This document shows positions 1 through 64,000 of a stretch of DNA of 64,000 nucleotides, in pieces. Below the pieces are notes generated by a model. It worked only from the letters and a program-made list of their open reading frames with translations, was not told the origin of the DNA and did not search any database. The DNA is from a virus. Position 1 is the first letter of the stretch; the number at the start of each line of letters is the position of its first letter. The stretch lies in the IMG/VR virus record IMGVR_UViG_3300043410_001024, positions 35,682 through 99,681 of that record; one strand, written 5' to 3'. The position numbers and the translations under genes were made by a program.

Positions 1-168
1 TCGTATATGAATAATAATGTTGCTAAATTACAAATAACCTTACCACTAATTAACAATGAACAAGTGGTAATCCCATATGCTGGTAAATGGGATGTAACAT
101 TATATACACATAGAGAAGCACAACGTCAAAGTATCTCTAAAGTATTAAAACCACGTGCAGATTTATAA
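1..168 (+). CDS. 3' end of a probable neck/head-completion protein (gp14-like), truncated by window start
   Basis: Frame 1 is open from base 1 to TAA 166-168 (...HREAQRQSISKVLKPRADL*). It lies directly upstream of the gp15-like gene. Confidence 0.5.
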   Translation, partial: SYMNNNVAKLQITLPLINNEQVVIPYAGKWDVTLYTHREAQRQSISKVLKPRADL

Positions 169-180
169 CCAAACTTTTAT

Positions 181-214
181 GGAGGCAACGGTTTGACACC
201 GTTGAAATATTATT
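181..214 (+). promoter_or_regulatory. Shine-Dalgarno GGAGG + 7-bp hairpin + ATT start
   Basis: GGAGG 181-185; stem CAACGGT 186-192 / ACCGTTG 198-204; 7-nt spacer; ATT 212-214. Confidence 0.6.
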
Positions 215-1678
215 CAACATTTTTATGATGGGCAAATACGAAGATATATTACCCAAACAATACGTATTTTAAGTAATTTCACTGTTAGATACAACGATGG
301 AACTTTGTCTAGGGTTCCTGTAATGTACGGTGATATGGATAGACAAGCCGCTAATATTCTTCGCCAAAATAGTGAAAATAAAATCAATTCAGTTCCCCGT
401 ATGTCGGTATATATTAAAGAATTAGAATTAGATAAAACACGACTTGCGGATCAAACCTTCATTGGTAGAAAAAATATTAGAGAGCGTGGCGTTTCAAATG
501 GTCGATATAATAGCTCAACTGGTAGAAATTACACAATCGAACGTATAATGCCAACACCATTTAATCTTACAATGAACGTTGATATATGGACCGCAAATAC
601 AGACCAAAAGTTACAATTATTAGAACAAATTTTAGTGTTGTTCAATCCTAGTTTAGAGATTCAAACCAACGATAACTATATTGATTGGTCTAATATATCT
701 GTGTTAAACTTGAAAAATATTGTATGGTCTAGTAAAAGTGTACCGGTTGGCACTGATTCACCAATTGATATAGGGACACTGACCTTAGATACCCCGATAT
801 GGATTAACCCACCTGTTAAGGTAAAACAACTTGGTATTGTTACCAATATTATTACATCATTATATTCGAGTGCATATACAAGCAAGACTGGATATATTGA
901 GGGTCTTGGTACAGATGCCGCACATCCAACTGTTACTATGCAGTCACTTATGGAAAAGATTGTTACAACTATCACTGATTATAAAATAGAAGTGTATAAT
1001 GGTGTTGTTATGTTACTAGAAAGTTCATTACAGGCCAATAACATAAGCGAGTTACCAACTCGTCATGGTTCGGCAATAAGTTGGTTAGATGTATTTAATA
1101 AGTATCCAGACCAATTTCACGCTGGTGTCAGTCGATTATATTTGGTTCAGCAAGATGGGAATGAAATAGTTGGTACAGTTAGTTTAAATGAATCAGATCA
1201 AACACAACTACTAGTTGAGTGGGACCCAGATTCACTTATACTAGACACATTGATTGATACAAATGGATATATGTATGGCGACTCGCAATTTGACCAAACC
1301 ACCGCTCGTAGTAAAGTTGATGCAATCATTGATCCAACCACTTACAATCCTAAACGACCATTAAAAGAATCAGCTGACCAACCAATTCCACTTGGTATTA
1401 GATATTTAATCATAGAAGACATTGGTAATGAATCAAATGTCGATGGCGCGGATGCGTGGAAATCCTTAAATGGTGATGATTTAGTTGCACATGCGAATGA
1501 CTTAATTGAATGGGATGGGGAACGCTGGAAAGTAATCTTTGATTCTATAAACGAAAATGATACAATGGTATGGCAAACCAACATATATACAGGTGTACAG
1601 TATCTATGGAATGGTGCCGCATGGGTGATATCATTTGAAGGAATTTATGATGTTGGATATTGGCGTTTAGAATTATAA
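212..1678 (+). CDS. gp15: Tail terminator / sheath stabiliser (T4 gp15-like) with C-terminal extension, probable ATT start (488 aa)
   Basis: The frame of track ORF 305..1678 stays open back to TGA 203-205 and reads (I)QHFYDGQIRRYITQTIRILSNF...RVPVMYG...PRMS...PTPFNLTMNVDIW...QLLEQILVLFNP, which are gp15-family motifs. No ATG/GTG/TTG lies between 206 and 304. Confidence 0.75.
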   Translation: MQHFYDGQIRRYITQTIRILSNFTVRYNDGTLSRVPVMYGDMDRQAANILRQNSENKINSVPRMSVYIKELELDKTRLADQTFIGRKNIRERGVSNGRYNSSTGRNYTIERIMPTPFNLTMNVDIWTANTDQKLQLLEQILVLFNPSLEIQTNDNYIDWSNISVLNLKNIVWSSKSVPVGTDSPIDIGTLTLDTPIWINPPVKVKQLGIVTNIITSLYSSAYTSKTGYIEGLGTDAAHPTVTMQSLMEKIVTTITDYKIEVYNGVVMLLESSLQANNISELPTRHGSAISWLDVFNKYPDQFHAGVSRLYLVQQDGNEIVGTVSLNESDQTQLLVEWDPDSLILDTLIDTNGYMYGDSQFDQTTARSKVDAIIDPTTYNPKRPLKESADQPIPLGIRYLIIEDIGNESNVDGADAWKSLNGDDLVAHANDLIEWDGERWKVIFDSINENDTMVWQTNIYTGVQYLWNGAAWVISFEGIYDVGYWRLEL

Positions 1679-1683
1679 AAACA

Positions 1684-2142
1684 ATGGAAAATATAGCTAA
1701 AGATAAAATAGTATGCAGTGGTGCGTTAATTTATTCAATTTCAACAAGTAGGGTATTATTGATTCAAAAAGCCGCTGGTAAACATCAAGGTTCTTGGGGT
1801 TTAGTTGGCGGTACTAATTTGATTCATGAAAATCCGTGGCAAGGATTACATCGTGAGATAGAGGAAGAAATTGGGTTTTTTCCAGAGTTTATTAAAGTAC
1901 TACCATTAGAAAAATTTGTGTCCAATGATAGTATTTTTAATTTCCATACTTACTTTTGTTTAGTTGAGAATGAGTTCATACCAATTTTAAGTGATGAACA
2001 TTGTGGGTGGGCTTGGTCCACTATTAATTCAGCACCAAAACCATTGCATCATGGTTTGCGAACTAGTTTTTCAAATAAAATAATTAAAGCAAAATTGCAA
2101 ACCATTTTCGAGTTATGTACCATAATAAACGCTAGTGAATAA
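1684..2142 (+). CDS. Nudix hydrolase (152 aa from ATG 1684)
   Basis: Nudix box G-x5-E-x7-REUxEExG matched by GTNLIHENPWQGLHREIEEEIG; SDEH..W.W motif near the C-terminus. Confidence 0.9.
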   Translation: MENIAKDKIVCSGALIYSISTSRVLLIQKAAGKHQGSWGLVGGTNLIHENPWQGLHREIEEEIGFFPEFIKVLPLEKFVSNDSIFNFHTYFCLVENEFIPILSDEHCGWAWSTINSAPKPLHHGLRTSFSNKIIKAKLQTIFELCTIINASE

Positions 2143-2167
2143 AAAAGGCCCGGTTAAGGGCCTTTTT
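2141..2167. terminator. Bidirectional rho-independent terminator
   Basis: AAAAAAGGCCC-GGTTAA-GGGCCTTTTT between convergent genes. Confidence 0.9.
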
Positions 2168-2168
2168 G

Positions 2169-5100
2169 TTATGCTTGGGCTTCACCCCATCTTAATACTA
2201 AGTTACACGGAATAGTACCAGAACCTGATGCACGATATATGTTAATTGCAAGTACGTCTGGTCCATTTGGGTAACACCCTCTACCACCTAATACTGTATT
2301 AGTTAACTCTTTCAATTGACTTAAATCTAATACACTTTGTGAGCCAGGTGCAGCAATAAATGAGAAAATCTGTTCTCCCGGTTGCGCATACGGTGGCTGT
2401 CCAAATTTAAAGGTAACTTGTGTTGTTCCTGGAACAATAGTTGTAACACTATCAGATGATTGGTTAAAACTTACTTTATAATACTGTGTTCCAAAAAATG
2501 AAACTAGTTGCACACTGTTGGTATATGTACTACCAGGGAAAATTCCTCCACTCGCAACCTCGGTACCAGTTGTCGCATTGGTGCTTTCCCAACTTGACTT
2601 TTGGAAGAAAATTTGGCTGGTTTTAACCGTTTGATAACTGTTCGTGACAGTGGCGGTTGTTGTTCCAGACACAGTGGCATTAGTATTTTTACTTAATGTA
2701 ATATAATAGTAACTTACTGAATTGTAAGTACCCCAAAAGGTTATAGCATTAATAACAGTTCCCGATTGGATACCTGATGCAGCTGTGATTGCTTGGCCAG
2801 TCGTTAACCCTTGACTAATATAAGATGCATAATTGGCCGATGTAATATAAATGTATGGTGAATTATTTTGAATTGATCTTGAGTCACCAGGAACAAGTTC
2901 AATAGCAATTGAGCCAGTTAAAAATGCCGCAGTTGTAATAGATGCGGTTGATTGTGTTGCACCACCAGCCCATACAACCGACCCACCTGATACCACCTGA
3001 CTAAAACTAGGTAAACCACCGGCACCGGATGATTGCAAACCATTCCACGCTACGTCCGTCACGTTAGACGGATAGTTTTGGGGATTTAATACTCCTTCAA
3101 CAATGATACCACCAGTACCACTATCTGCGGTAATTTCAAGCGCTTGAAGCAATAATTGGGCACGATTAATTAAATCTCTATCTCCCAGATCACCAATCAA
3201 TGAATTACTTACACTAGGGGCAAGACGAATCATAAACGCGGTTTGTTTAGTGGTAGATACTGGGATGTTTGTACTTTGATAGTTAAACAAGTAACCACGA
3301 TCGGAATCAAATCCACCATCTTGGATAAATGCACTACCCCAATGGCTGATATTTGGCGTGGCTGTTTGTGCAACTTGGATTACACCAGTAGTTGAAATAT
3401 GAGATGATGCGGAACCTGCTGAAAACACACGATTAGCCCCGGCTACATAATGTGTAATAGTTGCAGCACGCACACACCCGGTCAAATTACCTGGTCCGGT
3501 CGATGCACTTTTTCCGGTATATCTAATAAACTCGTTATCTAAATATACGGTACCGGCGGATGGGAATAATGTTAAATCTGAAATTGGCAATGATGTGTCT
3601 GATGCTGATACGGCAGCAGTTAACTGGCTTCTTGCACCTTCGTTAATTACTTCATATCGTACTGGACTATTACCCGATCTTTGATACGCTTCTCTATTTA
3701 AGTTATTATTACGCATTCTATGGGCGAGTATATAATTACCCTCATTTCCACGTAACATCCAATCAATAAACCCGGCACCATACCAAGTCCATTGCAAACC
3801 AATCATTTGCATTTTACTTACATCAATTTGATATCCGCTTGGATTAAATGGGCCATTAGAACCATCACATCTGTCAACATTCCATTTAGATTGTGGGACA
3901 ATTGTTTCTAAGGTTTTTGCAATCTTAATACCACTACTAATGTTGGTACCACGGTAATCAGGCGAAATTGTTAAACTTGTGTCCGACACTAATTGTGTTA
4001 CCACATGCGTCATCCCACGAATAACTATTCTATCACCTTCGATTAATTGTGACAAGAATCTAGTTGATATACCTGATACAACATTGCTATCAGGGGTTAC
4101 TGTTACCGTACCTGATAATTGAAACGTACTTGATCTACGACCAAGACTAAATGTTTGCCCATCATACTGGAAAAATTGTCCATTTTGGTCATCAAAAGTA
4201 CCAGCACGAACGATAGCACCAGTCCAATTCTTGACACACATATAACACGGGCCTTCTAATAATGCGGTCGTTGCACCAAGAACTGACGTTGCGGTTACAG
4301 TTAACGATCTTTCATCAATAATACTAACTACTTGGTATGTTCCAACATACCCTGATGTTATAATACCAAATAATTGCACAGTTGCACCAACTTGGCAGCT
4401 ATGATCGACGTCATCCGTAACAATAGTAATTGTGCTACCGATAGATGTACCACTTGCGGTGACACTTTTTAAATCGTAGTTTGGGGCGAATAATGCACCG
4501 GTGTTATAGTTAACTGCTTTACCAGATTGGTAACGAATATATTTTTTACTCATACGTATTGCGTGTGCACCATACGAGGGACCACCGGTACCTAAAATAA
4601 CACCGCCATCGATTGGACGATGTTGGAAAAATGCATCCGGGCGAGCATAAATAGTTGCGCCAATAGTACCAGTGATAACAGCGGCACCTCTACAAGTGTA
4701 AGTGAAGGTGGTCAAACTAGGCGTTGTTTCAACAAAGATTGGACCGCCAGCAATTGCATGATTTTGTGTATTACTTGAATCACTTGTTATTACAACCATA
4801 AGTGTGGTACCTGGTAGAAATCCATGCGCCGCTGGAAAGGTAACTGTAATAATTGGGGTCGCATCCGCAGAATAAGTAAACAATGGGGCACTCACTGAAG
4901 CACCTGTATAAAATCCGGCTTTACGTAATTGCAAATATGACGAATACAACGAATCACCATTTGTTGTTCCAACTTTTGCTTTAGCATAGTATGTAAAAGT
5001 TGTGGTGGATGCAGTTGTATTAATGATAAAACTACCTTCTGCACGACTGAAACCAGAAATCCCAGAGTTAAGACCTTTAATAGTAAACGGTTGACCAGCA

Positions 5101-5663
5101 GTCATTCCATGAACAGCACTAGTGGTAACTGTAATTAAACTTTCACCATTACTAGCATCAGTGGTAATAGCACTAACATTCATATCCGTACCGGGAATCT
5201 CGAAAACACTTGGATAGCCTCTCATCATACTAACTGCTTGCCATTTAGTAGGCTGTAGTCCGTATTCAAAGTCAGCATCAAGCATACTAACAGGTTGTGC
5301 AATACGAGTACGTTCAAATGCATCAGTACCCATTGGCCAGGGCCGAACTGTCATTTCAGGTTTTTCGTAAAAAATTTGTATAGCATCGGTGCTGCTATGT
5401 GTTGCAGTATTAACTGCTAATGTTATAGTCGTAATCCCATCATGATTTTCAAGTACATTCGTAAAATTAGTATCAGCTGCTCTACTAAAGGTTACAGTGG
5501 TACTTGCATTTGTTGTATCCGCAAAATTGTATAGTATAATGTTGCGTGTGGTATTAGTGATAACTAATAGTTGATTCAGGTCGTACTTTCCTGGTATTTT
5601 TATCGTGCCTACACCAGCATTTCCTGGGGTAAAAACATATTGTCTAATCTGACTTTTAGCCAT
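2169..5663 (-). CDS. Large virion structural / tail fibre-associated protein (1164 aa)
   Basis: Long ORF with SD GGAG and an upstream late promoter; Thr/Ser/Gly-rich beta-type modules (ITVT..AAHG repeats); fibre-cluster context. Confidence 0.65.
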   Translation of the reverse strand: MAKSQIRQYVFTPGNAGVGTIKIPGKYDLNQLLVITNTTRNIILYNFADTTNASTTVTFSRAADTNFTNVLENHDGITTITLAVNTATHSSTDAIQIFYEKPEMTVRPWPMGTDAFERTRIAQPVSMLDADFEYGLQPTKWQAVSMMRGYPSVFEIPGTDMNVSAITTDASNGESLITVTTSAVHGMTAGQPFTIKGLNSGISGFSRAEGSFIINTTASTTTFTYYAKAKVGTTNGDSLYSSYLQLRKAGFYTGASVSAPLFTYSADATPIITVTFPAAHGFLPGTTLMVVITSDSSNTQNHAIAGGPIFVETTPSLTTFTYTCRGAAVITGTIGATIYARPDAFFQHRPIDGGVILGTGGPSYGAHAIRMSKKYIRYQSGKAVNYNTGALFAPNYDLKSVTASGTSIGSTITIVTDDVDHSCQVGATVQLFGIITSGYVGTYQVVSIIDERSLTVTATSVLGATTALLEGPCYMCVKNWTGAIVRAGTFDDQNGQFFQYDGQTFSLGRRSSTFQLSGTVTVTPDSNVVSGISTRFLSQLIEGDRIVIRGMTHVVTQLVSDTSLTISPDYRGTNISSGIKIAKTLETIVPQSKWNVDRCDGSNGPFNPSGYQIDVSKMQMIGLQWTWYGAGFIDWMLRGNEGNYILAHRMRNNNLNREAYQRSGNSPVRYEVINEGARSQLTAAVSASDTSLPISDLTLFPSAGTVYLDNEFIRYTGKSASTGPGNLTGCVRAATITHYVAGANRVFSAGSASSHISTTGVIQVAQTATPNISHWGSAFIQDGGFDSDRGYLFNYQSTNIPVSTTKQTAFMIRLAPSVSNSLIGDLGDRDLINRAQLLLQALEITADSGTGGIIVEGVLNPQNYPSNVTDVAWNGLQSSGAGGLPSFSQVVSGGSVVWAGGATQSTASITTAAFLTGSIAIELVPGDSRSIQNNSPYIYITSANYASYISQGLTTGQAITAASGIQSGTVINAITFWGTYNSVSYYYITLSKNTNATVSGTTTATVTNSYQTVKTSQIFFQKSSWESTNATTGTEVASGGIFPGSTYTNSVQLVSFFGTQYYKVSFNQSSDSVTTIVPGTTQVTFKFGQPPYAQPGEQIFSFIAAPGSQSVLDLSQLKELTNTVLGGRGCYPNGPDVLAINIYRASGSGTIPCNLVLRWGEAQA

Positions 5664-5690
5664 TTAAAATGTCTCCATTTGTATTTTATA

Positions 5691-5697
5691 TATTTAT
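5691..5697 (-). promoter_or_regulatory. T4-type late promoter (ATAAATA)
   Basis: TAAATA core ~27 nt upstream of ATG 5663; same motif recurs before many structural genes. Confidence 0.65.
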
Positions 5698-5704
5698 TGC
5701 GTCA

Positions 5705-6481
5705 TCATCCACAACTTGCAAAAAATGATAGCATTCTTACTTGTTCTACATATCGTTTAGTAGATAACTCGTTTCGATTACTATTCCAATTTTCATCAGG
5801 GGTTGTAACGGATGCAGATGTAAATCGCCCAGGCGCGGCGGTTAATACACCAATTGATACGTTGTTTATTGAGCCAAGCGCGGTTGGTGTTATTGTTATT
5901 GTTCCAGTACCGGTTGGACTAAAGTTTATAGTTTGATTAATTGCGGTCGCATTAATACTGGTTGAATTTAAATATAAGGTACCAGAACCACCAAATGTTA
6001 CATTACCATTAGGCGAAACCGTTACATTACCAGTTGGGGAAACGGTCACACTTCCAGTTGGGGAAACCGTTACATTACCAGTTGGTGACAACGATACTAG
6101 CCCAGTAGATGTACAAGTCAATGATGTAAAGTTACCAGATGCCGCCACGGTTCCACCAATTGCCACGTTGTTAATCACCGATGTATTGGATGGATTTAAG
6201 TTAACCGTACCAGTTACCATTTGCAAAGTACCAGATAACGCTACCGTTCCAGCGACGGTCAAACCAGATAGTGTACCAGGTATAGAGGTAATACTAGCCC
6301 CTAGCGCAGTATGGGTGAGCAATGGGTCACCGTTATAACTAATATACGCACTACTAGTTAACTCAAGTCTATTACCAGTAACTGTAACTGTTTGAGTTAA
6401 TAAATTGCCGTCAGCATCAACTATAAAATATGGACTAACGTATCCTGATGCCGATCTAAATAATTCCGAAACTGTAACCAT
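5705..6481 (-). CDS. Short fibre-like structural protein (258 aa)
   Basis: INNVxIG...GxFTS modules, 8-aa VTVSPTG(N/S) repeats, C-terminal STKRYVE motif. Confidence 0.65.
   Translation of the reverse strand: MVTVSELFRSASGYVSPYFIVDADGNLLTQTVTVTGNRLELTSSAYISYNGDPLLTHTALGASITSIPGTLSGLTVAGTVALSGTLQMVTGTVNLNPSNTSVINNVAIGGTVAASGNFTSLTCTSTGLVSLSPTGNVTVSPTGSVTVSPTGNVTVSPNGNVTFGGSGTLYLNSTSINATAINQTINFSPTGTGTITITPTALGSINNVSIGVLTAAPGRFTSASVTTPDENWNSNRNELSTKRYVEQVRMLSFFASCG
5997..6091. repeat. Four 24-nt tandem repeats encoding (V/L)SP(T/N)G(N/S)VT
   Basis: GTTACATTACCAGTTGGGGAAAC-like units start at 5997, 6021, 6045 and 6069. Confidence 0.85.
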
Positions 6482-6490
6482 AATATTCCT

Positions 6491-7171
6491 TTAGCACATT
6501 ATCATACCGTATGCAGCGGCAAGCGTAGCCGCATATCCGATAGTTAACGGACTATTTGCACCGGATGGTTGTGTTGTCAAAGTGACAGTTGTAAATGTTC
6601 CAACTGCCGGTGTTATACTACCAATTGTCATGTTGTTAATCGAACCCGTAATAGTCGGGTTGATTGATAATACACCAGAACCAGTTGGACTAAGAGTAAT
6701 AGTTGAATTATTTCCAGTACATGACAAATTACCAGTAACGGTCAGTGAGGTAAATGTTCCAGCGGCCGGAACGTTTGCACCAATTGTTACATTATCTATA
6801 CTACCAGTTGTCGCTGGATTAATAGCAACGGTTCCTGATCCGGTTGGCGAAATTGTTACATTTCCAGTACTTGGACTTAATGAAACCGAGGTGGTTGCTG
6901 TCAATGTGGTAAATTGTCCACTTCTTGGAGTTGTTAGTCCAATAGTGGTATTGTTAATAGAACCAGTGGTTGATGGGTTTGCGGTTAACTGGTCGGTAAC
7001 TGTTAAACTTGCTAATGAAATTACACTACTAGCATTAAAAGTAACCGTATTCGTTGTACTATTAGTGGTAATAGAAATCCCATTTCCGCCCACAAGTGTT
7101 AATGTATTGTTAATTGGAGTTAAACTGATAGTTGGTTGCCCAGCCACTCCCAAGTATGTATAACTGTTCAT
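6491..7171 (-). CDS. Short fibre-like structural protein (226 aa)
   Basis: Three GSI(N/D)NxTIG..P..G.FT modules; start overlaps the stop of the upstream gene (ATGA). Confidence 0.65.
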   Translation of the reverse strand: MNSYTYLGVAGQPTISLTPINNTLTLVGGNGISITTNSTTNTVTFNASSVISLASLTVTDQLTANPSTTGSINNTTIGLTTPRSGQFTTLTATTSVSLSPSTGNVTISPTGSGTVAINPATTGSIDNVTIGANVPAAGTFTSLTVTGNLSCTGNNSTITLSPTGSGVLSINPTITGSINNMTIGSITPAVGTFTTVTLTTQPSGANSPLTIGYAATLAAAYGMIMC

Positions 7172-8334
7172 ACGCCTGCTCCAAGCAAAATAGAAGTTAG
7201 TTGTTGTTGTTTAATAAGAGAATTACCCGTATTTGCTATTTGGGTAATAGTCATTGATGAAAATCTTCCAGATGCCGGTACAGTATTACCTATAATAGTG
7301 TTATCTATAAATCCAACGACTGGAGATATCAAAACAGTATTGGTACCTGTTATAGAAATATTTTGATTTCCATTTAATATTAAATTAGAATTATTGGTTA
7401 TTGATGAAAATTTACCAGTTTTTGGTACATTTGCACCTATTATCATTTTATCACAATCACCAGTATTGGCTGGGGAAATAGTCAAGGTCCCGGTTGGTGC
7501 TATTGATACATTTTGTGATGTGTTTAATATCGTTGTATCGGTGGACGTCAATGACGTAAAAGTACCACTCACCCGTTGAGTATTTCCAATAGTAATATTA
7601 TTAATTTGGCTTGTGATCGCCGGTGATATTACAAAATTATTTGAAACAGAAATACTTCCATAGTTTGATATATTAAATGTTAAACTAGATAATGATGAGG
7701 CAAATGACAGATTATTATCAGAATTAGCAAAATTTAATTTAGTTAAAATAAAATCTGCGGAAAGTGTTGATTGTCCTGGCGATGCTATATTACTAATACT
7801 GGTAATAGATACTGTCCCAAACTCATTTACAGCAATATAATTGTCTGGTAAATTACTATACCAATTTCTATACGTACCTAGTTCACCACCTAAGCTATCA
7901 CTTCTTCCAGTGATGTCTGGAATTTGTAATGTGTTAATTCTTTCAGAATAAGTTGCTTTGTATGTTAATATAATATTGACTAATGGGGTGATTGTATCAG
8001 AATTGTTGTATGGTGTTGCAATCACTGAAACTGCGGATTCATTAACTGTTGCTGAGAACTTAACCAAATCACGCCCAGAGTTAGTTCTACCATATACTAA
8101 TACACTGGCAAAATTTACTCTAGCGGTAATTGTTACATTAACATGCTCAATGTCATTAGGGCCATATTCAATAACTATTTTATAGTCTGCACTTGAAAAA
8201 TCACCTACATTCCATTTATCAAATACAGTAGCTTCTGGGATTTTTACTACAGTACCTGTATACGATAAGTTTAACCCTCGTTTGAGTTTAAGAGTATTTT
8301 TCAACCCTGTTAAAAAAAAATTAGAAAACGTCAT
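7168..8334 (-). CDS. Structural protein with C-terminal fibre modules (388 aa)
   Basis: N-terminal beta domain, then three IxNxxIG...G.FS modules shared with the two downstream genes. Confidence 0.65.
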   Translation of the reverse strand: MTFSNFFLTGLKNTLKLKRGLNLSYTGTVVKIPEATVFDKWNVGDFSSADYKIVIEYGPNDIEHVNVTITARVNFASVLVYGRTNSGRDLVKFSATVNESAVSVIATPYNNSDTITPLVNIILTYKATYSERINTLQIPDITGRSDSLGGELGTYRNWYSNLPDNYIAVNEFGTVSITSISNIASPGQSTLSADFILTKLNFANSDNNLSFASSLSSLTFNISNYGSISVSNNFVISPAITSQINNITIGNTQRVSGTFTSLTSTDTTILNTSQNVSIAPTGTLTISPANTGDCDKMIIGANVPKTGKFSSITNNSNLILNGNQNISITGTNTVLISPVVGFIDNTIIGNTVPASGRFSSMTITQIANTGNSLIKQQQLTSILLGAGV

Positions 8335-8354
8335 AATATCTCATTGTTGTACTG

Positions 8355-8360
8355 TATTTA
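8355..8360 (-). promoter_or_regulatory. T4-type late promoter (TAAATA)
   Basis: TAAATA 20 nt upstream of ATG 8334, just after a terminator. Confidence 0.6.
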
Positions 8361-8377
8361 GTCAGTTTTTAAGCTGA

Positions 8378-8411
8378 TAAAAATCCCGCATACTACTAAA
8401 TATGCGGGATT
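8378..8411 (-). terminator. Rho-independent terminator
   Basis: 11-bp stem AATCCCGCATA / TATGCGGGATT running into a T-tract on the minus strand, just after stop 8424. Confidence 0.8.
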
Positions 8412-8423
8412 GATTTTAAACTA

Positions 8424-9005
8424 CTATTCCGCAGCTGGTGTATCAGTTACTACAGTATCATCAACTGATACCTCGTCAACTGGTTCGTTGACAATTGTTG
8501 GTTCAATCTCGGTTGGTAATGTACCGTTTTCAATCATCTCAGTAACTATTTCATTGTTTACAATAGTTAATGGGATTACAGATGCAGGATCATAGATTTT
8601 CCAATTTACTGTTAATTCATCCCACTCATACAATTTACCATCAGTTGGGTACGGAATTGGTGCTTCAAAACAACAATTTTTGGGATTAAATTTCCAACTT
8701 TTAAATGCAAGAGGATTAGATTTCCATCTTTCTTTTGTATCCTCTTGCATTTTCTTCATTTCAGTTTTTGTCAGTTTGGAAATGTTGTGAACATCATGAA
8801 CAACACCATCTATAAACTCATAGGTGGTCCCTTCCAATTTTTCATAAACTCCCAATTCAGGAACATCATTTCTTTGAAATTTTGCACAACCTTCTGGAAT
8901 ATTATTTTCTAAATTAATACCTGGAAAAATATATTGTAAATTACTACCAGCGATTGGATGGCCAACTGGTTCACCGTTTTCTAATCTAATATATAAATTA
9001 ATCAT
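8424..9005 (-). CDS. Tail fibre assembly-type protein (193 aa)
   Basis: Ends in the SW.F....C.FEAPIPYPTDGKLYEWDE...NW motif seen in small proteins downstream of Gly-rich fibre genes; acidic tail. Confidence 0.55.
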   Translation of the reverse strand: MINLYIRLENGEPVGHPIAGSNLQYIFPGINLENNIPEGCAKFQRNDVPELGVYEKLEGTTYEFIDGVVHDVHNISKLTKTEMKKMQEDTKERWKSNPLAFKSWKFNPKNCCFEAPIPYPTDGKLYEWDELTVNWKIYDPASVIPLTIVNNEIVTEMIENGTLPTEIEPTIVNEPVDEVSVDDTVVTDTPAAE

Positions 9006-9994
9006 GATATATCTGCCGTGTATGTTGAAGGGAATAATCTTCCTGGATTATTAACATCGATCGGTACAGTTGTCCATATTAGCTTAACAGCACCCCAGCC
9101 TGCCTTTCCAGGGTTACCTGGCCAGGATGTACCAGGACCGCCACTGCCACCGCCATATAATCCTCCCCAGCAATTACTATTTCCACCTTCACCACTGCTT
9201 GTTGCTGGGTTCTCACCACTCATTCCTCTAGAACCTCCACTTCCGCCTGCACCACCACCACCGTAACCCGCAGTAGTTGTAAAATTAATAGTATTGCCAC
9301 CAGTATATTGATTACCGTGCCACCAGCCGCTAGCTGTATCACCTTTACCATGTATACCGGTACCACCACCCGCACCTGTGCCGTATGTCGAACTATAGGA
9401 TCCGCCGCCGCACGAGCCGCCTGAGTTTGCCGCAGGCAACGAATTAGTATCGCCACCATTCCCTGTATAGCCACCCGCGCCACCGCCGCCATTCCAACTT
9501 GATGATGTGCCGCCAGCGCCGCCCCCGTCACCGTACCAGCCACCGCCGTAACCGTTCTTGTTTGGCCCGGATGAATCGGATCCGGAGGTGGCGTTTCCGC
9601 CGCCGTATCCAGCAACGGTAGTTGTAGATATAAAATAGCTATTTCCGCCTAGTCCGCCATTCTTAGCTCCTCCGTCACCAACAACAACAGTATATGATGT
9701 TCCTGGTATAACTGGGATATTATTCTTCCAACCTAGGCCGCCACCTGCGCCAGAACAATTTGACCAACCGGTATATCCACCACCACCTCCACCGATACAT
9801 ACAACCGAAACTACCGTTACTGAACCTGGGCAAACCCAAGTATACGATCCTGGTCTAGAATAGGTTATTTGGCCACAGTTATCTTTGGTTAATGGGATTA
9901 CACCACTGGTAGTACCAGCGGTGCTTGTAAGCTGTGTAAAACCAGTGGTAGTATTAGTCAAACCAAAAGAATTAGAAAATTGTTTAAAAAACAT
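9002..9994 (-). CDS. Glycine-rich fibre/receptor-binding protein (330 aa)
   Basis: GSYTWVCPGSVTVVSVVCIGGGGGG...GAGGGLGWKNNIPVIPGTSYTVVVG...GAVKLIW: glycine-rich domain of phage fibre-tip proteins. Confidence 0.7.
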   Translation of the reverse strand: MFFKQFSNSFGLTNTTTGFTQLTSTAGTTSGVIPLTKDNCGQITYSRPGSYTWVCPGSVTVVSVVCIGGGGGGYTGWSNCSGAGGGLGWKNNIPVIPGTSYTVVVGDGGAKNGGLGGNSYFISTTTVAGYGGGNATSGSDSSGPNKNGYGGGWYGDGGGAGGTSSSWNGGGGAGGYTGNGGDTNSLPAANSGGSCGGGSYSSTYGTGAGGGTGIHGKGDTASGWWHGNQYTGGNTINFTTTAGYGGGGAGGSGGSRGMSGENPATSSGEGGNSNCWGGLYGGGSGGPGTSWPGNPGKAGWGAVKLIWTTVPIDVNNPGRLFPSTYTADIS

Positions 9995-9996
9995 AA

Positions 9997-12900
9997 TTAT
10001 TGACTCTCCTTGATAGTTAATAACACTGCAATAACATTTGGGGTATCACATGATGCTTTAATACTATAACCATTTGGAACTTGATAAACAGTTTCACTAC
10101 GGAATAACCCAGTTGTGGTATCGCTTGGACTAAGTGTCTGACCATTGTTTAAATAAAATACGTTACCAGCATTATCATCTAATGTTAAATAGAATTTGAC
10201 ATCGTCTGGTAATCCGTATGCGGTGTAAGTATTATTAAGTGATGCGGTTGAGTTATATAACTGCCATGAATTTTTACCAGTTCTGTATAATACAATCCAT
10301 CCACTACCAATTGTCGCAACTTGGGTTGATTGATAAGTGGTCGAATCAACGGTGTTAAAATTATAGTTAAATGCTTGTTGGTCAATTTGTGCTGTGTTTT
10401 GTAAAGTAACAGCATATCCCATTTTACTGGCAACGATTTGTGCCCATCTATGGCTAGTATATAACGATACGGTCATCAAACTACCCGTTGCTGATGATAA
10501 TGTTAATGCACTTCCACCGACTGACGTACTTACTGAAAACGTGGTAGAGGTAAATCCAGATAATACATAGTACGTTGTACCAGCGCCTATACCACCGTAT
10601 GCAGTACCATTAAATCTAACCGCCATATTAGTATACATACCAGTTGTACTTGCAACGGTGATTAAATTTCCAGTAGAATTAGTTGATAAAACTGATTGTG
10701 GCGCCCATTGGGTGTAATATCCTTGCCAATCATTTAAACGACCATTAATTGACGCATATATTCTTGGGGTTCCGAGATATTCATCATACATCATTGCAAC
10801 TTGCGTACCAGATTTAGAACCACAATGAACATGCATTGGTGTACCCCATCCTTGAGTAACTTGGCTTTCACCACCGGTTTTTCCATTTAATGGGTAGGCC
10901 GTTGTGGTAAAACTACTTAAGTTGGTGGCAACCGCATATGCAGCACTCATACCATGCAGTGCATAGTTAGCGGCACTACTAGGGAAGTATGATCCAATTA
11001 TTCTCCATAGCCCTCTTGAGAAAGTTAACGAGCACGGGGTATCTTGAATCAATTTGAAATTTGGCCGATAACCGATAGTCCAGGTACCGTCACCGAAATT
11101 CATACCAGTGTTACCCAAATCACTCCATGTAGAACCATTAAACAACCCCATACGCATAAAGGTTCCACTGCTACCCATGTACAACAAATACGCCATTTCT
11201 GTGGTGGCTGTTGCACTCGTTTGTTCACTAAAGTATACCATGTTACATAGTGCACCGCCACTCATACCTACTAAATTTTGTTGTGATTTTAAAGTTGGTA
11301 ATTGGGTATAAGATGTCATTGCTTCAGTAACTAACGCGAGACAGTTGTTACCAAATGTGCCATTAGTGTTATGTGGCCCGTAGCTTGTATGTGGATACAC
11401 TCTATTCCCATATTCAATACCGATTAGTAATCTACCGGTTGGTGTTACTTGGATTTGGGTTGCGGCATAAATGTAATTTAATGATGCATTCATTGAGCTG
11501 AGAAGTACTTCACTCAATACAACACCAGATGTATTCATTGCGTAAATTCTACCACCTTGGCATACCATCCAGCATCCTGCCGGTTCATTCCACGCATATC
11601 CCTCACCGTAGTCATATCCCCATGGCAAGTAGTTACCAGTGTGGGCGGTTTGGCCAACGCTTGTGGTACTACCAGTCGAATTAATACGTGCTTTGTAATT
11701 GCCAGATGCGTTTGCATTAATAGTTGCAGGATCATAATATATGTATAATGGGCGACTATTAAATGGATACCATTTAGTCGAATAGCGAACAGTGTTAACA
11801 CTTTCACTTAATCCATTGATTAAATTAGTTGCCACACCTGCACTATCATAACATACTAAACACCCGTATTCACCAACAAATACAACTCTTTCATCACCCC
11901 ATTGGTAATGTTCAGATATACTCTTCATAGTAGTGTGTTGTGTCGTAAGCTGGGTTCTGGTGTTAGATAATGTCGTTGAGCTGGTTTGACGATAGAAAGT
12001 CACTAATCCGTCAGACGCGCCAGTTCCAGTGGTGGCTGCAATAACTGCGTTAACGTTGGTTCCTGTCGATAAACACGCACATTCTAATCCAGAGTGGGCG
12101 GAACTGACAGCGGTTAATGATACAGCGGTGGCTGCACTGGTCCATGCGTTAGTACTTGAGTTAAAGTTGAATGCAATTGCTTGGCTAGCGGTGGCAGAGG
12201 TTGTTACTGCAAACAAGTAAGGGGTAACGTTTGCTGTTGCAGTTTTTACCATTTTACACATACCAATATTGTATGTTGATTGTGCAATACCAAGACTTTG
12301 TATAGAACCTGCAGTAGAAATTGCGCCAGTGTTTGCCATGTTAAATGCCTGCGCACTCCAGTTACCAACCGCCGTACCTGATGCAACAATTACTTTATCA
12401 GTATTGTCTGGGACGATTTCAAGTGCAAATGGATATGCATTGGCGTTCCCAAATGCGGTTGACATATCTAAACTGGTAACAAGGTGGTCAACAGTGTTAC
12501 CCGTAATAGTAAATCTCATTAAATATTTAGTAGTACGTTGTTGGCAAACAACTGCCACTTTAGTTGCGGTAAGTGCAATTGCTCTCCAGCAAGGTTGTTG
12601 CCAGGAGGTTGAACTACCGTTAGGTGCAGACCATAAGTTATAGCTAAAATCACTAAACCAAGCAACTGGTAACGTGTGGTTTTGGATTGGTCCAGCCACG
12701 TATTTGTTAGTTTGATATTCAACAATTTGTGTGTGGATCATATTTCCACCAAAGAAATCTAAACTTCCACAACGGTGATGTGAATGAGGAAGGAAAAATA
12801 ACAATACACGATTTGCACTTAATTGTACTTGATACGGTTCACCCCATCCGTATGTGCTTGCGCCACTATAACTAATAATAGGATTAACATTTGAACCAAA

Positions 12901-13089
12901 TGGTGTCCATTCTTGTGCACCGCTAGCGGTTGAGTTAATTGTTGCATTATTTTGCACACCATTGATATTAACTGCACGTAACTCTGCGCCTGCACCAGTG
13001 GCGTTTGTGTAAACAGATGATAATGTACTAGTAATTGTATTATTAATTACTGATTTGTTAATTGTTGGTGCTGTATATATTCTACCCAT
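9997..13089 (-). CDS. Large putative receptor-binding protein (1030 aa); adaptor fold split by a large beta-rich insert
   Basis: Long ORF with an upstream late promoter. Its termini resemble the N- and C-halves of the small adaptor paralogues (see findings). Confidence 0.6.
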   Translation of the reverse strand: MGRIYTAPTINKSVINNTITSTLSSVYTNATGAGAELRAVNINGVQNNATINSTASGAQEWTPFGSNVNPIISYSGASTYGWGEPYQVQLSANRVLLFFLPHSHHRCGSLDFFGGNMIHTQIVEYQTNKYVAGPIQNHTLPVAWFSDFSYNLWSAPNGSSTSWQQPCWRAIALTATKVAVVCQQRTTKYLMRFTITGNTVDHLVTSLDMSTAFGNANAYPFALEIVPDNTDKVIVASGTAVGNWSAQAFNMANTGAISTAGSIQSLGIAQSTYNIGMCKMVKTATANVTPYLFAVTTSATASQAIAFNFNSSTNAWTSAATAVSLTAVSSAHSGLECACLSTGTNVNAVIAATTGTGASDGLVTFYRQTSSTTLSNTRTQLTTQHTTMKSISEHYQWGDERVVFVGEYGCLVCYDSAGVATNLINGLSESVNTVRYSTKWYPFNSRPLYIYYDPATINANASGNYKARINSTGSTTSVGQTAHTGNYLPWGYDYGEGYAWNEPAGCWMVCQGGRIYAMNTSGVVLSEVLLSSMNASLNYIYAATQIQVTPTGRLLIGIEYGNRVYPHTSYGPHNTNGTFGNNCLALVTEAMTSYTQLPTLKSQQNLVGMSGGALCNMVYFSEQTSATATTEMAYLLYMGSSGTFMRMGLFNGSTWSDLGNTGMNFGDGTWTIGYRPNFKLIQDTPCSLTFSRGLWRIIGSYFPSSAANYALHGMSAAYAVATNLSSFTTTAYPLNGKTGGESQVTQGWGTPMHVHCGSKSGTQVAMMYDEYLGTPRIYASINGRLNDWQGYYTQWAPQSVLSTNSTGNLITVASTTGMYTNMAVRFNGTAYGGIGAGTTYYVLSGFTSTTFSVSTSVGGSALTLSSATGSLMTVSLYTSHRWAQIVASKMGYAVTLQNTAQIDQQAFNYNFNTVDSTTYQSTQVATIGSGWIVLYRTGKNSWQLYNSTASLNNTYTAYGLPDDVKFYLTLDDNAGNVFYLNNGQTLSPSDTTTGLFRSETVYQVPNGYSIKASCDTPNVIAVLLTIKESQ

Positions 13090-13113
13090 TTAAAAAAATT
13101 CCTTGTTATCTAT

Positions 13114-13121
13114 TATTTATA
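13114..13121 (-). promoter_or_regulatory. T4-type late promoter TATAAATA
   Basis: Full consensus overlapping the stop codon of the upstream gene, ~24 nt before ATG 13089. Confidence 0.75.
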
Positions 13122-13437
13122 CAGTTGATGTTTCGATTCCATACACAACCGCAGAAACAGATGTTGCACTTGAGTATGCTACAATTCGTTTAGTTGCATC
13201 TAGTACTAAACCGGTTCTTTCAACCACGCCTTTAGGTGGTATCGTTACATCGTATTCAATATATTCATTAGCGGCGGGTGATGCTGATGTCGCAAGTGCT
13301 AAACGAACTAATACTGAAGATGAACCTCTGTTGCAAATTGAAACTGTTACCACAGCAAATGTTGTTGCAGGAACGGTATACAAGGTTGTATTTGTTGTTG
13401 CTGCTAGATCAGATGATCCTAAAATTCCTGATGCCAT
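13117..13437 (-). CDS. Small beta-sandwich virion adaptor protein (106 aa)
   Basis: LYTVP...VSICNR...YIEYD..I....ERTGLVL...V.A.S...VS.V.YGIE; SD GGAG. Confidence 0.75.
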   Translation of the reverse strand: MASGILGSSDLAATTNTTLYTVPATTFAVVTVSICNRGSSSVLVRLALATSASPAANEYIEYDVTIPPKGVVERTGLVLDATKRIVAYSSATSVSAVVYGIETSTV

Positions 13438-13467
13438 TATATTTCTCCATATTTTATAATTTTGGCT

Positions 13468-13495
13468 ATATTGCTACTCCGAAGAGTAGCAATAT
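13468..13495 (-). promoter_or_regulatory. 12-bp C(UUCG)G hairpin without U-tract (stability/processing element)
   Basis: ATATTGCTACTC-TTCG-GAGTAGCAATAT on the minus strand in a 65-nt intergenic gap. Confidence 0.6.
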
Positions 13496-13502
13496 CTATT
13501 TT

Positions 13503-16500
13503 TTATACTAAAAAGTATGATAATGATAAAGGTGAACCATCGACCCCACCTATAAAATTAAATTTACTTGTTGCATTAATCTGTACACCTGTTGTGGTCG
13601 ATATAGTGTTACCTGAAACAAACACAGTACCAGCGGTTAATGTATTTACATTTAATGAACTACCGCCACCACCAATTTGACTATTAATGTATGATTTAAT
13701 TGCCTTTTGTGTCGGTACTATACTATCACTATTTAATGTAAAGTATGGGTCAGTTGAGAACGATGTAATCGTTGCACTTGTACCACCTAATGTTACCGAA
13801 CCAATAGTTAATTGATTTAACCCAGCAATGTTAAATGCATCAGCATTCAATGTTGCAACCCCAGTTGACTGTTGAACTGAGAATAAGTTCCCAACGTTAA
13901 AGTTACCATCTTGGTCAGTACTAGTAAAGAATACGCGTCCACCACCAAATTGTACAGTTTGTTTAGTACTATCAACCGCTAAATTTGGTGTACCTGGGTA
14001 ATTTGTATTTGCAATATTACCTGTACCAATGTTCAAGAAGTCATGACCAGTTAATCTAACTTGGCTATATTTAATACGCATTGTTGCAGCTGTCGTATGA
14101 GTAGGTGCAAGTGCGGTTGTCATAGCCGGACTAACTTGTATTGTTGCATTATATGGTGCGATTCCACCGCCTGAACTTAAATAGTTTGTGATAGCAACGA
14201 CTTTATATACGGTTGAATTACCAGCGAATACAACATTTGAACCTGCAATTGGTTGACTTGTTAATCCTGATACGTTAATATAACTGCCAATTTGGTACAT
14301 ATCAGCATATCCATTACCGGTTACGGTGGCGGTTGATGATGCATATTGTGTTCCTCTATTGGTAAATGTTGGATTAGCTAATACACCAGTCCCAGTTCTA
14401 ACTGTATATGTAAATGCTGTTGTTGCGTTTGGATCAGTAATAGTTAATGTTGGCGTTGAACCATAACTACTTCCTGGTTCAATAATTCTAAATTCACTAA
14501 TAGCACCATTTGCTACTTTTACACGTCCTCTAGTTGTTGTACCAATATTTAAATAATATCCAGTTGTTGACGATTGTGGTAATAAAACCCATCTTGGTAT
14601 ATTATTAGGATTTCCAAATACAATCACAGAATTAGTTGAGCTTGGAATTGTTCTAGAAGTCCAAAATACCCCATCTTCGGATGTTTGAAAACTGGTTACT
14701 GCTCCTGTATAATTAATCCCTGCAAATATTCCTTGACCATATCCAAGTTTGTATGCACTGTCAGGATGTCTAGAATCGTACCAAGTAATACCATCAAAAG
14801 AGTATGCTGACCGTTCCGGTGCTACCGCTACAAATCGGCCATTACCGTATGTAACAGTTGACCAGTTAGCAACGCTAATAGTAGTCGCAGTCCAAGTTGC
14901 GCCGTCATTTGTTGAATACGCTGCATAAGTTGAACTAAGTGCCATAGTGACCCATATTCCTGCACCGTAAGCTGGTGCTATCCAGTTAGCCGATACTACT
15001 GGTAAAGCGCCACCTGCTGTCCATGATACACCACCATTTGTTGAAATGTTGGTGGTTCCTGCGTATGCTACACCAACAAATATACCATTTCCGCTACCAA
15101 ATGCATGTGATGTACCTGTTGTAAATGCACCACCTGCTGTCCACGATGTACCACCGTTTGTTGAATAACTTGTGATATTACCTGACCGTGCAATCCATGT
15201 GCCTACACCACTAACAACGCCATATTTAATATCCTGCCAAATAGCTGAAGAAGTTAACGCACCTCCTGCTGTCCAAGTAATACCGTCGGAACTAACTAAT
15301 GTTGCCGTACCGGATGTTTCTGATACCGCTACATATTTTCCGCCTGCACCAACACCACTATATGTAAAGTTATTAATTACGCCAGTACCGCTAACTACGT
15401 TGGTTACTGTAATTGTAATATTATTAGTTGCGGTTCCACCTAAACTTGTTCCTGCAATTGTTAATGTATTACCAATTGCATATCCGGTACCACCAGAAAC
15501 CAATGTTACTGCATATGCAACACCAGTTCTTACAACTGTAAATGTTGCACTAGAACCCGCGCCACCTGTTACACCTACCGCTGCGTAAGTTCCATTTATA
15601 TCCCCATATGCGGCGCTTGACCAAGCGTTTGATGTAATGGTTGTTGCAGTTGCGGAATACGCAGGAGCACTAAATTTAATTCTTGGTTCAATGGTATAAG
15701 TGGTTGTAACATCTAACGCGGATGCAATAGATGTACCAGAAACAGCATGATCCCATCCTGCTGCGTGTACTGTTACAGTTTGTGATGATGTATCACTTGA
15801 AATATCAAATACTGTTCCAGCAGCAATTGTACTAATACTAAATTGTGTGGTACTTGAAATAGTTTTAACGTAATATAAAGTATTCGCTGAAATATTAGCA
15901 AGTGCTGCACCAAAATAAATCGGCATGTTTGCGGTTAACGTACTCGTACTTGCAACTGTGATTAAGTCCGAACTTGCAGTTGTAGCAGTTGCGGTCATAT
16001 CAGGGAAACTTTCTTTCGCAACTAACGCAATTTTTGAACCTGAGTTGTAACTTACAATGTAACCACTTTGTCCAGCACCAGCGCCACCATTTAACTGAAT
16101 TCTCATACCGGTATATGCAGAACTAATTGCACTATCAGTTGCCGCAATGGTGATTTGTGTTGTATTACCAGCTTGTCCAGTATTTGATGTTGTTACATAG
16201 TTTGCACCATTTGTTAATAAACGAGTTTCATATACAGCATTATCTCTAAATTCATTACCAACTGTTGTAACGCCGTAACCAGTACCAACGAATGAGTAAG
16301 TTGCGGTATTATATCCGGTACCAGCATTTAAGTATTCAACACGATAAATTTTATCAACCGCATTAGTTACAACATTTGAAATAATTGCTTGACTAGAACG
16401 ATTGTTAACGGTCGCGGTCAATGCTGTTTCAGATGAATCAACTCCCTCCGCAACAGTACCGTATGTACCGTAAGAACTATTACCATTTGTTGCACGAATT

Positions 16501-19500
16501 TTACCACCATTTTCAGCTAGGTAACCAATATGTCCGTAGTATGAAAATACCGATACCAATTCAGTCAATGCATTCGTACCTGTACACCACACACCGATAC
16601 CATCACTTATAATTTGTGTAAAATCATTAGCAACAATTGAACGATTTCCACCGTTATGCAAAGTACCGTCAATTTTTAATCCAGTACAAGCAGTACCAAA
16701 AGTGGTTACATTTTGAATATATGGACTGCGAGACGTAATCCAAGCACGCGAATCTGCGGTACCCCATCCTGGGTCTAAACTAACATAAGCACCAGCGGTT
16801 GGACGTTGTGTTCCATATGCATTAGCAGTTCCTAAAGTTCCAGATAATCCTTGTACAGTTAAGTTACGAATACCAGTTGCATTACGCACATAGAACATAT
16901 CTTCTAATACTGATGTTTGTACGCTCCGTCTATAATAACGAGCCGCCAATAATGTTCTATAGTTTCCAGTATAAACTAGATCGTATTTCATTGCGTTAAC
17001 TAATTCTCTAACGTCACGCGCACAAGCGGTGGAATCATATGATAATTTTATAGTAAACGACATTCCAGAGGTTGCTGACCATGTCAACGCTGTACCACCA
17101 GAGGTTGCCGCAACAGTGATAACATTAGCTGCCGAGGTTTTAACATAGTATACAGTTCCGACCACGATACCTGATGCGCCAACGGTTCCGCTAAACACAA
17201 CTGGCATACCGACCGCAAAGTTAGTTGAACTTGCAACGGTAATATTACCATTAGTCGCGGTTGCTGACACGGTTGTGCTGTATGTATAATTTGTATACGC
17301 AACAGCTTCTTGAGCCAAGAATTCTTTATTTGCTTCTAATACTTCAACCGCGTCATAGTATGCTTGTGTTGCGGTTGGTGTGACAGTACCAGTTAAAGAT
17401 GGTGCTGAACCAGAACTATTAATGTAATAGTTAATATAATCTTTATAATTAGTAAATAACGCAACAGCTGCCGTACCCACAGTTGAATTACTTGCTGGGC
17501 GGGTGGTAACTGGTGTTAACGCATTTCCAGAGGTTGGGGTCACTGTTAAATTTTGTACCAAATTTGAGATAATAGCACTTAATCTGGTTACTGCGGCTAA
17601 ACTATATGTTGTATCAGTTGTTGCAATTGCTGTACTTTTTGGTCTAATATTTGATGAACGTAATTCGTCACCAACTAACGCGGTGTTAGCAGGTACAATA
17701 ATTGGCAATGTTTCATAGTAGATACCAGTTTTTACAAAAATTGTATAAGTTGTATTAACAACCGCTGGAATATTAGTATTAACACCTGCAGTAATTGCAT
17801 CGGTGATAACTTTAACTAAGTTTGTTACTAATGTGGTAACACCAGATTCCAATGTTTTTGTCGAATCACTAACACGAGTTACAGTTGCTTGATATGTTGT
17901 ACCAGGTGCAGTGTTTGCAATAACGGCATTAATTACTGATACCATTTGATTGTATCCAGCAACGTCTTGTGTTTTTTGGTTAGTCAACTGTGTATATGTT
18001 CCACCAACATAAGCTTGGGCGGCGGCCACTGAACGAGCATTACCACCGTGTGATAAGTCGTAAACTAATGCATCGATTACATAACCAATATCTCGTTCAC
18101 AAGTTGCTTGAACGTAAGAGAATCCTGCAAATGGTGCGATACTATTTGTAACTTGATAGTTAATCCATGCGATTACTTCTTTTTGGATATAACTTCTGTT
18201 TCTTGCCAGTAAATAAGAACCATTTGGATTTAATGCCCCTCTTTCAACTTGTTCGGTTGCATAACGTACAGTTAACCAAGGACGATCTAGGGTAACACCA
18301 TAATCTGGTGCTGGGTTATTTACACCGGCGGGACTAACATAATATACTTGGTCAATAACACCAAAGTAGCTCCACGATGGAACTAATGATGACGAAACTT
18401 TTAAAATTTGTCCAGCGGCACCAACAGCTAATCTTGCTGGTCCAGATTGACTCATATAAGGAATATCACCAGTGGTGGTTAACACAGAGGTTGATGAACC
18501 AGCTGATAATACGTTCCAATATGTACCAGTTGAATCGTTATCTGGTCTGTTTATAGTAGCACCGGTATGCGCCAAAATACAAATATAAGAGTTTGCACCA
18601 AATGATACTGAGTCGCCAGCAACATATCCAGTCGAGGTTGCCCAAGTTGCAGCATACCCAGTCGCGGTAATAGTTGCAATTGCACTACCAGAAATTGTGG
18701 CAATTGTAATTAAGATATCGTTAAATGGACTTAACCCACCAACTTGTGTACCTAAAATTTTAATAGTGGTCGATGCGCTATAGCCAGTACCGGGTGCATT
18801 CAAGGTAACTGAATACGATGTACCGACAGTGCTTACGTTAAATGTGGCACTGTTACCTGTTGCTGTTACGTTAGTTCCAGCCACAGCGGTATATGATTTA
18901 TTAACGTTTGCCCATTTAATACCAGAATTCAATCGTGACCAATATGTTAAATTAGGAGGTGTATTACCTGAACTTGATGTATGGTCTAAAACGGCAACAT
19001 AAGTGTATCCACCTAGTCTTGTAACATTACCAACTTGATAAGATTGTGCGGCTGCCCAATCACCAATAAAGTTAAATCCAGTGGTAAATAATCCCCAGTT
19101 CGAGGTGCTTGTAGACGGAATTGCGTTGCTGTTTATTGTTTTACTAATATAAGAATACCCGCCATACCCAACGATGTCACCTGGTTGATAAGTTGTAGCA
19201 CTCGACCATGTATTCTCGTAAGTCAACCCTTCGATAAATCTTGCCCAGTTTGCCTCAATAAATGATGCACTTGACGTATGATAGGTTGTACAAATCCAAA
19301 CATCTGCGCCAAAATTAACTAAGTCATTAGCTTTATATCTAACAGAGCTACCACTCCATTGACCTAAGTAATCAAACCCTTTGTGGTATACATCCCAGTA
19401 CCCAATATTAGTTTCTAATCCCAATGTTGCGGTTGCAGCTGAAACGTGATTGGTGTTACAAACGTATACAATACCCCCATATTTTACTACTTCATTTACT

Positions 19501-19901
19501 CTGTATTTTGTTGACGTTGTCCACGTTGATTGCCATTTAAATCCGGTGGCATATACATCCCAACTACTTGCATTGGCGTCTAAACCTAATGCGGTGGTTG
19601 CAGCTGATGTATGTGTTGATGTACAAATATATAATTTTCCACCATATTTCACTACATCATTTAATCGATAGTATGTATTAATAGTCCAATCTGACATCCA
19701 TGCAGTACCATCAGATACCTGGTTCCATCGTGTTGGAACGTTACTAATATCTGTAGTAAAATCTGCAGAGCTGGTATGCCCAACGATACATACGTATGTT
19801 TTACCACCATTTCTAACAATATCGTCTTTTAAATATGCGGTTGAAGCTGCCCAAGCGCCCTTCCATATAAAACGTATTCTACCTAATTTAAATTCAGCCA
19901 T
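13503..19901 (-). CDS. Giant tail fibre / virion structural protein A (2132 aa)
   Basis: N-terminal W....Y...D.V.YGG..Y.C...H.S repeats (carbohydrate-binding-like), beta-helix-like core (YYVSPAG...PWLTVRYA; IFVKTG.Y.E.LPI.VP...LVGDELRS), BNR/Asp-box-like STNGG.SW repeats. Confidence 0.75.
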   Translation of the reverse strand: MAEFKLGRIRFIWKGAWAASTAYLKDDIVRNGGKTYVCIVGHTSSADFTTDISNVPTRWNQVSDGTAWMSDWTINTYYRLNDVVKYGGKLYICTSTHTSAATTALGLDANASSWDVYATGFKWQSTWTTSTKYRVNEVVKYGGIVYVCNTNHVSAATATLGLETNIGYWDVYHKGFDYLGQWSGSSVRYKANDLVNFGADVWICTTYHTSSASFIEANWARFIEGLTYENTWSSATTYQPGDIVGYGGYSYISKTINSNAIPSTSTSNWGLFTTGFNFIGDWAAAQSYQVGNVTRLGGYTYVAVLDHTSSSGNTPPNLTYWSRLNSGIKWANVNKSYTAVAGTNVTATGNSATFNVSTVGTSYSVTLNAPGTGYSASTTIKILGTQVGGLSPFNDILITIATISGSAIATITATGYAATWATSTGYVAGDSVSFGANSYICILAHTGATINRPDNDSTGTYWNVLSAGSSTSVLTTTGDIPYMSQSGPARLAVGAAGQILKVSSSLVPSWSYFGVIDQVYYVSPAGVNNPAPDYGVTLDRPWLTVRYATEQVERGALNPNGSYLLARNRSYIQKEVIAWINYQVTNSIAPFAGFSYVQATCERDIGYVIDALVYDLSHGGNARSVAAAQAYVGGTYTQLTNQKTQDVAGYNQMVSVINAVIANTAPGTTYQATVTRVSDSTKTLESGVTTLVTNLVKVITDAITAGVNTNIPAVVNTTYTIFVKTGIYYETLPIIVPANTALVGDELRSSNIRPKSTAIATTDTTYSLAAVTRLSAIISNLVQNLTVTPTSGNALTPVTTRPASNSTVGTAAVALFTNYKDYINYYINSSGSAPSLTGTVTPTATQAYYDAVEVLEANKEFLAQEAVAYTNYTYSTTVSATATNGNITVASSTNFAVGMPVVFSGTVGASGIVVGTVYYVKTSAANVITVAATSGGTALTWSATSGMSFTIKLSYDSTACARDVRELVNAMKYDLVYTGNYRTLLAARYYRRSVQTSVLEDMFYVRNATGIRNLTVQGLSGTLGTANAYGTQRPTAGAYVSLDPGWGTADSRAWITSRSPYIQNVTTFGTACTGLKIDGTLHNGGNRSIVANDFTQIISDGIGVWCTGTNALTELVSVFSYYGHIGYLAENGGKIRATNGNSSYGTYGTVAEGVDSSETALTATVNNRSSQAIISNVVTNAVDKIYRVEYLNAGTGYNTATYSFVGTGYGVTTVGNEFRDNAVYETRLLTNGANYVTTSNTGQAGNTTQITIAATDSAISSAYTGMRIQLNGGAGAGQSGYIVSYNSGSKIALVAKESFPDMTATATTASSDLITVASTSTLTANMPIYFGAALANISANTLYYVKTISSTTQFSISTIAAGTVFDISSDTSSQTVTVHAAGWDHAVSGTSIASALDVTTTYTIEPRIKFSAPAYSATATTITSNAWSSAAYGDINGTYAAVGVTGGAGSSATFTVVRTGVAYAVTLVSGGTGYAIGNTLTIAGTSLGGTATNNITITVTNVVSGTGVINNFTYSGVGAGGKYVAVSETSGTATLVSSDGITWTAGGALTSSAIWQDIKYGVVSGVGTWIARSGNITSYSTNGGTSWTAGGAFTTGTSHAFGSGNGIFVGVAYAGTTNISTNGGVSWTAGGALPVVSANWIAPAYGAGIWVTMALSSTYAAYSTNDGATWTATTISVANWSTVTYGNGRFVAVAPERSAYSFDGITWYDSRHPDSAYKLGYGQGIFAGINYTGAVTSFQTSEDGVFWTSRTIPSSTNSVIVFGNPNNIPRWVLLPQSSTTGYYLNIGTTTRGRVKVANGAISEFRIIEPGSSYGSTPTLTITDPNATTAFTYTVRTGTGVLANPTFTNRGTQYASSTATVTGNGYADMYQIGSYINVSGLTSQPIAGSNVVFAGNSTVYKVVAITNYLSSGGGIAPYNATIQVSPAMTTALAPTHTTAATMRIKYSQVRLTGHDFLNIGTGNIANTNYPGTPNLAVDSTKQTVQFGGGRVFFTSTDQDGNFNVGNLFSVQQSTGVATLNADAFNIAGLNQLTIGSVTLGGTSATITSFSTDPYFTLNSDSIVPTQKAIKSYINSQIGGGGSSLNVNTLTAGTVFVSGNTISTTTGVQINATSKFNFIGGVDGSPLSLSYFLV

Positions 19902-19932
19902 TTAGCTACTCCAAAAATCTTTGTTGTTTTTA

Positions 19933-19938
19933 TATTTA
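19933..19938 (-). promoter_or_regulatory. T4-type late promoter (TAAATA)
   Basis: TAAATA ~31 nt upstream of ATG 19901; SD GGAG in between. Confidence 0.65.
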
Positions 19939-19951
19939 TCTGTTATCATAA

Positions 19952-22900
19952 TTACGTCCAGCTTTGCTTAAAATAATTCATTGCTAACATGGTACCAGTA
20001 ACACCGTTTTTGAAATTCATTTTATTGTTAATCTTAACGGCACCAGAGGTAGTTGAACCAATTTTATATGGTCCAATTTGAACAGTACCTGCGGTAAGAA
20101 CTGATGTTTGTGCGTTAGCGCCGCCAGCACTAATCGCTCTAGCAACATATGTTTTAATCGCACGTTCAGTTGGAACAATACTATCACTATTTGCAACAAA
20201 ATAGGAATCAGTTGAAAATTGGGAAATTGATACTTGGTTTACACCAACTTGTACTCCACCTAATGATAAAGATGTTATTCCATTTAAGTTAAATAAATCA
20301 GCTGAAACAGTAACAATACCAGTTGCCTGTTGTACACCAAACAATCCACCAACATTAAAGTTACCATCTTGGTCAGTTGAGGTTACGAATACTCGACCTA
20401 GGTTATTTTCTTGAACTTGCTTAAATGATGCGGCGGTTGTAACATCAACATTTGGATAATTAGTGGTTGTTTTATTACCAGTACCAATTAATAAAAAGTC
20501 ATGACCAGTTAATCTTACTTGGCTGTATTTCTGTCTAATAGATACCGATGTACCGTGAACCGGTGTTAATGCACGATCAATAGCTGGGCTAATCTGAAGT
20601 GTGTATGATGAGAATATATCAGTAGGTGGGGTGAAATTCTTGGTATATCTTGCAAAATTTGATATTCTCAAATTATCCATATAACCAACAAATCCTAAAC
20701 TTGTACCACCGACTCTATCAAGTTTTAATGAGGTGGTTGATAATGCCCCCATACTTCCATATTCTATACCGTTTACAAACACACGAATCGTATTACCATA
20801 TTTAACAACAGCATAATGCGCCCATTGGTTGATGGTATCCGGTATTGTAAACATACCAGTAACATCAGCTAATTGTACCCGCCAAGTTGTACTATTTCCA
20901 TACCATCCGATAGCTTCTGAACCAGCAACTTGGGTAACCATAGTATAACTACCGCCAGCCACAGCTGTTCTTTTTAACCACACCTCCCAAGTAAAATCAC
21001 TAGAAATAGTAATTTGTGTAAATGCAAAATTGCCACCAATCGGTGGGAAATATAAAGATCCCGAACCAGTGTATTTTTCGGCATTACTAACAGTCACTCG
21101 ATCAACAATATTACTCATTGATACTTGCGATAATGAATGATCAAGTAAATCATCGCCAGTTAAAAATAGCACAACATTACTAAAATATGGGTCAGGGGGT
21201 GTTGCCGACACGCTAACGACTTTATATTTTGTTGAATCATTAGCAACCACTAAACTTGAACCCAAACTAGGTTGATAAGTTAGATTACTAACGGTTAAGT
21301 ATTTTGATGTTTGATTTATGTCCGCATACCCACTTCCACCGATAATTTTACAAGTGGTGGTCGATGTTTGATATTTGGACCCACGCGAGATAAACGACGG
21401 GTTGCCTAAAACACCGTTACCCGTGCGACAAGTTAGCACCGCTGCGGTTGTTGCATTTGGATCTGTAATTGTTACCACTGCTGAACCAGCTGTATATCCT
21501 TGCATATAAACTGATGCAACTGTTTGAGATACATTAACCGTGTAACTATTCCCAGCTATACCGGTTGCGGCAGCAGTTTGACTGATATTAATGGTATATC
21601 TTATTCCAGAAATAATTGTCGAAGTTTGGGTAACTGATGCACTTACAGTCCAAGTACTGTTAATACCAGCCCCACTAATATTTGAAACTATATACGTTCC
21701 AGTTGGGATAGCACCGCCGGTGAGTGTCATACCTGCATATATAACCCCGGACGTCATTGCTGATACTGTAAGTGTGGTACCAGATATAGAACCTGTAAAT
21801 ATAGCTGAATCAGAACCAGTAATTGTAGAACCAGACACAATCCCGTTTCCAGATAGTACAAGTCCAGTTGTAATGATTCCACTAGTAATATTTGTAATAG
21901 TTAAACTAAAATTAGATATGAAACCAACGAAAGTTGCACTATTCTGAGCTGTTATTGATGTATTTGCTGAAATATTACCATACGCACCACCCAATAACAT
22001 TCCAACAAGCGGATTGGTTAACGAGCTAACCGATGTTACTGATAACGTTGTTCCGGTAATACTTCCTGTAAATTGTGATATTGACGGATCAGATAGATAT
22101 CCACTACCAGGATTCCATAGTTTAATACCACCAATCTTTCCTGATGCGGTAATTACTCTACCAACAGCTGGGGTTCCCAACGTAATAGCTTGGGTATTAC
22201 CAGTCGTATCAATAACAATGGCGGTTGGTACATTTGAAATAGAACCAATGGCGACATTATTCCATAGGTTATTTGGTAATGTTTGTAATACCCATACAAT
22301 ACCGTCCGTACTGGTTGCTGAATTAACTGAATTAGATATAGCAAAGAACATACCGTGATTATAGGTGATATTCGTCCATGCTGCACTAATAGGCAATGTT
22401 GACGCAACCCATGTAATTCCATCTAATGAGTATACAGCATTGGTTCCACTATTTGCGATTGCAACAAATCTACCGTTACCATATATTAAACTTGCCCAAG
22501 TTGCGGTCGTTGGTAATGTTACTGTGTCCCATGTTATTTCAGTTGCCGAATATGAAACTTGGTTTGTATTCCCAGATGCGAATGAAACATATATACCAGC
22601 ACCATACGCAATAGGACCGCCAGCAACGGATGGTGAACCCAACGCGGTCCATGTTATTCCATTAGTCGATGTAAGCAATTCAGTGGTACTGTTGGTTGAT
22701 GAATATCCTAGTGACTGAATATACGCGGATGCAGATGAACCTATTTCAAGCTGTACACCCCAGAAATATATACCAGATACACCATCTCCTAAAAATCCAT
22801 AATTACCGTTTGACAGATATAATGCAATATAAGTGGCTGTGACATTTAACGTAAAGGTAAAAGAGCATCTATACCAACCATTATCAAGTGGCGTTACCGA

Positions 22901-25900
22901 ATAAGAAAGCGGTGTTCCTTCACCAGGATTAAAGTCCATCGTTGCTGTTAACGACGATAAATTAAAATCAGCAACAACCGAACCATTAACACTCAATCTA
23001 AAACGTTTTGATGCATAATCATCACTTTTTACAAATACCGATGCGGTATATGGGACGTTATCAGTAATAGAATAGTATCCAGATTGAATGTAGTGAGTAG
23101 ATGTAACTGCGGTAGCAACAACTTTATCAGCGGTCATATTACCATCAGGTGCGATAGCAGCATTTGAGACAACCGTGGTCTGTGATAGGGTTGGCCATCT
23201 AGTGGCGTTGGCCAAATCCTCAGATCTTCCTGTTATATTAGTTCTGGTTGCATTAAAACTGACAAATGCAACTTTAGATCCTGCAGCAATAATTGGCGTG
23301 TTTGAACCCGACGGCCGCAACGTTCCACTGGTCCATACCATCCCATCCGTTGAATATCCGTATACATTTCCAGAATTATTGATGGCAACGAATGTGTTAG
23401 ATGCACCCGCAAATGCGACCGTTGGCGAATTGAATCCCACTGTTCCAGTCCCAGTTGCCCACGAACTACCAGTGGTTGAGTATGCCATAACCCCAGAAGC
23501 GATTCCGCCAACCGTGACAAATTTACCATTACCATATGCAATTGCCGAGGTATTAGCAGCAGAACTAGTTGCGGTTAATGTAATTGGTGGTGTTGAGAAA
23601 GTAACACGCGGTTCGATACTGTATACAGTTGTTGAATCCAATACGGATGCAATAGTTGTTCCAGGAATAACATGATCCCATCCAGCAATACCAGTGCTTT
23701 CTTTATAAATAGTTGCAACTTTACTAACAGAATTATATGATTGAATATATCCATATTGTCCCACCCCAGTACCGCTGGTTATAATAATTCTCATACCAAC
23801 GTAATTCGCTGAGGTTCTTTGATCATTGGATGCAATAGTAATAGTTGTTGATGTACCGCTTTGTGCTTGGTTCCCACCAGTAAGGTACCCATTACCACCT
23901 GCACTATATGTGGAACCAGTAACAAATGCTTCGAATATTGCATTATCTCTAAATTCATCAAACAGAACCGATACACCAGTACCAGCACCGCTAAATGTTG
24001 CATATGGCTGCGATTGTAATGAATATCCTTGTCCAGCATTTGAATATTCTAACACTAAAATTTTATCTTGTGCCTGTCCTGCAAAGGATGACGCAACTTG
24101 TGCATTTTGGGTTCTATTGTTAACCGCACCAATTAATGGGCTTTCATTTGGGTCATATCCTTCAGCAACTGTACCGTAAGTACCATAAGAACTATTACCG
24201 TTAGTTGCACGAATTTTCCCACCATTTTCAGACAAGTAACCAATGTGGCCATAATACGAAAATACGGATACCAATTCGGTCAAGGCTCCACTACCGGTAC
24301 ACCAAACACCAATCCCATCACTTAAAATTTGTGTAAAATCGTTTGCAACAACTGAACGATTACCACCATTGTGTAATGTACTATCGACTTTTAAACCAAC
24401 ACATCCTGACCCAAATGTAGATACATTTTGAACATATGGTGATTTCGTGGTAATCCAAACTGATGAATCAGTCGGTCCTGTACCTGGGTCTAAACTAACA
24501 TATGCACCAGCGGTTGGGCGGCTTGTGCCATATGAATTGGCTGCACCTAATGTTCCTGATAAACCAGATAAGGTCATATTTCTAATTCCAGAACCATTTC
24601 TAACATAGAACATATTTGATGTTGTGTATCCACTTGCTGGCTGGACTACTGTGCTTCTAATTTCATCGCCAACTAATTCTAATCCAGCAACCACCGTAAT
24701 TGGTAATATTTCACTGTAAGTACCAGTTTTAATAAACAAGGTTGCACTTGGTACATTTAAACTTGCAATATAATCACACGCATATTTTATTGTTTTAAAC
24801 GGTTGGTCTAAAGTGGTTCCTTTTGTTGTTGCATCGGTACCAGTTGGTGCCACGTAAAATACATTAGAGGTTACACCAAATTTTTCCCAATATGGCAATG
24901 TATTTGATTTATAAGTGGTTCCATCCGCACCTATATGAACTGGAATATATGTACTTTGGTATGTTATCGTGTCACCAGTTGCCGTCATTGGTTCATTAAC
25001 CGCACCACTAATCAATAAATTCCAATATGTGTTAGTCGTATCGGCAATCGGGTTATTACTAGAACTTGAGGTGTGCTTTAAAATACATCTATAGGTCGAT
25101 GTATTATACGAGACTAAATCACCAAGTACATATGTATTATTAGCGAGCCACGCGCCATGCCATTCATTACCGGATATAACTAAAGTCCAAAAGCCAGTAT
25201 TAGTTGTTTCTGTATTTAAATTATCTAAAATACAAACATATAGCTGTCCATTACGTCTTACCACATCACCAACATAATACTGAATGGATGATACCCAATC
25301 CCCTTTAATTCTAAACCCGGTGGTTAATAATGTCCAGTCAGATGGGCTAGCACTCGGAACTGCATCAGTATTATGAGTTTTACTAATATAATTGTAGCCG
25401 CCGTAACCAACGATATCACCGGGAGCATAATTGTATGTTATAATTTCAATAAACTGTATTTGTATCAATGATGCTATAGTTGTTGCATTAATAGTGTTTA
25501 ACCTAATATCAATACCTTCTTCTATTATAAATTTATAGATAGTACCATTGAATTGTACAATATCATTATGTCTATACCATACACTTGGTAACCACTCACT
25601 AGGAGAAAGTGAGGTAGAAGAAAGCCAGGCGTCTCTAAATTTTACACCTGGTACATATAACGTCCAGTTAATTGTTTGAAATGTTGCAATAGAGGTGTGG
25701 TCGGTTGTACATAACCAAATATCAGCACCGTACTTTACAATGTCTTTAGCTTTATAAACAGTTGATGCAGTCCAAGTGTATTTGTAATCTATACCTTGAG
25801 TAACAATTTCCCATCCCCAACTTGGAAACCCAATTAGTGGGTCTGCCTGATGCGTAACTATACATCTATAAATAGTTCCGCCATATCTTGTAATATCGCC

Positions 25901-26338
25901 TTTTTGGTATGCAGTAGTAACCAACCATTCGCCTCTCCAATTATCAGTTTTAAGATAAACTGACCATTTTGATGAATCGGTGGTTAATCCTGAGAGATCA
26001 TCAATATGTGCGGTAGAAGTATGCGAGGTAAGACAAATGTACAAGAAACCATTATATCTAACTATATCACCTTGGTTATAAAACGTCGAAAAATTCCAAC
26101 TACTTTTCCATGCATACCCATCAAACCACAAAGTCCAATATGGTTGGGCGGTATCTGGTTCTGTCAAAGTATTAATATGATTCAAATCTGTGTAAAAATT
26201 TGGGCTAGCGGTGTGACCTACTAAACAAACGTATGATTTCCCACCATAACGAACGATATCGTCTTTTATATATAATGTACTAGCAGTCCAGTCACCTTTC
26301 CAGGTAAATCTTATTCTATCTAATTTAAATTCAGCCAT
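19952..26338 (-). CDS. Giant tail fibre / virion structural protein B (2128 aa), paralogue of A, with LamG-like domain
   Basis: Same MAEFKL.RIRF.WKG.W start and shared core blocks as A. Carries a concanavalin-A/LamG-like segment (DFTWEVW...WAHYAVV...FVNG...GYMDNLRIS..ARY..NFTPP). Confidence 0.75.
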   Translation of the reverse strand: MAEFKLDRIRFTWKGDWTASTLYIKDDIVRYGGKSYVCLVGHTASPNFYTDLNHINTLTEPDTAQPYWTLWFDGYAWKSSWNFSTFYNQGDIVRYNGFLYICLTSHTSTAHIDDLSGLTTDSSKWSVYLKTDNWRGEWLVTTAYQKGDITRYGGTIYRCIVTHQADPLIGFPSWGWEIVTQGIDYKYTWTASTVYKAKDIVKYGADIWLCTTDHTSIATFQTINWTLYVPGVKFRDAWLSSTSLSPSEWLPSVWYRHNDIVQFNGTIYKFIIEEGIDIRLNTINATTIASLIQIQFIEIITYNYAPGDIVGYGGYNYISKTHNTDAVPSASPSDWTLLTTGFRIKGDWVSSIQYYVGDVVRRNGQLYVCILDNLNTETTNTGFWTLVISGNEWHGAWLANNTYVLGDLVSYNTSTYRCILKHTSSSSNNPIADTTNTYWNLLISGAVNEPMTATGDTITYQSTYIPVHIGADGTTYKSNTLPYWEKFGVTSNVFYVAPTGTDATTKGTTLDQPFKTIKYACDYIASLNVPSATLFIKTGTYSEILPITVVAGLELVGDEIRSTVVQPASGYTTSNMFYVRNGSGIRNMTLSGLSGTLGAANSYGTSRPTAGAYVSLDPGTGPTDSSVWITTKSPYVQNVSTFGSGCVGLKVDSTLHNGGNRSVVANDFTQILSDGIGVWCTGSGALTELVSVFSYYGHIGYLSENGGKIRATNGNSSYGTYGTVAEGYDPNESPLIGAVNNRTQNAQVASSFAGQAQDKILVLEYSNAGQGYSLQSQPYATFSGAGTGVSVLFDEFRDNAIFEAFVTGSTYSAGGNGYLTGGNQAQSGTSTTITIASNDQRTSANYVGMRIIITSGTGVGQYGYIQSYNSVSKVATIYKESTGIAGWDHVIPGTTIASVLDSTTVYSIEPRVTFSTPPITLTATSSAANTSAIAYGNGKFVTVGGIASGVMAYSTTGSSWATGTGTVGFNSPTVAFAGASNTFVAINNSGNVYGYSTDGMVWTSGTLRPSGSNTPIIAAGSKVAFVSFNATRTNITGRSEDLANATRWPTLSQTTVVSNAAIAPDGNMTADKVVATAVTSTHYIQSGYYSITDNVPYTASVFVKSDDYASKRFRLSVNGSVVADFNLSSLTATMDFNPGEGTPLSYSVTPLDNGWYRCSFTFTLNVTATYIALYLSNGNYGFLGDGVSGIYFWGVQLEIGSSASAYIQSLGYSSTNSTTELLTSTNGITWTALGSPSVAGGPIAYGAGIYVSFASGNTNQVSYSATEITWDTVTLPTTATWASLIYGNGRFVAIANSGTNAVYSLDGITWVASTLPISAAWTNITYNHGMFFAISNSVNSATSTDGIVWVLQTLPNNLWNNVAIGSISNVPTAIVIDTTGNTQAITLGTPAVGRVITASGKIGGIKLWNPGSGYLSDPSISQFTGSITGTTLSVTSVSSLTNPLVGMLLGGAYGNISANTSITAQNSATFVGFISNFSLTITNITSGIITTGLVLSGNGIVSGSTITGSDSAIFTGSISGTTLTVSAMTSGVIYAGMTLTGGAIPTGTYIVSNISGAGINSTWTVSASVTQTSTIISGIRYTINISQTAAATGIAGNSYTVNVSQTVASVYMQGYTAGSAVVTITDPNATTAAVLTCRTGNGVLGNPSFISRGSKYQTSTTTCKIIGGSGYADINQTSKYLTVSNLTYQPSLGSSLVVANDSTKYKVVSVSATPPDPYFSNVVLFLTGDDLLDHSLSQVSMSNIVDRVTVSNAEKYTGSGSLYFPPIGGNFAFTQITISSDFTWEVWLKRTAVAGGSYTMVTQVAGSEAIGWYGNSTTWRVQLADVTGMFTIPDTINQWAHYAVVKYGNTIRVFVNGIEYGSMGALSTTSLKLDRVGGTSLGFVGYMDNLRISNFARYTKNFTPPTDIFSSYTLQISPAIDRALTPVHGTSVSIRQKYSQVRLTGHDFLLIGTGNKTTTNYPNVDVTTAASFKQVQENNLGRVFVTSTDQDGNFNVGGLFGVQQATGIVTVSADLFNLNGITSLSLGGVQVGVNQVSISQFSTDSYFVANSDSIVPTERAIKTYVARAISAGGANAQTSVLTAGTVQIGPYKIGSTTSGAVKINNKMNFKNGVTGTMLAMNYFKQSWT

Positions 26339-26349
26339 GTATTATCTCA

Positions 26350-26706
26350 TTATATTCCACTTGGGTACTGATATTTCATATCAGTACGTATTACTAAATT
26401 TCCAGAACTGTCAATATAGTAATATATGTTTCTGTCATCCCAACGATATTGTTCATAATTTAAATTTTCATATGTTAAATTATGATATACGTCTCTACCT
26501 TCAAAAAAATCAACACCAGTTTCAAACTCGGTGAAATTATCGGCTGGGTCACCTTCATTGTTAATTGTAATCGAATCAACTCTGCTTAATTGATTGATTT
26601 TAGCTAGGTAAAGTTCACCATCATCAGTTCTGCGAAATGCATAAAGGTAGTTAGGACTATCCCCTTTCAAATCTGATTTTTCATTACCTAAAAAATAATT
26701 ACTCAT
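26350..26706 (-). CDS. Conserved small virion protein (118 aa from ATG 26706)
   Basis: SD AAGGA before MSNYFLG; Y..RRTDDGELYL...YEQYRWDDRNIYYYID..G.LV.R. Confidence 0.7.
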   Translation of the reverse strand: MSNYFLGNEKSDLKGDSPNYLYAFRRTDDGELYLAKINQLSRVDSITINNEGDPADNFTEFETGVDFFEGRDVYHNLTYENLNYEQYRWDDRNIYYYIDSSGNLVIRTDMKYQYPSGI

Positions 26707-26716
26707 TGTATTATCC

Positions 26717-27046
26717 TTATACGATTTCAGCATAACTGATAATTACATCAACACTTGATGTGGTATCACTTACGATTTTGAATAGACAGTTTTCTGCTAT
26801 CACTAGTTTTTCACCATTAGTAACAAGTTTTGCACTATTATATGGTGATATTTTTAATTGTTTTATAAAATATACTTCATTTAAACTTGGATCAACCATA
26901 GTTACGTCGATGAATACATCATCATCGGTAACATTTGCAACGTTGCATCCAATCACGGTATATCTGGTAATTCCAGTTGGGCTTAATAATGTAACTGCCG
27001 ATGTCCCAATTGATTTTTGTATTTTTGTTCTTAAAAAAGTTGCCAT
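26717..27046 (-). CDS. Small beta-sandwich virion adaptor protein (109 aa)
   Basis: TVIGCNVANV...Y.IK...I.P...L..GEKLVI....K.VSD...SVDVIISYAEI; same family as 13117..13437. Confidence 0.75.
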   Translation of the reverse strand: MATFLRTKIQKSIGTSAVTLLSPTGITRYTVIGCNVANVTDDDVFIDVTMVDPSLNEVYFIKQLKISPYNSAKLVTNGEKLVIAENCLFKIVSDTTSSVDVIISYAEIV

Positions 27047-27050
27047 TTTG

Positions 27051-28841
27051 TTATCCGAAAATTAGTGCCGATGCTAATCCCATGTCTTCGGCGGTTGAAG
27101 CGGATATCCCGCCAGAGTTACCAGCAATACTAATCCATGAAACACCATCAAATATTTCAACCATCACCGATTGGGTATTGAAACGTATCATTCCAGTTTC
27201 AGTTACGGTTGGCCGATCATGTAAAGTATCACCACTTGGTATCACCACCCCGTTCACCCCAGTAAATTTTACATATCCAGTACCAGTTTGTAAAAATTCT
27301 GTGATAGCATTTGATGCAACATTAGTTATTGTGTTGGTGTTAACGGCTAGATTTCCAAATCTAACTCTACCAGTACCAGTCGTGGTTAAATTTATATCAG
27401 TGTTAGTTGCAATGGTACTAATGGTATTACCATTAATGTCCAAACTAGATGTTTGTATTTTTTGTGCAAACAATTTTGTACTATCAATAGTCGCGGTTAA
27501 GTTATTATTTGCATAAAAATATAAGGTATTATCATTTGCACCAGGGGTTGCTTCGGCTAATATTCTAGTATTACCACTATTATCAATTACCCCACTTAGT
27601 TGTAACCAATATCCATTATTATACCCTTCATATCTTGATAAGGTGGTATTATAGCGTATCATACCATTAGCTGGTGTCAATGGGCGTTGGACGGTCGTGC
27701 CAACTGGTATTGTTATACTGCGAGTACTGTTTATTACAACACCACCAGTTCCCTGTGTGGTTAATGTGATATTAGTATCAGTTGCAATACTTTGAATAGT
27801 ATTGTCCTGAACTTTTAATCCTTCTATTATTACGTTACCAGTACCATTTGCATATAATTCTAAATCAGTATTAGTTGGTGTGGTGTATATCGAATTACCA
27901 GTTATTGTTATTTGTGGTAATTGTAAATACCCGGTAGCTGTTATGTTGCCAGTAACGGTAGCAGTGCCACTAGTGGTGAAATTACCAGTTTGGTTAATGT
28001 TACCAGTTTGGCCGATATTTCCAGTTATGTTGACACTTTTTAATGATGAGGTACCAGTTGTTACGGTTAAGTCATTTGTTACAGTAAGACTTTGATCGAT
28101 TTGTACATTGTTACTAGGTATATAAATCCGGCCAGTACCATTGGCAATAAGTTGTAAATCATCATTTGCGTTGGTGGTACTAATCGTGTTACTGTCAATC
28201 ACCAATGTATCAACTTCAGCACGACTTACATAAACATTATTCCATCTATAAGTTGGGGTTCCCAAATCATAAGTTGCAGTAACTGATGGCACAATATCAC
28301 TGTTAATACCAGCCACAAACGTAACGGTGTCACTAGATTGATCGCCGATTGTAATGTTACCACCAATATGAACGTCGCCTGAAACATCCAAATTTCCAGT
28401 TGTGTATAAGTTTCCATTTACCAAGACTGGGGCATTTACAATAACAGTACCAGTCCCAGATGTACCCATAGTTAAATCTGAATTAGTGACAGTTGTCTGA
28501 ATTGCATTAGTTGAAATCTGTAAGTTATCATTTACTTTTAGTAAACTTTGATATACAACTGGATTCGGGGACGAAGGTGAAAATACAATAGTACTATCAG
28601 TACTAGAAATAACATTTGTCGCAAAGTTAAATGTTGCGATAGTTGATTGGGACGTGGCTTGGATATTTGTTGAGCGAGTGGTCCCGTTAATGGTTAAGTC
28701 ATTACTTGGGGTCGTTGTTTTTATGCCCACACGACCATTTTTAACATCTAAATATAATAAGTCGGTCTCAAAAGCAAGATCAATCCCATCCCTTAACAGG
28801 TTTGCTTTCAAGAGCGGACCTGAAATTCGACCAACGGCCAT
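27051..28841 (-). CDS. Fibre-like structural protein (596 aa)
   Basis: MAVGRISGPLLKANLLR start; repeated N.I....N.DL.L...GTG.V modules; P.GTT.QRP...GMIRYNT...EGY modules. Confidence 0.75.
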   Translation of the reverse strand: MAVGRISGPLLKANLLRDGIDLAFETDLLYLDVKNGRVGIKTTTPSNDLTINGTTRSTNIQATSQSTIATFNFATNVISSTDSTIVFSPSSPNPVVYQSLLKVNDNLQISTNAIQTTVTNSDLTMGTSGTGTVIVNAPVLVNGNLYTTGNLDVSGDVHIGGNITIGDQSSDTVTFVAGINSDIVPSVTATYDLGTPTYRWNNVYVSRAEVDTLVIDSNTISTTNANDDLQLIANGTGRIYIPSNNVQIDQSLTVTNDLTVTTGTSSLKSVNITGNIGQTGNINQTGNFTTSGTATVTGNITATGYLQLPQITITGNSIYTTPTNTDLELYANGTGNVIIEGLKVQDNTIQSIATDTNITLTTQGTGGVVINSTRSITIPVGTTVQRPLTPANGMIRYNTTLSRYEGYNNGYWLQLSGVIDNSGNTRILAEATPGANDNTLYFYANNNLTATIDSTKLFAQKIQTSSLDINGNTISTIATNTDINLTTTGTGRVRFGNLAVNTNTITNVASNAITEFLQTGTGYVKFTGVNGVVIPSGDTLHDRPTVTETGMIRFNTQSVMVEIFDGVSWISIAGNSGGISASTAEDMGLASALIFG

Positions 28842-28948
28842 ATGCTCTCCTTATCCACCGAGTTTCACGGCTAACCACCTTACATTGCGGGTATACACAG
28901 TTTCGTATCGTAGGATTTTTGGTCAAATCCCAACAGTATATGTATTTA
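28842..28948 (-). promoter_or_regulatory. Late promoter followed by ~100-nt structured 5' leader
   Basis: TAAATA 28943-28948; stems TGGGATTT/AAATCCTA, TATAC/GTATA, GCCG/CGGT; SD AAGGAG. Confidence 0.55.
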
Positions 28949-28962
28949 TGTTTTTTTGTGGT

Positions 28963-30777
28963 TTAACCGAAAATTAGGCTCATGAAGTTCATCGCGCTGT
29001 CAACCTCTTCCTCTGATGCGAGGCCAGCCCCGCCAATGGCGGGAATCCATATGGTACCATCGTACACTTCAGCATATCCAACTTGGGTATTGTATCTAAA
29101 TTCACCAACCTCCGGTGTAAGTCGTCGTTGGAAATTGTTACCGTATGGGATAACAATACCACCAGTTCCACCAAATTTAACATATCCGGTACCGGTGGAT
29201 GTCAAGTATAACGGAGTATTAAGTTGATTTATGACCTTTGAATTTTGAAATAGAACACCAGTTACGTTAACGTTACCAGTACCAGATGGTGTGAAATTTA
29301 AATCAGTTGCATCTTGTATGTTTGAAATAGTATTAGACGTTATTTGAATATTATCGACCACTATATTAGTCGATGATAACTTAGAAGAATCTATCGTGTT
29401 GTTGATAATATTGTTTGTACTAAATCTAATGATTTTATCATTCGCGGCGGGCGTTAATTCCGCCGTGATATAAGTGTTTCGGTCGGTGTCGTATAAATTA
29501 GAAAAACTTGCAAGGCCATTGTTTAAATAACCTTCAAATAGATTTGTTGATGAATTTAATCGGATTTCACCAACATTTGTTAAGGTTGAATTAGATTCAG
29601 ACGCATAAGGAATTGTTAAAAACAGTGTGTTTATTACCATCGCGCCCGTACCAGTCATATTGAAATTAATTCCTTGCTGGGCGGAGGTAACGGCATTTAA
29701 CCATCTATTGCTAATAGTGGTGTCCGTAAATTTAACCATATTGTCTAGTACAACACCACCAGTACCATTTGCTGAAAATACAAAATCAGAATTAGTTGCG
29801 GTTACAGAAATACGATTATTTAATATTTTTATATCGGGGACTTGTATATAAGATGAGGCATTTGTTACAACTATATTATTGTTAGCAAATGTACCAGTGA
29901 TATCAATTGAACCAGTTTGAGTTATATCACCAACTAGTGTCGTGGTACCATTGATATTAGTTGTCTTTAACGTTGTCAATCCGTTAACTGTAATTCCACC
30001 AATTGTCGTCAAACTATTGTTAACTTGAACGTCCGTGGTTTTCACAACTATTTTACCAGTACCTGATGCAACAAGTCTTATATCAGTATTGGTGGTAAGG
30101 GTTGATATGGTATTGTTGTATATCTGGGTAACGCCATCAACATCAACTAATTTTACATATGCAACATCCCAATATCGTGGGTCAGTACCTGAGTGGCCAA
30201 GAGTGTATGAACTATTTGCATTTGGTTTTATTGTTTGGGTCAAGCTCTGAGCCAGAGTAACCATATCAAATACATCATTGCCTAGGTATACATTACCATG
30301 TATTACAGCATCTTGTGTAATATCAACTAATCCGGTAACCCGTATATTATTATTGATATGAACACTGGTTGTATTGACGTTGAGTTTACCAGTTCCTAGC
30401 GTTGATATGGTGATATCATTATTTTGAACAGTGTTTAAAATATTATTACTAGTAATTTTTAAATTTGCTGTTTGCAACTCTGGGACAGTAACTAACGGGT
30501 TGGATGCCTGATTTGGTGTAACGTATATTCTACCAGTGGTATTCTGAATTGTATTTCCAAATATGGAGATACTTGCAAAATCCGCTTGGGTATCAACTAA
30601 TAAATTAGTCGTTACAATAGTAGAGTTAATGTTGAGTGTTCTGGTTGGGATATCTGTTCTAATACCCACGTACCCATTTATTACATCTAAAAAAAGTAAC
30701 GATGTGTCAAATGCTAAATTTTCACCGTTTCGTAATAAATTTTCTGATAATAATGGTCCACTAACTCTACCTGTCAT
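28963..30777 (-). CDS. Fibre-like structural protein (604 aa), paralogue of 27051..28841
   Basis: MTGRVSGPLLSENLLRNG start, same module order, ends ...MSLIFG. Confidence 0.75.
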   Translation of the reverse strand: MTGRVSGPLLSENLLRNGENLAFDTSLLFLDVINGYVGIRTDIPTRTLNINSTIVTTNLLVDTQADFASISIFGNTIQNTTGRIYVTPNQASNPLVTVPELQTANLKITSNNILNTVQNNDITISTLGTGKLNVNTTSVHINNNIRVTGLVDITQDAVIHGNVYLGNDVFDMVTLAQSLTQTIKPNANSSYTLGHSGTDPRYWDVAYVKLVDVDGVTQIYNNTISTLTTNTDIRLVASGTGKIVVKTTDVQVNNSLTTIGGITVNGLTTLKTTNINGTTTLVGDITQTGSIDITGTFANNNIVVTNASSYIQVPDIKILNNRISVTATNSDFVFSANGTGGVVLDNMVKFTDTTISNRWLNAVTSAQQGINFNMTGTGAMVINTLFLTIPYASESNSTLTNVGEIRLNSSTNLFEGYLNNGLASFSNLYDTDRNTYITAELTPAANDKIIRFSTNNIINNTIDSSKLSSTNIVVDNIQITSNTISNIQDATDLNFTPSGTGNVNVTGVLFQNSKVINQLNTPLYLTSTGTGYVKFGGTGGIVIPYGNNFQRRLTPEVGEFRYNTQVGYAEVYDGTIWIPAIGGAGLASEEEVDSAMNFMSLIFG

Positions 30778-30786
30778 TTATATTCC

Positions 30787-31824
30787 TTATTTGTCAAACC
30801 CGTGTAATACAGTAACCGGTTTACCTAGTGGCACAGGCGAACTAAACATTAAGTAATATCCAGTACCAGTTTGTGAACTTTCAGTTATAGTAATAGTTTG
30901 AGTTGTTGCAACAACACCAGTCAATGATTTGTTGATCGTTACACTAATTAAAGCATCCGTGATTGGGTCGGTGGTATAACTACTAATCAATGTACTTGCT
31001 TGAAATGAACCATTTCCTGTAATAGTTGCGCCAACGATGTTTACAGCTGGATAAATTGCATTAGCACTTTTTATGTTTCCAGCAACCGATGCAGTTCCAG
31101 CGGTTGTGGTATTAGCATAACTTACTGTTGTTGTACTTGATGCTGTAACCACATATGTTCCATTATATCCAGATGGTGTGAATCCTGTTACAGTAATAGT
31201 CGAACCAACTGCAAATGGTATTGCGGTGGCGGTGGCATACGATAATGTAACGGTTGTACCATTTGCTGTACCACCAGTTGCATTTAAATGCGTATTAAAA
31301 TACAGGGTGGTATTACCATTAGCACCAGCAACACTAAGATTACCAGTATAGGTTTCAGCGGCAATTGTTGGATTCTGTACAACTGTATAGTTAGTTGTAA
31401 ACACTTGAATAACATTTTCAACAATTACTAATAGGTTTTGACCGCCAAAACTAGTAACATCACTAGAAATATTTAATGGGTCATACACTCCATTAAGTGG
31501 TCCAAAGTATACTGTTGTACCATCACCAGCACCTAGATTCTGTTGTGTGATTTGGCTGGCTTCTTTGAATTTAAATGAACGCCATTTACCAGCTTGATAA
31601 CCTTCTAGTTGGCTAGTGGTTGTATTGTACCGAATCATACCAGACAAGTCTGATGATACATTCGTACCATATCGATTACCGGTGATCGGACGTTGGACAG
31701 TTGTACCAGCAGGTACTTGAACCGCAGCTGGGCTAGACATTAATACATTATCATTAATATCAACTTGTAAGCGTTGGTCGTATGGGGCGCGTCTATTTAA
31801 AACTTGTTTGCGTAAATATCTCAT
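30787..31824 (-). CDS. Virion structural protein (345 aa)
   Basis: PAGTTVQRP...GMIRYNTTT.QLEGY module; C-terminal F.SPVP.GKPVTVLHGFD. Confidence 0.7.
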   Translation of the reverse strand: MRYLRKQVLNRRAPYDQRLQVDINDNVLMSSPAAVQVPAGTTVQRPITGNRYGTNVSSDLSGMIRYNTTTSQLEGYQAGKWRSFKFKEASQITQQNLGAGDGTTVYFGPLNGVYDPLNISSDVTSFGGQNLLVIVENVIQVFTTNYTVVQNPTIAAETYTGNLSVAGANGNTTLYFNTHLNATGGTANGTTVTLSYATATAIPFAVGSTITVTGFTPSGYNGTYVVTASSTTTVSYANTTTAGTASVAGNIKSANAIYPAVNIVGATITGNGSFQASTLISSYTTDPITDALISVTINKSLTGVVATTQTITITESSQTGTGYYLMFSSPVPLGKPVTVLHGFDK

Positions 31825-31826
31825 GA

Positions 31827-32174
31827 TTAAACCGCCAATGTACTAATTGTTGCTGTAATATTTGATAAGCTATCTGTCGATGCGTATATTTTATCGCCAT
31901 CGCCCAGAACTAATTTCTCATGGTCAAATGTAACAGTTTCACCGGCAGGAATCGGTAATTTATTAACAATCATAGTTGAGTTCCCGGCGGAACCACCAGA
32001 AGGAACAGCATAGACTGTTAGTAAAGATTGACCAGTTGTTGGGTTTGCGCTATCGTATACTGTTGTATTACAAAAAATCATAGTGGTAATAGCGTTACCA
32101 ATAGTACTTGTGGTAACAGTACTTGTATAAATTGCTGATGTTGTTGAAGTTAAAGTTGCGTTAGTAATAGCCAT
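31827..32174 (-). CDS. Small beta-sandwich virion adaptor protein (115 aa)
   Basis: IYTS...AITTMIFCN...L.VYAVP...IV..L.IPAGET..F..EKLVL..GD.I.A; third member of the small-adaptor family. Confidence 0.75.
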   Translation of the reverse strand: MAITNATLTSTTSAIYTSTVTTSTIGNAITTMIFCNTTVYDSANPTTGQSLLTVYAVPSGGSAGNSTMIVNKLPIPAGETVTFDHEKLVLGDGDKIYASTDSLSNITATISTLAV

Positions 32175-32183
32175 GTTTTATCC

Positions 32184-33182
32184 TTAAAATAGCATGCTCA
32201 GTAGCAATGCTCTATTTTTTGCAACAAGTTCATCTTGCAGCGTTGTATTTCTAAAATATATCCCACTTCTACCAGGACCAATTGTTGGTAACGGAAATAT
32301 TTTTGTTTTTCCAGACGATGCGGCTGGCGCTGATACTTGTGTTTGTAAGGCCAGTGCTGCATCAACCTCAACTAAACTATTGGATGCGGTTAAAATAAGT
32401 GGATTTGTTGGTGAGGTGTTAGTAATAGTATCACCATATAAATTCATATTATTAACAGTAACACCTGTTCCTGACACTCTCATTTTTATTAGGGTATCGA
32501 CTTGGAAATCTATAGTTGTGGTATATGCTTGCACTGAGGTTTTTAAAACCCCATAGATGTCATTCTTATATATTTTATCGACATCCGCCATACCAGACGT
32601 ATTGATACCAGATTGAATATAATCACCCACAAACTTTTTAGTTGTAAGTGCATTGGCGAACAAATCACCAGTATTACTCATTAGATAGCTTGAGTAGACA
32701 TCTGGTGCAATATTTGCTATACGAACGAGCTTGTTAGATGAATGTACATCAAATACAAAATCCGTGGTTCCTAGCACAATTGAATTTAATTGCATTCCAC
32801 CTAATGTGGTGCTACTATCGCTTTGTTTTACCATTCGTAAAACATATGTTCCAGCAATTGTGGTGTTTGTTGCTGGGTTATAGTGAGAAACCGATTCGTC
32901 AAATACCAATTGTGCGGTATCAACGGTTGGTCCTCTATCTATCTGAATACCAGATGTGCCAAGACTTATCCCCAAGTTACTTGATTCACCATTATTAAGC
33001 ACTAAAATGTTGTCTTTAATAGTGGTATTAACAGATTCAATAGTTGTCATATTACCTTGTACATCAAGGTTACCAGTGATATAAACGCTACCACTCAATT
33101 CACCAGTATCGAGGACGATAGATCCACCTGGTTGTACTTGAATTCTGTAATCACTTTGGCTGATTTTTAATATTCTTGACAT
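32184..33182 (-). CDS. Virion structural protein (332 aa)
   Basis: GNLDVQGNMTTIES.NT.IKDNILVLN.GE...G..IDRG...FDE motif; SD GAGG. Confidence 0.7.
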   Translation of the reverse strand: MSRILKISQSDYRIQVQPGGSIVLDTGELSGSVYITGNLDVQGNMTTIESVNTTIKDNILVLNNGESSNLGISLGTSGIQIDRGPTVDTAQLVFDESVSHYNPATNTTIAGTYVLRMVKQSDSSTTLGGMQLNSIVLGTTDFVFDVHSSNKLVRIANIAPDVYSSYLMSNTGDLFANALTTKKFVGDYIQSGINTSGMADVDKIYKNDIYGVLKTSVQAYTTTIDFQVDTLIKMRVSGTGVTVNNMNLYGDTITNTSPTNPLILTASNSLVEVDAALALQTQVSAPAASSGKTKIFPLPTIGPGRSGIYFRNTTLQDELVAKNRALLLSMLF

Positions 33183-33197
33183 GTATTATCCTCAGAA

Positions 33198-33222
33198 TGG
33201 GGGACTGAACGACAGTCCCCCA
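33198..33222 (-). terminator. 10-bp GC-rich hairpin (weak terminator or processing stem)
   Basis: TGGGGGACTG-(5)-CAGTCCCCCA followed by only TTCT on the minus strand. Confidence 0.55.
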
Positions 33223-33230
33223 ACAGTAAA

Positions 33231-34310
33231 TTAAGCGTTTTCGATTTGAACTTTTGTGTTTAATACAGCAGAATCAAATGACCAAGCTATTTGTTGAGCA
33301 GAACCATCCGCGTTCAATGGGAATTCTGTTCCAGCAGATGAACTTAAACGTGTAATCGCAGCAGGTACGATAGCAGCTTTGTGTGCAGTTAATTTTTTAA
33401 CCAAATATGTTCCACCAGCTGAGTCTTTTGCAACAATGTTCATTTCAACACCGGTACCATTTGGCCATGAACCAGTTGCAGCTGTTGTTTTCAATTTAGC
33501 ATAAACTGACGTTGCTAATGTTGAACCAGTTGACGCAGCATTGACTCTGTAACGGTCAGTTTGAACTTGTTTCACAATATCAACAGCAACTAATGAACCG
33601 CCAACAAATGCATATGCAACAATACCGGGTTCCGAACTGGTGGTAGATGAAACTGCGGTGCTAGCCGCTGTTAAGTTAACAGTTGTTGTTAATGTACCTT
33701 TTGTACCAGTTGTCAATGTCAATGTTGGTGCAGCTGTATAACCAGAACCTTGTTCTGTGATTGTAATACTTTTGATAGTACCAGTTGTTGCAACAAATGT
33801 AGCAATAGCAAATGTTAAGTCATTAGTTACGTTAGTACCACCCAACGCACTACCAAGAATTTTGACACCGTCTGTTAACGCATAACCAGAACCAGCATCA
33901 ACCAAAGTAATAGTAACAGTTGATGAGTACGCTGTACCAGATGTTTTAGTTACGATAAATGTTGCACCAGTTCCAGTACCAGAAGTTGCGGTTGATGCCA
34001 ATGGTGCTGATGTTGTACCATAAGTCGCCGCAGCTGTTAAACCTGTACCAGCGATAGTACCATATGTGGTTTTGTCTGTTAATGCACCAGCCGCATAGGT
34101 TACGATAGTACCAGTTGCGGTAACACCATTTGGTGTTGATGGTGCGCTGAATGTTGCTTGTGTTGTTGAACCGTTAGTGAAACCTGTTGAGTTATTAACA
34201 GCTAATGTTACGCTTGCTACGCCTTTACCGACAATTCCATCGTCAGCAGCAGTGCTTGTTGAACCGATATTACGGTTACCGAAATATTTTTTATTTAATG
34301 GTCTTCCCAT
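33231..34310 (-). CDS. Virion protein downstream of the major capsid gene, possibly a capsid decoration/head fibre (359 aa from ATG 34310)
   Basis: SD AAGGAG precedes MGRPLNKKYFG; Thr/Ala/Gly-rich; own late promoter. Confidence 0.65.
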   Translation of the reverse strand: MGRPLNKKYFGNRNIGSTSTAADDGIVGKGVASVTLAVNNSTGFTNGSTTQATFSAPSTPNGVTATGTIVTYAAGALTDKTTYGTIAGTGLTAAATYGTTSAPLASTATSGTGTGATFIVTKTSGTAYSSTVTITLVDAGSGYALTDGVKILGSALGGTNVTNDLTFAIATFVATTGTIKSITITEQGSGYTAAPTLTLTTGTKGTLTTTVNLTAASTAVSSTTSSEPGIVAYAFVGGSLVAVDIVKQVQTDRYRVNAASTGSTLATSVYAKLKTTAATGSWPNGTGVEMNIVAKDSAGGTYLVKKLTAHKAAIVPAAITRLSSSAGTEFPLNADGSAQQIAWSFDSAVLNTKVQIENA

Positions 34311-34372
34311 TGTTTTCTCCTTTGACGTTCTAGGTCTACGTGGTGGGATACCACATAACAAACTAGATACTG

Positions 34373-34380
34373 TATTTATA
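34373..34380 (-). promoter_or_regulatory. T4-type late promoter TATAAATA
   Basis: Full consensus just downstream of the capsid terminator. Confidence 0.75.
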
Positions 34381-34423
34381 CCTATTGACTATTTTATATT
34401 TGAGGTGTATAATTATAGGCAAT

Positions 34424-34448
34424 AAAAAAGGGAACCGAAGTTCCCTTT
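34424..34448 (-). terminator. Rho-independent terminator with C(UUCG)G loop after the major capsid gene
   Basis: AAAGGGAAC-TTCG-GTTCCCTTTTTT on the minus strand. Confidence 0.9.
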
Positions 34449-34473
34449 CTCAACTATTATATAAGGTAATAGA

Positions 34474-35643
34474 TTAGCTAAATTTAACGTTTGCGCTAGT
34501 AATAGCAACTTTACCTAAGTAGTCAGCAGCGTTACCCAAAGATGATGCTGTGTTTGACAATTCAACATAACCATAACGTGTCATGAAAGAAACGGTTGGT
34601 TCGAATGTTGATGGGTCAAGAACCACACCAGATGACATCAATGGGATGTATGGACAATAGAATGCAGCAGCATCTGATTCTGAACCACCTTTGTAGCCGA
34701 TCAAAATGTCTGTTGTATCGTTTGCATAGCTGTTAACATAAACTTTTAATGCGTTGTTTAATGTACCAACGAATTTTGTGTTTGTTGGAGCTTCAAATGT
34801 ACCTTCTGTTGTACGAGCAAAAGCTGAAGTTGTAGCTGATTGCAAAATTGTTAATGCAAATGGAGATACAACAGCCCAGTTACCAGCACCACGACGTGTA
34901 CGTTGAGCAATCAAGTTGCTTACACGGTTGATTTGGATAGCCAATGCAGCGTGTTCGTCACCTACGAATGTAGCTGTACCAGAAACGTTTGCTTGGTCAT
35001 ATGTTTGTGTAGCAGCACCAGCCAATGAAGCCAAAGACGCCAAAATTTCTTGGTCGATCTCAGCTGTAATTTCTTGTGCTAAAGCAGCCATAATTTCTGC
35101 TTCAACGTCAATACCTTGTTGAGCTTGAGCATCTTGAGCAGCTTCAAATGTCCAACGAGCACTCAATTTACGAGTTTTCGCTTCAACAGTTTGTTTCAAG
35201 ATTTGGATGCTCATTCTGTTTCCAGCTTGGCCCTCTAAAGTAGCTGTTGATGCTGCTTTACCAGTTGAAGTGTTACCAGAATATGCTTCCGCAATTTTGA
35301 ATGGGCTTAATGCTTCCTCACCAGCAACAACACCTGCAGCAGATGATGTGTCTGAATAACGAACACGTAATGTATGAATTTGGCCAACTGGACCTGTTAA
35401 TGGTTGTACACCAACTAATTCATTAGCGATAACTGTAGGCATTACACGACGGATTACAGGTAAAATTACACGGTTTAATGTTGCAACGTTACCAGCAGAA
35501 GTTGCACCAGCTGTCGGTGACTCTACCAAATATTTACGTGTATTTTCTAATGTTACACCCATTACTGATTTTTTTGTACCCTGTAGACCTTCTAAAAGGG
35601 CTTCTTTTGTTTCCGCCCAACGGCCATTAAGTAGTTCTGACAT
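34474..35643 (-). CDS. gp23: Major capsid protein (T4 gp23 family, 389 aa)
   Basis: VIRRVMPTVIANELVGVQPLTGPVGQI, VEAKTRKLSARWTFEAAQD, EITAEIDQEIL, IAQRTRRGAGN, FYCPYIPL, P.VSFMTRYG. Confidence 0.97.
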   Translation of the reverse strand: MSELLNGRWAETKEALLEGLQGTKKSVMGVTLENTRKYLVESPTAGATSAGNVATLNRVILPVIRRVMPTVIANELVGVQPLTGPVGQIHTLRVRYSDTSSAAGVVAGEEALSPFKIAEAYSGNTSTGKAASTATLEGQAGNRMSIQILKQTVEAKTRKLSARWTFEAAQDAQAQQGIDVEAEIMAALAQEITAEIDQEILASLASLAGAATQTYDQANVSGTATFVGDEHAALAIQINRVSNLIAQRTRRGAGNWAVVSPFALTILQSATTSAFARTTEGTFEAPTNTKFVGTLNNALKVYVNSYANDTTDILIGYKGGSESDAAAFYCPYIPLMSSGVVLDPSTFEPTVSFMTRYGYVELSNTASSLGNAADYLGKVAITSANVKFS

Positions 35644-35660
35644 TTAATTTCTCCTTAAAT

Positions 35661-36749
35661 TTAAAGCCCAGCGAGTCTACGGATATCTACGATATTTGAT
35701 TCCGCTTCGCTGCTACGATTATTGTTGGAAATTTTATTTCCGGTGATTTCCTTAGCCTCTACTAGTGCCTGTCTCTTTTTAGGAGCGTTGCCAGCAATAA
35801 CAGCTGGTAGATACTTTTCGAAACTTTCGTTTAATTTGGAAGTTTTTACACTTTCCATTAATTCGCCCATGATTGAACGTTGATCTGCACTCAATGGTGC
35901 CAGTAATTCGCCCATGATTTCTTTTCTTTGTTGCGATTCTTTCAGCGCACGGATTGTAGCATCTTTACTTTCTAAGATTTTTTCGGCAGCGACAACTGCT
36001 GATGCAGCTTCTTGCATTGCCATATCTTTCATGTCTATGACCTTGAGTAATTTTGCAGTTTCCGATTTTTCATTCAAGTAACTCGTTTGATATTCAGCGG
36101 CAAATGCTTCGAATAATTTACGTCCGAACTCTTGACGACGAGCCGCTTCGATGTCTTCTTTAAGTGATGTAATTTCAGTACGAAGACCTTTGTTAACAAC
36201 ACTTTCAACCATCACCGCAGCACGCTTAACGAATTGTTCTTTTACTTTCGTGATTTCTTTACGACCTTCTCTAATCAATTTAACTTTTGTTTCAACAAGG
36301 TCTTGTTTATCTTTGTAAAATTCTGTAATTTCTTGAGCAAGAGCTTCAACTACGAAATTTTCCAAAGTACCAAATTTATTTACCATTTGTTTTTGGTCTT
36401 CGTGCAATTCTTTAACTTCAGATGCAAGTTGACGTGTGACAAATGATTTCATAACATTAGCACTTTCGGTAATTTTTTTAGCGTATTTAACTTTCATTTC
36501 CGCTAATTGTCTGCGATCTTCCGCAAATTCACCAATCTCTTGTGTTAATTGATCAGTGATCATACGATCAACGGCTTCAACCATTACTGATTTATCGTGT
36601 TCGTATTTTTGTGCGAATTCTTCACGTAGTTGTTGAGAAACTTGTTCGCGGTGCTCAGTGAGCTTACGGTCCCAAGCTTGTTCAATGGACTCTTTTATCT
36701 CGCCAGAAATCACATTGTTTTCAAATAATTTATTTAATGCATCCAACAT
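35661..36749 (-). CDS. gp22: Prohead scaffolding/core protein (gp22-like)
   Basis: Coiled-coil, Glu/Lys-rich; lies between protease and capsid genes. Confidence 0.85.
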   Translation of the reverse strand: MLDALNKLFENNVISGEIKESIEQAWDRKLTEHREQVSQQLREEFAQKYEHDKSVMVEAVDRMITDQLTQEIGEFAEDRRQLAEMKVKYAKKITESANVMKSFVTRQLASEVKELHEDQKQMVNKFGTLENFVVEALAQEITEFYKDKQDLVETKVKLIREGRKEITKVKEQFVKRAAVMVESVVNKGLRTEITSLKEDIEAARRQEFGRKLFEAFAAEYQTSYLNEKSETAKLLKVIDMKDMAMQEAASAVVAAEKILESKDATIRALKESQQRKEIMGELLAPLSADQRSIMGELMESVKTSKLNESFEKYLPAVIAGNAPKKRQALVEAKEITGNKISNNNRSSEAESNIVDIRRLAGL

Positions 36750-36760
36750 TGTGTTTCTCC

Positions 36761-37387
36761 TTATGATAGATTGCTTATTATTCCTAATAAGCTTTCTTTG
36801 AGATATTTTTGCGCCTGCGGGTCACCCTGAACCTCTTTAGCTAACAACATTGATTTATAACCATTTCTGGTATTCAATAAATGTTCGTAAATTGGTGTAG
36901 GATAAGCACCAGGTGCAGATGGTTGTGCTACCATATCTACCGTGATGATTTCAAAATCTGAAACTTCATTTGAACCATCGTTGCTGACATTTCCAGAACC
37001 CCTCGACGACACACCTAATTTAACGCCGCTTTCCAGCATTGTTTTAATTAGTTGCCCCATTGGTGTGGGAAGTATTTTCAACTTCCCATATCCATTTGGT
37101 CCGTCCATCCACATTTTAGTTATCATATGTGATACACGGTCTAGGTTAATTTTAAGATCATCTGGGTGATCCACTTCTCCAAGAACTGAATAACCATTTT
37201 GAATCTGATCGTTAAGGGTCTTAACAGCCTTGCTAATCTCACTTACAGGATAAACACGTTGGTTGGCATTACGGATTCCACCTTGAATGCAGATACCCGT
37301 CATGTGCAACTCTTTGCCTTCTCTGTCATCAGATTCCAGTATCATTTCTGCTTCACTGAAACTGAGGTTTTCTCGGAGATATAACAT
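36761..37387 (-). CDS. gp21: Prohead protease (T4 gp21 family)
   Basis: IQGGIRNANQRVYP, GEVDHP, INLDRVSH, LPTPMG, LGVSSRGSG, D.VAQPSAPGAYP. Confidence 0.95.
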   Translation of the reverse strand: MLYLRENLSFSEAEMILESDDREGKELHMTGICIQGGIRNANQRVYPVSEISKAVKTLNDQIQNGYSVLGEVDHPDDLKINLDRVSHMITKMWMDGPNGYGKLKILPTPMGQLIKTMLESGVKLGVSSRGSGNVSNDGSNEVSDFEIITVDMVAQPSAPGAYPTPIYEHLLNTRNGYKSMLLAKEVQGDPQAQKYLKESLLGIISNLS

Positions 37388-37390
37388 ATA

Positions 37391-38329
37391 TTATTTTTTC
37401 CCGCCAATTAAGCTTTTGTGGGTTGTATTAGCTTTTTGTGGTTTGCCTGTTCCAGCACCAGCTAAACTACCTTCGCCTGAACCTTTACGTTCTGTGCCAT
37501 GGCCTTTTTTAACTGAATGCAATTTTGTTGCTGATTTAGCACCAGGAACGTTTACATTTCCACCTGTTTGTGGTGATGTTTTAGGGGCCAATAAGCCACC
37601 TTGTGTTCCACCAGTTGTTACTTCAGATGAACGACCAATTACTTTACCACCCATGTTGTTAGGCATGTTGTCGATAACACTTTTGTTATTCACGCCGTTG
37701 TCACCATGTTTTGGTAATGCAACTTTATTGATGTATTCCATGAATTGGTTGAATTCTTGATCGCCTTCGTCCATTTCTTGGTCATCATTGTGGATATAGT
37801 GGTGAATTTCTTTAACTTCTGAATCATCATCAGCCATATCAGCGCCGAAATCATCTTCGCCACCCATATCATCCATACCACCAAATTCATCACCTTCTTC
37901 GCCTTCTTCGCCTTCTTCACCGCCGAACATATCGTCGTGTTCTGGTTCACTTTCTTCACCAGCTAAAAGTTCATCGAATTCAGCTTTTAATTCTTCTAAT
38001 GCATCTTCAAGGTCCATAACACGATCTTCTAAGTCGCCTTCGCCACCCATATCGTCGTCATCATCTTCACCACCGAATGCATCATCATCTTCTGCGTCGT
38101 CTGTTTCATCATCTTCACCGCCGAATGCATCATCATCTTCTGCGTCATCGGCGGGTTCTGATTCTTCTTCTTCCTCTTCCTCAGCGGGTGGGAAATCAGA
38201 TTCTAATAATTCTTCGTAAATTTCACGTGATTTTCCAACAACGATGTTGTGGAAAATGTCTTTTGCTGTTTCTTGATCTTCGTTGATCAAAGCTTCAAGC
38301 ATTGCTTCAAATTTTGCTCTATCAGTCAT
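37391..38329 (-). CDS. Acidic prohead core protein (312 aa)
   Basis: Very Asp/Glu-rich central region with LEDRV.DLEDALEELKAEF coiled coil, basic tail; position equivalent to T4 gp67/68. Confidence 0.65.
   Translation of the reverse strand: MTDRAKFEAMLEALINEDQETAKDIFHNIVVGKSREIYEELLESDFPPAEEEEEEESEPADDAEDDDAFGGEDDETDDAEDDDAFGGEDDDDDMGGEGDLEDRVMDLEDALEELKAEFDELLAGEESEPEHDDMFGGEEGEEGEEGDEFGGMDDMGGEDDFGADMADDDSEVKEIHHYIHNDDQEMDEGDQEFNQFMEYINKVALPKHGDNGVNNKSVIDNMPNNMGGKVIGRSSEVTTGGTQGGLLAPKTSPQTGGNVNVPGAKSATKLHSVKKGHGTERKGSGEGSLAGAGTGKPQKANTTHKSLIGGKK
38058..38149. repeat. 48-nt tandem duplication encoding DDAEDDDAFGGEDD
   Basis: Units start at 38058 and 38106 and are nearly identical. Confidence 0.85.
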
Positions 38330-38368
38330 GTTAGTCTCCTGTGATATAAAAATGTCAAGGCTGTAATA

Positions 38369-38374
38369 TATTTA
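38369..38374 (-). promoter_or_regulatory. T4-type late promoter (TAAATA) for the head operon
   Basis: TAAATA ~40 nt upstream of ATG 38329; SD AGGAG. Confidence 0.55.
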
Positions 38375-38445
38375 CATTTATTTAAAAAAAAGGTGCTATA
38401 ATAGCTATAAAAACGCCAATTTTATATTTATCATTTATGTAATAT

Positions 38446-38685
38446 TTAAGCTGCTGGTGGTGGCGGTGCTGCATACATAGTATGAATAAATGCCAACTCA
38501 CGTTCTTGGTCTAAAATGTGTGCTTCACTATTTTTACGTAGTTCGTTTAATTGGCCTAATGTTAACCGTGTCTTTCTTGTATCTGACCGATGCATAGTTT
38601 CGGTATCACGTGATGGGCTATAACGTAAGTCATTAGCCTGTTCTCTTGTATCCGGGTCAATGTAAAATAATTCTCTTAAAATCAT
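38446..38685 (-). CDS. Small conserved protein downstream of portal (79 aa from ATG 38685)
   Basis: MILRELF...DTRKTRLTL.QLN.LRK...MY; TATAAATA lies 4 nt upstream. Confidence 0.7.
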   Translation of the reverse strand: MILRELFYIDPDTREQANDLRYSPSRDTETMHRSDTRKTRLTLGQLNELRKNSEAHILDQERELAFIHTMYAAPPPPAA

Positions 38686-38692
38686 AATGTAT

Positions 38693-40432
38693 TTATACTG
38701 TCGGTGGGGTTGCGGGTGCAGATGCAACAGGCGGAACCTGTCCAGTATCCCCTAGCGACTGTAAATCTCCTTCCATATCATCTGGTGCAGTTAAGTCACC
38801 AGCCATTCCTAAATCACCCTCAATACCAGCCGCCGATAATCCAGCACTACGCAATTCACCAGCCGCATCAGTGGTTGTTGGTTGACCTTTTCCATTTTCT
38901 TCAGCCCATAATTTTTCATTATCAGCCAATTCTTCCTCTGTAAGACCAAGGAATCTTTTTAATGCAAATCTATTACTAATAAATGGTATTTGTTGAATTG
39001 TATTAAATGTGTTGATTCGTTCAGTATCCAATGCACTTTGTCTAGTACTTGCAAAGTTTGTTGGTGGATTGAAATTTAATTCAAATAAATTTGAATCAAT
39101 ATTAACACCACGAGTATTCATATACATTTTGAACTCAGTATCAAAAACCTCGGTCATCAACCATTGTAATCTCTCACAGTATTTATTAAATCTTAGTTCT
39201 TGAATGTATGCAGTTCCGACACGGCCATCATTGAAACTAGCTTGACTATCATCAGCACCAGTTGGTAAGTAACTACTTGGGATACGTAAACCACGGAATA
39301 ATTTATTGGTGAAATATTTCAAATCATCAATTTCACCTAAATTAGTACCGCCAGGCAAAGTATCAACTTTACTACCACGACCATCAGCGGTCATAGGGAA
39401 AAAGTAATCCTCATTAATACTCAAAGGGTTATATGCACTATCAATTACATTTTGCCCACCACCAGTTTGACTAGGTATTCTGCGTTGGTGAATTTCGTTT
39501 TTTACACGCTCAACGAATGCCATAGCCATATGTGATGGCATGTTACCGGTGTCAATATGGAAAATACGGCGTTCTGGCGCACGTTGAATACGATAAATTA
39601 AGATAGCATCTTCTAATAATTCTTTTTGCTTATAGACTTTATAGATATTTTCTAGTAAACTATTACCCAATGGGTAATTATTATCTAATCCTTCGGATAA
39701 AGATATATGCACAATGTGTTCAGCATCAATTGCATATTCAGTTTCAGTTAGCCCAAATCTTGAGCCAGAACTTGCACTAGAAACGCCACCAGAATTACCA
39801 TTAGAACCTTGCGCACCCATGTAACCAGCACCAGAGCCAATCCCACCACCGACTTGGCGAGCATTAATATTTGGTGTGATTTGTGTAACAACAAGTTTTT
39901 CAAAATTAGGTGCTAAATCTTTAATGATATACTGTAATGGTTTCTTTCCATCGCTTTCATTTACGATAATCTTAACAACTTTACTATTGTCAACCCAACA
40001 CCATTTCTGAGTTTCTGGGTCACGAATAAAGAAAGCATCGCCGTATTTGTATACATTCCTAACAATTCTAAAAATTCTGGTATCAAATTGTTGTAACTTA
40101 TTCCATTGTTGTAAGTATTCACTTAAAATTCTAACTTCTGAATTTGTGGCTTGACTACGCCATTTAACAGCAAATGGACTTTTACCATCTTTTAATTTTT
40201 GTGTACAAAATTCAGCTAAGATATCTAACGCAGCATTAACCTCTGGGTCGCTATCCATTACCTCATATTGTTGGTATCGTTCAACACGATTTGGACTACC
40301 AGAATAGACATCTGGTAAGTAACTAGAATAATTCTTTCTAGCTGGGCCAGCCTTTGACGTACCACTAGCCCCATTGATAGGACTTAGGTCGTTTGTTACT
40401 GGGACTGGGGTGAAATATTTCTTCCATGACAT
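38693..40432 (-). CDS. gp20: Portal vertex protein (T4 gp20 family)
   Basis: LLEDAILIYRIQRAPERRIFHIDTGNMP, EDYFFP...GRGSKVDTLPGGTNLGEIDDLKYF..KL.RGLRIPSS, ELRF.K...RLQ. Confidence 0.96.
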   Translation of the reverse strand: MSWKKYFTPVPVTNDLSPINGASGTSKAGPARKNYSSYLPDVYSGSPNRVERYQQYEVMDSDPEVNAALDILAEFCTQKLKDGKSPFAVKWRSQATNSEVRILSEYLQQWNKLQQFDTRIFRIVRNVYKYGDAFFIRDPETQKWCWVDNSKVVKIIVNESDGKKPLQYIIKDLAPNFEKLVVTQITPNINARQVGGGIGSGAGYMGAQGSNGNSGGVSSASSGSRFGLTETEYAIDAEHIVHISLSEGLDNNYPLGNSLLENIYKVYKQKELLEDAILIYRIQRAPERRIFHIDTGNMPSHMAMAFVERVKNEIHQRRIPSQTGGGQNVIDSAYNPLSINEDYFFPMTADGRGSKVDTLPGGTNLGEIDDLKYFTNKLFRGLRIPSSYLPTGADDSQASFNDGRVGTAYIQELRFNKYCERLQWLMTEVFDTEFKMYMNTRGVNIDSNLFELNFNPPTNFASTRQSALDTERINTFNTIQQIPFISNRFALKRFLGLTEEELADNEKLWAEENGKGQPTTTDAAGELRSAGLSAAGIEGDLGMAGDLTAPDDMEGDLQSLGDTGQVPPVASAPATPPTV

Positions 40433-40444
40433 ATTTTAAATTCC

Positions 40445-43156
40445 TTATGCGATTCTGTTTCCAGATAATCCTTTTGTAGCTTTGACCTGACGTTTGGTAT
40501 CATTTGATATTTCAGCATTTGATGTTGCAATTTTACTCATTACCGCATGTATACCTGCTAACTCATCTAATAAATCTTTTAATGTTACCGCACGTTCACT
40601 AGATGCAACTGGTAATGGCACGGGTGGTGTTGTGGGTGCCGGTGGTGTTGTAGGTGCTGGTGGTGGTGCAGCGGGTTTCTCAGGTTCTTTTATTACTTTA
40701 GATGTATTTAACTTTTGTAAGTCGTTATATGACTTAATTTGACCAAAATTCTGCAAAGGATTATTTGATGATGTATCAGCATTTGGCTTAGTAAAGTCTT
40801 TATTAAACATATCAAAAATACCTTTGAATAACCCCGTTTTTGGTGTTTCAAGATTTGCCATTGGCTTTGGTTTGATATCTTTTAAAACATCAGCAGATGC
40901 GGTTTTTGTTTCCTTTTCATCAGGCATAATTTTCTTTTGCAAATCAGAAAAGGTATTACCAATATCATTAAAAATACCAGTAATATCGGGTGGTTCAAAT
41001 TCATCCGCCATGTTTGAAAAACTATCACCGATACCAGAAAACATCTCACCAACATCAGGTAATTCAAAATCATCAGACATATCTGAAAAAGTGTCCTCTA
41101 TATTAGAAAACATATCATCAAAATCAGGAATTTCAAATTTTTCAAACACATTGTTAAAGTTATTATCTATATTTTTGAATGTTTCATCATAATTAGGTGG
41201 TGTTATTTCTTTAGTAATATCTTCAAATTGTGAGGCTATAATGGTTGGATCTAACGGCGCCATTGAATTTTGCAAATTGGTAGCAATACCTGATAAATCT
41301 GGGAGTTTTTCCTCAGTTTTAGATACAGGTAACTCCTCGGTAACTTTCAATATTTCATTTGATATTTCTTCGTATGGATTTTTATCCGCACCAATACCGT
41401 TGATTATTGAACCAATGTGGTTAGTGAGTTGCGATCTAAATTCATTCATTTGCGACTTATTAGCAACCATTTCGTCACCGTGTAACAGTGCTAATTCACC
41501 ACCAGAATTAAACTTTTGAAATAAATTATCAAATGAACCGCCACCTTTTAAGAAATCTCTAATACCAGGGGTTCCGTCTGCAAAACTATTTTTTGGTTCG
41601 ACTTTTTGTTCAGTTGGTTTTGGTACGCCACGCACTAATTCTTCTGGAGTTTTAGTCGATGTGGTCGTTGGTGTTATAGATTTTATTATATCTTTTGGTA
41701 TTTCTTGTGCTTGTTCGGCGGTTCTTGGTTTTAGAATGGTATTATTAAATTTAGTTAATTCCTCACCAAATGTGTGTAACGATGATACCGCAGAATTTAC
41801 ACTTTTGGCCAGCCCAGCAGATGCATCACCTAATGTTCTATCCACATTGTTCAATGTTTGACCAATTTTAGTTCCAACATCTTTTAATGGTGCGCCAGTT
41901 TTTTCATCTAAGCCAGCAATATCACTTCTAACAGATTTTTTCTGGTCAGCTGCAACAGCGGCTAGACTAGCATCTTTTCCGGCGGTTTTTGCTTCAGCTT
42001 GACCAGCCATCATTGGCCCTAATAATTGACTACCAGTTTCTATACTAGATACAGCTTCACCATATCCACCTTTAACATATTGGACACTATCTATAAAATC
42101 TTCTTCATTTTGACGTCTAACAACAGCAAGTTTTGCGGCTTCCATTGCTTCATCAGCTTGACGTTTTAAATTAAGATCAGTTGAATTTTTTGCGGATTCT
42201 TGCTGTAATTTAATAGCTTTTTCTAATACAGGACCAGCATCTTTAAGTGCAGAAAACATCGTTGCACCTTCTTTGGTTTTGATACCGCCAGTCCAAACCT
42301 CGTCAGCGAATTTTTGAACACCAGGACCAAGCGTTGCAAATGCTGTTCGCATAGCATCATACCGTTCAGTACCACCTGGACCTAATTTACGATTTGTTAC
42401 ACTAACTTTAGCATCTTTTTTAGCGGCTTTTAGATCATCTAGTTGTTGTTGGCGACTGATACCAGTAATTCTAGTATTTTCTTCCATCGCACCGGCTAAT
42501 TCAATCGCGGAGGTGATAGCACGTCTTTTTGCCGTTTCATCAGCTAAATCAATCCCGCGTTTATGGACCATTGAGGCTTCACCAATCTCAGCGACCTCAG
42601 CTGCACTCACCCCAGCTTGGCGCATTAAGTTGACAAATTCTGTTTCACGCAATCCTTTCTCAAACGCCAATAAATTAGATTGAGATTTGTTCATGGTTGA
42701 ACCAATACCATTCAATTCCGTTGAACTACGACGCATCATTTCGGTATATTGCTGTTGGGTCATACCTGCCGATGCTAGTTTATCAGCGTAATCAGTGACG
42801 TTATTTCTTAAATTAACACCATATTTCCCAACTTCATTAAGACTATCATTAGTATTAATTAAGGTTTTACCCAACATTTCGGCGGATGAACCAACCAAAT
42901 TAGATAAAACTGGAATTTTTAATGGTAATGCATTAAACGCAGTTGTAACGACATCTAAAACGTCTTTTGTTTTCAATGAACTATTATATAAAGCGTTCAA
43001 TCCAGTTGCAGCAGTATTAGCAATAGCACCAATAGTACCTAAACCACCACTGCCACCGCCTCCACCGCCGCCCCCAGAGCTAACAATACCTCCACCACCG
43101 CCCCCGCGTAATGAACTTCTTATGTCACGAAGGATGTCTTCTACTGATTCTGCCAT
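40445..43156 (-). CDS. Tape-measure-like tail protein (903 aa)
   Basis: Long Ala-rich helical region, FADGT...G.LALLHG.E.V motif, amphipathic repeats; divergent from the gp26-like chaperone gene. Confidence 0.6.
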   Translation of the reverse strand: MAESVEDILRDIRSSLRGGGGGGIVSSGGGGGGGGSGGLGTIGAIANTAATGLNALYNSSLKTKDVLDVVTTAFNALPLKIPVLSNLVGSSAEMLGKTLINTNDSLNEVGKYGVNLRNNVTDYADKLASAGMTQQQYTEMMRRSSTELNGIGSTMNKSQSNLLAFEKGLRETEFVNLMRQAGVSAAEVAEIGEASMVHKRGIDLADETAKRRAITSAIELAGAMEENTRITGISRQQQLDDLKAAKKDAKVSVTNRKLGPGGTERYDAMRTAFATLGPGVQKFADEVWTGGIKTKEGATMFSALKDAGPVLEKAIKLQQESAKNSTDLNLKRQADEAMEAAKLAVVRRQNEEDFIDSVQYVKGGYGEAVSSIETGSQLLGPMMAGQAEAKTAGKDASLAAVAADQKKSVRSDIAGLDEKTGAPLKDVGTKIGQTLNNVDRTLGDASAGLAKSVNSAVSSLHTFGEELTKFNNTILKPRTAEQAQEIPKDIIKSITPTTTSTKTPEELVRGVPKPTEQKVEPKNSFADGTPGIRDFLKGGGSFDNLFQKFNSGGELALLHGDEMVANKSQMNEFRSQLTNHIGSIINGIGADKNPYEEISNEILKVTEELPVSKTEEKLPDLSGIATNLQNSMAPLDPTIIASQFEDITKEITPPNYDETFKNIDNNFNNVFEKFEIPDFDDMFSNIEDTFSDMSDDFELPDVGEMFSGIGDSFSNMADEFEPPDITGIFNDIGNTFSDLQKKIMPDEKETKTASADVLKDIKPKPMANLETPKTGLFKGIFDMFNKDFTKPNADTSSNNPLQNFGQIKSYNDLQKLNTSKVIKEPEKPAAPPPAPTTPPAPTTPPVPLPVASSERAVTLKDLLDELAGIHAVMSKIATSNAEISNDTKRQVKATKGLSGNRIA

Positions 43157-43181
43157 ATCTTAAAACCTCAAAAATGTACGT

Positions 43182-43205
43182 ATATAAATACTCTTATATT
43201 TATAT
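43182..43205. promoter_or_regulatory. Pair of inverted late promoters (TATAAATA + strand 43183-43190; TATAAATA - strand 43197-43204)
   Basis: ATATAAATA-CTCTTA-TATTTATAT between divergent genes. Confidence 0.75.
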
Positions 43206-43217
43206 TAGGAGTAATTC

Positions 43218-44045
43218 ATGTCGCAAAACCCATTGCAATCGTTTTTTAGACAACCAAAAATCTATGTTTCTTTACCAAGTAAAGGAATTTACAACAAGTT
43301 AGGTTCATTTCAAGGTGATCCAACTAATGTTCCAATTTTTAGTATGACTGGGGCTGATGAAATATTAATGAAAACTCCGGATGCGTTATATTCTGGGGAG
43401 GCAACTGTAAAATTATTTGAAAGTTGTTGCCCAGCTATAAAAGATGGGTGGGAAATTTCTTCATTAGATTCAGAACTATTATTAACAGCGATTAGAATAG
43501 CAACAAATGGTAATAAATTAGCGTTGGTACACCAATGCCCACATTGCGGTGAATTAAATGATTACGATGCAGATTTAAGTATAATCGTTGATCACTATGC
43601 AAGCTGCAAATATGAAAATAAGATTGTTATGAAAGATTTCACTATAAAATTACAGCCATTAACTTATAGAGAAAATAATGATTTTTCTCAACGGAATTTT
43701 AAAATTCAGCAAAGATTGAGAAGTATTGAAAATCTTACGGATGAAGATAGAAAGAAAGAAATAATTAACAATGTTTATAAAGAATTGAGTATTATTCAAA
43801 ACGAAATTTATACAGCATGCATTGAATCAATTGATATTGGTACCGCTATGGTAACTGAGAAAGAATTTATTTTAGAATGGATTCAAAATAGTGATAAATC
43901 TATAATCGATGCTATTAAAGTTATCTTTAATAAAAATAAAGAACTATGGAAAGTACCAACTGTAAAAGTAAAATGTTTTGATTGTAACAAAGATTCTGAA
44001 CTTTTGATAGAATTGGATCAGTCAAATTTTTTCGGGAACGCCTGA
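43218..44045 (+). CDS. gp26: Baseplate hub assembly protein / tail chaperone (T4 gp26-like)
   Basis: NPL..FFRQPKIY..LPS.G, MT..DEI..KTPDAL, D...LL.AIRIAT.G, two CxxC pairs (CPHC, CFDC), ends D.SNFF. Confidence 0.75.
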   Translation: MSQNPLQSFFRQPKIYVSLPSKGIYNKLGSFQGDPTNVPIFSMTGADEILMKTPDALYSGEATVKLFESCCPAIKDGWEISSLDSELLLTAIRIATNGNKLALVHQCPHCGELNDYDADLSIIVDHYASCKYENKIVMKDFTIKLQPLTYRENNDFSQRNFKIQQRLRSIENLTDEDRKKEIINNVYKELSIIQNEIYTACIESIDIGTAMVTEKEFILEWIQNSDKSIIDAIKVIFNKNKELWKVPTVKVKCFDCNKDSELLIELDQSNFFGNA

Positions 44046-44266
44046 TTAGATTATCCACAGAGGGTATAGCTGAATATCTAGTTAGGCTAGACGACGAGGT
44101 AAAACAATTTAAGCTAGAATTAGCTAAAATTTGTTGGTTTATGAGAGGTGGTGTTTCTTATGCGGATCTGCTCGATCGTTTTAGTGTTGACGATCGAGCA
44201 GCAATGTATGAAGTAATAAAAGAAAATATCGATAATACTAAAGCGGCAAAGATGCCACTGCTCTAA
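44033..44266 (+). CDS. Uncalled ORF (gp51-like position), predicted -1 frameshift extension of the gp26-like gene
   Basis: The -1 frame is open 44000-44266: RERLIRLSTEGIAEYLVRLDDEVKQFKLELAKICWFMRGGVSYADLLDRFSVDDRAAMYEVIKENIDNTKAAKMPLL*. Slippery T TTT TTC at 44027-44033. Confidence 0.7.
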   Translation, partial: RERLIRLSTEGIAEYLVRLDDEVKQFKLELAKICWFMRGGVSYADLLDRFSVDDRAAMYEVIKENIDNTKAAKMPLL

Positions 44267-45162
44267 ATTCTCATTTTTAATTGACCTGTTTCTGGGTCTC
44301 TATAGAACATATCACTAACGTACTCACCTTCTTTACCAGATGGTGTGGTACTACCAGCAGCTGCACCAGTGGCTTGAGTCGCTGGGGCGGTTGATGACTT
44401 CTTAAAATCTTTTAAATTAGGTGGTTCCACAGCTGGGGTCGTTGGGGCGGCATCGGTTTTACCATTCATATGATTATCTAATGCAGTTCCAGCTTTTTCA
44501 GCTGTTTCTTTTGCAAGTTCATATAATGATGTCATTTGTTTTAATGCCCAATTAGCCGCACCACCAGTTCCTTCTATTACTGGAACTGTTAGGAATTTTG
44601 CCAATGTTAATTGACCTTCTTTTGATGCCAAGATATTTAAATAAGCGGCTTGTACAGCTGGGGTGGCTGATAAAATAAGATCGCCAATGGGTGAACCTAT
44701 TTTCGGAACTAATCTTACAACTTGTGTTAAAATGGATGCAGTTCTTATGATACCGCTACCAACAATACCAGCAGCAACCGTTGTAATAAGTTCACCAGTT
44801 TGCTCTCTATCAGTTTGTTCATAGTCAGCTTGGGTCATTTGCCCCATCTGTAATGCCTCTTTAGCATTAGCCATATTATTATAGTAATCCATAAATGGTG
44901 TAGCTAATCCATATAATTTCAAACCTGATATCAGAGCGGAAACCGCAGGTGTAATATTTTTAAATAATTTTTTTAACTCAGCTAAATCTCGTTTGAACTG
45001 TCTTTCAGCAGCTGTTGGAGGTCTAGTTCTAGTCATTCTTCTTAAAGCAATATTGGCACGTCTAGCTCCACGAGCGGCAGATTTGGCAATACCACCGAAC
45101 ATGGTTGACAATATACTTTCATCTAATAATTCATCATCAGATATTAATTCGTTAATTTTCAT
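44263..45162 (-). CDS. Hypothetical late protein (299 aa), possibly head-packaged
   Basis: MKINELI...LDE start, late promoter TAAATA 45184-45189, low-complexity C-terminal linker. Confidence 0.6.
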   Translation of the reverse strand: MKINELISDDELLDESILSTMFGGIAKSAARGARRANIALRRMTRTRPPTAAERQFKRDLAELKKLFKNITPAVSALISGLKLYGLATPFMDYYNNMANAKEALQMGQMTQADYEQTDREQTGELITTVAAGIVGSGIIRTASILTQVVRLVPKIGSPIGDLILSATPAVQAAYLNILASKEGQLTLAKFLTVPVIEGTGGAANWALKQMTSLYELAKETAEKAGTALDNHMNGKTDAAPTTPAVEPPNLKDFKKSSTAPATQATGAAAGSTTPSGKEGEYVSDMFYRDPETGQLKMRI

Positions 45163-45186
45163 GATTTAAATCTCGTTTTAATATAT

Positions 45187-45462
45187 TTATGATTTAATTT
45201 TAGAACGTCTTTTTAGTTCTTCTTTAAACCCGCATACAATATTCATATTAGATGAGTTAGAACTAAACCACTCCAAATAATTACTAGGAATATTTTTATA
45301 TTTTGTGCCTTTGAATTTACCGAAATTCATGATAGTATTTTCAAAATCATATTCGATATGATTTTTATCAAATGAACTAATTGATCTCTCTGAATGTCTT
45401 AATCTAATGCCTTTATTATAATCGCTATCTTTTCTTTTTAAATAATATGCCTCAAGTGTCAT
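45187..45462 (-). CDS. Small protein with DUF3820-like FGK(F/Y)KG...IP..YL.W motif (91 aa)
   Basis: MNFGKFKGTKYKNIPSNYLEWF; SD AGGA; late promoter TATAAATA 45487-45494. Confidence 0.65.
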   Translation of the reverse strand: MTLEAYYLKRKDSDYNKGIRLRHSERSISSFDKNHIEYDFENTIMNFGKFKGTKYKNIPSNYLEWFSSNSSNMNIVCGFKEELKRRSKIKS

Positions 45463-45524
45463 CTGTATGTCCTATGAATGTAACATTATTTATAGGACAT
45501 GACAACTAATAATATTTAAAAATG

Positions 45525-45546
45525 AAAAAGGGGAACGATGTTCCCC
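45525..45546 (-). terminator. Rho-independent terminator closing the structured non-coding region
   Basis: GGGGAAC-ATC-GTTCCCC-TTTTT on the minus strand. Confidence 0.85.
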
Positions 45547-46047
45547 AGTTCGTCACTTACGTTCCTCACAATCTTTTTTAATTAATTATAGAACCATTAT
45601 AGTTTAATAATCGCTTTTGATTGCAAGTTCATCTAGATTACGAGATTGGAGGACATTTTTGCCCCCTTACGGGAGCAAAAAAAATTTTTGAAAATACTTT
45701 CAAAAATCGATGTTTCATCTGAGTTGACTTCAATCATCGGATTAGTGTTACACTGTTACAGAGGCGGTCAGCCGGTACCTCGAAGTGCGTTTTTGTTTCT
45801 TATGTCTGACGGTGGCATTACGAAAATACACTAATCATCTTCGTAATACGTGGGTAATTAACCCTCTTTAGCCTTTATTATTCCTGTTAAAATAGCAAAA
45901 TTGGTTATATGGGAAGGCATGTCCAATCATCATCCTTTCGGGTAGTTGCTAAGTGCCGCGCTGTTGTCACGTAGGTGTCATTCTCATTCAAGTGTGGAAT
46001 TTTTACCGCTCAATACGATCCCTGAGCTGGGTTAATCAACAGTGTAG

Positions 46048-46150
46048 TGCCTGTGATTGCCTGAAGAAATGCCTAAGATGTGCCTGAATTATAATAGTAG
46101 TTATTAAAACTAAAATTACGGATGCCTAAAAATGAAATTATTTTTTGCCT
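46048..46150 (-). repeat. Six AGGCA pentamer repeats
   Basis: TGCCT on the + strand at 46048, 46058, 46070, 46081, 46123 and 46146. Confidence 0.8.
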
Positions 46151-46161
46151 AAAATGATGGG

Positions 46162-47346
46162 TTATTCCAACCCATCTGTTATATCTTTTATTATTGCTGT
46201 ATAATACTCAATATTTTTAGAAATTCTCCATACCGCTTGGTATGATAATTGTGTTTTTAATGAAATTTCTTTAAGTGTCAAGTTATTGTTTATATCTTGG
46301 ATGATAGATGTATACAGTGGTAAATCATTTGAAATAGTTTTCTTTGTTTTGTCATACCCCCGTTTGATATTTGATTGCCTAGTTGCATTTTTGTGTGCAT
46401 CACTAAGTGATTTATTCAGTTCGGAACGTATTTTTGAACATTTAGCTTTTCTGTCTGGGTTTTCATCCCAGTTTTTTTTCATTGCTGCAACATGGTCGGA
46501 TGATAATGTTTTGCCCTTAGTTGCTTTGCTTATATTATCTTTCCAAATTTGTTTTTGTGTTTCATCCATTTTGTAATAACATGGTTTGCCATACATATTA
46601 TTGTTTTCACCAGTATGTTTTCCAGTGTTTATCTTTCTTAATTTTTCTTTTGTTTCAGTGGTGTGTTGAACTTTTTTTGTTTTTCCAGATAAATGTTGTT
46701 GTTTTGTATATTCGCTCAACATTTTTTTTATTTTAGTAGCTCGTTCAATCCCATATAATTCCTCGTATGATTTATTTTTGTTAAATGGTTCTTTACCATA
46801 CATTGGATTATTGTCGCCCCGATGATACGTATCTAACCATTCTTCATAATCTTCACGAGTCATTTTTTTAATCACCGTGGCATCGCCTGTAACAATTTTA
46901 CTAATACTAATTCTAAGTTCATCAGCAGTTTGTGATGGTGGTATAAATTTCACACCCGCTACTGCTCTATTGTAATATTTTTTTGTTATACCATCATCTA
47001 AGAGTTCACGTAATACATTATGTGTTATTTGATATTCCACCTCTGCATAATGCAGAGAACCTTTTGAACTATGTAATGACAGTATATCAAATTTGTAATT
47101 ATCTTTGCCATTGTTAGTAATGGCAAGATTTAGATGCTCTGATGAACCAGTATATGTTTTCCAATTTGATTCGGAAATTACTTTTTTTCTATTCTTTTTA
47201 CCTTTTATGATTTTTCTGGTAGTATTAAAAAATTGTTTTTTTCCAATATATTCCCGCCCAGTATTAATTTCAGTAATTTTGTATATAAAACCAAACCAGT
47301 CATTTGGTTCAAATTCTATGTTAAATCCCCAGTGCCCATAATCCAT
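46162..47346 (-). CDS. GIY-YIG (Seg-like) endonuclease with NUMOD3 repeats and C-terminal HTH-like segment (394 aa)
   Basis: GFIYKIT...GREYIGKK...W..Y.GSS...E...Q...YYN; GDNNPMYGK, HTTETKEKLR, GENNNMYGK; LKEISLKTQLSYQAVWRI. Confidence 0.85.
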   Translation of the reverse strand: MDYGHWGFNIEFEPNDWFGFIYKITEINTGREYIGKKQFFNTTRKIIKGKKNRKKVISESNWKTYTGSSEHLNLAITNNGKDNYKFDILSLHSSKGSLHYAEVEYQITHNVLRELLDDGITKKYYNRAVAGVKFIPPSQTADELRISISKIVTGDATVIKKMTREDYEEWLDTYHRGDNNPMYGKEPFNKNKSYEELYGIERATKIKKMLSEYTKQQHLSGKTKKVQHTTETKEKLRKINTGKHTGENNNMYGKPCYYKMDETQKQIWKDNISKATKGKTLSSDHVAAMKKNWDENPDRKAKCSKIRSELNKSLSDAHKNATRQSNIKRGYDKTKKTISNDLPLYTSIIQDINNNLTLKEISLKTQLSYQAVWRISKNIEYYTAIIKDITDGLE

Positions 47347-47407
47347 TTTATCCTCCTATATAAATAATATATGTATTATCTATTATTTATCCTGGAAGAT
47401 AAAATGG
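47343..47407 (-). promoter_or_regulatory. RBS/start-sequestering hairpin enclosing a late promoter
   Basis: CCATTTTATCTTCC pairs with GGAGGATAAAATGG (SD + ATG); TAAATA at 47384-47389 lies inside. Confidence 0.8.
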
Positions 47408-47420
47408 TGGGGTGTTATTG

Positions 47421-47771
47421 CTAATTATCTGAATTTTTATTTAATGCTTGAATTCGTTCTAATTTACGTTGTTTCTTAGTCGTTGATTTAAAGTTTCGCT
47501 CTTTGTTTGTTTTATCACTAATTTTCTTTTTCCATTCTAAAATGAACTTTCTTCTTTTTAGAGTTAGATGAGAAATTTCATTAAGCCAGAATCTAGCATC
47601 TTGTGCTGATTGTTTAGTTCCGGCTTGCATCCAATGTAAATTAGCTTTATAATACTGTTGGAATGCGTAAATTAGTTCATCATGCGTTGTATGGTCAGAT
47701 GGGATTTGTGATAACTGCCAAGAATATACTCTTGGTGCATATGCTTGTTCTGGGATTACTCTTTTAGCCAT
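47421..47771 (-). CDS. Small basic protein, possibly Hc1/histone-H1-like DNA-binding (116 aa from ATG 47771)
   Basis: G.K.SA..AR.WL.EI......RRK.I pattern and Lys-rich tail; the Hc1 resemblance is tentative. Confidence 0.55.
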   Translation of the reverse strand: MAKRVIPEQAYAPRVYSWQLSQIPSDHTTHDELIYAFQQYYKANLHWMQAGTKQSAQDARFWLNEISHLTLKRRKFILEWKKKISDKTNKERNFKSTTKKQRKLERIQALNKNSDN

Positions 47772-47778
47772 GTTGCGT

Positions 47779-47807
47779 ATTATACATAAAAAAATAGGGC
47801 TTGTCAA
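47779..47807 (-). promoter_or_regulatory. Consensus sigma70 (early) promoter TTGACA-17-TATAAT
   Basis: -35 at 47802-47807, -10 at 47779-47784, 17-nt spacer. Confidence 0.85.
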
Positions 47808-47817
47808 GCCCTATTTT
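47788..47817 (-). terminator. Rho-independent terminator after gp46
   Basis: AAAATAGGGCTT-GAC-AAGCCCTATTTTTTT on the minus strand. Confidence 0.8.
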
Positions 47818-47822
47818 AAAAT

Positions 47823-49601
47823 TTATTCAGATATTTCTAAATCAACCGCGTATTCAGTAAATCCATTTTCTTTCACCACCCTAAGAACATTATTAACACG
47901 ACCAACAAGTTCTTCTTTATGACTGATTAGGAATACGTTTTTCTTACGTTCTCTGGCGATTTGTTTAAGAATCGATAATGCATTTTCAACGCCACTTGCA
48001 TCCAACCCGTTATCAATCAATTCGTCGATAAACAATAGATTAGTGGTGTTGTATAAACTTTCCCATACATCACGGAATGCCCACGACAATCCTAGAATTA
48101 GTCTATTACGTTCACCACGCGAAAGATTATCAAAGTCCAAATCTTGCCCCAATTGCGTAATTTCAACTGATAAATCATTTTGGAATACGACTGTATGTGG
48201 TAAACCCATTTTGTACAAATAATGGGATAATCTGCTATTCAAATACGATAGATTTTGGTTAATAATTGTTTTTCTAATAAAACTATCTTTATTTGTTAGT
48301 AATTTTAATAAAAATTCTTGGTGTTCTTTATATGAGGTTAATTCATTAATCACGGACCAATCTATTTCTTGAATAGCGGTACTTTGTAATTCTGTAATTT
48401 GTTCCGCATATGGGTCATTTTCATCAGCTTTTGATGTCAATTGGAATTCCAGGTTTTGTAATGAATTCTGGTGCGTTAATGCTTCCTCTAACGTATCATA
48501 ATAAGTGTCGGGTCTTACTTGATTTGTTCCAATACTTTCTAATTCATCACAAATTTTATTGTAATCCACCGATACGTTATCAAAGTATTTTTGTGATTCG
48601 GCTAAATGGGTACTAGCATCTTTGAGCAATTGTTCATGTTTGTGGTCATGAAGTTCTTGATCACACGCATGACATTTTTTATTACTTAATGATTCAAGTT
48701 CTTTAATATATTTGTCACGAGTTTTTACCGCTTGGGATATTGCGGATTCCAATGTTGCCTTTTCTTTATTAAGGCTTGTTACTTTAGCACGGCAATCCAA
48801 GTATTCTTTTAATAAACCATGGTTAGCTAATTCAGTTTCAATATTGACATTTTGTAATTCAACGATAGAGTTTGCAATTTTAACCATATTGTCATTTTTT
48901 TGCGACAACCAAAGTTTTTGCCGCATTACTAGTGTATCAATACTTTGTTGAATTTTGTCATTTGCCTTTCTTGTTGCTTCAATATTGGCATTTTCTTGAA
49001 CTAGTGCGTCTTTAGTTTGTTTAAGTTGTTTACTTAATGCCTCGGCTTTTTCACTTAATAAAGTGATACCCAATAATTGTTCAATTACAACTCGTTGATC
49101 CCCAGCTTTCATTGCTAAGAATGGTTCGGTATATGTGTTTAGTGCCAAAATGTGTTTGAACATCTCGTGACTAAACCCAAGCAATGTGGTAATGTCAGCT
49201 TGAGTATCCCTGGATTCACCTTGGCTATCACTTTCGTTAACTTTGTCTGGATTTGTGATATTAATAAAATTAAAGATAGCGGGTTTTCGGCCACGTTCAA
49301 TTTTATATTCCGTGTTATCTATTGAAAATGACAACGTGACCAACATATTTTTATTATTAATTTTGTTTATAAGATTGTCTTTCTTTATGTTGGTGAGTGC
49401 CACCCCAAATAATGCGAAACTAAGAGCATTGACTATGGTTGTTTTGCCAGTACCATTTCGATTGCCGCTGTCATCACCACCTTGGTCTAGGTTAGTACCT
49501 AAAACCAATGTTAGATGTTCTTTGTTGAAATCGACAGCTTGGGTTTGATTACCAACTGACATAAAGTTTTTTACTGTTAGTTCCTTAAATGTTATTTTCA
49601 T
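47823..49601 (-). CDS. gp46: Recombination ATPase, Rad50/SbcC-like (T4 gp46)
   Basis: Walker A NGTGKTT, zinc hook CHAC, signature LSRGE, Walker B/D-loop LFIDELIDNGLD, ISH. Confidence 0.95.
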   Translation of the reverse strand: MKITFKELTVKNFMSVGNQTQAVDFNKEHLTLVLGTNLDQGGDDSGNRNGTGKTTIVNALSFALFGVALTNIKKDNLINKINNKNMLVTLSFSIDNTEYKIERGRKPAIFNFINITNPDKVNESDSQGESRDTQADITTLLGFSHEMFKHILALNTYTEPFLAMKAGDQRVVIEQLLGITLLSEKAEALSKQLKQTKDALVQENANIEATRKANDKIQQSIDTLVMRQKLWLSQKNDNMVKIANSIVELQNVNIETELANHGLLKEYLDCRAKVTSLNKEKATLESAISQAVKTRDKYIKELESLSNKKCHACDQELHDHKHEQLLKDASTHLAESQKYFDNVSVDYNKICDELESIGTNQVRPDTYYDTLEEALTHQNSLQNLEFQLTSKADENDPYAEQITELQSTAIQEIDWSVINELTSYKEHQEFLLKLLTNKDSFIRKTIINQNLSYLNSRLSHYLYKMGLPHTVVFQNDLSVEITQLGQDLDFDNLSRGERNRLILGLSWAFRDVWESLYNTTNLLFIDELIDNGLDASGVENALSILKQIARERKKNVFLISHKEELVGRVNNVLRVVKENGFTEYAVDLEISE

Positions 49602-50611
49602 AATCCGTTATAAATTGATAGAAGGGTTGATTTGTTATAAGATTCGGATTCGATACTTACGATTTGGTTTGCTACTATTACGTCTATACTTTCAAATGCT
49701 GATGTATCAATTTCAGCAATAATTTCTGATGCTTTTTTCTCTGAAATAAGTGTTATTTCACGAAGGTTATATTGACTAATATAATTTTCTTTAATGAAAC
49801 CAGCTTCTTCAAAACTGATATCAATATCAAGGGTTACTCTAAGATGTTGATTTGGTTTAAGAATTTTGTCAGCATCATCAATCAACTGGCTCAGTTTTAC
49901 TGTACGAAATGTTGGTTGTTTATCCCACGTATGGAACGTTGGCTCACCGCCCCATTCTAACATCATCATTCCACGTTCATCATCCCACGCGTCTGCGTAG
50001 TTGTGCGGGAATGCATTGCCTAGGTAAATCATATTATTTCTACGTTGTCTTTTATGAAAATGGCCACTAAATCCCAATTCATAATTTTCAAATGCTTCTA
50101 ATGTTATAGAACCATGATCTGGCATCTGTACCATTGCATTCATAAAAAAATGTGGTAATTCAAAGTGTCCAAAGATATATTTTCCACCGCGTTTACTAAT
50201 CGATTTCCATTCATCGCCAACTAACCAAGGGCAAAGCGTAACATTTCCTATTGTGGTTGGTTTTTCGACGATAGTAATTCCTGGAATGTATTTTCCAAAT
50301 TCAGTTGAATGGATATCTCGTTTATCTTTGTAATAAAGGTCGTGATTTCCGGGAAAAAAGAAGAATTGGTCAAATGCCGCACCGAGTTTTTCTAATGACC
50401 GGATACTGGCGTCCATTGTTGTGATGTTTAGTGAGTTTCTATGATGATGCCAATCACCGCAGAAAATCCCAGTATCACATCCGGCGGCTTTAGCGGTATC
50501 AATGTACCAATCGATGAAGTCTTCGCAATCTTGATTGTGGATGCTGCTGTTGTTTTTGAGTCCAAAATGTATGTCTGTGAAGACAGCAGCTTTTTTAAAT
50601 AAATTGTGCAT
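49598..50611 (-). CDS. gp47: Recombination nuclease, Mre11/SbcD-like (T4 gp47)
   Basis: DIHFG, GDWHH, GNHD, GHFE, SGHFH metallophosphoesterase motifs. Confidence 0.95.
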   Translation of the reverse strand: MHNLFKKAAVFTDIHFGLKNNSSIHNQDCEDFIDWYIDTAKAAGCDTGIFCGDWHHHRNSLNITTMDASIRSLEKLGAAFDQFFFFPGNHDLYYKDKRDIHSTEFGKYIPGITIVEKPTTIGNVTLCPWLVGDEWKSISKRGGKYIFGHFELPHFFMNAMVQMPDHGSITLEAFENYELGFSGHFHKRQRRNNMIYLGNAFPHNYADAWDDERGMMMLEWGGEPTFHTWDKQPTFRTVKLSQLIDDADKILKPNQHLRVTLDIDISFEEAGFIKENYISQYNLREITLISEKKASEIIAEIDTSAFESIDVIVANQIVSIESESYNKSTLLSIYNGL

Positions 50612-50638
50612 TTAATAAATCCTTTTATTAAGGATTGT

Positions 50639-50667
50639 ATTATACGATATAAAGTGGGGTGTGTCAA
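50639..50667 (-). promoter_or_regulatory. Consensus sigma70 promoter TTGACA-17-TATAAT for gp47/gp46
   Basis: -35 at 50662-50667, -10 at 50639-50644. Confidence 0.85.
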
Positions 50668-50670
50668 GTA

Positions 50671-51501
50671 TTAATTGTAATCGTCTTGGCGGCGTTCGGC
50701 ATTTTCATAGTCACCAGCGTTGGTTCTGGTATAGGATGGATTAAGACCATTCATTTCTAAAATATCGTCGCGGATGTTTTGATTACGTTTTTCGATGTTG
50801 ATAACTCGACAAAACGAGTTAATCACGGTGGAGGTAAAGTAGGCGAATGGATTATCAGATTTTGATTCATCAAACTGAAGTCCAATTTGTGTGAGTTGGA
50901 GAATTGCTTGTCCGCGCATCTCGTCGTTGTATGTGTATCCTCTGACATTTCCTCTTGTGGCATATCGTTCACAGAGTTTTAGCATCATTCTTGCTAAGTT
51001 ATCAGTAATATTTCCAGCGTTTTTATCAAATTGCCCGGTTGATAAGTCACCTTTCCAGTGGCTTTTTCCAACACAGACCAATTCGTTATTTTCAGTAAAT
51101 TTCCAATGTTGAAATGGTGGGAAATTCACTTTATCATGCTTATCAGCTTCTGATTTGGGATTTTTTTTACGTACTGTATTTGCCGGGATATGGTCGTATG
51201 ACATAACCCTAAAAATTAAATTTTGTTTATCGATCTTTTTATAATCAATCTCACATTCGGATTGTTTTACTTTCTCACCAGCTAGTTTTTTTGCTGCGTA
51301 ATTAATATCACCTAATCGTTTTGCTTGATTCCTTTTTGCTTGAGCTATTGTTCTAACATTTATCTTATCTAATCCGGGTAAAATAATATCATATTGATGA
51401 TATGATGGGTCCGTAAAACTGCAATAAGATGATTTTGATCGATGAATTTCTAATAAAATATCCTTGTTGTTTAGGTAGTTTCTAGGTGCATTGGTTGTCA
51501 T
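50671..51501 (-). CDS. gp55: Late-transcription sigma factor (T4 gp55-like)
   Basis: NYLNNKD.L.EI, RGYTYNDEM, FDESKSDNPFAYFT...NSF.R.I..EKR.Q; next to gp47/gp46 as in T4-like phages. Confidence 0.85.
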   Translation of the reverse strand: MTTNAPRNYLNNKDILLEIHRSKSSYCSFTDPSYHQYDIILPGLDKINVRTIAQAKRNQAKRLGDINYAAKKLAGEKVKQSECEIDYKKIDKQNLIFRVMSYDHIPANTVRKKNPKSEADKHDKVNFPPFQHWKFTENNELVCVGKSHWKGDLSTGQFDKNAGNITDNLARMMLKLCERYATRGNVRGYTYNDEMRGQAILQLTQIGLQFDESKSDNPFAYFTSTVINSFCRVINIEKRNQNIRDDILEMNGLNPSYTRTNAGDYENAERRQDDYN

Positions 51502-51524
51502 TCTTTTTCCTTAAAGATAACTCT

Positions 51525-51553
51525 ATTATAATATATATACTTAATTTTGTCAA
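51525..51553 (-). promoter_or_regulatory. Consensus sigma70 promoter TTGACA-17-TATAAT for the gp55-like gene
   Basis: -35 at 51548-51553, -10 at 51525-51530. Confidence 0.85.
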
Positions 51554-51554
51554 C

Positions 51555-51560
51555 TAAATA
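51555..51560 (+). promoter_or_regulatory. T4-type late promoter (TAAATA) for the baseplate operon
   Basis: 19 nt upstream of ATG 51580; SD AAGGA. Confidence 0.65.
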
Positions 51561-51579
51561 GTATAAAAAGGAACAAAAA

Positions 51580-52557
51580 ATGTCAATAACAAATACGATT
51601 TCTGCTGTTGGTAATACTATTAATGCAGTTGATAATGGTGTTAATACAATGGTTAACATTGCTGATGCATTATCAAATGCATCATCTGATAATATTATGT
51701 CAATTTTGCGTGGTAGTGTAATTCCAGCAGGTGCTGAAGCGGTTGGTGACTTGGTTGGTGCTATTGCGTCGTTTACCGATGATTCAAGTGATGATTGGCG
51801 AGTAAGATTGAGTTTACCATCTTGGACTAGTTTTAAAACAAGTGCGGTATTAGGGCCATTAAAAAAAGCTGGTGGATTAGTATTCCCATATACACCAACA
51901 ATTAGTATAAACCAAACGGCAAAATACACATCGGTATCACCAATACATAGTAATTTTCAATTTAATGTATTTCAAAGTAGTGACCCAGGGAAAATAACAA
52001 TCACTGCACCGATGTATGTTGAGGATGCGGTACAAGCACAATATTGGATTGCAATGTTACATTATTTGCGTTCACTTACAAAGATGTTTTCTGGAAATGA
52101 TCCAAAAGCCGGTAATCCACCACCAATTGTATTTTTGAATGGATATGGTAATTATGTATTTAAAAATATTCCAGTAGTGGTTACTGGGTTTGATGTTCAA
52201 TTGGGTAACGAATGTGATTACATTGGTTGTAGTGTTGCCGGTAGTTTGATGGGTGAAATTGGTGACATCGCTGGCGCACTTGGTGGATTAGCTGGAACGG
52301 TTGGTAATACATTTTCCGCACTTGGTGAGGTTGCCGCCCAGGTGGTTGATTTAGCGGGTGGGGTTGAAGCAGCTGCTACTGTATTAAGCGGATTTGGATT
52401 AGGTGGAACCACTAATGCGGGTACGACACACGTTCCCACTAAAAGTTCATTTACCGTTAATTTACAAACCGCATACAGTAGAGATAGTGTGCGCAAATTT
52501 AGTTTAGATACTTTTGTAACCGGTGGGTATCTGAATGGACAATATGGGTATGTATAA
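51580..52557 (+). CDS. Baseplate/tail-tube initiator-type structural protein (325 aa)
   Basis: DWRVRLS...GLVFPYTPTI...GNPPPIVFLNGYG.YVF.NIPVVV..F; first gene of the baseplate operon. Confidence 0.6.
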   Translation: MSITNTISAVGNTINAVDNGVNTMVNIADALSNASSDNIMSILRGSVIPAGAEAVGDLVGAIASFTDDSSDDWRVRLSLPSWTSFKTSAVLGPLKKAGGLVFPYTPTISINQTAKYTSVSPIHSNFQFNVFQSSDPGKITITAPMYVEDAVQAQYWIAMLHYLRSLTKMFSGNDPKAGNPPPIVFLNGYGNYVFKNIPVVVTGFDVQLGNECDYIGCSVAGSLMGEIGDIAGALGGLAGTVGNTFSALGEVAAQVVDLAGGVEAAATVLSGFGLGGTTNAGTTHVPTKSSFTVNLQTAYSRDSVRKFSLDTFVTGGYLNGQYGYV

Positions 52558-52859
52558 TGGCAGCAAGATATAGTAATAGTAGTCCGTGGTTTAGAACCAC
52601 GATAAAGCAAGATTATTTGGATATTTTATCAATTAGACCAGTTGCAGCGGCGAATGATGATTTTGTATATACAATTCAGCCACAATATAATCACCGCCCA
52701 GATTTGTTAGCATTTGATTTATATGGGGATGCTGGATTATGGTGGGTGTTCATCCAACGTAACTTAGATGTGTTGCGTGATCCAATCTTTGATTTTGTAT
52801 CTGGTACCAAAATATTTTTACCACAAGGTAGTAAATTGAAATTAGCGTTGGGGTTATAA
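52557..52859 (+). CDS. gp53: Baseplate wedge protein, gp53/LysM-like (100 aa)
   Basis: Y.HRPDLLAFDLYG...LWWVF..RN......PIFDF..G..I.LP. Confidence 0.75.
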   Translation: MAARYSNSSPWFRTTIKQDYLDILSIRPVAAANDDFVYTIQPQYNHRPDLLAFDLYGDAGLWWVFIQRNLDVLRDPIFDFVSGTKIFLPQGSKLKLALGL

Positions 52860-52860
52860 C

Positions 52861-55251
52861 ATGAATGTACTTTTTGATGCCGCAACGACGGCGGTAGAAT
52901 CTGCTGGTCATGTATTATCTGAGGTTGCCGAAGCAACCGGATTATCATCGGTTGCAAATGCAATTTCTGATACCATTTCATCGCTAGCCTCCGCGAGAGT
53001 GGATATTCCACCGATACCAATTCCATTTCCAAACCCATTACATTCATATGCCACTTATGATTATATTTTAAGCATTGGTATTTTAACAGTTGACCAGATG
53101 AATAATCCAGATACAACTTTTATGGCTGGCCAACAAATCCCACTTATCTGTAAATCAGCAAATGCTAACCCAGGTAATCGGATTGATATCCCATATGGTA
53201 GTGGAAAGTATGATTTTTTTGTTGATAATTTAGTATTAGATTCGGTAATTGGGCACACAGAAGGCGTTAATACAAATGTAACGACATTTACATTTGATAT
53301 AACTGAACCATATAGTATGGGTTTATTTGCAGTTGCTTGCCAAACGGCGGCATCAAATGCTGGATGGCCAAATTGGAGAGAAGCATGCTTTCTGTTAACA
53401 ATCCAGTTCAGAGGAAATAAAGAAGCTGGCCAGATGACCGCTATTCCTGGAACCACGCGTTATATCCCATTTAGATTTGTAACACAATCAATGGTGGTAA
53501 ATGCTGAAGGTGGAAAATATCACTGTGAATTAGTTGCATACAGCCACGAAGGTATTACGACACGAGCCGCTAATTTAAAAAATGATACCTCTATTGGTGG
53601 TACAACTGTCCAAGAAGCATTACAAACAGGTGAAAAGAGTTTACAAGCGGTTTTTAATAAACGATTACAACAATTAAAAAAAGATGGTCTTGTTGAAGAA
53701 CCAGACGAAATCGTTATTATTTTTCCGACAAATGTAGGCACAAATCCATCTAATATTTCCGCACCAGTTGAATCAGAGGACTCGTCAGGCGCGACCACCC
53801 GAACTATTGATACCGCTAATCCAGACGTATTGCAGAAATTAGGTGTTTCCAGAAGTGCTAAGAATGAAACATTAGTTCAAGCAATTGAGCAATGTAATGA
53901 TATGGGTAAGGCTAAACTTGGATTTAGTACTGACCGCCGCGCTGATGTCCCATTTGGACAAGAGAGTAAAGTGTGGGACCCAGACAAACAAGTTTGGGTG
54001 AGAATAAACAATAGTATTGATGTATCTAAAAGTGATTTTAGATTTAGACAAGATACAGATATTATGAATGCTATTAACCAAGTATTGCTGATGAGTGATT
54101 TCCCAGAAAAATCATTCGACCCAGCTAGGTTAACACCGGAAGGATATCGGCAGTGGTGGAAGATTGATGTCATGACATATGTGGTATCTAGTGATAAAAA
54201 TATGAAAACAACTGGTAAAAAACCCAGATTATTTGTGTATCGTGTAATACCTTACATGGTACATGTGAGTTCTGGCCCATTACCACCTAATTCAAAGCCA
54301 CCAGGATATGATAAGTTATATTCTCAAGTAATTAAACATTACAATTACATTTATACTGGTAAAAATACGGATGTATTGAATTTCCAGATAAAATTTGAGA
54401 ATACTTTTCAAACCATGATGTCTGCGGATGGTGTAAAAGGTTCAATGGACATTAAAACTGCTGCACAAAATGGTACAGATGTATCCACCAAGTCAAATAC
54501 GTTAAAGTTGACAGGTAATGCCCCAGATAAAGAATCAACGCCAACCCAAACCTCATACGCTGGAACCTCAACACCGTCTGACAAATTGGGTGGCGGTGGT
54601 ACAGAAAATGCAGCAACCCGTGCTGCTAGATTGTTCCACGATACTATCAATAATAGTCAGGCGGATATGACAGAATTGTCATTAGAGATATTAGGTGATC
54701 CATATTATATTACTCAAAGTGGTACCGGGAATTATACCTCAATGCCAACTCAATATATAAATTTGAATTTAGATGGCACCGCCAACTATCAAAGTGGTGA
54801 ACTTGATATTTTGGTTAAATTTAGAACACCGATTGATATAAAACAATCAACTGGTGTATATGATTTTTCTAGCCAAATCAATTCAACACCAATTATGCAG
54901 TATAGTGGGTTTTATCGAGTTTGGGGTGTTACCTCAACGTTTAAAGATGGTAAGTTTACACAGACATTACAAGGTACTCGCAGAATTCTGCAAGAATCTA
55001 AGATGCCTGAGAATAAAAATCAAACATTTAGTACATCGAACTTTCATATTACTAACGAAATCGGTGAGTTTCTCGATTCTGCAGGAAAAGTCGTTAGTGA
55101 TGTTTTCAATGATGTCACTGAGTTTTTAGGCACAGATTTGGTTAACGACATTACTGAGTTTGCTGGTGATGCAGCCACGTTTGTTGAAACAACCGGTAAA
55201 GATATTGGAAATATGGCAGCAAACATAACAAGATCCATAACAGACAAATAA
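52861..55251 (+). CDS. Baseplate hub protein (gp27/late control D-like, 796 aa)
   Basis: F.ITEPYSMG.F, Y.YIYTGKN.DVL.F.I, L.ILGDPYY, SGFYRV..V.S.F..GKFTQTL; precedes the spike gene. Confidence 0.6.
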   Translation: MNVLFDAATTAVESAGHVLSEVAEATGLSSVANAISDTISSLASARVDIPPIPIPFPNPLHSYATYDYILSIGILTVDQMNNPDTTFMAGQQIPLICKSANANPGNRIDIPYGSGKYDFFVDNLVLDSVIGHTEGVNTNVTTFTFDITEPYSMGLFAVACQTAASNAGWPNWREACFLLTIQFRGNKEAGQMTAIPGTTRYIPFRFVTQSMVVNAEGGKYHCELVAYSHEGITTRAANLKNDTSIGGTTVQEALQTGEKSLQAVFNKRLQQLKKDGLVEEPDEIVIIFPTNVGTNPSNISAPVESEDSSGATTRTIDTANPDVLQKLGVSRSAKNETLVQAIEQCNDMGKAKLGFSTDRRADVPFGQESKVWDPDKQVWVRINNSIDVSKSDFRFRQDTDIMNAINQVLLMSDFPEKSFDPARLTPEGYRQWWKIDVMTYVVSSDKNMKTTGKKPRLFVYRVIPYMVHVSSGPLPPNSKPPGYDKLYSQVIKHYNYIYTGKNTDVLNFQIKFENTFQTMMSADGVKGSMDIKTAAQNGTDVSTKSNTLKLTGNAPDKESTPTQTSYAGTSTPSDKLGGGGTENAATRAARLFHDTINNSQADMTELSLEILGDPYYITQSGTGNYTSMPTQYINLNLDGTANYQSGELDILVKFRTPIDIKQSTGVYDFSSQINSTPIMQYSGFYRVWGVTSTFKDGKFTQTLQGTRRILQESKMPENKNQTFSTSNFHITNEIGEFLDSAGKVVSDVFNDVTEFLGTDLVNDITEFAGDAATFVETTGKDIGNMAANITRSITDK

Positions 55252-55259
55252 GAGAAAAT

Positions 55260-56621
55260 ATGACAAATAGAGTAGATGAAGCAAAAACCTCCCAACCCAC
55301 ACCAACGCCTGGACCATTTTTAGCAAAAGTGGTGAGTCATTTGGACCCAACGTATATGGGTGGATTGGAAGTTGAGATATTACGACCAGTTGGGAATAAT
55401 GCATCTGAGGGACAGGTTCACCAAGTAAAATATATGAGTCCATTTTACGGTGTAACTGGCGTTGCTTATACAGCCGAAGATCCTGATGATTTCAATAATA
55501 CTCAAAAAAGTTATGGTATGTGGATGATCCCACCAGACCCAGGAACCCAGGTTGTTGTTATTTTTATAGATGGCGACCCTAAACGTGGATATTGGATAGG
55601 ATGCGTACAAGACGAAAATATGAATTTCATGATACCTGGTCTTGCAGCAACCCAATTTGCGGTTGGTGGTAAAGGTGAACGCTCGCCAGTTGCAGAATAC
55701 AATAAGAAAATTAACAGAACTGCTGGTGATACGACCCAATATAAAAAACCAAAACACCCATTTGCGACGGTACTAGAAAAACAAGGGTTAAATTTAGATG
55801 ATGTCCGTGGTACAACCACAAGTAGTGCAAGACGTGAGACCCCAAGTTCGGTATTTGGTATAAGCACGCCTGGTCCGTTAGATAAAAATTCTGGGTCAAA
55901 ACGCGGTGCAATTGGGAAAGCAGAACACGCTGTGGTAAATGCCCCGGTTAGTAGACTGGGTGGTGCAACATTTGTAATGGATGATGGCGATGATAAGTTT
56001 TTACGAAAAAAACCCGCCTCAGAAGCTGGACCAGATTACGCTTCAGTGGAACAAGGTGAAACTGGTGGAAATGTAAATATCCCACACAATGAACTAGTAC
56101 GAATTAGAACTAGAACTGGACATCAAATATTACTGCATAACAGCGAAGATTTAATTTATATCGGAAATGCGCGTGGGACCGCGTGGGTTGAATTGACTAG
56201 TAATGGAAAAATAGATGTGTATTCAGCCGATAGTATTAGTGTTTACACCGGTAATGATTTGAATATTAGTGCTGCAAGAGATATTAATTTTAATGCTGGT
56301 GGAAATATCAATATGAAATCAACCGGTTATACTAAAATTACGCCAACTGAAAACTTTGAAGTATTGGCAAAAAATACAAATATTGACGGTGGTAACATTC
56401 ATTTAAATTCAGGAAAAGCAACTAAGGCATTTGTCCCAGTTAGAGTTCCAACAGCTGAACCATGGGTCGGCCACGAAAATTTAGCACCGGACACAGTTGT
56501 CCCAGCTAAAACACGGGCGGTTGAAACGCCACCTAAAATTACACCGCCAAAACCATATAAACAACCAACAACTAAAACTGATACTTTTGCAAAGATAAAA
56601 GGGTCAGAGGGGAAGAAATAA
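55260..56621 (+). CDS. gp5: Baseplate central spike (gp5/VgrG-like OB fold + beta-helix, 453 aa)
   Basis: DPTYMG.L.V, SYGMW..PPD.G..V.V.F..GD...GYW.GC, IRTRTGHQILL, beta-helix repeats ending G..IHLNS. Confidence 0.75.
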   Translation: MTNRVDEAKTSQPTPTPGPFLAKVVSHLDPTYMGGLEVEILRPVGNNASEGQVHQVKYMSPFYGVTGVAYTAEDPDDFNNTQKSYGMWMIPPDPGTQVVVIFIDGDPKRGYWIGCVQDENMNFMIPGLAATQFAVGGKGERSPVAEYNKKINRTAGDTTQYKKPKHPFATVLEKQGLNLDDVRGTTTSSARRETPSSVFGISTPGPLDKNSGSKRGAIGKAEHAVVNAPVSRLGGATFVMDDGDDKFLRKKPASEAGPDYASVEQGETGGNVNIPHNELVRIRTRTGHQILLHNSEDLIYIGNARGTAWVELTSNGKIDVYSADSISVYTGNDLNISAARDINFNAGGNINMKSTGYTKITPTENFEVLAKNTNIDGGNIHLNSGKATKAFVPVRVPTAEPWVGHENLAPDTVVPAKTRAVETPPKITPPKPYKQPTTKTDTFAKIKGSEGKK

Positions 56622-56622
56622 A

Positions 56623-57066
56623 ATGAGTTCAAATTCAAAGCTGTATACAAAAACAGTTGTTAGTACATCAAAAAGTACGGATCAAATTAGATCCAAAATG
56701 TATAAAGGGTTTAGTACACTTAGTTCGGCGTCTGAAAATTTTAATTTATATGATTTTGATTTAATTAAACAAGATTTGTTAAATCATTTTCATGTAAGAC
56801 AAGGTGAGCGATTGATGCAGCCAACTTTTGGTACAGTTATATGGGATTTATTGTATGAACCAATGACTGAGCAAATGAAAAATATAATAGTACAAAATGT
56901 AAACAAAATCATTAACCATGACCCACGCGTGAAGCCTGAAAAGGTAACCGTTTCCGCATATGAACACGGAATTCAAATTGATTGCGTTCTAACATTTTTA
57001 CCATACAACATTTCACAACAAATGCAAATTAAATTTGACCAAGCCAACGGCATGTTAGTGCAATAA
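56623..57066 (+). CDS. gp25: Baseplate wedge subunit (T4 gp25 family)
   Basis: LIKQDLLNHF..RQGERLMQPTFGT.IWDLLYEP...DPRV. Confidence 0.9.
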   Translation: MSSNSKLYTKTVVSTSKSTDQIRSKMYKGFSTLSSASENFNLYDFDLIKQDLLNHFHVRQGERLMQPTFGTVIWDLLYEPMTEQMKNIIVQNVNKIINHDPRVKPEKVTVSAYEHGIQIDCVLTFLPYNISQQMQIKFDQANGMLVQ

Positions 57067-57089
57067 ACTATAGACATAACTTTAATCAA

Positions 57090-57095
57090 TAAATA
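57090..57095 (+). promoter_or_regulatory. T4-type late promoter (TAAATA)
   Basis: 20 nt upstream of ATG 57116; SD AGGA. Confidence 0.6.
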
Positions 57096-57115
57096 CGAGT
57101 ATTAGGATAACAATT

Positions 57116-60100
57116 ATGAGTGCAATAAACAGACAGAATAGATTGCTAGTAGCAGAAGATTGGAAAAAAATATATCAATCTTTTAGAAATGCGGATTTTC
57201 AAAGTTATGATTTTGAGAATTTAAGACGAACAATGATTGATTATATTCGTCAAAATTACCCAGAAGATTTTAATGATTACATTGAAAGTTCTGAATACTT
57301 GGCGTTAGTTGATGTAATTGCATTTTTAGGACAGAGTATTGCATTCCGTGTAGACTTGAATGCTCGTGAAAATTTTTTAGAGCTTGCCGAACGCCGTGAT
57401 AGTGTCTTACGACTGGCCAGAATGGTAAGTTATAATGCTAAACGTAATATTGCAGCAAAAGGATTATTGAAATTTTCAACAATTCAGACCACTCAGAGTG
57501 TAATAGATAGCACAGGAAGAAATCTATCAGGTCAGGTGATAACTTGGAATGATCCATCTAACACTAATTGGTATGACCAATTTATTTCTATTTTAAATGC
57601 GGCATTCCCAACTACTCAACAATTTGGAAGTCCCTCAGATAAAGCAACTATTTACAATATTCCAACAGAACAATATCGGTTTAATTCTGTCAACACCGAT
57701 GTTCCGGTTTATAGTTTCTCAAAAAATGTATCCGGTCGTTCAATGACGTTCGAAATTACTAGTACCACTTTTTCTGGTAAAGAGTTTATCTATGAAGAAG
57801 CCCCAAAACTGAATAATAGAATTGCGTGTGTGTATCGTGATGATGGCCGTGGATACGGTAGTGCTGGTTCAGGATTCTTTTTTAATTTTACCCAAGGTAT
57901 CTTGAATACTGGTACATTTTCAATAGAACAACCTAGTAATAACGAATCGGTGGATATTGATTCTCAAAGTATTAACAATACTGACGTATGGTTATACAAA
58001 TTAGACCAAAATGGGTTAGAATCGACTTTGTGGACACCAGTTCCAAGTCTTGAAGGAAACAATATCATTTATAATAGTTTGAATAAAAATATTAGATCTA
58101 TTTACACTATTACAACTAGAGCTGGGGATGCGGTTAGTTTGGGATTTAGCGATGGTACATTTGGTAATAAGCCATCGGGTAAATTTAGAACATATTATCG
58201 TGTGAGCAACGGATTATCATATTCAATTAACACTAAAGATATACGAAATATTGCAATTTCCATCCCATATCTATCAGCCACAAATCAGCAAGAGGTATTA
58301 AGTTTAACATTAAGTTTAGCATCGTCTGTTGCCAACTCAGAAATGACTGAAACCAACGCATCGATTAAGGCAAATGCACCAGCAAATTATTATACACAGA
58401 ATAGAATGGTAACTGGTGAGGATTACAACATTAGTCCATTAAGTGTTAACCAACAAGTGTTGAAAGTAAAGTCAATAAATCGAGCTGCGAGTGGAATTAG
58501 TAGATATTTCGATTTGGTTGACCCAACGGGAAAATACAGTTCAACTAACTTGTTTGCTGATGATGGTGTATTGTATAAAGAAGAATTTGTAAACACAACT
58601 AAGTTCTCGTACCAGAATAAGACTGATATTGAAGGAATTATTACTAACGTAATTTATGAATTAATAAAAAAACAATCAATTCGTGATTACTATTATTCTA
58701 GATTTGTTAAATTCATATCACAAAGTCTTAATATATCGTGGAATACAGTAACATTAGATGTTACATCATCAACTGGGTACATTGGAAGTGATGCAAATGA
58801 TGGCCAAATCTATGCGGTTGGATCTTATGCTAGTACTGATCTGAAATATTTCAAGCAAGGTGCCTTAGTAAGATTTGCAGCACCAGAAGGGTATTATTTT
58901 GATACTAATAACTCAAATGCATTGGTACTTGGTACTGGTGATGCTGCAGGTGCATCATCATATATTTGGGCTGAAATAGTAAAAGTTACCGATGATGGTA
59001 GAGCACTTGGGAAAGGGGTGTTATCAACTGGGGATGGCCCAATATTGATGAATGTTCCAGTACCGTCTAAGTCTATTATTACACAAATAATACCATCTTG
59101 GAGAACAATAATACCATCTAGTGTTATAACAACAATGGTTGATTTAATTTTTTCAAATAAGCCGTTTGGATTGCGATATGATTCTGACAACCAAGCGTGG
59201 TCATTGATTTTTGAACAAAATTTAAATATCTCGGCTGAATTTAGCTTAGGTAATCAGGGCGATTTGACAAACAAACAAAAGGATGCCAGTTGGTTGTTAT
59301 TGTTTACAACTGATAATGAATTTTACACTGTAACTAGTCGTGAGTTACGCTATGTGTTTGAGAGTGATAAGCAGATTAGGTTTTATTTCGACTCAAATAG
59401 TAGAGTATATGATTCAAGAACTAATACATTAGTTAAGGATTCTATTAGAGTTTTAGGAATTAACACATTACCAGATTCAACCACACCAATGAACCATGAT
59501 TTAGTATGGGAGATTGCTGAACCATATATTGGGTTAGATGGATATGTTGATACTAAAAAAGTTATCGTAACTTTTTCAGATTTTGATAATAACGGTGTTG
59601 TTGATAATCCAGAACTGTTTATCAGCTTAGTTGCGCCCAGTGACAATCCATTAAGTAAGTATATTGTTGAAGAAAAATATGCAATCACGTATGGGCAAGA
59701 TGATTACAGATATATATCTAATAGTTCGTCAACTATAATCGTATTGGATTCAGTACCAGACGATATGTCTAGTTTTACTGATGGGCAATATTTTTATTTC
59801 ACTAATTTAGACACCGTAAAACGCTTGGATAAATCAACCGCTGACTTAGTTCCAACGTTGGATTATCTAGTATATTCTGGTCGAGATTTGCTAAAGTTCC
59901 AATATATTCATAATGCGGACCATGAATCACGTATTGATCCTGGGGTTAGCAATATTATCGATGTATATATTTTAACCAAACAGTACGACATTTCGATGAG
60001 ACAGTGGGTAAACGGTTCATTGACCTCAAAACCGTTGCCACCAAGTACTGATGAACTTTATAACACAATGTCACCATCATTAAGTTTGATAAAAACTATG

Positions 60101-60568
60101 TCAGATGAGATAGTATATCATCCAGTAAAATATAAAATATTATTTGGGACAAATGCCACCCCAGAATTACAAGCCACATTTAAAATTACAAAAACACCGG
60201 GTGTGGTTCTATCCGATAATGACATAAAATCACAAGTGATCACTGCAGTTAACCAATTTTTCGTTTTAGATAATTGGGATTTTGGTGATACTTTCTACTT
60301 TTCTGAATTATCAGCATACATTATGAATAAATTAGCACCAAACATTGCTAATTTTGTAATAGTTCCAGTTAAATCTGGACTATCTTTTGGAAGTTTATTT
60401 GAAATTAAATCAGCTAACAATGAAATATTTATTAGTGGCGCAACCGTAGATGATATTCAAATCATTTCTGGTATTACCGCAAGTAACATTAAATCAGGTG
60501 TTAGCACAAACGCAACAACTGTATCATCACAGCAAGCTATAACAAGTTCATCATATGGGAGTATCTAA
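57116..60568 (+). CDS. gp6: Baseplate wedge protein (T4 gp6-like, 1150 aa)
   Basis: DF.SYDFE.LR..MI.Y...YPEDFND, NARENFL..AERRDSVLRLA...SY, F.DG.FG.KP, IK.NAP..YYTQNRMVT.EDY, WDFGDTFYFSEL. Confidence 0.85.
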   Translation: MSAINRQNRLLVAEDWKKIYQSFRNADFQSYDFENLRRTMIDYIRQNYPEDFNDYIESSEYLALVDVIAFLGQSIAFRVDLNARENFLELAERRDSVLRLARMVSYNAKRNIAAKGLLKFSTIQTTQSVIDSTGRNLSGQVITWNDPSNTNWYDQFISILNAAFPTTQQFGSPSDKATIYNIPTEQYRFNSVNTDVPVYSFSKNVSGRSMTFEITSTTFSGKEFIYEEAPKLNNRIACVYRDDGRGYGSAGSGFFFNFTQGILNTGTFSIEQPSNNESVDIDSQSINNTDVWLYKLDQNGLESTLWTPVPSLEGNNIIYNSLNKNIRSIYTITTRAGDAVSLGFSDGTFGNKPSGKFRTYYRVSNGLSYSINTKDIRNIAISIPYLSATNQQEVLSLTLSLASSVANSEMTETNASIKANAPANYYTQNRMVTGEDYNISPLSVNQQVLKVKSINRAASGISRYFDLVDPTGKYSSTNLFADDGVLYKEEFVNTTKFSYQNKTDIEGIITNVIYELIKKQSIRDYYYSRFVKFISQSLNISWNTVTLDVTSSTGYIGSDANDGQIYAVGSYASTDLKYFKQGALVRFAAPEGYYFDTNNSNALVLGTGDAAGASSYIWAEIVKVTDDGRALGKGVLSTGDGPILMNVPVPSKSIITQIIPSWRTIIPSSVITTMVDLIFSNKPFGLRYDSDNQAWSLIFEQNLNISAEFSLGNQGDLTNKQKDASWLLLFTTDNEFYTVTSRELRYVFESDKQIRFYFDSNSRVYDSRTNTLVKDSIRVLGINTLPDSTTPMNHDLVWEIAEPYIGLDGYVDTKKVIVTFSDFDNNGVVDNPELFISLVAPSDNPLSKYIVEEKYAITYGQDDYRYISNSSSTIIVLDSVPDDMSSFTDGQYFYFTNLDTVKRLDKSTADLVPTLDYLVYSGRDLLKFQYIHNADHESRIDPGVSNIIDVYILTKQYDISMRQWVNGSLTSKPLPPSTDELYNTMSPSLSLIKTMSDEIVYHPVKYKILFGTNATPELQATFKITKTPGVVLSDNDIKSQVITAVNQFFVLDNWDFGDTFYFSELSAYIMNKLAPNIANFVIVPVKSGLSFGSLFEIKSANNEIFISGATVDDIQIISGITASNIKSGVSTNATTVSSQQAITSSSYGSI

Positions 60569-63500
60569 TGGCTGACAGCATCAATCCAAATGCAAATAAC
60601 ATCATCGGTGCAGGTTTTTTACCAAAAATATACCAAACTGAAAGTAATAAAAAGTTTCTACAATCAACTATAGATCAATTATTACAACCAGGAACCGTTA
60701 AGAAAGTTAATGGATATATTGGGCGACAAAATGCCAAGGCATCGACTAGTGATGATATTTTTATTTCAGCGGCAGATGTTACAAGACAAAATTATCAATT
60801 AGAACCGGGCTTTGTTGTAAAAGATACCAGTAATAATATCACATTTTTAAAAGATTACCAAGATTATATCAACCAACTTCAAGTATTTGGTGCAAATGTT
60901 TCAAACCATGAAAGATTGAATACACAAGAGTTTTATAGTTGGAATCCACATATAGATTGGGATAAATTTGTCAATTTTCAAAATTATTATTGGCTACCAG
61001 ATGGTCCAGATATTATTGTGGTTAGAGGACACGAGTTAAATACGGTCACGGAAATGTCGGTGTCGTTGGTAGCTAATTCTGGTAGTAATGTATATGTTTT
61101 CACACCAGATGGAATTACAAGTAATCCAGTGTTGACATTATATAGAGGCCAAACTTATGTAATAAATGTTGATAGCCCAAACAATCCATTTAGTGTAAAA
61201 ACTGAGCGGGTTACTGGTCCATATTCAAGATATTATTCAGATACATTTGATAATGCTGGCATTGAATCTGGACAATTAATTTTTCCAGTCCCATTGGATG
61301 CGCCTGACATATTGTATTACCAAAGTGAGACAGATGTTGATATTGGTGGTGTTATTCATATTTTAGATATTACTGAAAATACAGAGATGGATGTTGCAAA
61401 ATCCATCATCGGTAAGAAATCATATGTATTAAGTGACGGAACCGCTTTTAGTAATGGAATGAAAGTTACGTTTGAAGGAAATATTACTCCAGTAGAGTAT
61501 GCATCTGGTTCATTCTATGTTGAAGGTGTTGGGTCATCTATTAAATTAATTTCTTCTGACATACTTGAGGTGGTTGGGTCGTATACGACCGCTGAAAACA
61601 TATTGTTTGATTCTATACCATTTGACTCAAAACCATTTGCAGATGCGACCTCGTATGCGGGTACACCTGATTATATTGTAATTAACCGTTCTAGCGATGA
61701 CCATAACTATTGGACTAGATATAACCGTTGGGTGCATAAGGATGTAATTGCAAAAAGTGCAAGTAGAAATGGAAAAGTTTCTGTTGAGGATCAATCCGCC
61801 CGTGCGATTCGTCCTATTATTGAGTTTGATGCTAATTTAAAGTTATATAATTTTGGTACTAGCGCAATCCAAGATATTAACATGATTGATACATCAACAA
61901 CCGATGTATTTTCCACGATTGAAGGTGCGTATGGATACAATGTTGATGGTATCCAATTGGCAAATGGCCATAGAATTTTATTCACAGCGGATACTGATAA
62001 GTTAGTACATAATAAAATTTACCAAGTTGAGTTTGTGGATGTATTGCATGAAACCGCAACTCGTACTATTAACACTTACGCAACGAGTACTATCTCAGAT
62101 GGTGATTTAGTTGTGGTTGAAACATCTGAAAATATGATTTTATGGCAACGTATCGTATTTTCTGGCGAAGGGATTGGTAATATCATCCCAGAAAAAGAAT
62201 ATTTTGTGTCATCAATTGTTGATTTAAACACCATTACTATTTCTGAAAAAATAAACACCCCATCGGTTGTTCAACGTAATGATACTGGAAATATGACAGT
62301 TAATGCTGTTTATAGAAAGACATCGCGTCAGATACATTTGAATGAGGTTGCCACTCCAGTTATCAATCAAGTTACGTTAATAAAAGATGGTATCAAGAAT
62401 AAAGGGAAAATGGTATGGTATAATGGTTCAGAATGGGTATTTACACAGGAAAAAACCCATGTGAATCAACCACCGATGTTTGATATCGTTGACGAATTAG
62501 GTATCTCATATGGTGATACCACCAGTTATGTTGCTAGTTCATTTGAAGGTACCAAATTATTTTCATATAAAGTCGGGTCTGGAGCGAATGATACGGTATT
62601 GGGATTCCCGTTGGCGTATAAAAATATTAACAATATTGGTGATATTGTTTTTAATTTTGATTTAGTTACCGATAGTTTTCAATATAATTCACCCACTGTA
62701 AAAACCAAATATACTGATATTGGATTTTTAGTAAAAACAGAGAATAATTCAACCAATTATGTAAATGGTTGGATTAAAAATACTGTTGATATGGTTCAAG
62801 GTGTAGTTAGAATATACAAAAATGCGGAGGTTTCGACCACTGTTGATAGTATTATTACTGATAGATTGTATACGATATATGATTATGTTGATACTGATTT
62901 TTCTGACGCTGGTATTTGGTATTCTGACAACCGAGCTATGTTCATTGGTACTGCCGGTAAGCTTACCGGGTCTGGTATTGTAATACATAATGATTACGTA
63001 TTAGATATGTTTGATGATATCACAATGTTATCTGATTTACGTATCAAAGTATTTGTAAATGGTATATGGATTGCTGATTCTAATTGGACGACTTATGATT
63101 TGCATATGTATAAAGTTGTTAGAATTAACTATGCGTTATCACCAACCGATGTGGTTACGATACGCGCGTACACACAGCAACCGACGAATAGTAAAGGGTT
63201 CTATGAAATCCCAAATAATTTGCAAAATAACCCATTAAACGAAGTTTTAGTTGATTTTACACTTGGTGAAGTAATCGATCACGTAGGGTCTATTGTTCAG
63301 AATATTCAAAATTTTACCGGTATATATCCAGGTGTCAGTAATTTACGAGATGCGGGTAATGTATCATCGTTAGGTACCAAATTTGTACAACATAGTGGCC
63401 CATTTGGATTGTCATTATATCATATTACAACCGAAGTTAATAATATCATTCGAGCTATTGAAAAGAGTCGTGATGATTATGTAAAGTTTAAAAAATTATT

Positions 63501-64000
63501 CATGACAGTCGCAGAAACACTAGGTGTTGAAACTGACCCAGCCAAAATGGTTGATTTAATTTTACAAAAAATTAACAAAGATAAACAAAAGTCGTCACCT
63601 TATTATTTTAGTGATATGGTTCCGTATGGGGCAAAAGTAAAACGTGATTTCACAGTAATCGATGTACGTAACACATTATTCCCATTACTTACTGATTTTA
63701 ATTTATCATCATTGTCAAATAAGGCGGTTGGTGTATATAGAAATGGTGTTCAATTGTTGCGCGAGCATGACTATGAATTTAGTACTGGTGGTTTTGTTAA
63801 CATATTTACACCATTGGTATTAGATGATGTTATAACAATTTATGAATATGACAGTACAGATGGGTGTTATATCCCAGAAACCCCTGCTAAATTAGGTATT
63901 TTACCAGACTATGACCCTAAAATTTACTTGGATACAACATATGTAACACCAAGAACAATGATTCAAGGGCATGATGGAAGCTTAGTCTTAGCATACGGTG
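60568..64000 (+). CDS. Very large baseplate/virion protein (gp7-like position), >1,144 aa, truncated by window end
   Basis: ATG overlaps the gp6 stop (TAATG). Reads MADSINPNANNIIGAGFLPKIYQTESNKKFLQSTIDQLLQPG...; the same frame ends the window as IQGHDGSLVLAYG. Absent from the ORF track, consistent with no stop before the window end. Confidence 0.85.
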   Translation, partial: MADSINPNANNIIGAGFLPKIYQTESNKKFLQSTIDQLLQPGTVKKVNGYIGRQNAKASTSDDIFISAADVTRQNYQLEPGFVVKDTSNNITFLKDYQDYINQLQVFGANVSNHERLNTQEFYSWNPHIDWDKFVNFQNYYWLPDGPDIIVVRGHELNTVTEMSVSLVANSGSNVYVFTPDGITSNPVLTLYRGQTYVINVDSPNNPFSVKTERVTGPYSRYYSDTFDNAGIESGQLIFPVPLDAPDILYYQSETDVDIGGVIHILDITENTEMDVAKSIIGKKSYVLSDGTAFSNGMKVTFEGNITPVEYASGSFYVEGVGSSIKLISSDILEVVGSYTTAENILFDSIPFDSKPFADATSYAGTPDYIVINRSSDDHNYWTRYNRWVHKDVIAKSASRNGKVSVEDQSARAIRPIIEFDANLKLYNFGTSAIQDINMIDTSTTDVFSTIEGAYGYNVDGIQLANGHRILFTADTDKLVHNKIYQVEFVDVLHETATRTINTYATSTISDGDLVVVETSENMILWQRIVFSGEGIGNIIPEKEYFVSSIVDLNTITISEKINTPSVVQRNDTGNMTVNAVYRKTSRQIHLNEVATPVINQVTLIKDGIKNKGKMVWYNGSEWVFTQEKTHVNQPPMFDIVDELGISYGDTTSYVASSFEGTKLFSYKVGSGANDTVLGFPLAYKNINNIGDIVFNFDLVTDSFQYNSPTVKTKYTDIGFLVKTENNSTNYVNGWIKNTVDMVQGVVRIYKNAEVSTTVDSIITDRLYTIYDYVDTDFSDAGIWYSDNRAMFIGTAGKLTGSGIVIHNDYVLDMFDDITMLSDLRIKVFVNGIWIADSNWTTYDLHMYKVVRINYALSPTDVVTIRAYTQQPTNSKGFYEIPNNLQNNPLNEVLVDFTLGEVIDHVGSIVQNIQNFTGIYPGVSNLRDAGNVSSLGTKFVQHSGPFGLSLYHITTEVNNIIRAIEKSRDDYVKFKKLFMTVAETLGVETDPAKMVDLILQKINKDKQKSSPYYFSDMVPYGAKVKRDFTVIDVRNTLFPLLTDFNLSSLSNKAVGVYRNGVQLLREHDYEFSTGGFVNIFTPLVLDDVITIYEYDSTDGCYIPETPAKLGILPDYDPKIYLDTTYVTPRTMIQGHDGSLVLAYG

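What the first reader, a model, noticed from the sequence alone, without database searches (positions are those of the whole stretch)
45525..46050. Candidate large pseudoknotted ncRNA directly downstream of a GIY-YIG endonuclease gene
Seen in sequence: the 700-nt gap 45463-46161 is by far the largest non-coding stretch in a gene-dense window. On the minus strand it folds extensively. An 11-bp stem (45817-45827 / 45837-45847, one G-U) has a 9-nt loop GAUUAGUGU exactly complementary to ACACUAAUC at 45740-45748, i.e. a pseudoknot. There is a 10-bp stem capped by GUAA (45657-45680, one G-U), a bulged helix GAGG-uac-CGG-cuga-CCG-CCUC (45761-45781), a domain closed by UAGCAA/UUGCUA (45946-45951 / 45893-45898) containing a CC-GAAA-GG loop, a 5' domain closed by CUGUUG/CAACAG (46037-46042 / 45961-45966) containing GCUCA/UGAGC, twin AGAUGAA motifs, and a terminator at 45525-45546. 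The wobble pairs would be C-A mismatches on the plus strand, which fixes the strand. Inference: a ~0.5-0.6 kb RNA with tertiary structure, co-oriented with the nuclease gene and with no terminator seen between them. Possible roles: scaffold/guide RNA of a nuclease RNP (by analogy to IscB-omegaRNA/HEARO but with a GIY-YIG enzyme), a ROOL/GOLLD-class ornate phage RNA, or a ColE1 RNA II-like replication primer. I cannot match it to a known family.
Basis: partly seen in the sequence, partly recalled or inferred. Interest (0 to 1): 0.88.

Follow-up and report, generated by a model that had tools for sequence, protein, structure and literature searches.

The report
Divergent full-length Polynucleobacter-1 phage RNA
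The gene-free 700 bases behind a homing-endonuclease gene of this uncultured freshwater T4-like phage encode a real, multiply knotted non-coding RNA of about 500 bases; its first third is the catalogued but unexplained Polynucleobacter-1 motif, the nuclease looks like an exchangeable neighbour rather than a partner, and the RNA's job is still unknown.

Summary
The 699-nt gap is the largest ORF-free stretch in the window. It carries a minus-strand structured RNA (about 46032 to 45530) that ends in an intrinsic terminator.

It does match a known family. Rfam RF01718 (Polynucleobacter-1, function unknown) hits 45890-46032 at 43.8 bits (cut-off 37). That model covers only the 5' third.

Over 100 related viral contigs show that the whole RNA is conserved:
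- 91 base pairs are 95% paired, against 36-41% in slid controls.
- The two AGAUGAA boxes belong to a pair of 7-nt words that are identical within one RNA in 101 of 104 loci, yet differ between RNAs (13 words).

The nuclease-guide reading is not supported:
- Relatives of the nuclease mostly lack the RNA (66 of 80 loci; three complete phage genomes).
- The RNA also sits behind an unrelated PD-(D/E)xK nuclease, or none.
- In Burkholderiales it sits beside DUF6641 and a mini tyrosine recombinase.
- Here a full-length SegE/NUMOD3-type homing endonuclease of another clade occupies the slot.

This scan has met the same RNA family many times on other DNA. I found no paper beyond the 2010 motif description.

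The parts
45530..46032 (-). Whole structured RNA (full-length Polynucleobacter-1-type RNA). The 5' end is not mapped and could lie anywhere up to 46161.
   Evidence: nhmmer homology to 27 and then 114 viral loci over window ~45957-45553; alignment A1 with 77 invariant columns; covariation
45890..46032 (-). 5' domain = Rfam RF01718 match (P1-P6)
   Evidence: cmscan 43.8 bits, cut-off 37, E 6e-8, model 1-141
46008..46031 (-). 5' H-type pseudoknot: PK1 CCC 46029-46031 with GGG 46020-46022, interleaved with P1 GCUCA 46023-46027 / UGAGC 46008-46012
   Evidence: helices 1 and 2; PK1 2 of 4 pairs with changes on both sides: GGCU/GGCC, GACU/GGUC, CCC/GGG
45889..45955 (-). Three-way junction: P4 45946-45951/45893-45898 (+45954-5/45889-90), P5 CC-GAAA-GG 45934-45941, P6 45924-45928/45899-45903 with loop AUGCCU
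   Evidence: helices 5-7 (98.5-100% paired, 4 and 3 covarying pairs)
45852..45864 (-). P7 hairpin GGGU-UAAUU-ACCC
   Evidence: homologous hairpin covaries at 5 of 6 pairs in relatives (helix 8); window coordinates
45815..45849 (-). P8 hairpin (13 bp) with 9-nt loop 45828-45836
   Evidence: helix 9: 13 of 13 pairs with changes on both sides
45740..45748 (-). 3' strand of pseudoknot PK2, pairs with the P8 loop 45828-45836
   Evidence: helix 10 (5 of 6 pairs covary, 99.3% paired); three versions among the closest relatives: window GUG/CAC, L166 GCG/CGC, L170 GAG/CUC
45750..45788 (-). P11 (45784-45788/45750-45754) enclosing P10 GAGG-UAC-CGG-CUGA-CCG-CCUC (45761-45781), the most conserved block of the family
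   Evidence: helices 12-14; the 17-nt pattern from this block retrieved 114 verified RNA loci
45708..45739 (-). P12 hairpin CGAUG/CAUCG displaying box 1 (AGAUGAA 45714-45720) behind ACUC
   Evidence: the stem moves and changes sequence between relatives (seen by eye; not separable from chance by a simple test)
45685..45706 (-). Hairpin UUUUUGAAA-GUA-UUUUCAAAAA, an insertion absent from the closest relatives L166/L170
   Evidence: alignment
45657..45680 (-). P13 hairpin (10 bp, GUAA loop) between the two boxes
   Evidence: helix 15 (100% paired, mostly invariant)
45628..45634 (-). Box 2 (AGAUGAA) behind AAUCU
   Evidence: (mutual information 0.99 and 1.12 only with the box 1 columns)
45530..45546 (-). 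Intrinsic terminator GGGGAAC-AUC-GUUCCCC + U5
   Evidence: relatives end in an analogous hairpin plus U run
46033..46161 (-). Spacer between nuclease stop and RNA with six AGGCA repeats. It is absent where a minimal nuclease abuts the RNA.
46162..47346 (-). 394-aa GIY-YIG homing endonuclease (SegE-type N-domain; C-terminal GxNNxMYGK motifs x2 and an HTH-like tail)
   Evidence: Pfam PF19835 4e-34; relatives at 43-57% identity carry NUMOD3 PF07460; translation

Best explanation
The gap is a gene for a large structured non-coding RNA of about 500 nt on the minus strand. It is a divergent, full-length member of the family whose 5' third is catalogued as Polynucleobacter-1 (RF01718).

Shown:
- The fold has a 5' domain: an H-type pseudoknot, three hairpins and a three-way junction.
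- It has a 3' domain: P7, P8, P10/P11 and a long-range pseudoknot from the P8 loop to the strand behind P11.
- A tail displays the same 7-nt word (AGAUGAA) twice, on either side of hairpin P13.
- A terminator follows.

Inferred:
- The RNA is made as the 3'-terminal part of the gp47-gp46-orf128-nuclease transcription unit, or from the AGGCA spacer.
- It acts in trans as an independent RNA of mobile elements. It occurs in T4-like freshwater phages and in small Burkholderiales islands.
- The knotted body is a rigid scaffold. The twin boxes are the working end and read two copies of one complementary word in a nucleic acid that is not yet found. A/G differences are matched in both boxes, which argues for Watson-Crick reading.
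- The GIY-YIG gene is a selfish or fixed neighbour. Small nuclease genes of several kinds park at the 5' edge of this highly conserved RNA gene. In this lineage a full-length SegE/NUMOD3 homing endonuclease of another clade has taken that slot together with its own RNA subtype.
For: RNA and fold:
- Rfam hit.
- Homology of the whole gap to more than 100 viral loci.
- 91 pairs are 95.4% paired, against 80.5% in shuffles and 36-41% when slid. 57 pairs change on both sides (0 of 500 shuffles reach this).
- G-U:A-C ratio of 174:22 fixes the strand.
- Terminator.

Twin boxes:
- 101 of 104 loci have identical words, with 13 different words. Shuffles give a mean of 14 and a maximum of 28.
- The words already differ in 62% of pairs that are 85-90% identical elsewhere.
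- Only the two boxes share mutual information.

Independence from the nuclease:
- Of 80 loci with relatives of this nuclease, only 14 have the RNA. Most have gaps under 100 nt.
- The complete genomes of Melnitz-3, C48C1 and BUCT-ZZ01 have the nuclease but no RF01718.
- Of 97 RNA loci, 79 have an adjacent GIY-YIG gene, 9 have one further upstream, 1 has one on the other strand, 3 have an adjacent PDDEXK_15 gene (a fourth has one further upstream), and 4 have none.
- Bacterial copies score 86-104 bits and have no GIY-YIG. They have DUF6641 and a tyrosine recombinase of about 190 aa.

Turnover of the nuclease:
- Phages whose gp46 is 67-69% identical to the window's carry nucleases only 31-37% identical.
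- L166, with the same gp46 identity, has one 87% identical.
- The RNA subtype follows the nuclease clade: 68% identity to L166 against 54% to L347.
Against: - No transcript evidence: no RNA run is on record for this stretch, so expression, ends and processing are untested.
- 93 of 97 phage RNA loci do have a small nuclease gene just upstream. In most the RNA starts 0-5 nt after its stop codon. That is tighter than simple neighbourhood requires.
- Non-homologous nucleases (GIY-YIG, PD-(D/E)xK) at the same place, and a mini recombinase in bacteria, could equally mean an exchangeable effector.
- No complementary reader of the boxes was found within several kb or inside the RNA.
Confidence: 0.6

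Rival explanations
1. The RNA is the partner (guide, scaffold or activator) of the adjacent small DNA enzyme. The twin 7-nt boxes aim a domain-poor nuclease (GIY-YIG or PD-(D/E)xK in phages; a mini tyrosine recombinase in bacterial islands) at DNA, by analogy to HEARO/IscB omega RNA or IS110 bridge RNA.
For: - 93 of 97 RNA loci have a small nuclease gene upstream, mostly abutting the RNA.
- The usual partner is a 143-150-aa catalytic-domain-only GIY-YIG.
- Unrelated nuclease folds occupy the same position.
- Bacterial copies lie about 850 nt upstream of a recombinase of about 190 aa.
- The box words vary quickly and in concert, like specificity determinants.
- The RNA subtype tracks the nuclease clade.
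Against: - The nuclease family exists far more often without the RNA (66 of 80 loci, three complete phage genomes, 703 phage records with a homologue).
- In this window the enzyme has its own NUMOD3/HTH-type DNA-binding part, so it needs no guide, yet the RNA is kept.
- Four phage RNA loci and all bacterial loci lack the nuclease.
- One RNA serving three unrelated enzyme folds is hard to picture.
- 7 nt, twice the same word, gives little specificity.
- No target-like complement lies nearby.
Confidence: 0.08
2. The RNA is a cis-acting 3' UTR of the nuclease mRNA. It would be a stabiliser, a translation or termination-coupled switch, or an antitoxin-like brake on a toxic nuclease, rather than an independent RNA.
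For: - In most relatives the RNA begins 0-5 nt after the stop codon, with no room for its own promoter.
- It always ends the transcription unit and is convergent with late baseplate genes.
- No terminator that meets the scan's criteria lies between gene and RNA here.
Against: - Bacterial copies stand alone, divergent from DUF6641, with no gene upstream on their strand.
- In this window 130 nt separate the stop codon from the RNA, and the RNA is still conserved.
- About 450 nt with three knots and twin covarying boxes is far more than known stabilisers need.
- Homologous nucleases do without it.
Confidence: 0.12
3. The RNA is a catalytic or self-assembling 'ornate' RNA (ribozyme or RNA-only multimer like ROOL/GOLLD/OLE). 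Its conserved unpaired nucleotides form an active site or inter-protomer contacts, and the twin boxes are symmetric contacts.
For: - Size, several pseudoknots, GNRA-type loops (P5, P7) and many invariant unpaired positions (77 invariant columns).
- Residence in phages and mobile islands, as for ROOL and GOLLD.
Against: - No Rfam hit to any ribozyme, ROOL, GOLLD, OLE or HEARO at E<=1.
- The boxes are identical, not complementary, so they cannot kiss each other.
- No cleavage or assembly data exist.
Confidence: 0.1
4. It is a DNA-level element (replication origin with RNA II-like primer, packaging or recombination site) rather than a functional RNA.
For: - Phased AGGCA repeats upstream.
- Location next to the gp46/gp47 recombination nuclease genes.
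Against: - Compensatory changes keep helices, with G-U pairs on one strand only (174 against 22).
- The AGGCA spacer is lineage-specific and absent from most family members.
- No origin features were tested or seen.
Confidence: 0.03

Closest known systems
Polynucleobacter-1 RNA motif (Rfam RF01718; Weinberg et al. 2010, Genome Biol 11:R31, PMC2864571)
   Same: - Window 45890-46032 scores 43.8 bits (cut-off 37) over model positions 1-141.
- Same P1, three-way junction and CACUAYCC..GGAYG core.
- Same context as the paper's supplement states: downstream of a GOS11034 / PSSM2_218-like gene, which is the small SegE-type GIY-YIG.
- Same habitat (fresh water, Burkholderiales).
   Different: - The Rfam model is 141 nt. 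The conserved RNA is about 430-500 nt in phages and about 600 nt in bacteria.
- The undescribed parts are PK1, PK2, P7-P13, the twin boxes and a terminator.
- The paper found it in no purified phage. Here it lies in T4-like viral contigs.
- The window's copy is the most divergent one seen (relatives score 77-119 bits).
- Function is unknown in both.
HEARO RNA / IscB omega RNA
   Same: A large structured RNA next to a nuclease gene on mobile DNA. It was first an orphan motif of the same 2010 survey.
   Different: - No Rfam match.
- The enzyme here is GIY-YIG (or PD-(D/E)xK), not RuvC/HNH.
- The RNA lies 3' of the gene.
- There is no terminal guide segment.
- The nuclease family mostly lives without the RNA.
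ROOL, GOLLD and OLE ornate large RNAs
   Same: A size of 400-600 nt, many pseudoknots, residence in phages and mobile elements, unknown biochemical role.
   Different: No sequence or structure match. Multimer formation is untested. The twin covarying boxes have no counterpart there.
T4 Seg-type free-standing GIY-YIG homing endonucleases (SegA-G) and I-TevI
   Same: - The 394-aa protein has the SegE GIY-YIG domain plus NUMOD3-like repeats and an HTH-like tail.
- It sits between conserved genes.
- Its phylogeny is discordant with gp46.
- The neighbouring sequence (the RNA subtype) travels with it, as in co-conversion during homing.
   Different: - Cleavage site and mobility were not tested.
- It is not inside an intron.
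- The common neighbour of the RNA is a 144-aa form without a recognisable DNA-binding part.
IS110-family bridge RNA
   Same: Works-like comparison only: one folded RNA that shows two short programmable words.
   Different: - The two words here are identical, not two different guides.
- There is no IS110 recombinase and no match in Rfam.
- Base pairing with DNA is not shown.

Membership tests
Rfam RF01718 Polynucleobacter-1 RNA | Covariance-model score at or above the curated gathering score (37 bits) | tested here: met
   43.8 bits, E 6.3e-8, model 1-141, window 45890-46032 minus strand
Rfam RF01718 Polynucleobacter-1 RNA | Model helices P1, P4, P5, P6 present; P2 and P3 present | tested here: inconclusive
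   P1, P4, P5 and P6 are formed. cmscan marks non-canonical pairs in P2, and posterior probabilities are low over P2/P3. The L166/L170 subtype also differs there.
Rfam RF01718 Polynucleobacter-1 RNA | Genomic context: downstream of a GOS11034 / PSSM2_218-like gene (PMC2864571 supplement) | tested here: met
   A SegE-type GIY-YIG gene lies directly upstream on the same strand. The same holds in 79 of 97 viral loci.
Full-length twin-box form of the family (defined here and in earlier notes of this scan, not in the literature) | P8 loop pseudoknot with the strand behind P11 | tested here: met
   9 bp in the window (45828-45836/45740-45748). 5 of 6 pairs covary in A1.
Full-length twin-box form of the family (defined here and in earlier notes of this scan, not in the literature) | Conserved GAGGUACCGG-NNNN-CCGCCUC block (P10) closed by covarying P11 | tested here: met
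   45750-45788. The loop is CUGA here instead of ACAA.
Full-length twin-box form of the family (defined here and in earlier notes of this scan, not in the literature) | Two identical 7-nt words behind ACUC and AUCU, about 45-60 nt apart around hairpin P13 | tested here: met
   AGAUGAA at 45714-45720 and 45628-45634. The spacing is 86 nt here because of an inserted hairpin.
HEARO / IscB omega RNA | Rfam model match and an adjacent IscB (RuvC/HNH) gene | tested here: not met
   No hit at E<=1. The neighbour is GIY-YIG.
ROOL / GOLLD | Rfam model match | tested here: not met
   No hit at E<=1 in 45300-46400 or at gathering score in the whole window
Group I intron carrying a GIY-YIG ORF | Intron core match and a host gene split by the element | tested here: not met
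   No Rfam intron hit. The flanking ORFs (128 aa, 91 aa) are separate genes, and orf128 is conserved as such in L166/L170.
Seg-type free-standing GIY-YIG homing endonuclease (the gene 46162-47346) | GIY-YIG catalytic domain plus a separate DNA-binding region | tested here: met
   PF19835 4e-34. GxNNxMYGK x2 in the translation. NUMOD3 PF07460 is precomputed in relatives of 43-57% identity. Pfam does not call NUMOD3 in the window protein itself.
Seg-type free-standing GIY-YIG homing endonuclease (the gene 46162-47346) | Sporadic distribution, discordant with neighbouring core genes | tested here: met
   gp46 identity against nuclease identity. The slot between gp46 and the hub gene is filled in either orientation, with or without the RNA.
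Seg-type free-standing GIY-YIG homing endonuclease (the gene 46162-47346) | Site-specific cleavage of the endonuclease-free allele and gene conversion | not testable with these tools
   Needs enzyme assays or mixed infections
ColE1 RNA II-like replication primer | Origin function, RNase H processing, antisense RNA I | not tested
   No computational signature is available. Nothing seen points to it.

The most novel reading that the evidence does not exclude
The RNA is a programmable recognition module. Its two identical, fast-changing 7-nt words would base-pair with a repeated or palindromic DNA word. They would aim whichever small, domain-poor DNA enzyme is encoded beside it: GIY-YIG or PD-(D/E)xK nuclease in phages, mini tyrosine recombinase in bacterial islands. 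That would be a new kind of RNA-guided DNA-targeting system with exchangeable effectors.
Probability: 0.06. Interest if true: 0.95.

Novelty: new variant of a known kind. Interest (0 to 1): 0.6.

Why it matters
A 141-nt orphan motif from 2010 turns out to be the head of a 450-600-nt RNA with two or three pseudoknots. That RNA is common in uncultured freshwater T4-like phages and in small Burkholderiales islands. It places the family among the few large 'ornate' bacterial and phage RNAs without a known job.

It also gives a concrete handle. Two displayed 7-nt words stay identical within one RNA while switching between close relatives, so they can be mutated, swapped and used as bait.

This window adds a natural experiment. 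The usual minimal nuclease has been replaced by a full-length homing endonuclease of another clade, with a 130-nt repeat spacer, and the RNA is still kept. That argues the RNA does not depend on one particular nuclease.

Tried and rejected
Searches that found nothing useful:
- blastn ('distant') of the window RNA and of a typical relative against 50,697 phage records gave no match. Sensitivity is limited to about 65-70% identity.
- The search for related loci with the single window protein gave only weak hits. The profile A2 was needed.
- A sequence search of the PDB with the nuclease gave only irrelevant repeat-protein hits.
- The only paper in the library that names the motif is the 2010 survey. 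'DUF6641' gave no paper.

Sequencing runs:
- No RNA holder is listed for the stretch. Expression remains untested.
- Read laying on four DNA metagenomes gave no information on RNA ends.
- It did show a 1593-nt contig from another study that bridges nuclease and RNA (45908-47492, 12 differences), so the junction is not an assembly artefact.
- The T>C difference at 45746 probably comes from other family members laid at 80% likeness.

Reader of the twin boxes:
- No column of the alignment other than the other box shares comparable mutual information.
- No consistent place of the complementary word lies within the loci.
- Upstream hits in some bacterial loci lie in unrelated contexts (coding sequence, a different conserved motif) and were judged chance.
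- A simple test for a stem bracketing each box did not beat shuffles.
- Readings as a tRNA anticodon loop, T-loop, K-turn (C/D box), CsrA site, 16S tail or mini-ORF were considered by eye. I dropped them because the bacterial words do not fit.

Rejected helices:
- GGC (cols 201-203) with GCC (267-269): 10 A-C mismatches, no covariation.
- CCGU/ACGG.

Weakly supported: pairing of the same GGC with the P6 loop GCC (PK3). It has five clear double changes and two clear exceptions, so I list it only as a candidate.

Full report
**What is there.** The window is part of a 99.7-kb viral record of a T4-like phage. The local order on the minus strand is:
- gp47/gp46 (SbcD/SbcC-like), 47823-50611;
- a 128-aa ORF;
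- a 394-aa GIY-YIG gene, 46162-47346 (Pfam SegE_GIY-YIG, 4e-34);
- the 699-nt gap;
- a 91-aa and a 299-aa ORF.

A baseplate hub gene lies on the plus strand. The gap is the largest stretch without an ORF of 80 aa or more in the window.

**Known family.** cmscan against Rfam 15 gives one hit in the whole window. It is RF01718 (Polynucleobacter-1 RNA) at 45890-46032 on the minus strand, with 43.8 bits against a cut-off of 37 and E 6e-8. No other family reaches E<=1 in the gap. The family comes from Weinberg et al. 2010 (PMC2864571). Its supplement makes three statements:
- the RNAs lie downstream of genes of family GOS11034, with possible homology to PSSM2_218 of cyanophage P-SSM2;
- the 3' half is not always detected;
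- none was found in a purified phage.

The raw alignment in that supplement already shows flanking sequence that resembles the window's 3' part. No function is known, and the library holds no later paper that names the motif.

**The RNA is much larger than the Rfam model.** A pattern scan of viral contigs followed by nhmmer with the window's RNA found 27 homologous loci. The homology runs from about 45957 down to 45553-45620. All 20 loci tested are RF01718 members at 77-119 bits, so the window's copy is a divergent member. A second scan used a 17-nt pattern from the 3' domain. It gave 132 unique loci, of which 114 were verified by nhmmer. In relatives the RNA fills the whole space from the stop codon of the upstream gene to a terminator, about 430-470 nt. 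The next genes are on the opposite strand, so it cannot be a 5' leader.

**Fold.** I named 91 pairs in 16 helices on the 25-sequence alignment A1.
- 95.4% of cells form standard pairs. Column shuffles give 80.5%, and partners slid by 1-3 columns give 36-41%.
- 57 pairs change on both sides (shuffles give 35.5; 0 of 500 reach the observed value).
- Its loop pairs with the strand behind P11 (PK2) at 99.3% of cells, and 5 of 6 pairs covary.
- Even the three closest sequences differ compensatorily there: GUG/CAC, GCG/CGC and GAG/CUC.
- A compact H-type pseudoknot (PK1) opens the RNA. It is CCC/GGG here, GGCU/GGCC or GACU/GGUC in phage relatives, and UGAG/CUCA in bacteria.
- A third tertiary pairing, GGC of the conserved AAAGGCUAAA with the P6 loop GCC, has five clear double changes and two clear exceptions. 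It remains a candidate.
- G-U cells outnumber A-C cells 174 to 22, which fixes the strand.
- The terminator is at 45530-45546.

**Twin boxes.** Earlier notes of this scan suggested that such boxes change together, and I tested that here.
- I located the boxes by a fixed rule: seven letters after ACUC, then seven after the next AUCU at least 25 nt further on.
- Of 104 RNA loci, 101 have two identical words, with 13 different words. Shuffling gives 14 on average and at most 28.
- In A1 the two variable box positions share the maximal possible mutual information with each other and with no other well-aligned column.
- Bacterial copies use other words (AGCGAAA, AUCGAAA, AUCAAAA, ACCAAAA), again twice.
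- Words already differ in 62% of RNA pairs that are 85-90% identical elsewhere.
- A/G differences are matched in both boxes. A reader that tolerated wobble would not force this, so Watson-Crick reading by a nucleic acid is the simplest inference.
- I found no complementary partner inside the RNA or within several kb.

**Is the nuclease a partner?** Starting from the RNA, the link looks strong. Of 97 viral RNA loci with enough upstream DNA:
- 79 have a same-strand SegE-type GIY-YIG ORF of about 143-174 codons ending at the RNA;
- 9 have one further upstream;
- 1 has one on the other strand;
- 3 have a small PD-(D/E)xK nuclease there instead (Pfam PDDEXK_15, 1e-24 to 1e-26), and a fourth has one further upstream;
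- 4 have neither.

Starting from the nuclease, the link is weak.
- Of 80 viral loci with relatives of the window's enzyme, only 14 have the RNA. Most have less than 100 nt to the next ORF.
- The enzyme sits in the same slot between gp46 and the hub gene in either orientation.
- 703 deposited phage genomes encode a homologue of the small form.
- The three I examined have short gaps and no RF01718 anywhere in their complete genomes.

In bacterial genomes (Polynucleobacter, Limnohabitans and other Burkholderiales) the RNA scores 86-104 bits. It has no GIY-YIG nearby. It lies divergent from a DUF6641 gene and, in several loci, about 850 nt upstream of a tyrosine recombinase of about 190 aa.

**What is special here.**
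- The window's enzyme is not the usual minimal form. It has 394 aa, with two GxNNxMYGK (NUMOD3-like) motifs and an HTH-like tail.
- It belongs to a family of full-length SegE/NUMOD3 proteins.
- Phages whose gp46 is as close to the window's as any (67-69%) carry nucleases only 31-37% identical. L166/L167 have the same gp46 identity and an 87% identical nuclease.
- The RNA of the window, L166 and L170 forms its own subtype: 65-81% identity among themselves and about 50-55% to the main type. So nuclease and RNA share a history that differs from gp46's. That is what co-conversion during homing, or cassette exchange, would give.
- This subtype has a spacer with (U)AGGC(A/U) repeats between stop codon and RNA. 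There are six copies here (the only such cluster in the window), four in L166 and two in L170. L169, which has a full-length nuclease but a more distant RNA, has four UAGGCU.
- A DNA contig from another study bridges nuclease and RNA, so the junction is real.

**Reading.** The evidence shows a genuine, strand-specific, multiply pseudoknotted RNA gene. It is a divergent member of a family that the literature knows only by its head. I infer four things:
- The RNA works on its own.
- The knotted body presents the two boxes.
- The boxes read a repeated complementary word in trans.
- Small nuclease genes, including this homing endonuclease, are neighbours that exploit a very conserved piece of DNA.

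The nuclease-partner idea keeps a small probability. The reasons are the near-constant adjacency in phages and the presence of a different DNA enzyme in the bacterial islands. Expression, ends, partners and activity are all untested.

**Relation to earlier notes of this scan.** The same family has been reported many times on other DNA, with the same closest known family. My tests here agree with those notes on five points: the extended fold, the twin boxes, the bacterial context, the pattern of a small DNA-cutting or DNA-joining enzyme as neighbour, and the nuclease being a neighbour rather than a partner. The replacement by a full-length homing endonuclease with a repeat spacer, and the discordance between gp46 and nuclease, are what this window adds.

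Noticed in passing
window 46048-46150 (minus strand): Six AGGCA repeats between the nuclease stop and the RNA form the only cluster of this kind in the 64-kb window. The homologous spacers of L166 (4 copies) and L170 (2) have them too, and L169 has UAGGCU four times. The RNA itself carries a conserved AAAGGCUAAA whose GGC may pair with the P6 loop (AUGCCU in the window).
   Followed up: partly
L273:3893-4423(-), L286:2614-3126(+), L299:265-771(+): In these viral contigs the gene that abuts the RNA is a 168-176-aa PD-(D/E)xK nuclease (Pfam PDDEXK_15) instead of the GIY-YIG enzyme. It sits at the same place behind gp46.
   Followed up: partly
L133, L144, L149, L162 and other Burkholderiales loci: Bacterial copies of the RNA are conserved for about 600 nt. 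They lie between a divergent DUF6641 gene (plus a 137-142-aa ORF) and, in L133 and L144, a tyrosine recombinase of about 190 aa. tRNA genes lie a few kb away in L144, L155 and L159.
   Followed up: partly
window 46156-46176: An 8-bp hairpin spans the stop codon of the nuclease gene and is followed on the minus strand by AUUUUA. It may be a weak terminator or a processing signal between gene and RNA.
   Followed up: no
window 45487-45494 (minus strand): TATAAATA (T4 late-promoter core) lies between the RNA's terminator and the 91-aa ORF 45187-45462, whose product has a weak QSregVF_b match. The count of TATAAATA in the window is not above chance.
   Followed up: no
window 47421-47807 (minus strand): The 128-aa ORF between gp46 and the nuclease has no family match. 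It is conserved (58-69% identity) in L166, L167, L170 and L214, that is, in the lineage with the full-length nuclease.
   Followed up: no
window 45646-45834 (plus strand): A 62-aa TTG-start ORF lies antisense inside the RNA's 3' domain. Relatives have ORFs of varying frame and length there, so it is probably spurious.
   Followed up: no
phage records (e.g. OQ984149.1, NC_028945.1): The small SegE-type GIY-YIG protein (phrog_447) is widely annotated as 'NAD synthetase' in deposited phage genomes. This looks like a propagated misnomer.
   Followed up: no
L277:2870-3760(-): One RNA locus without a nuclease has an upstream 296-aa protein with an Mtd_N domain (major tropism determinant of diversity-generating retroelements).
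   Followed up: no
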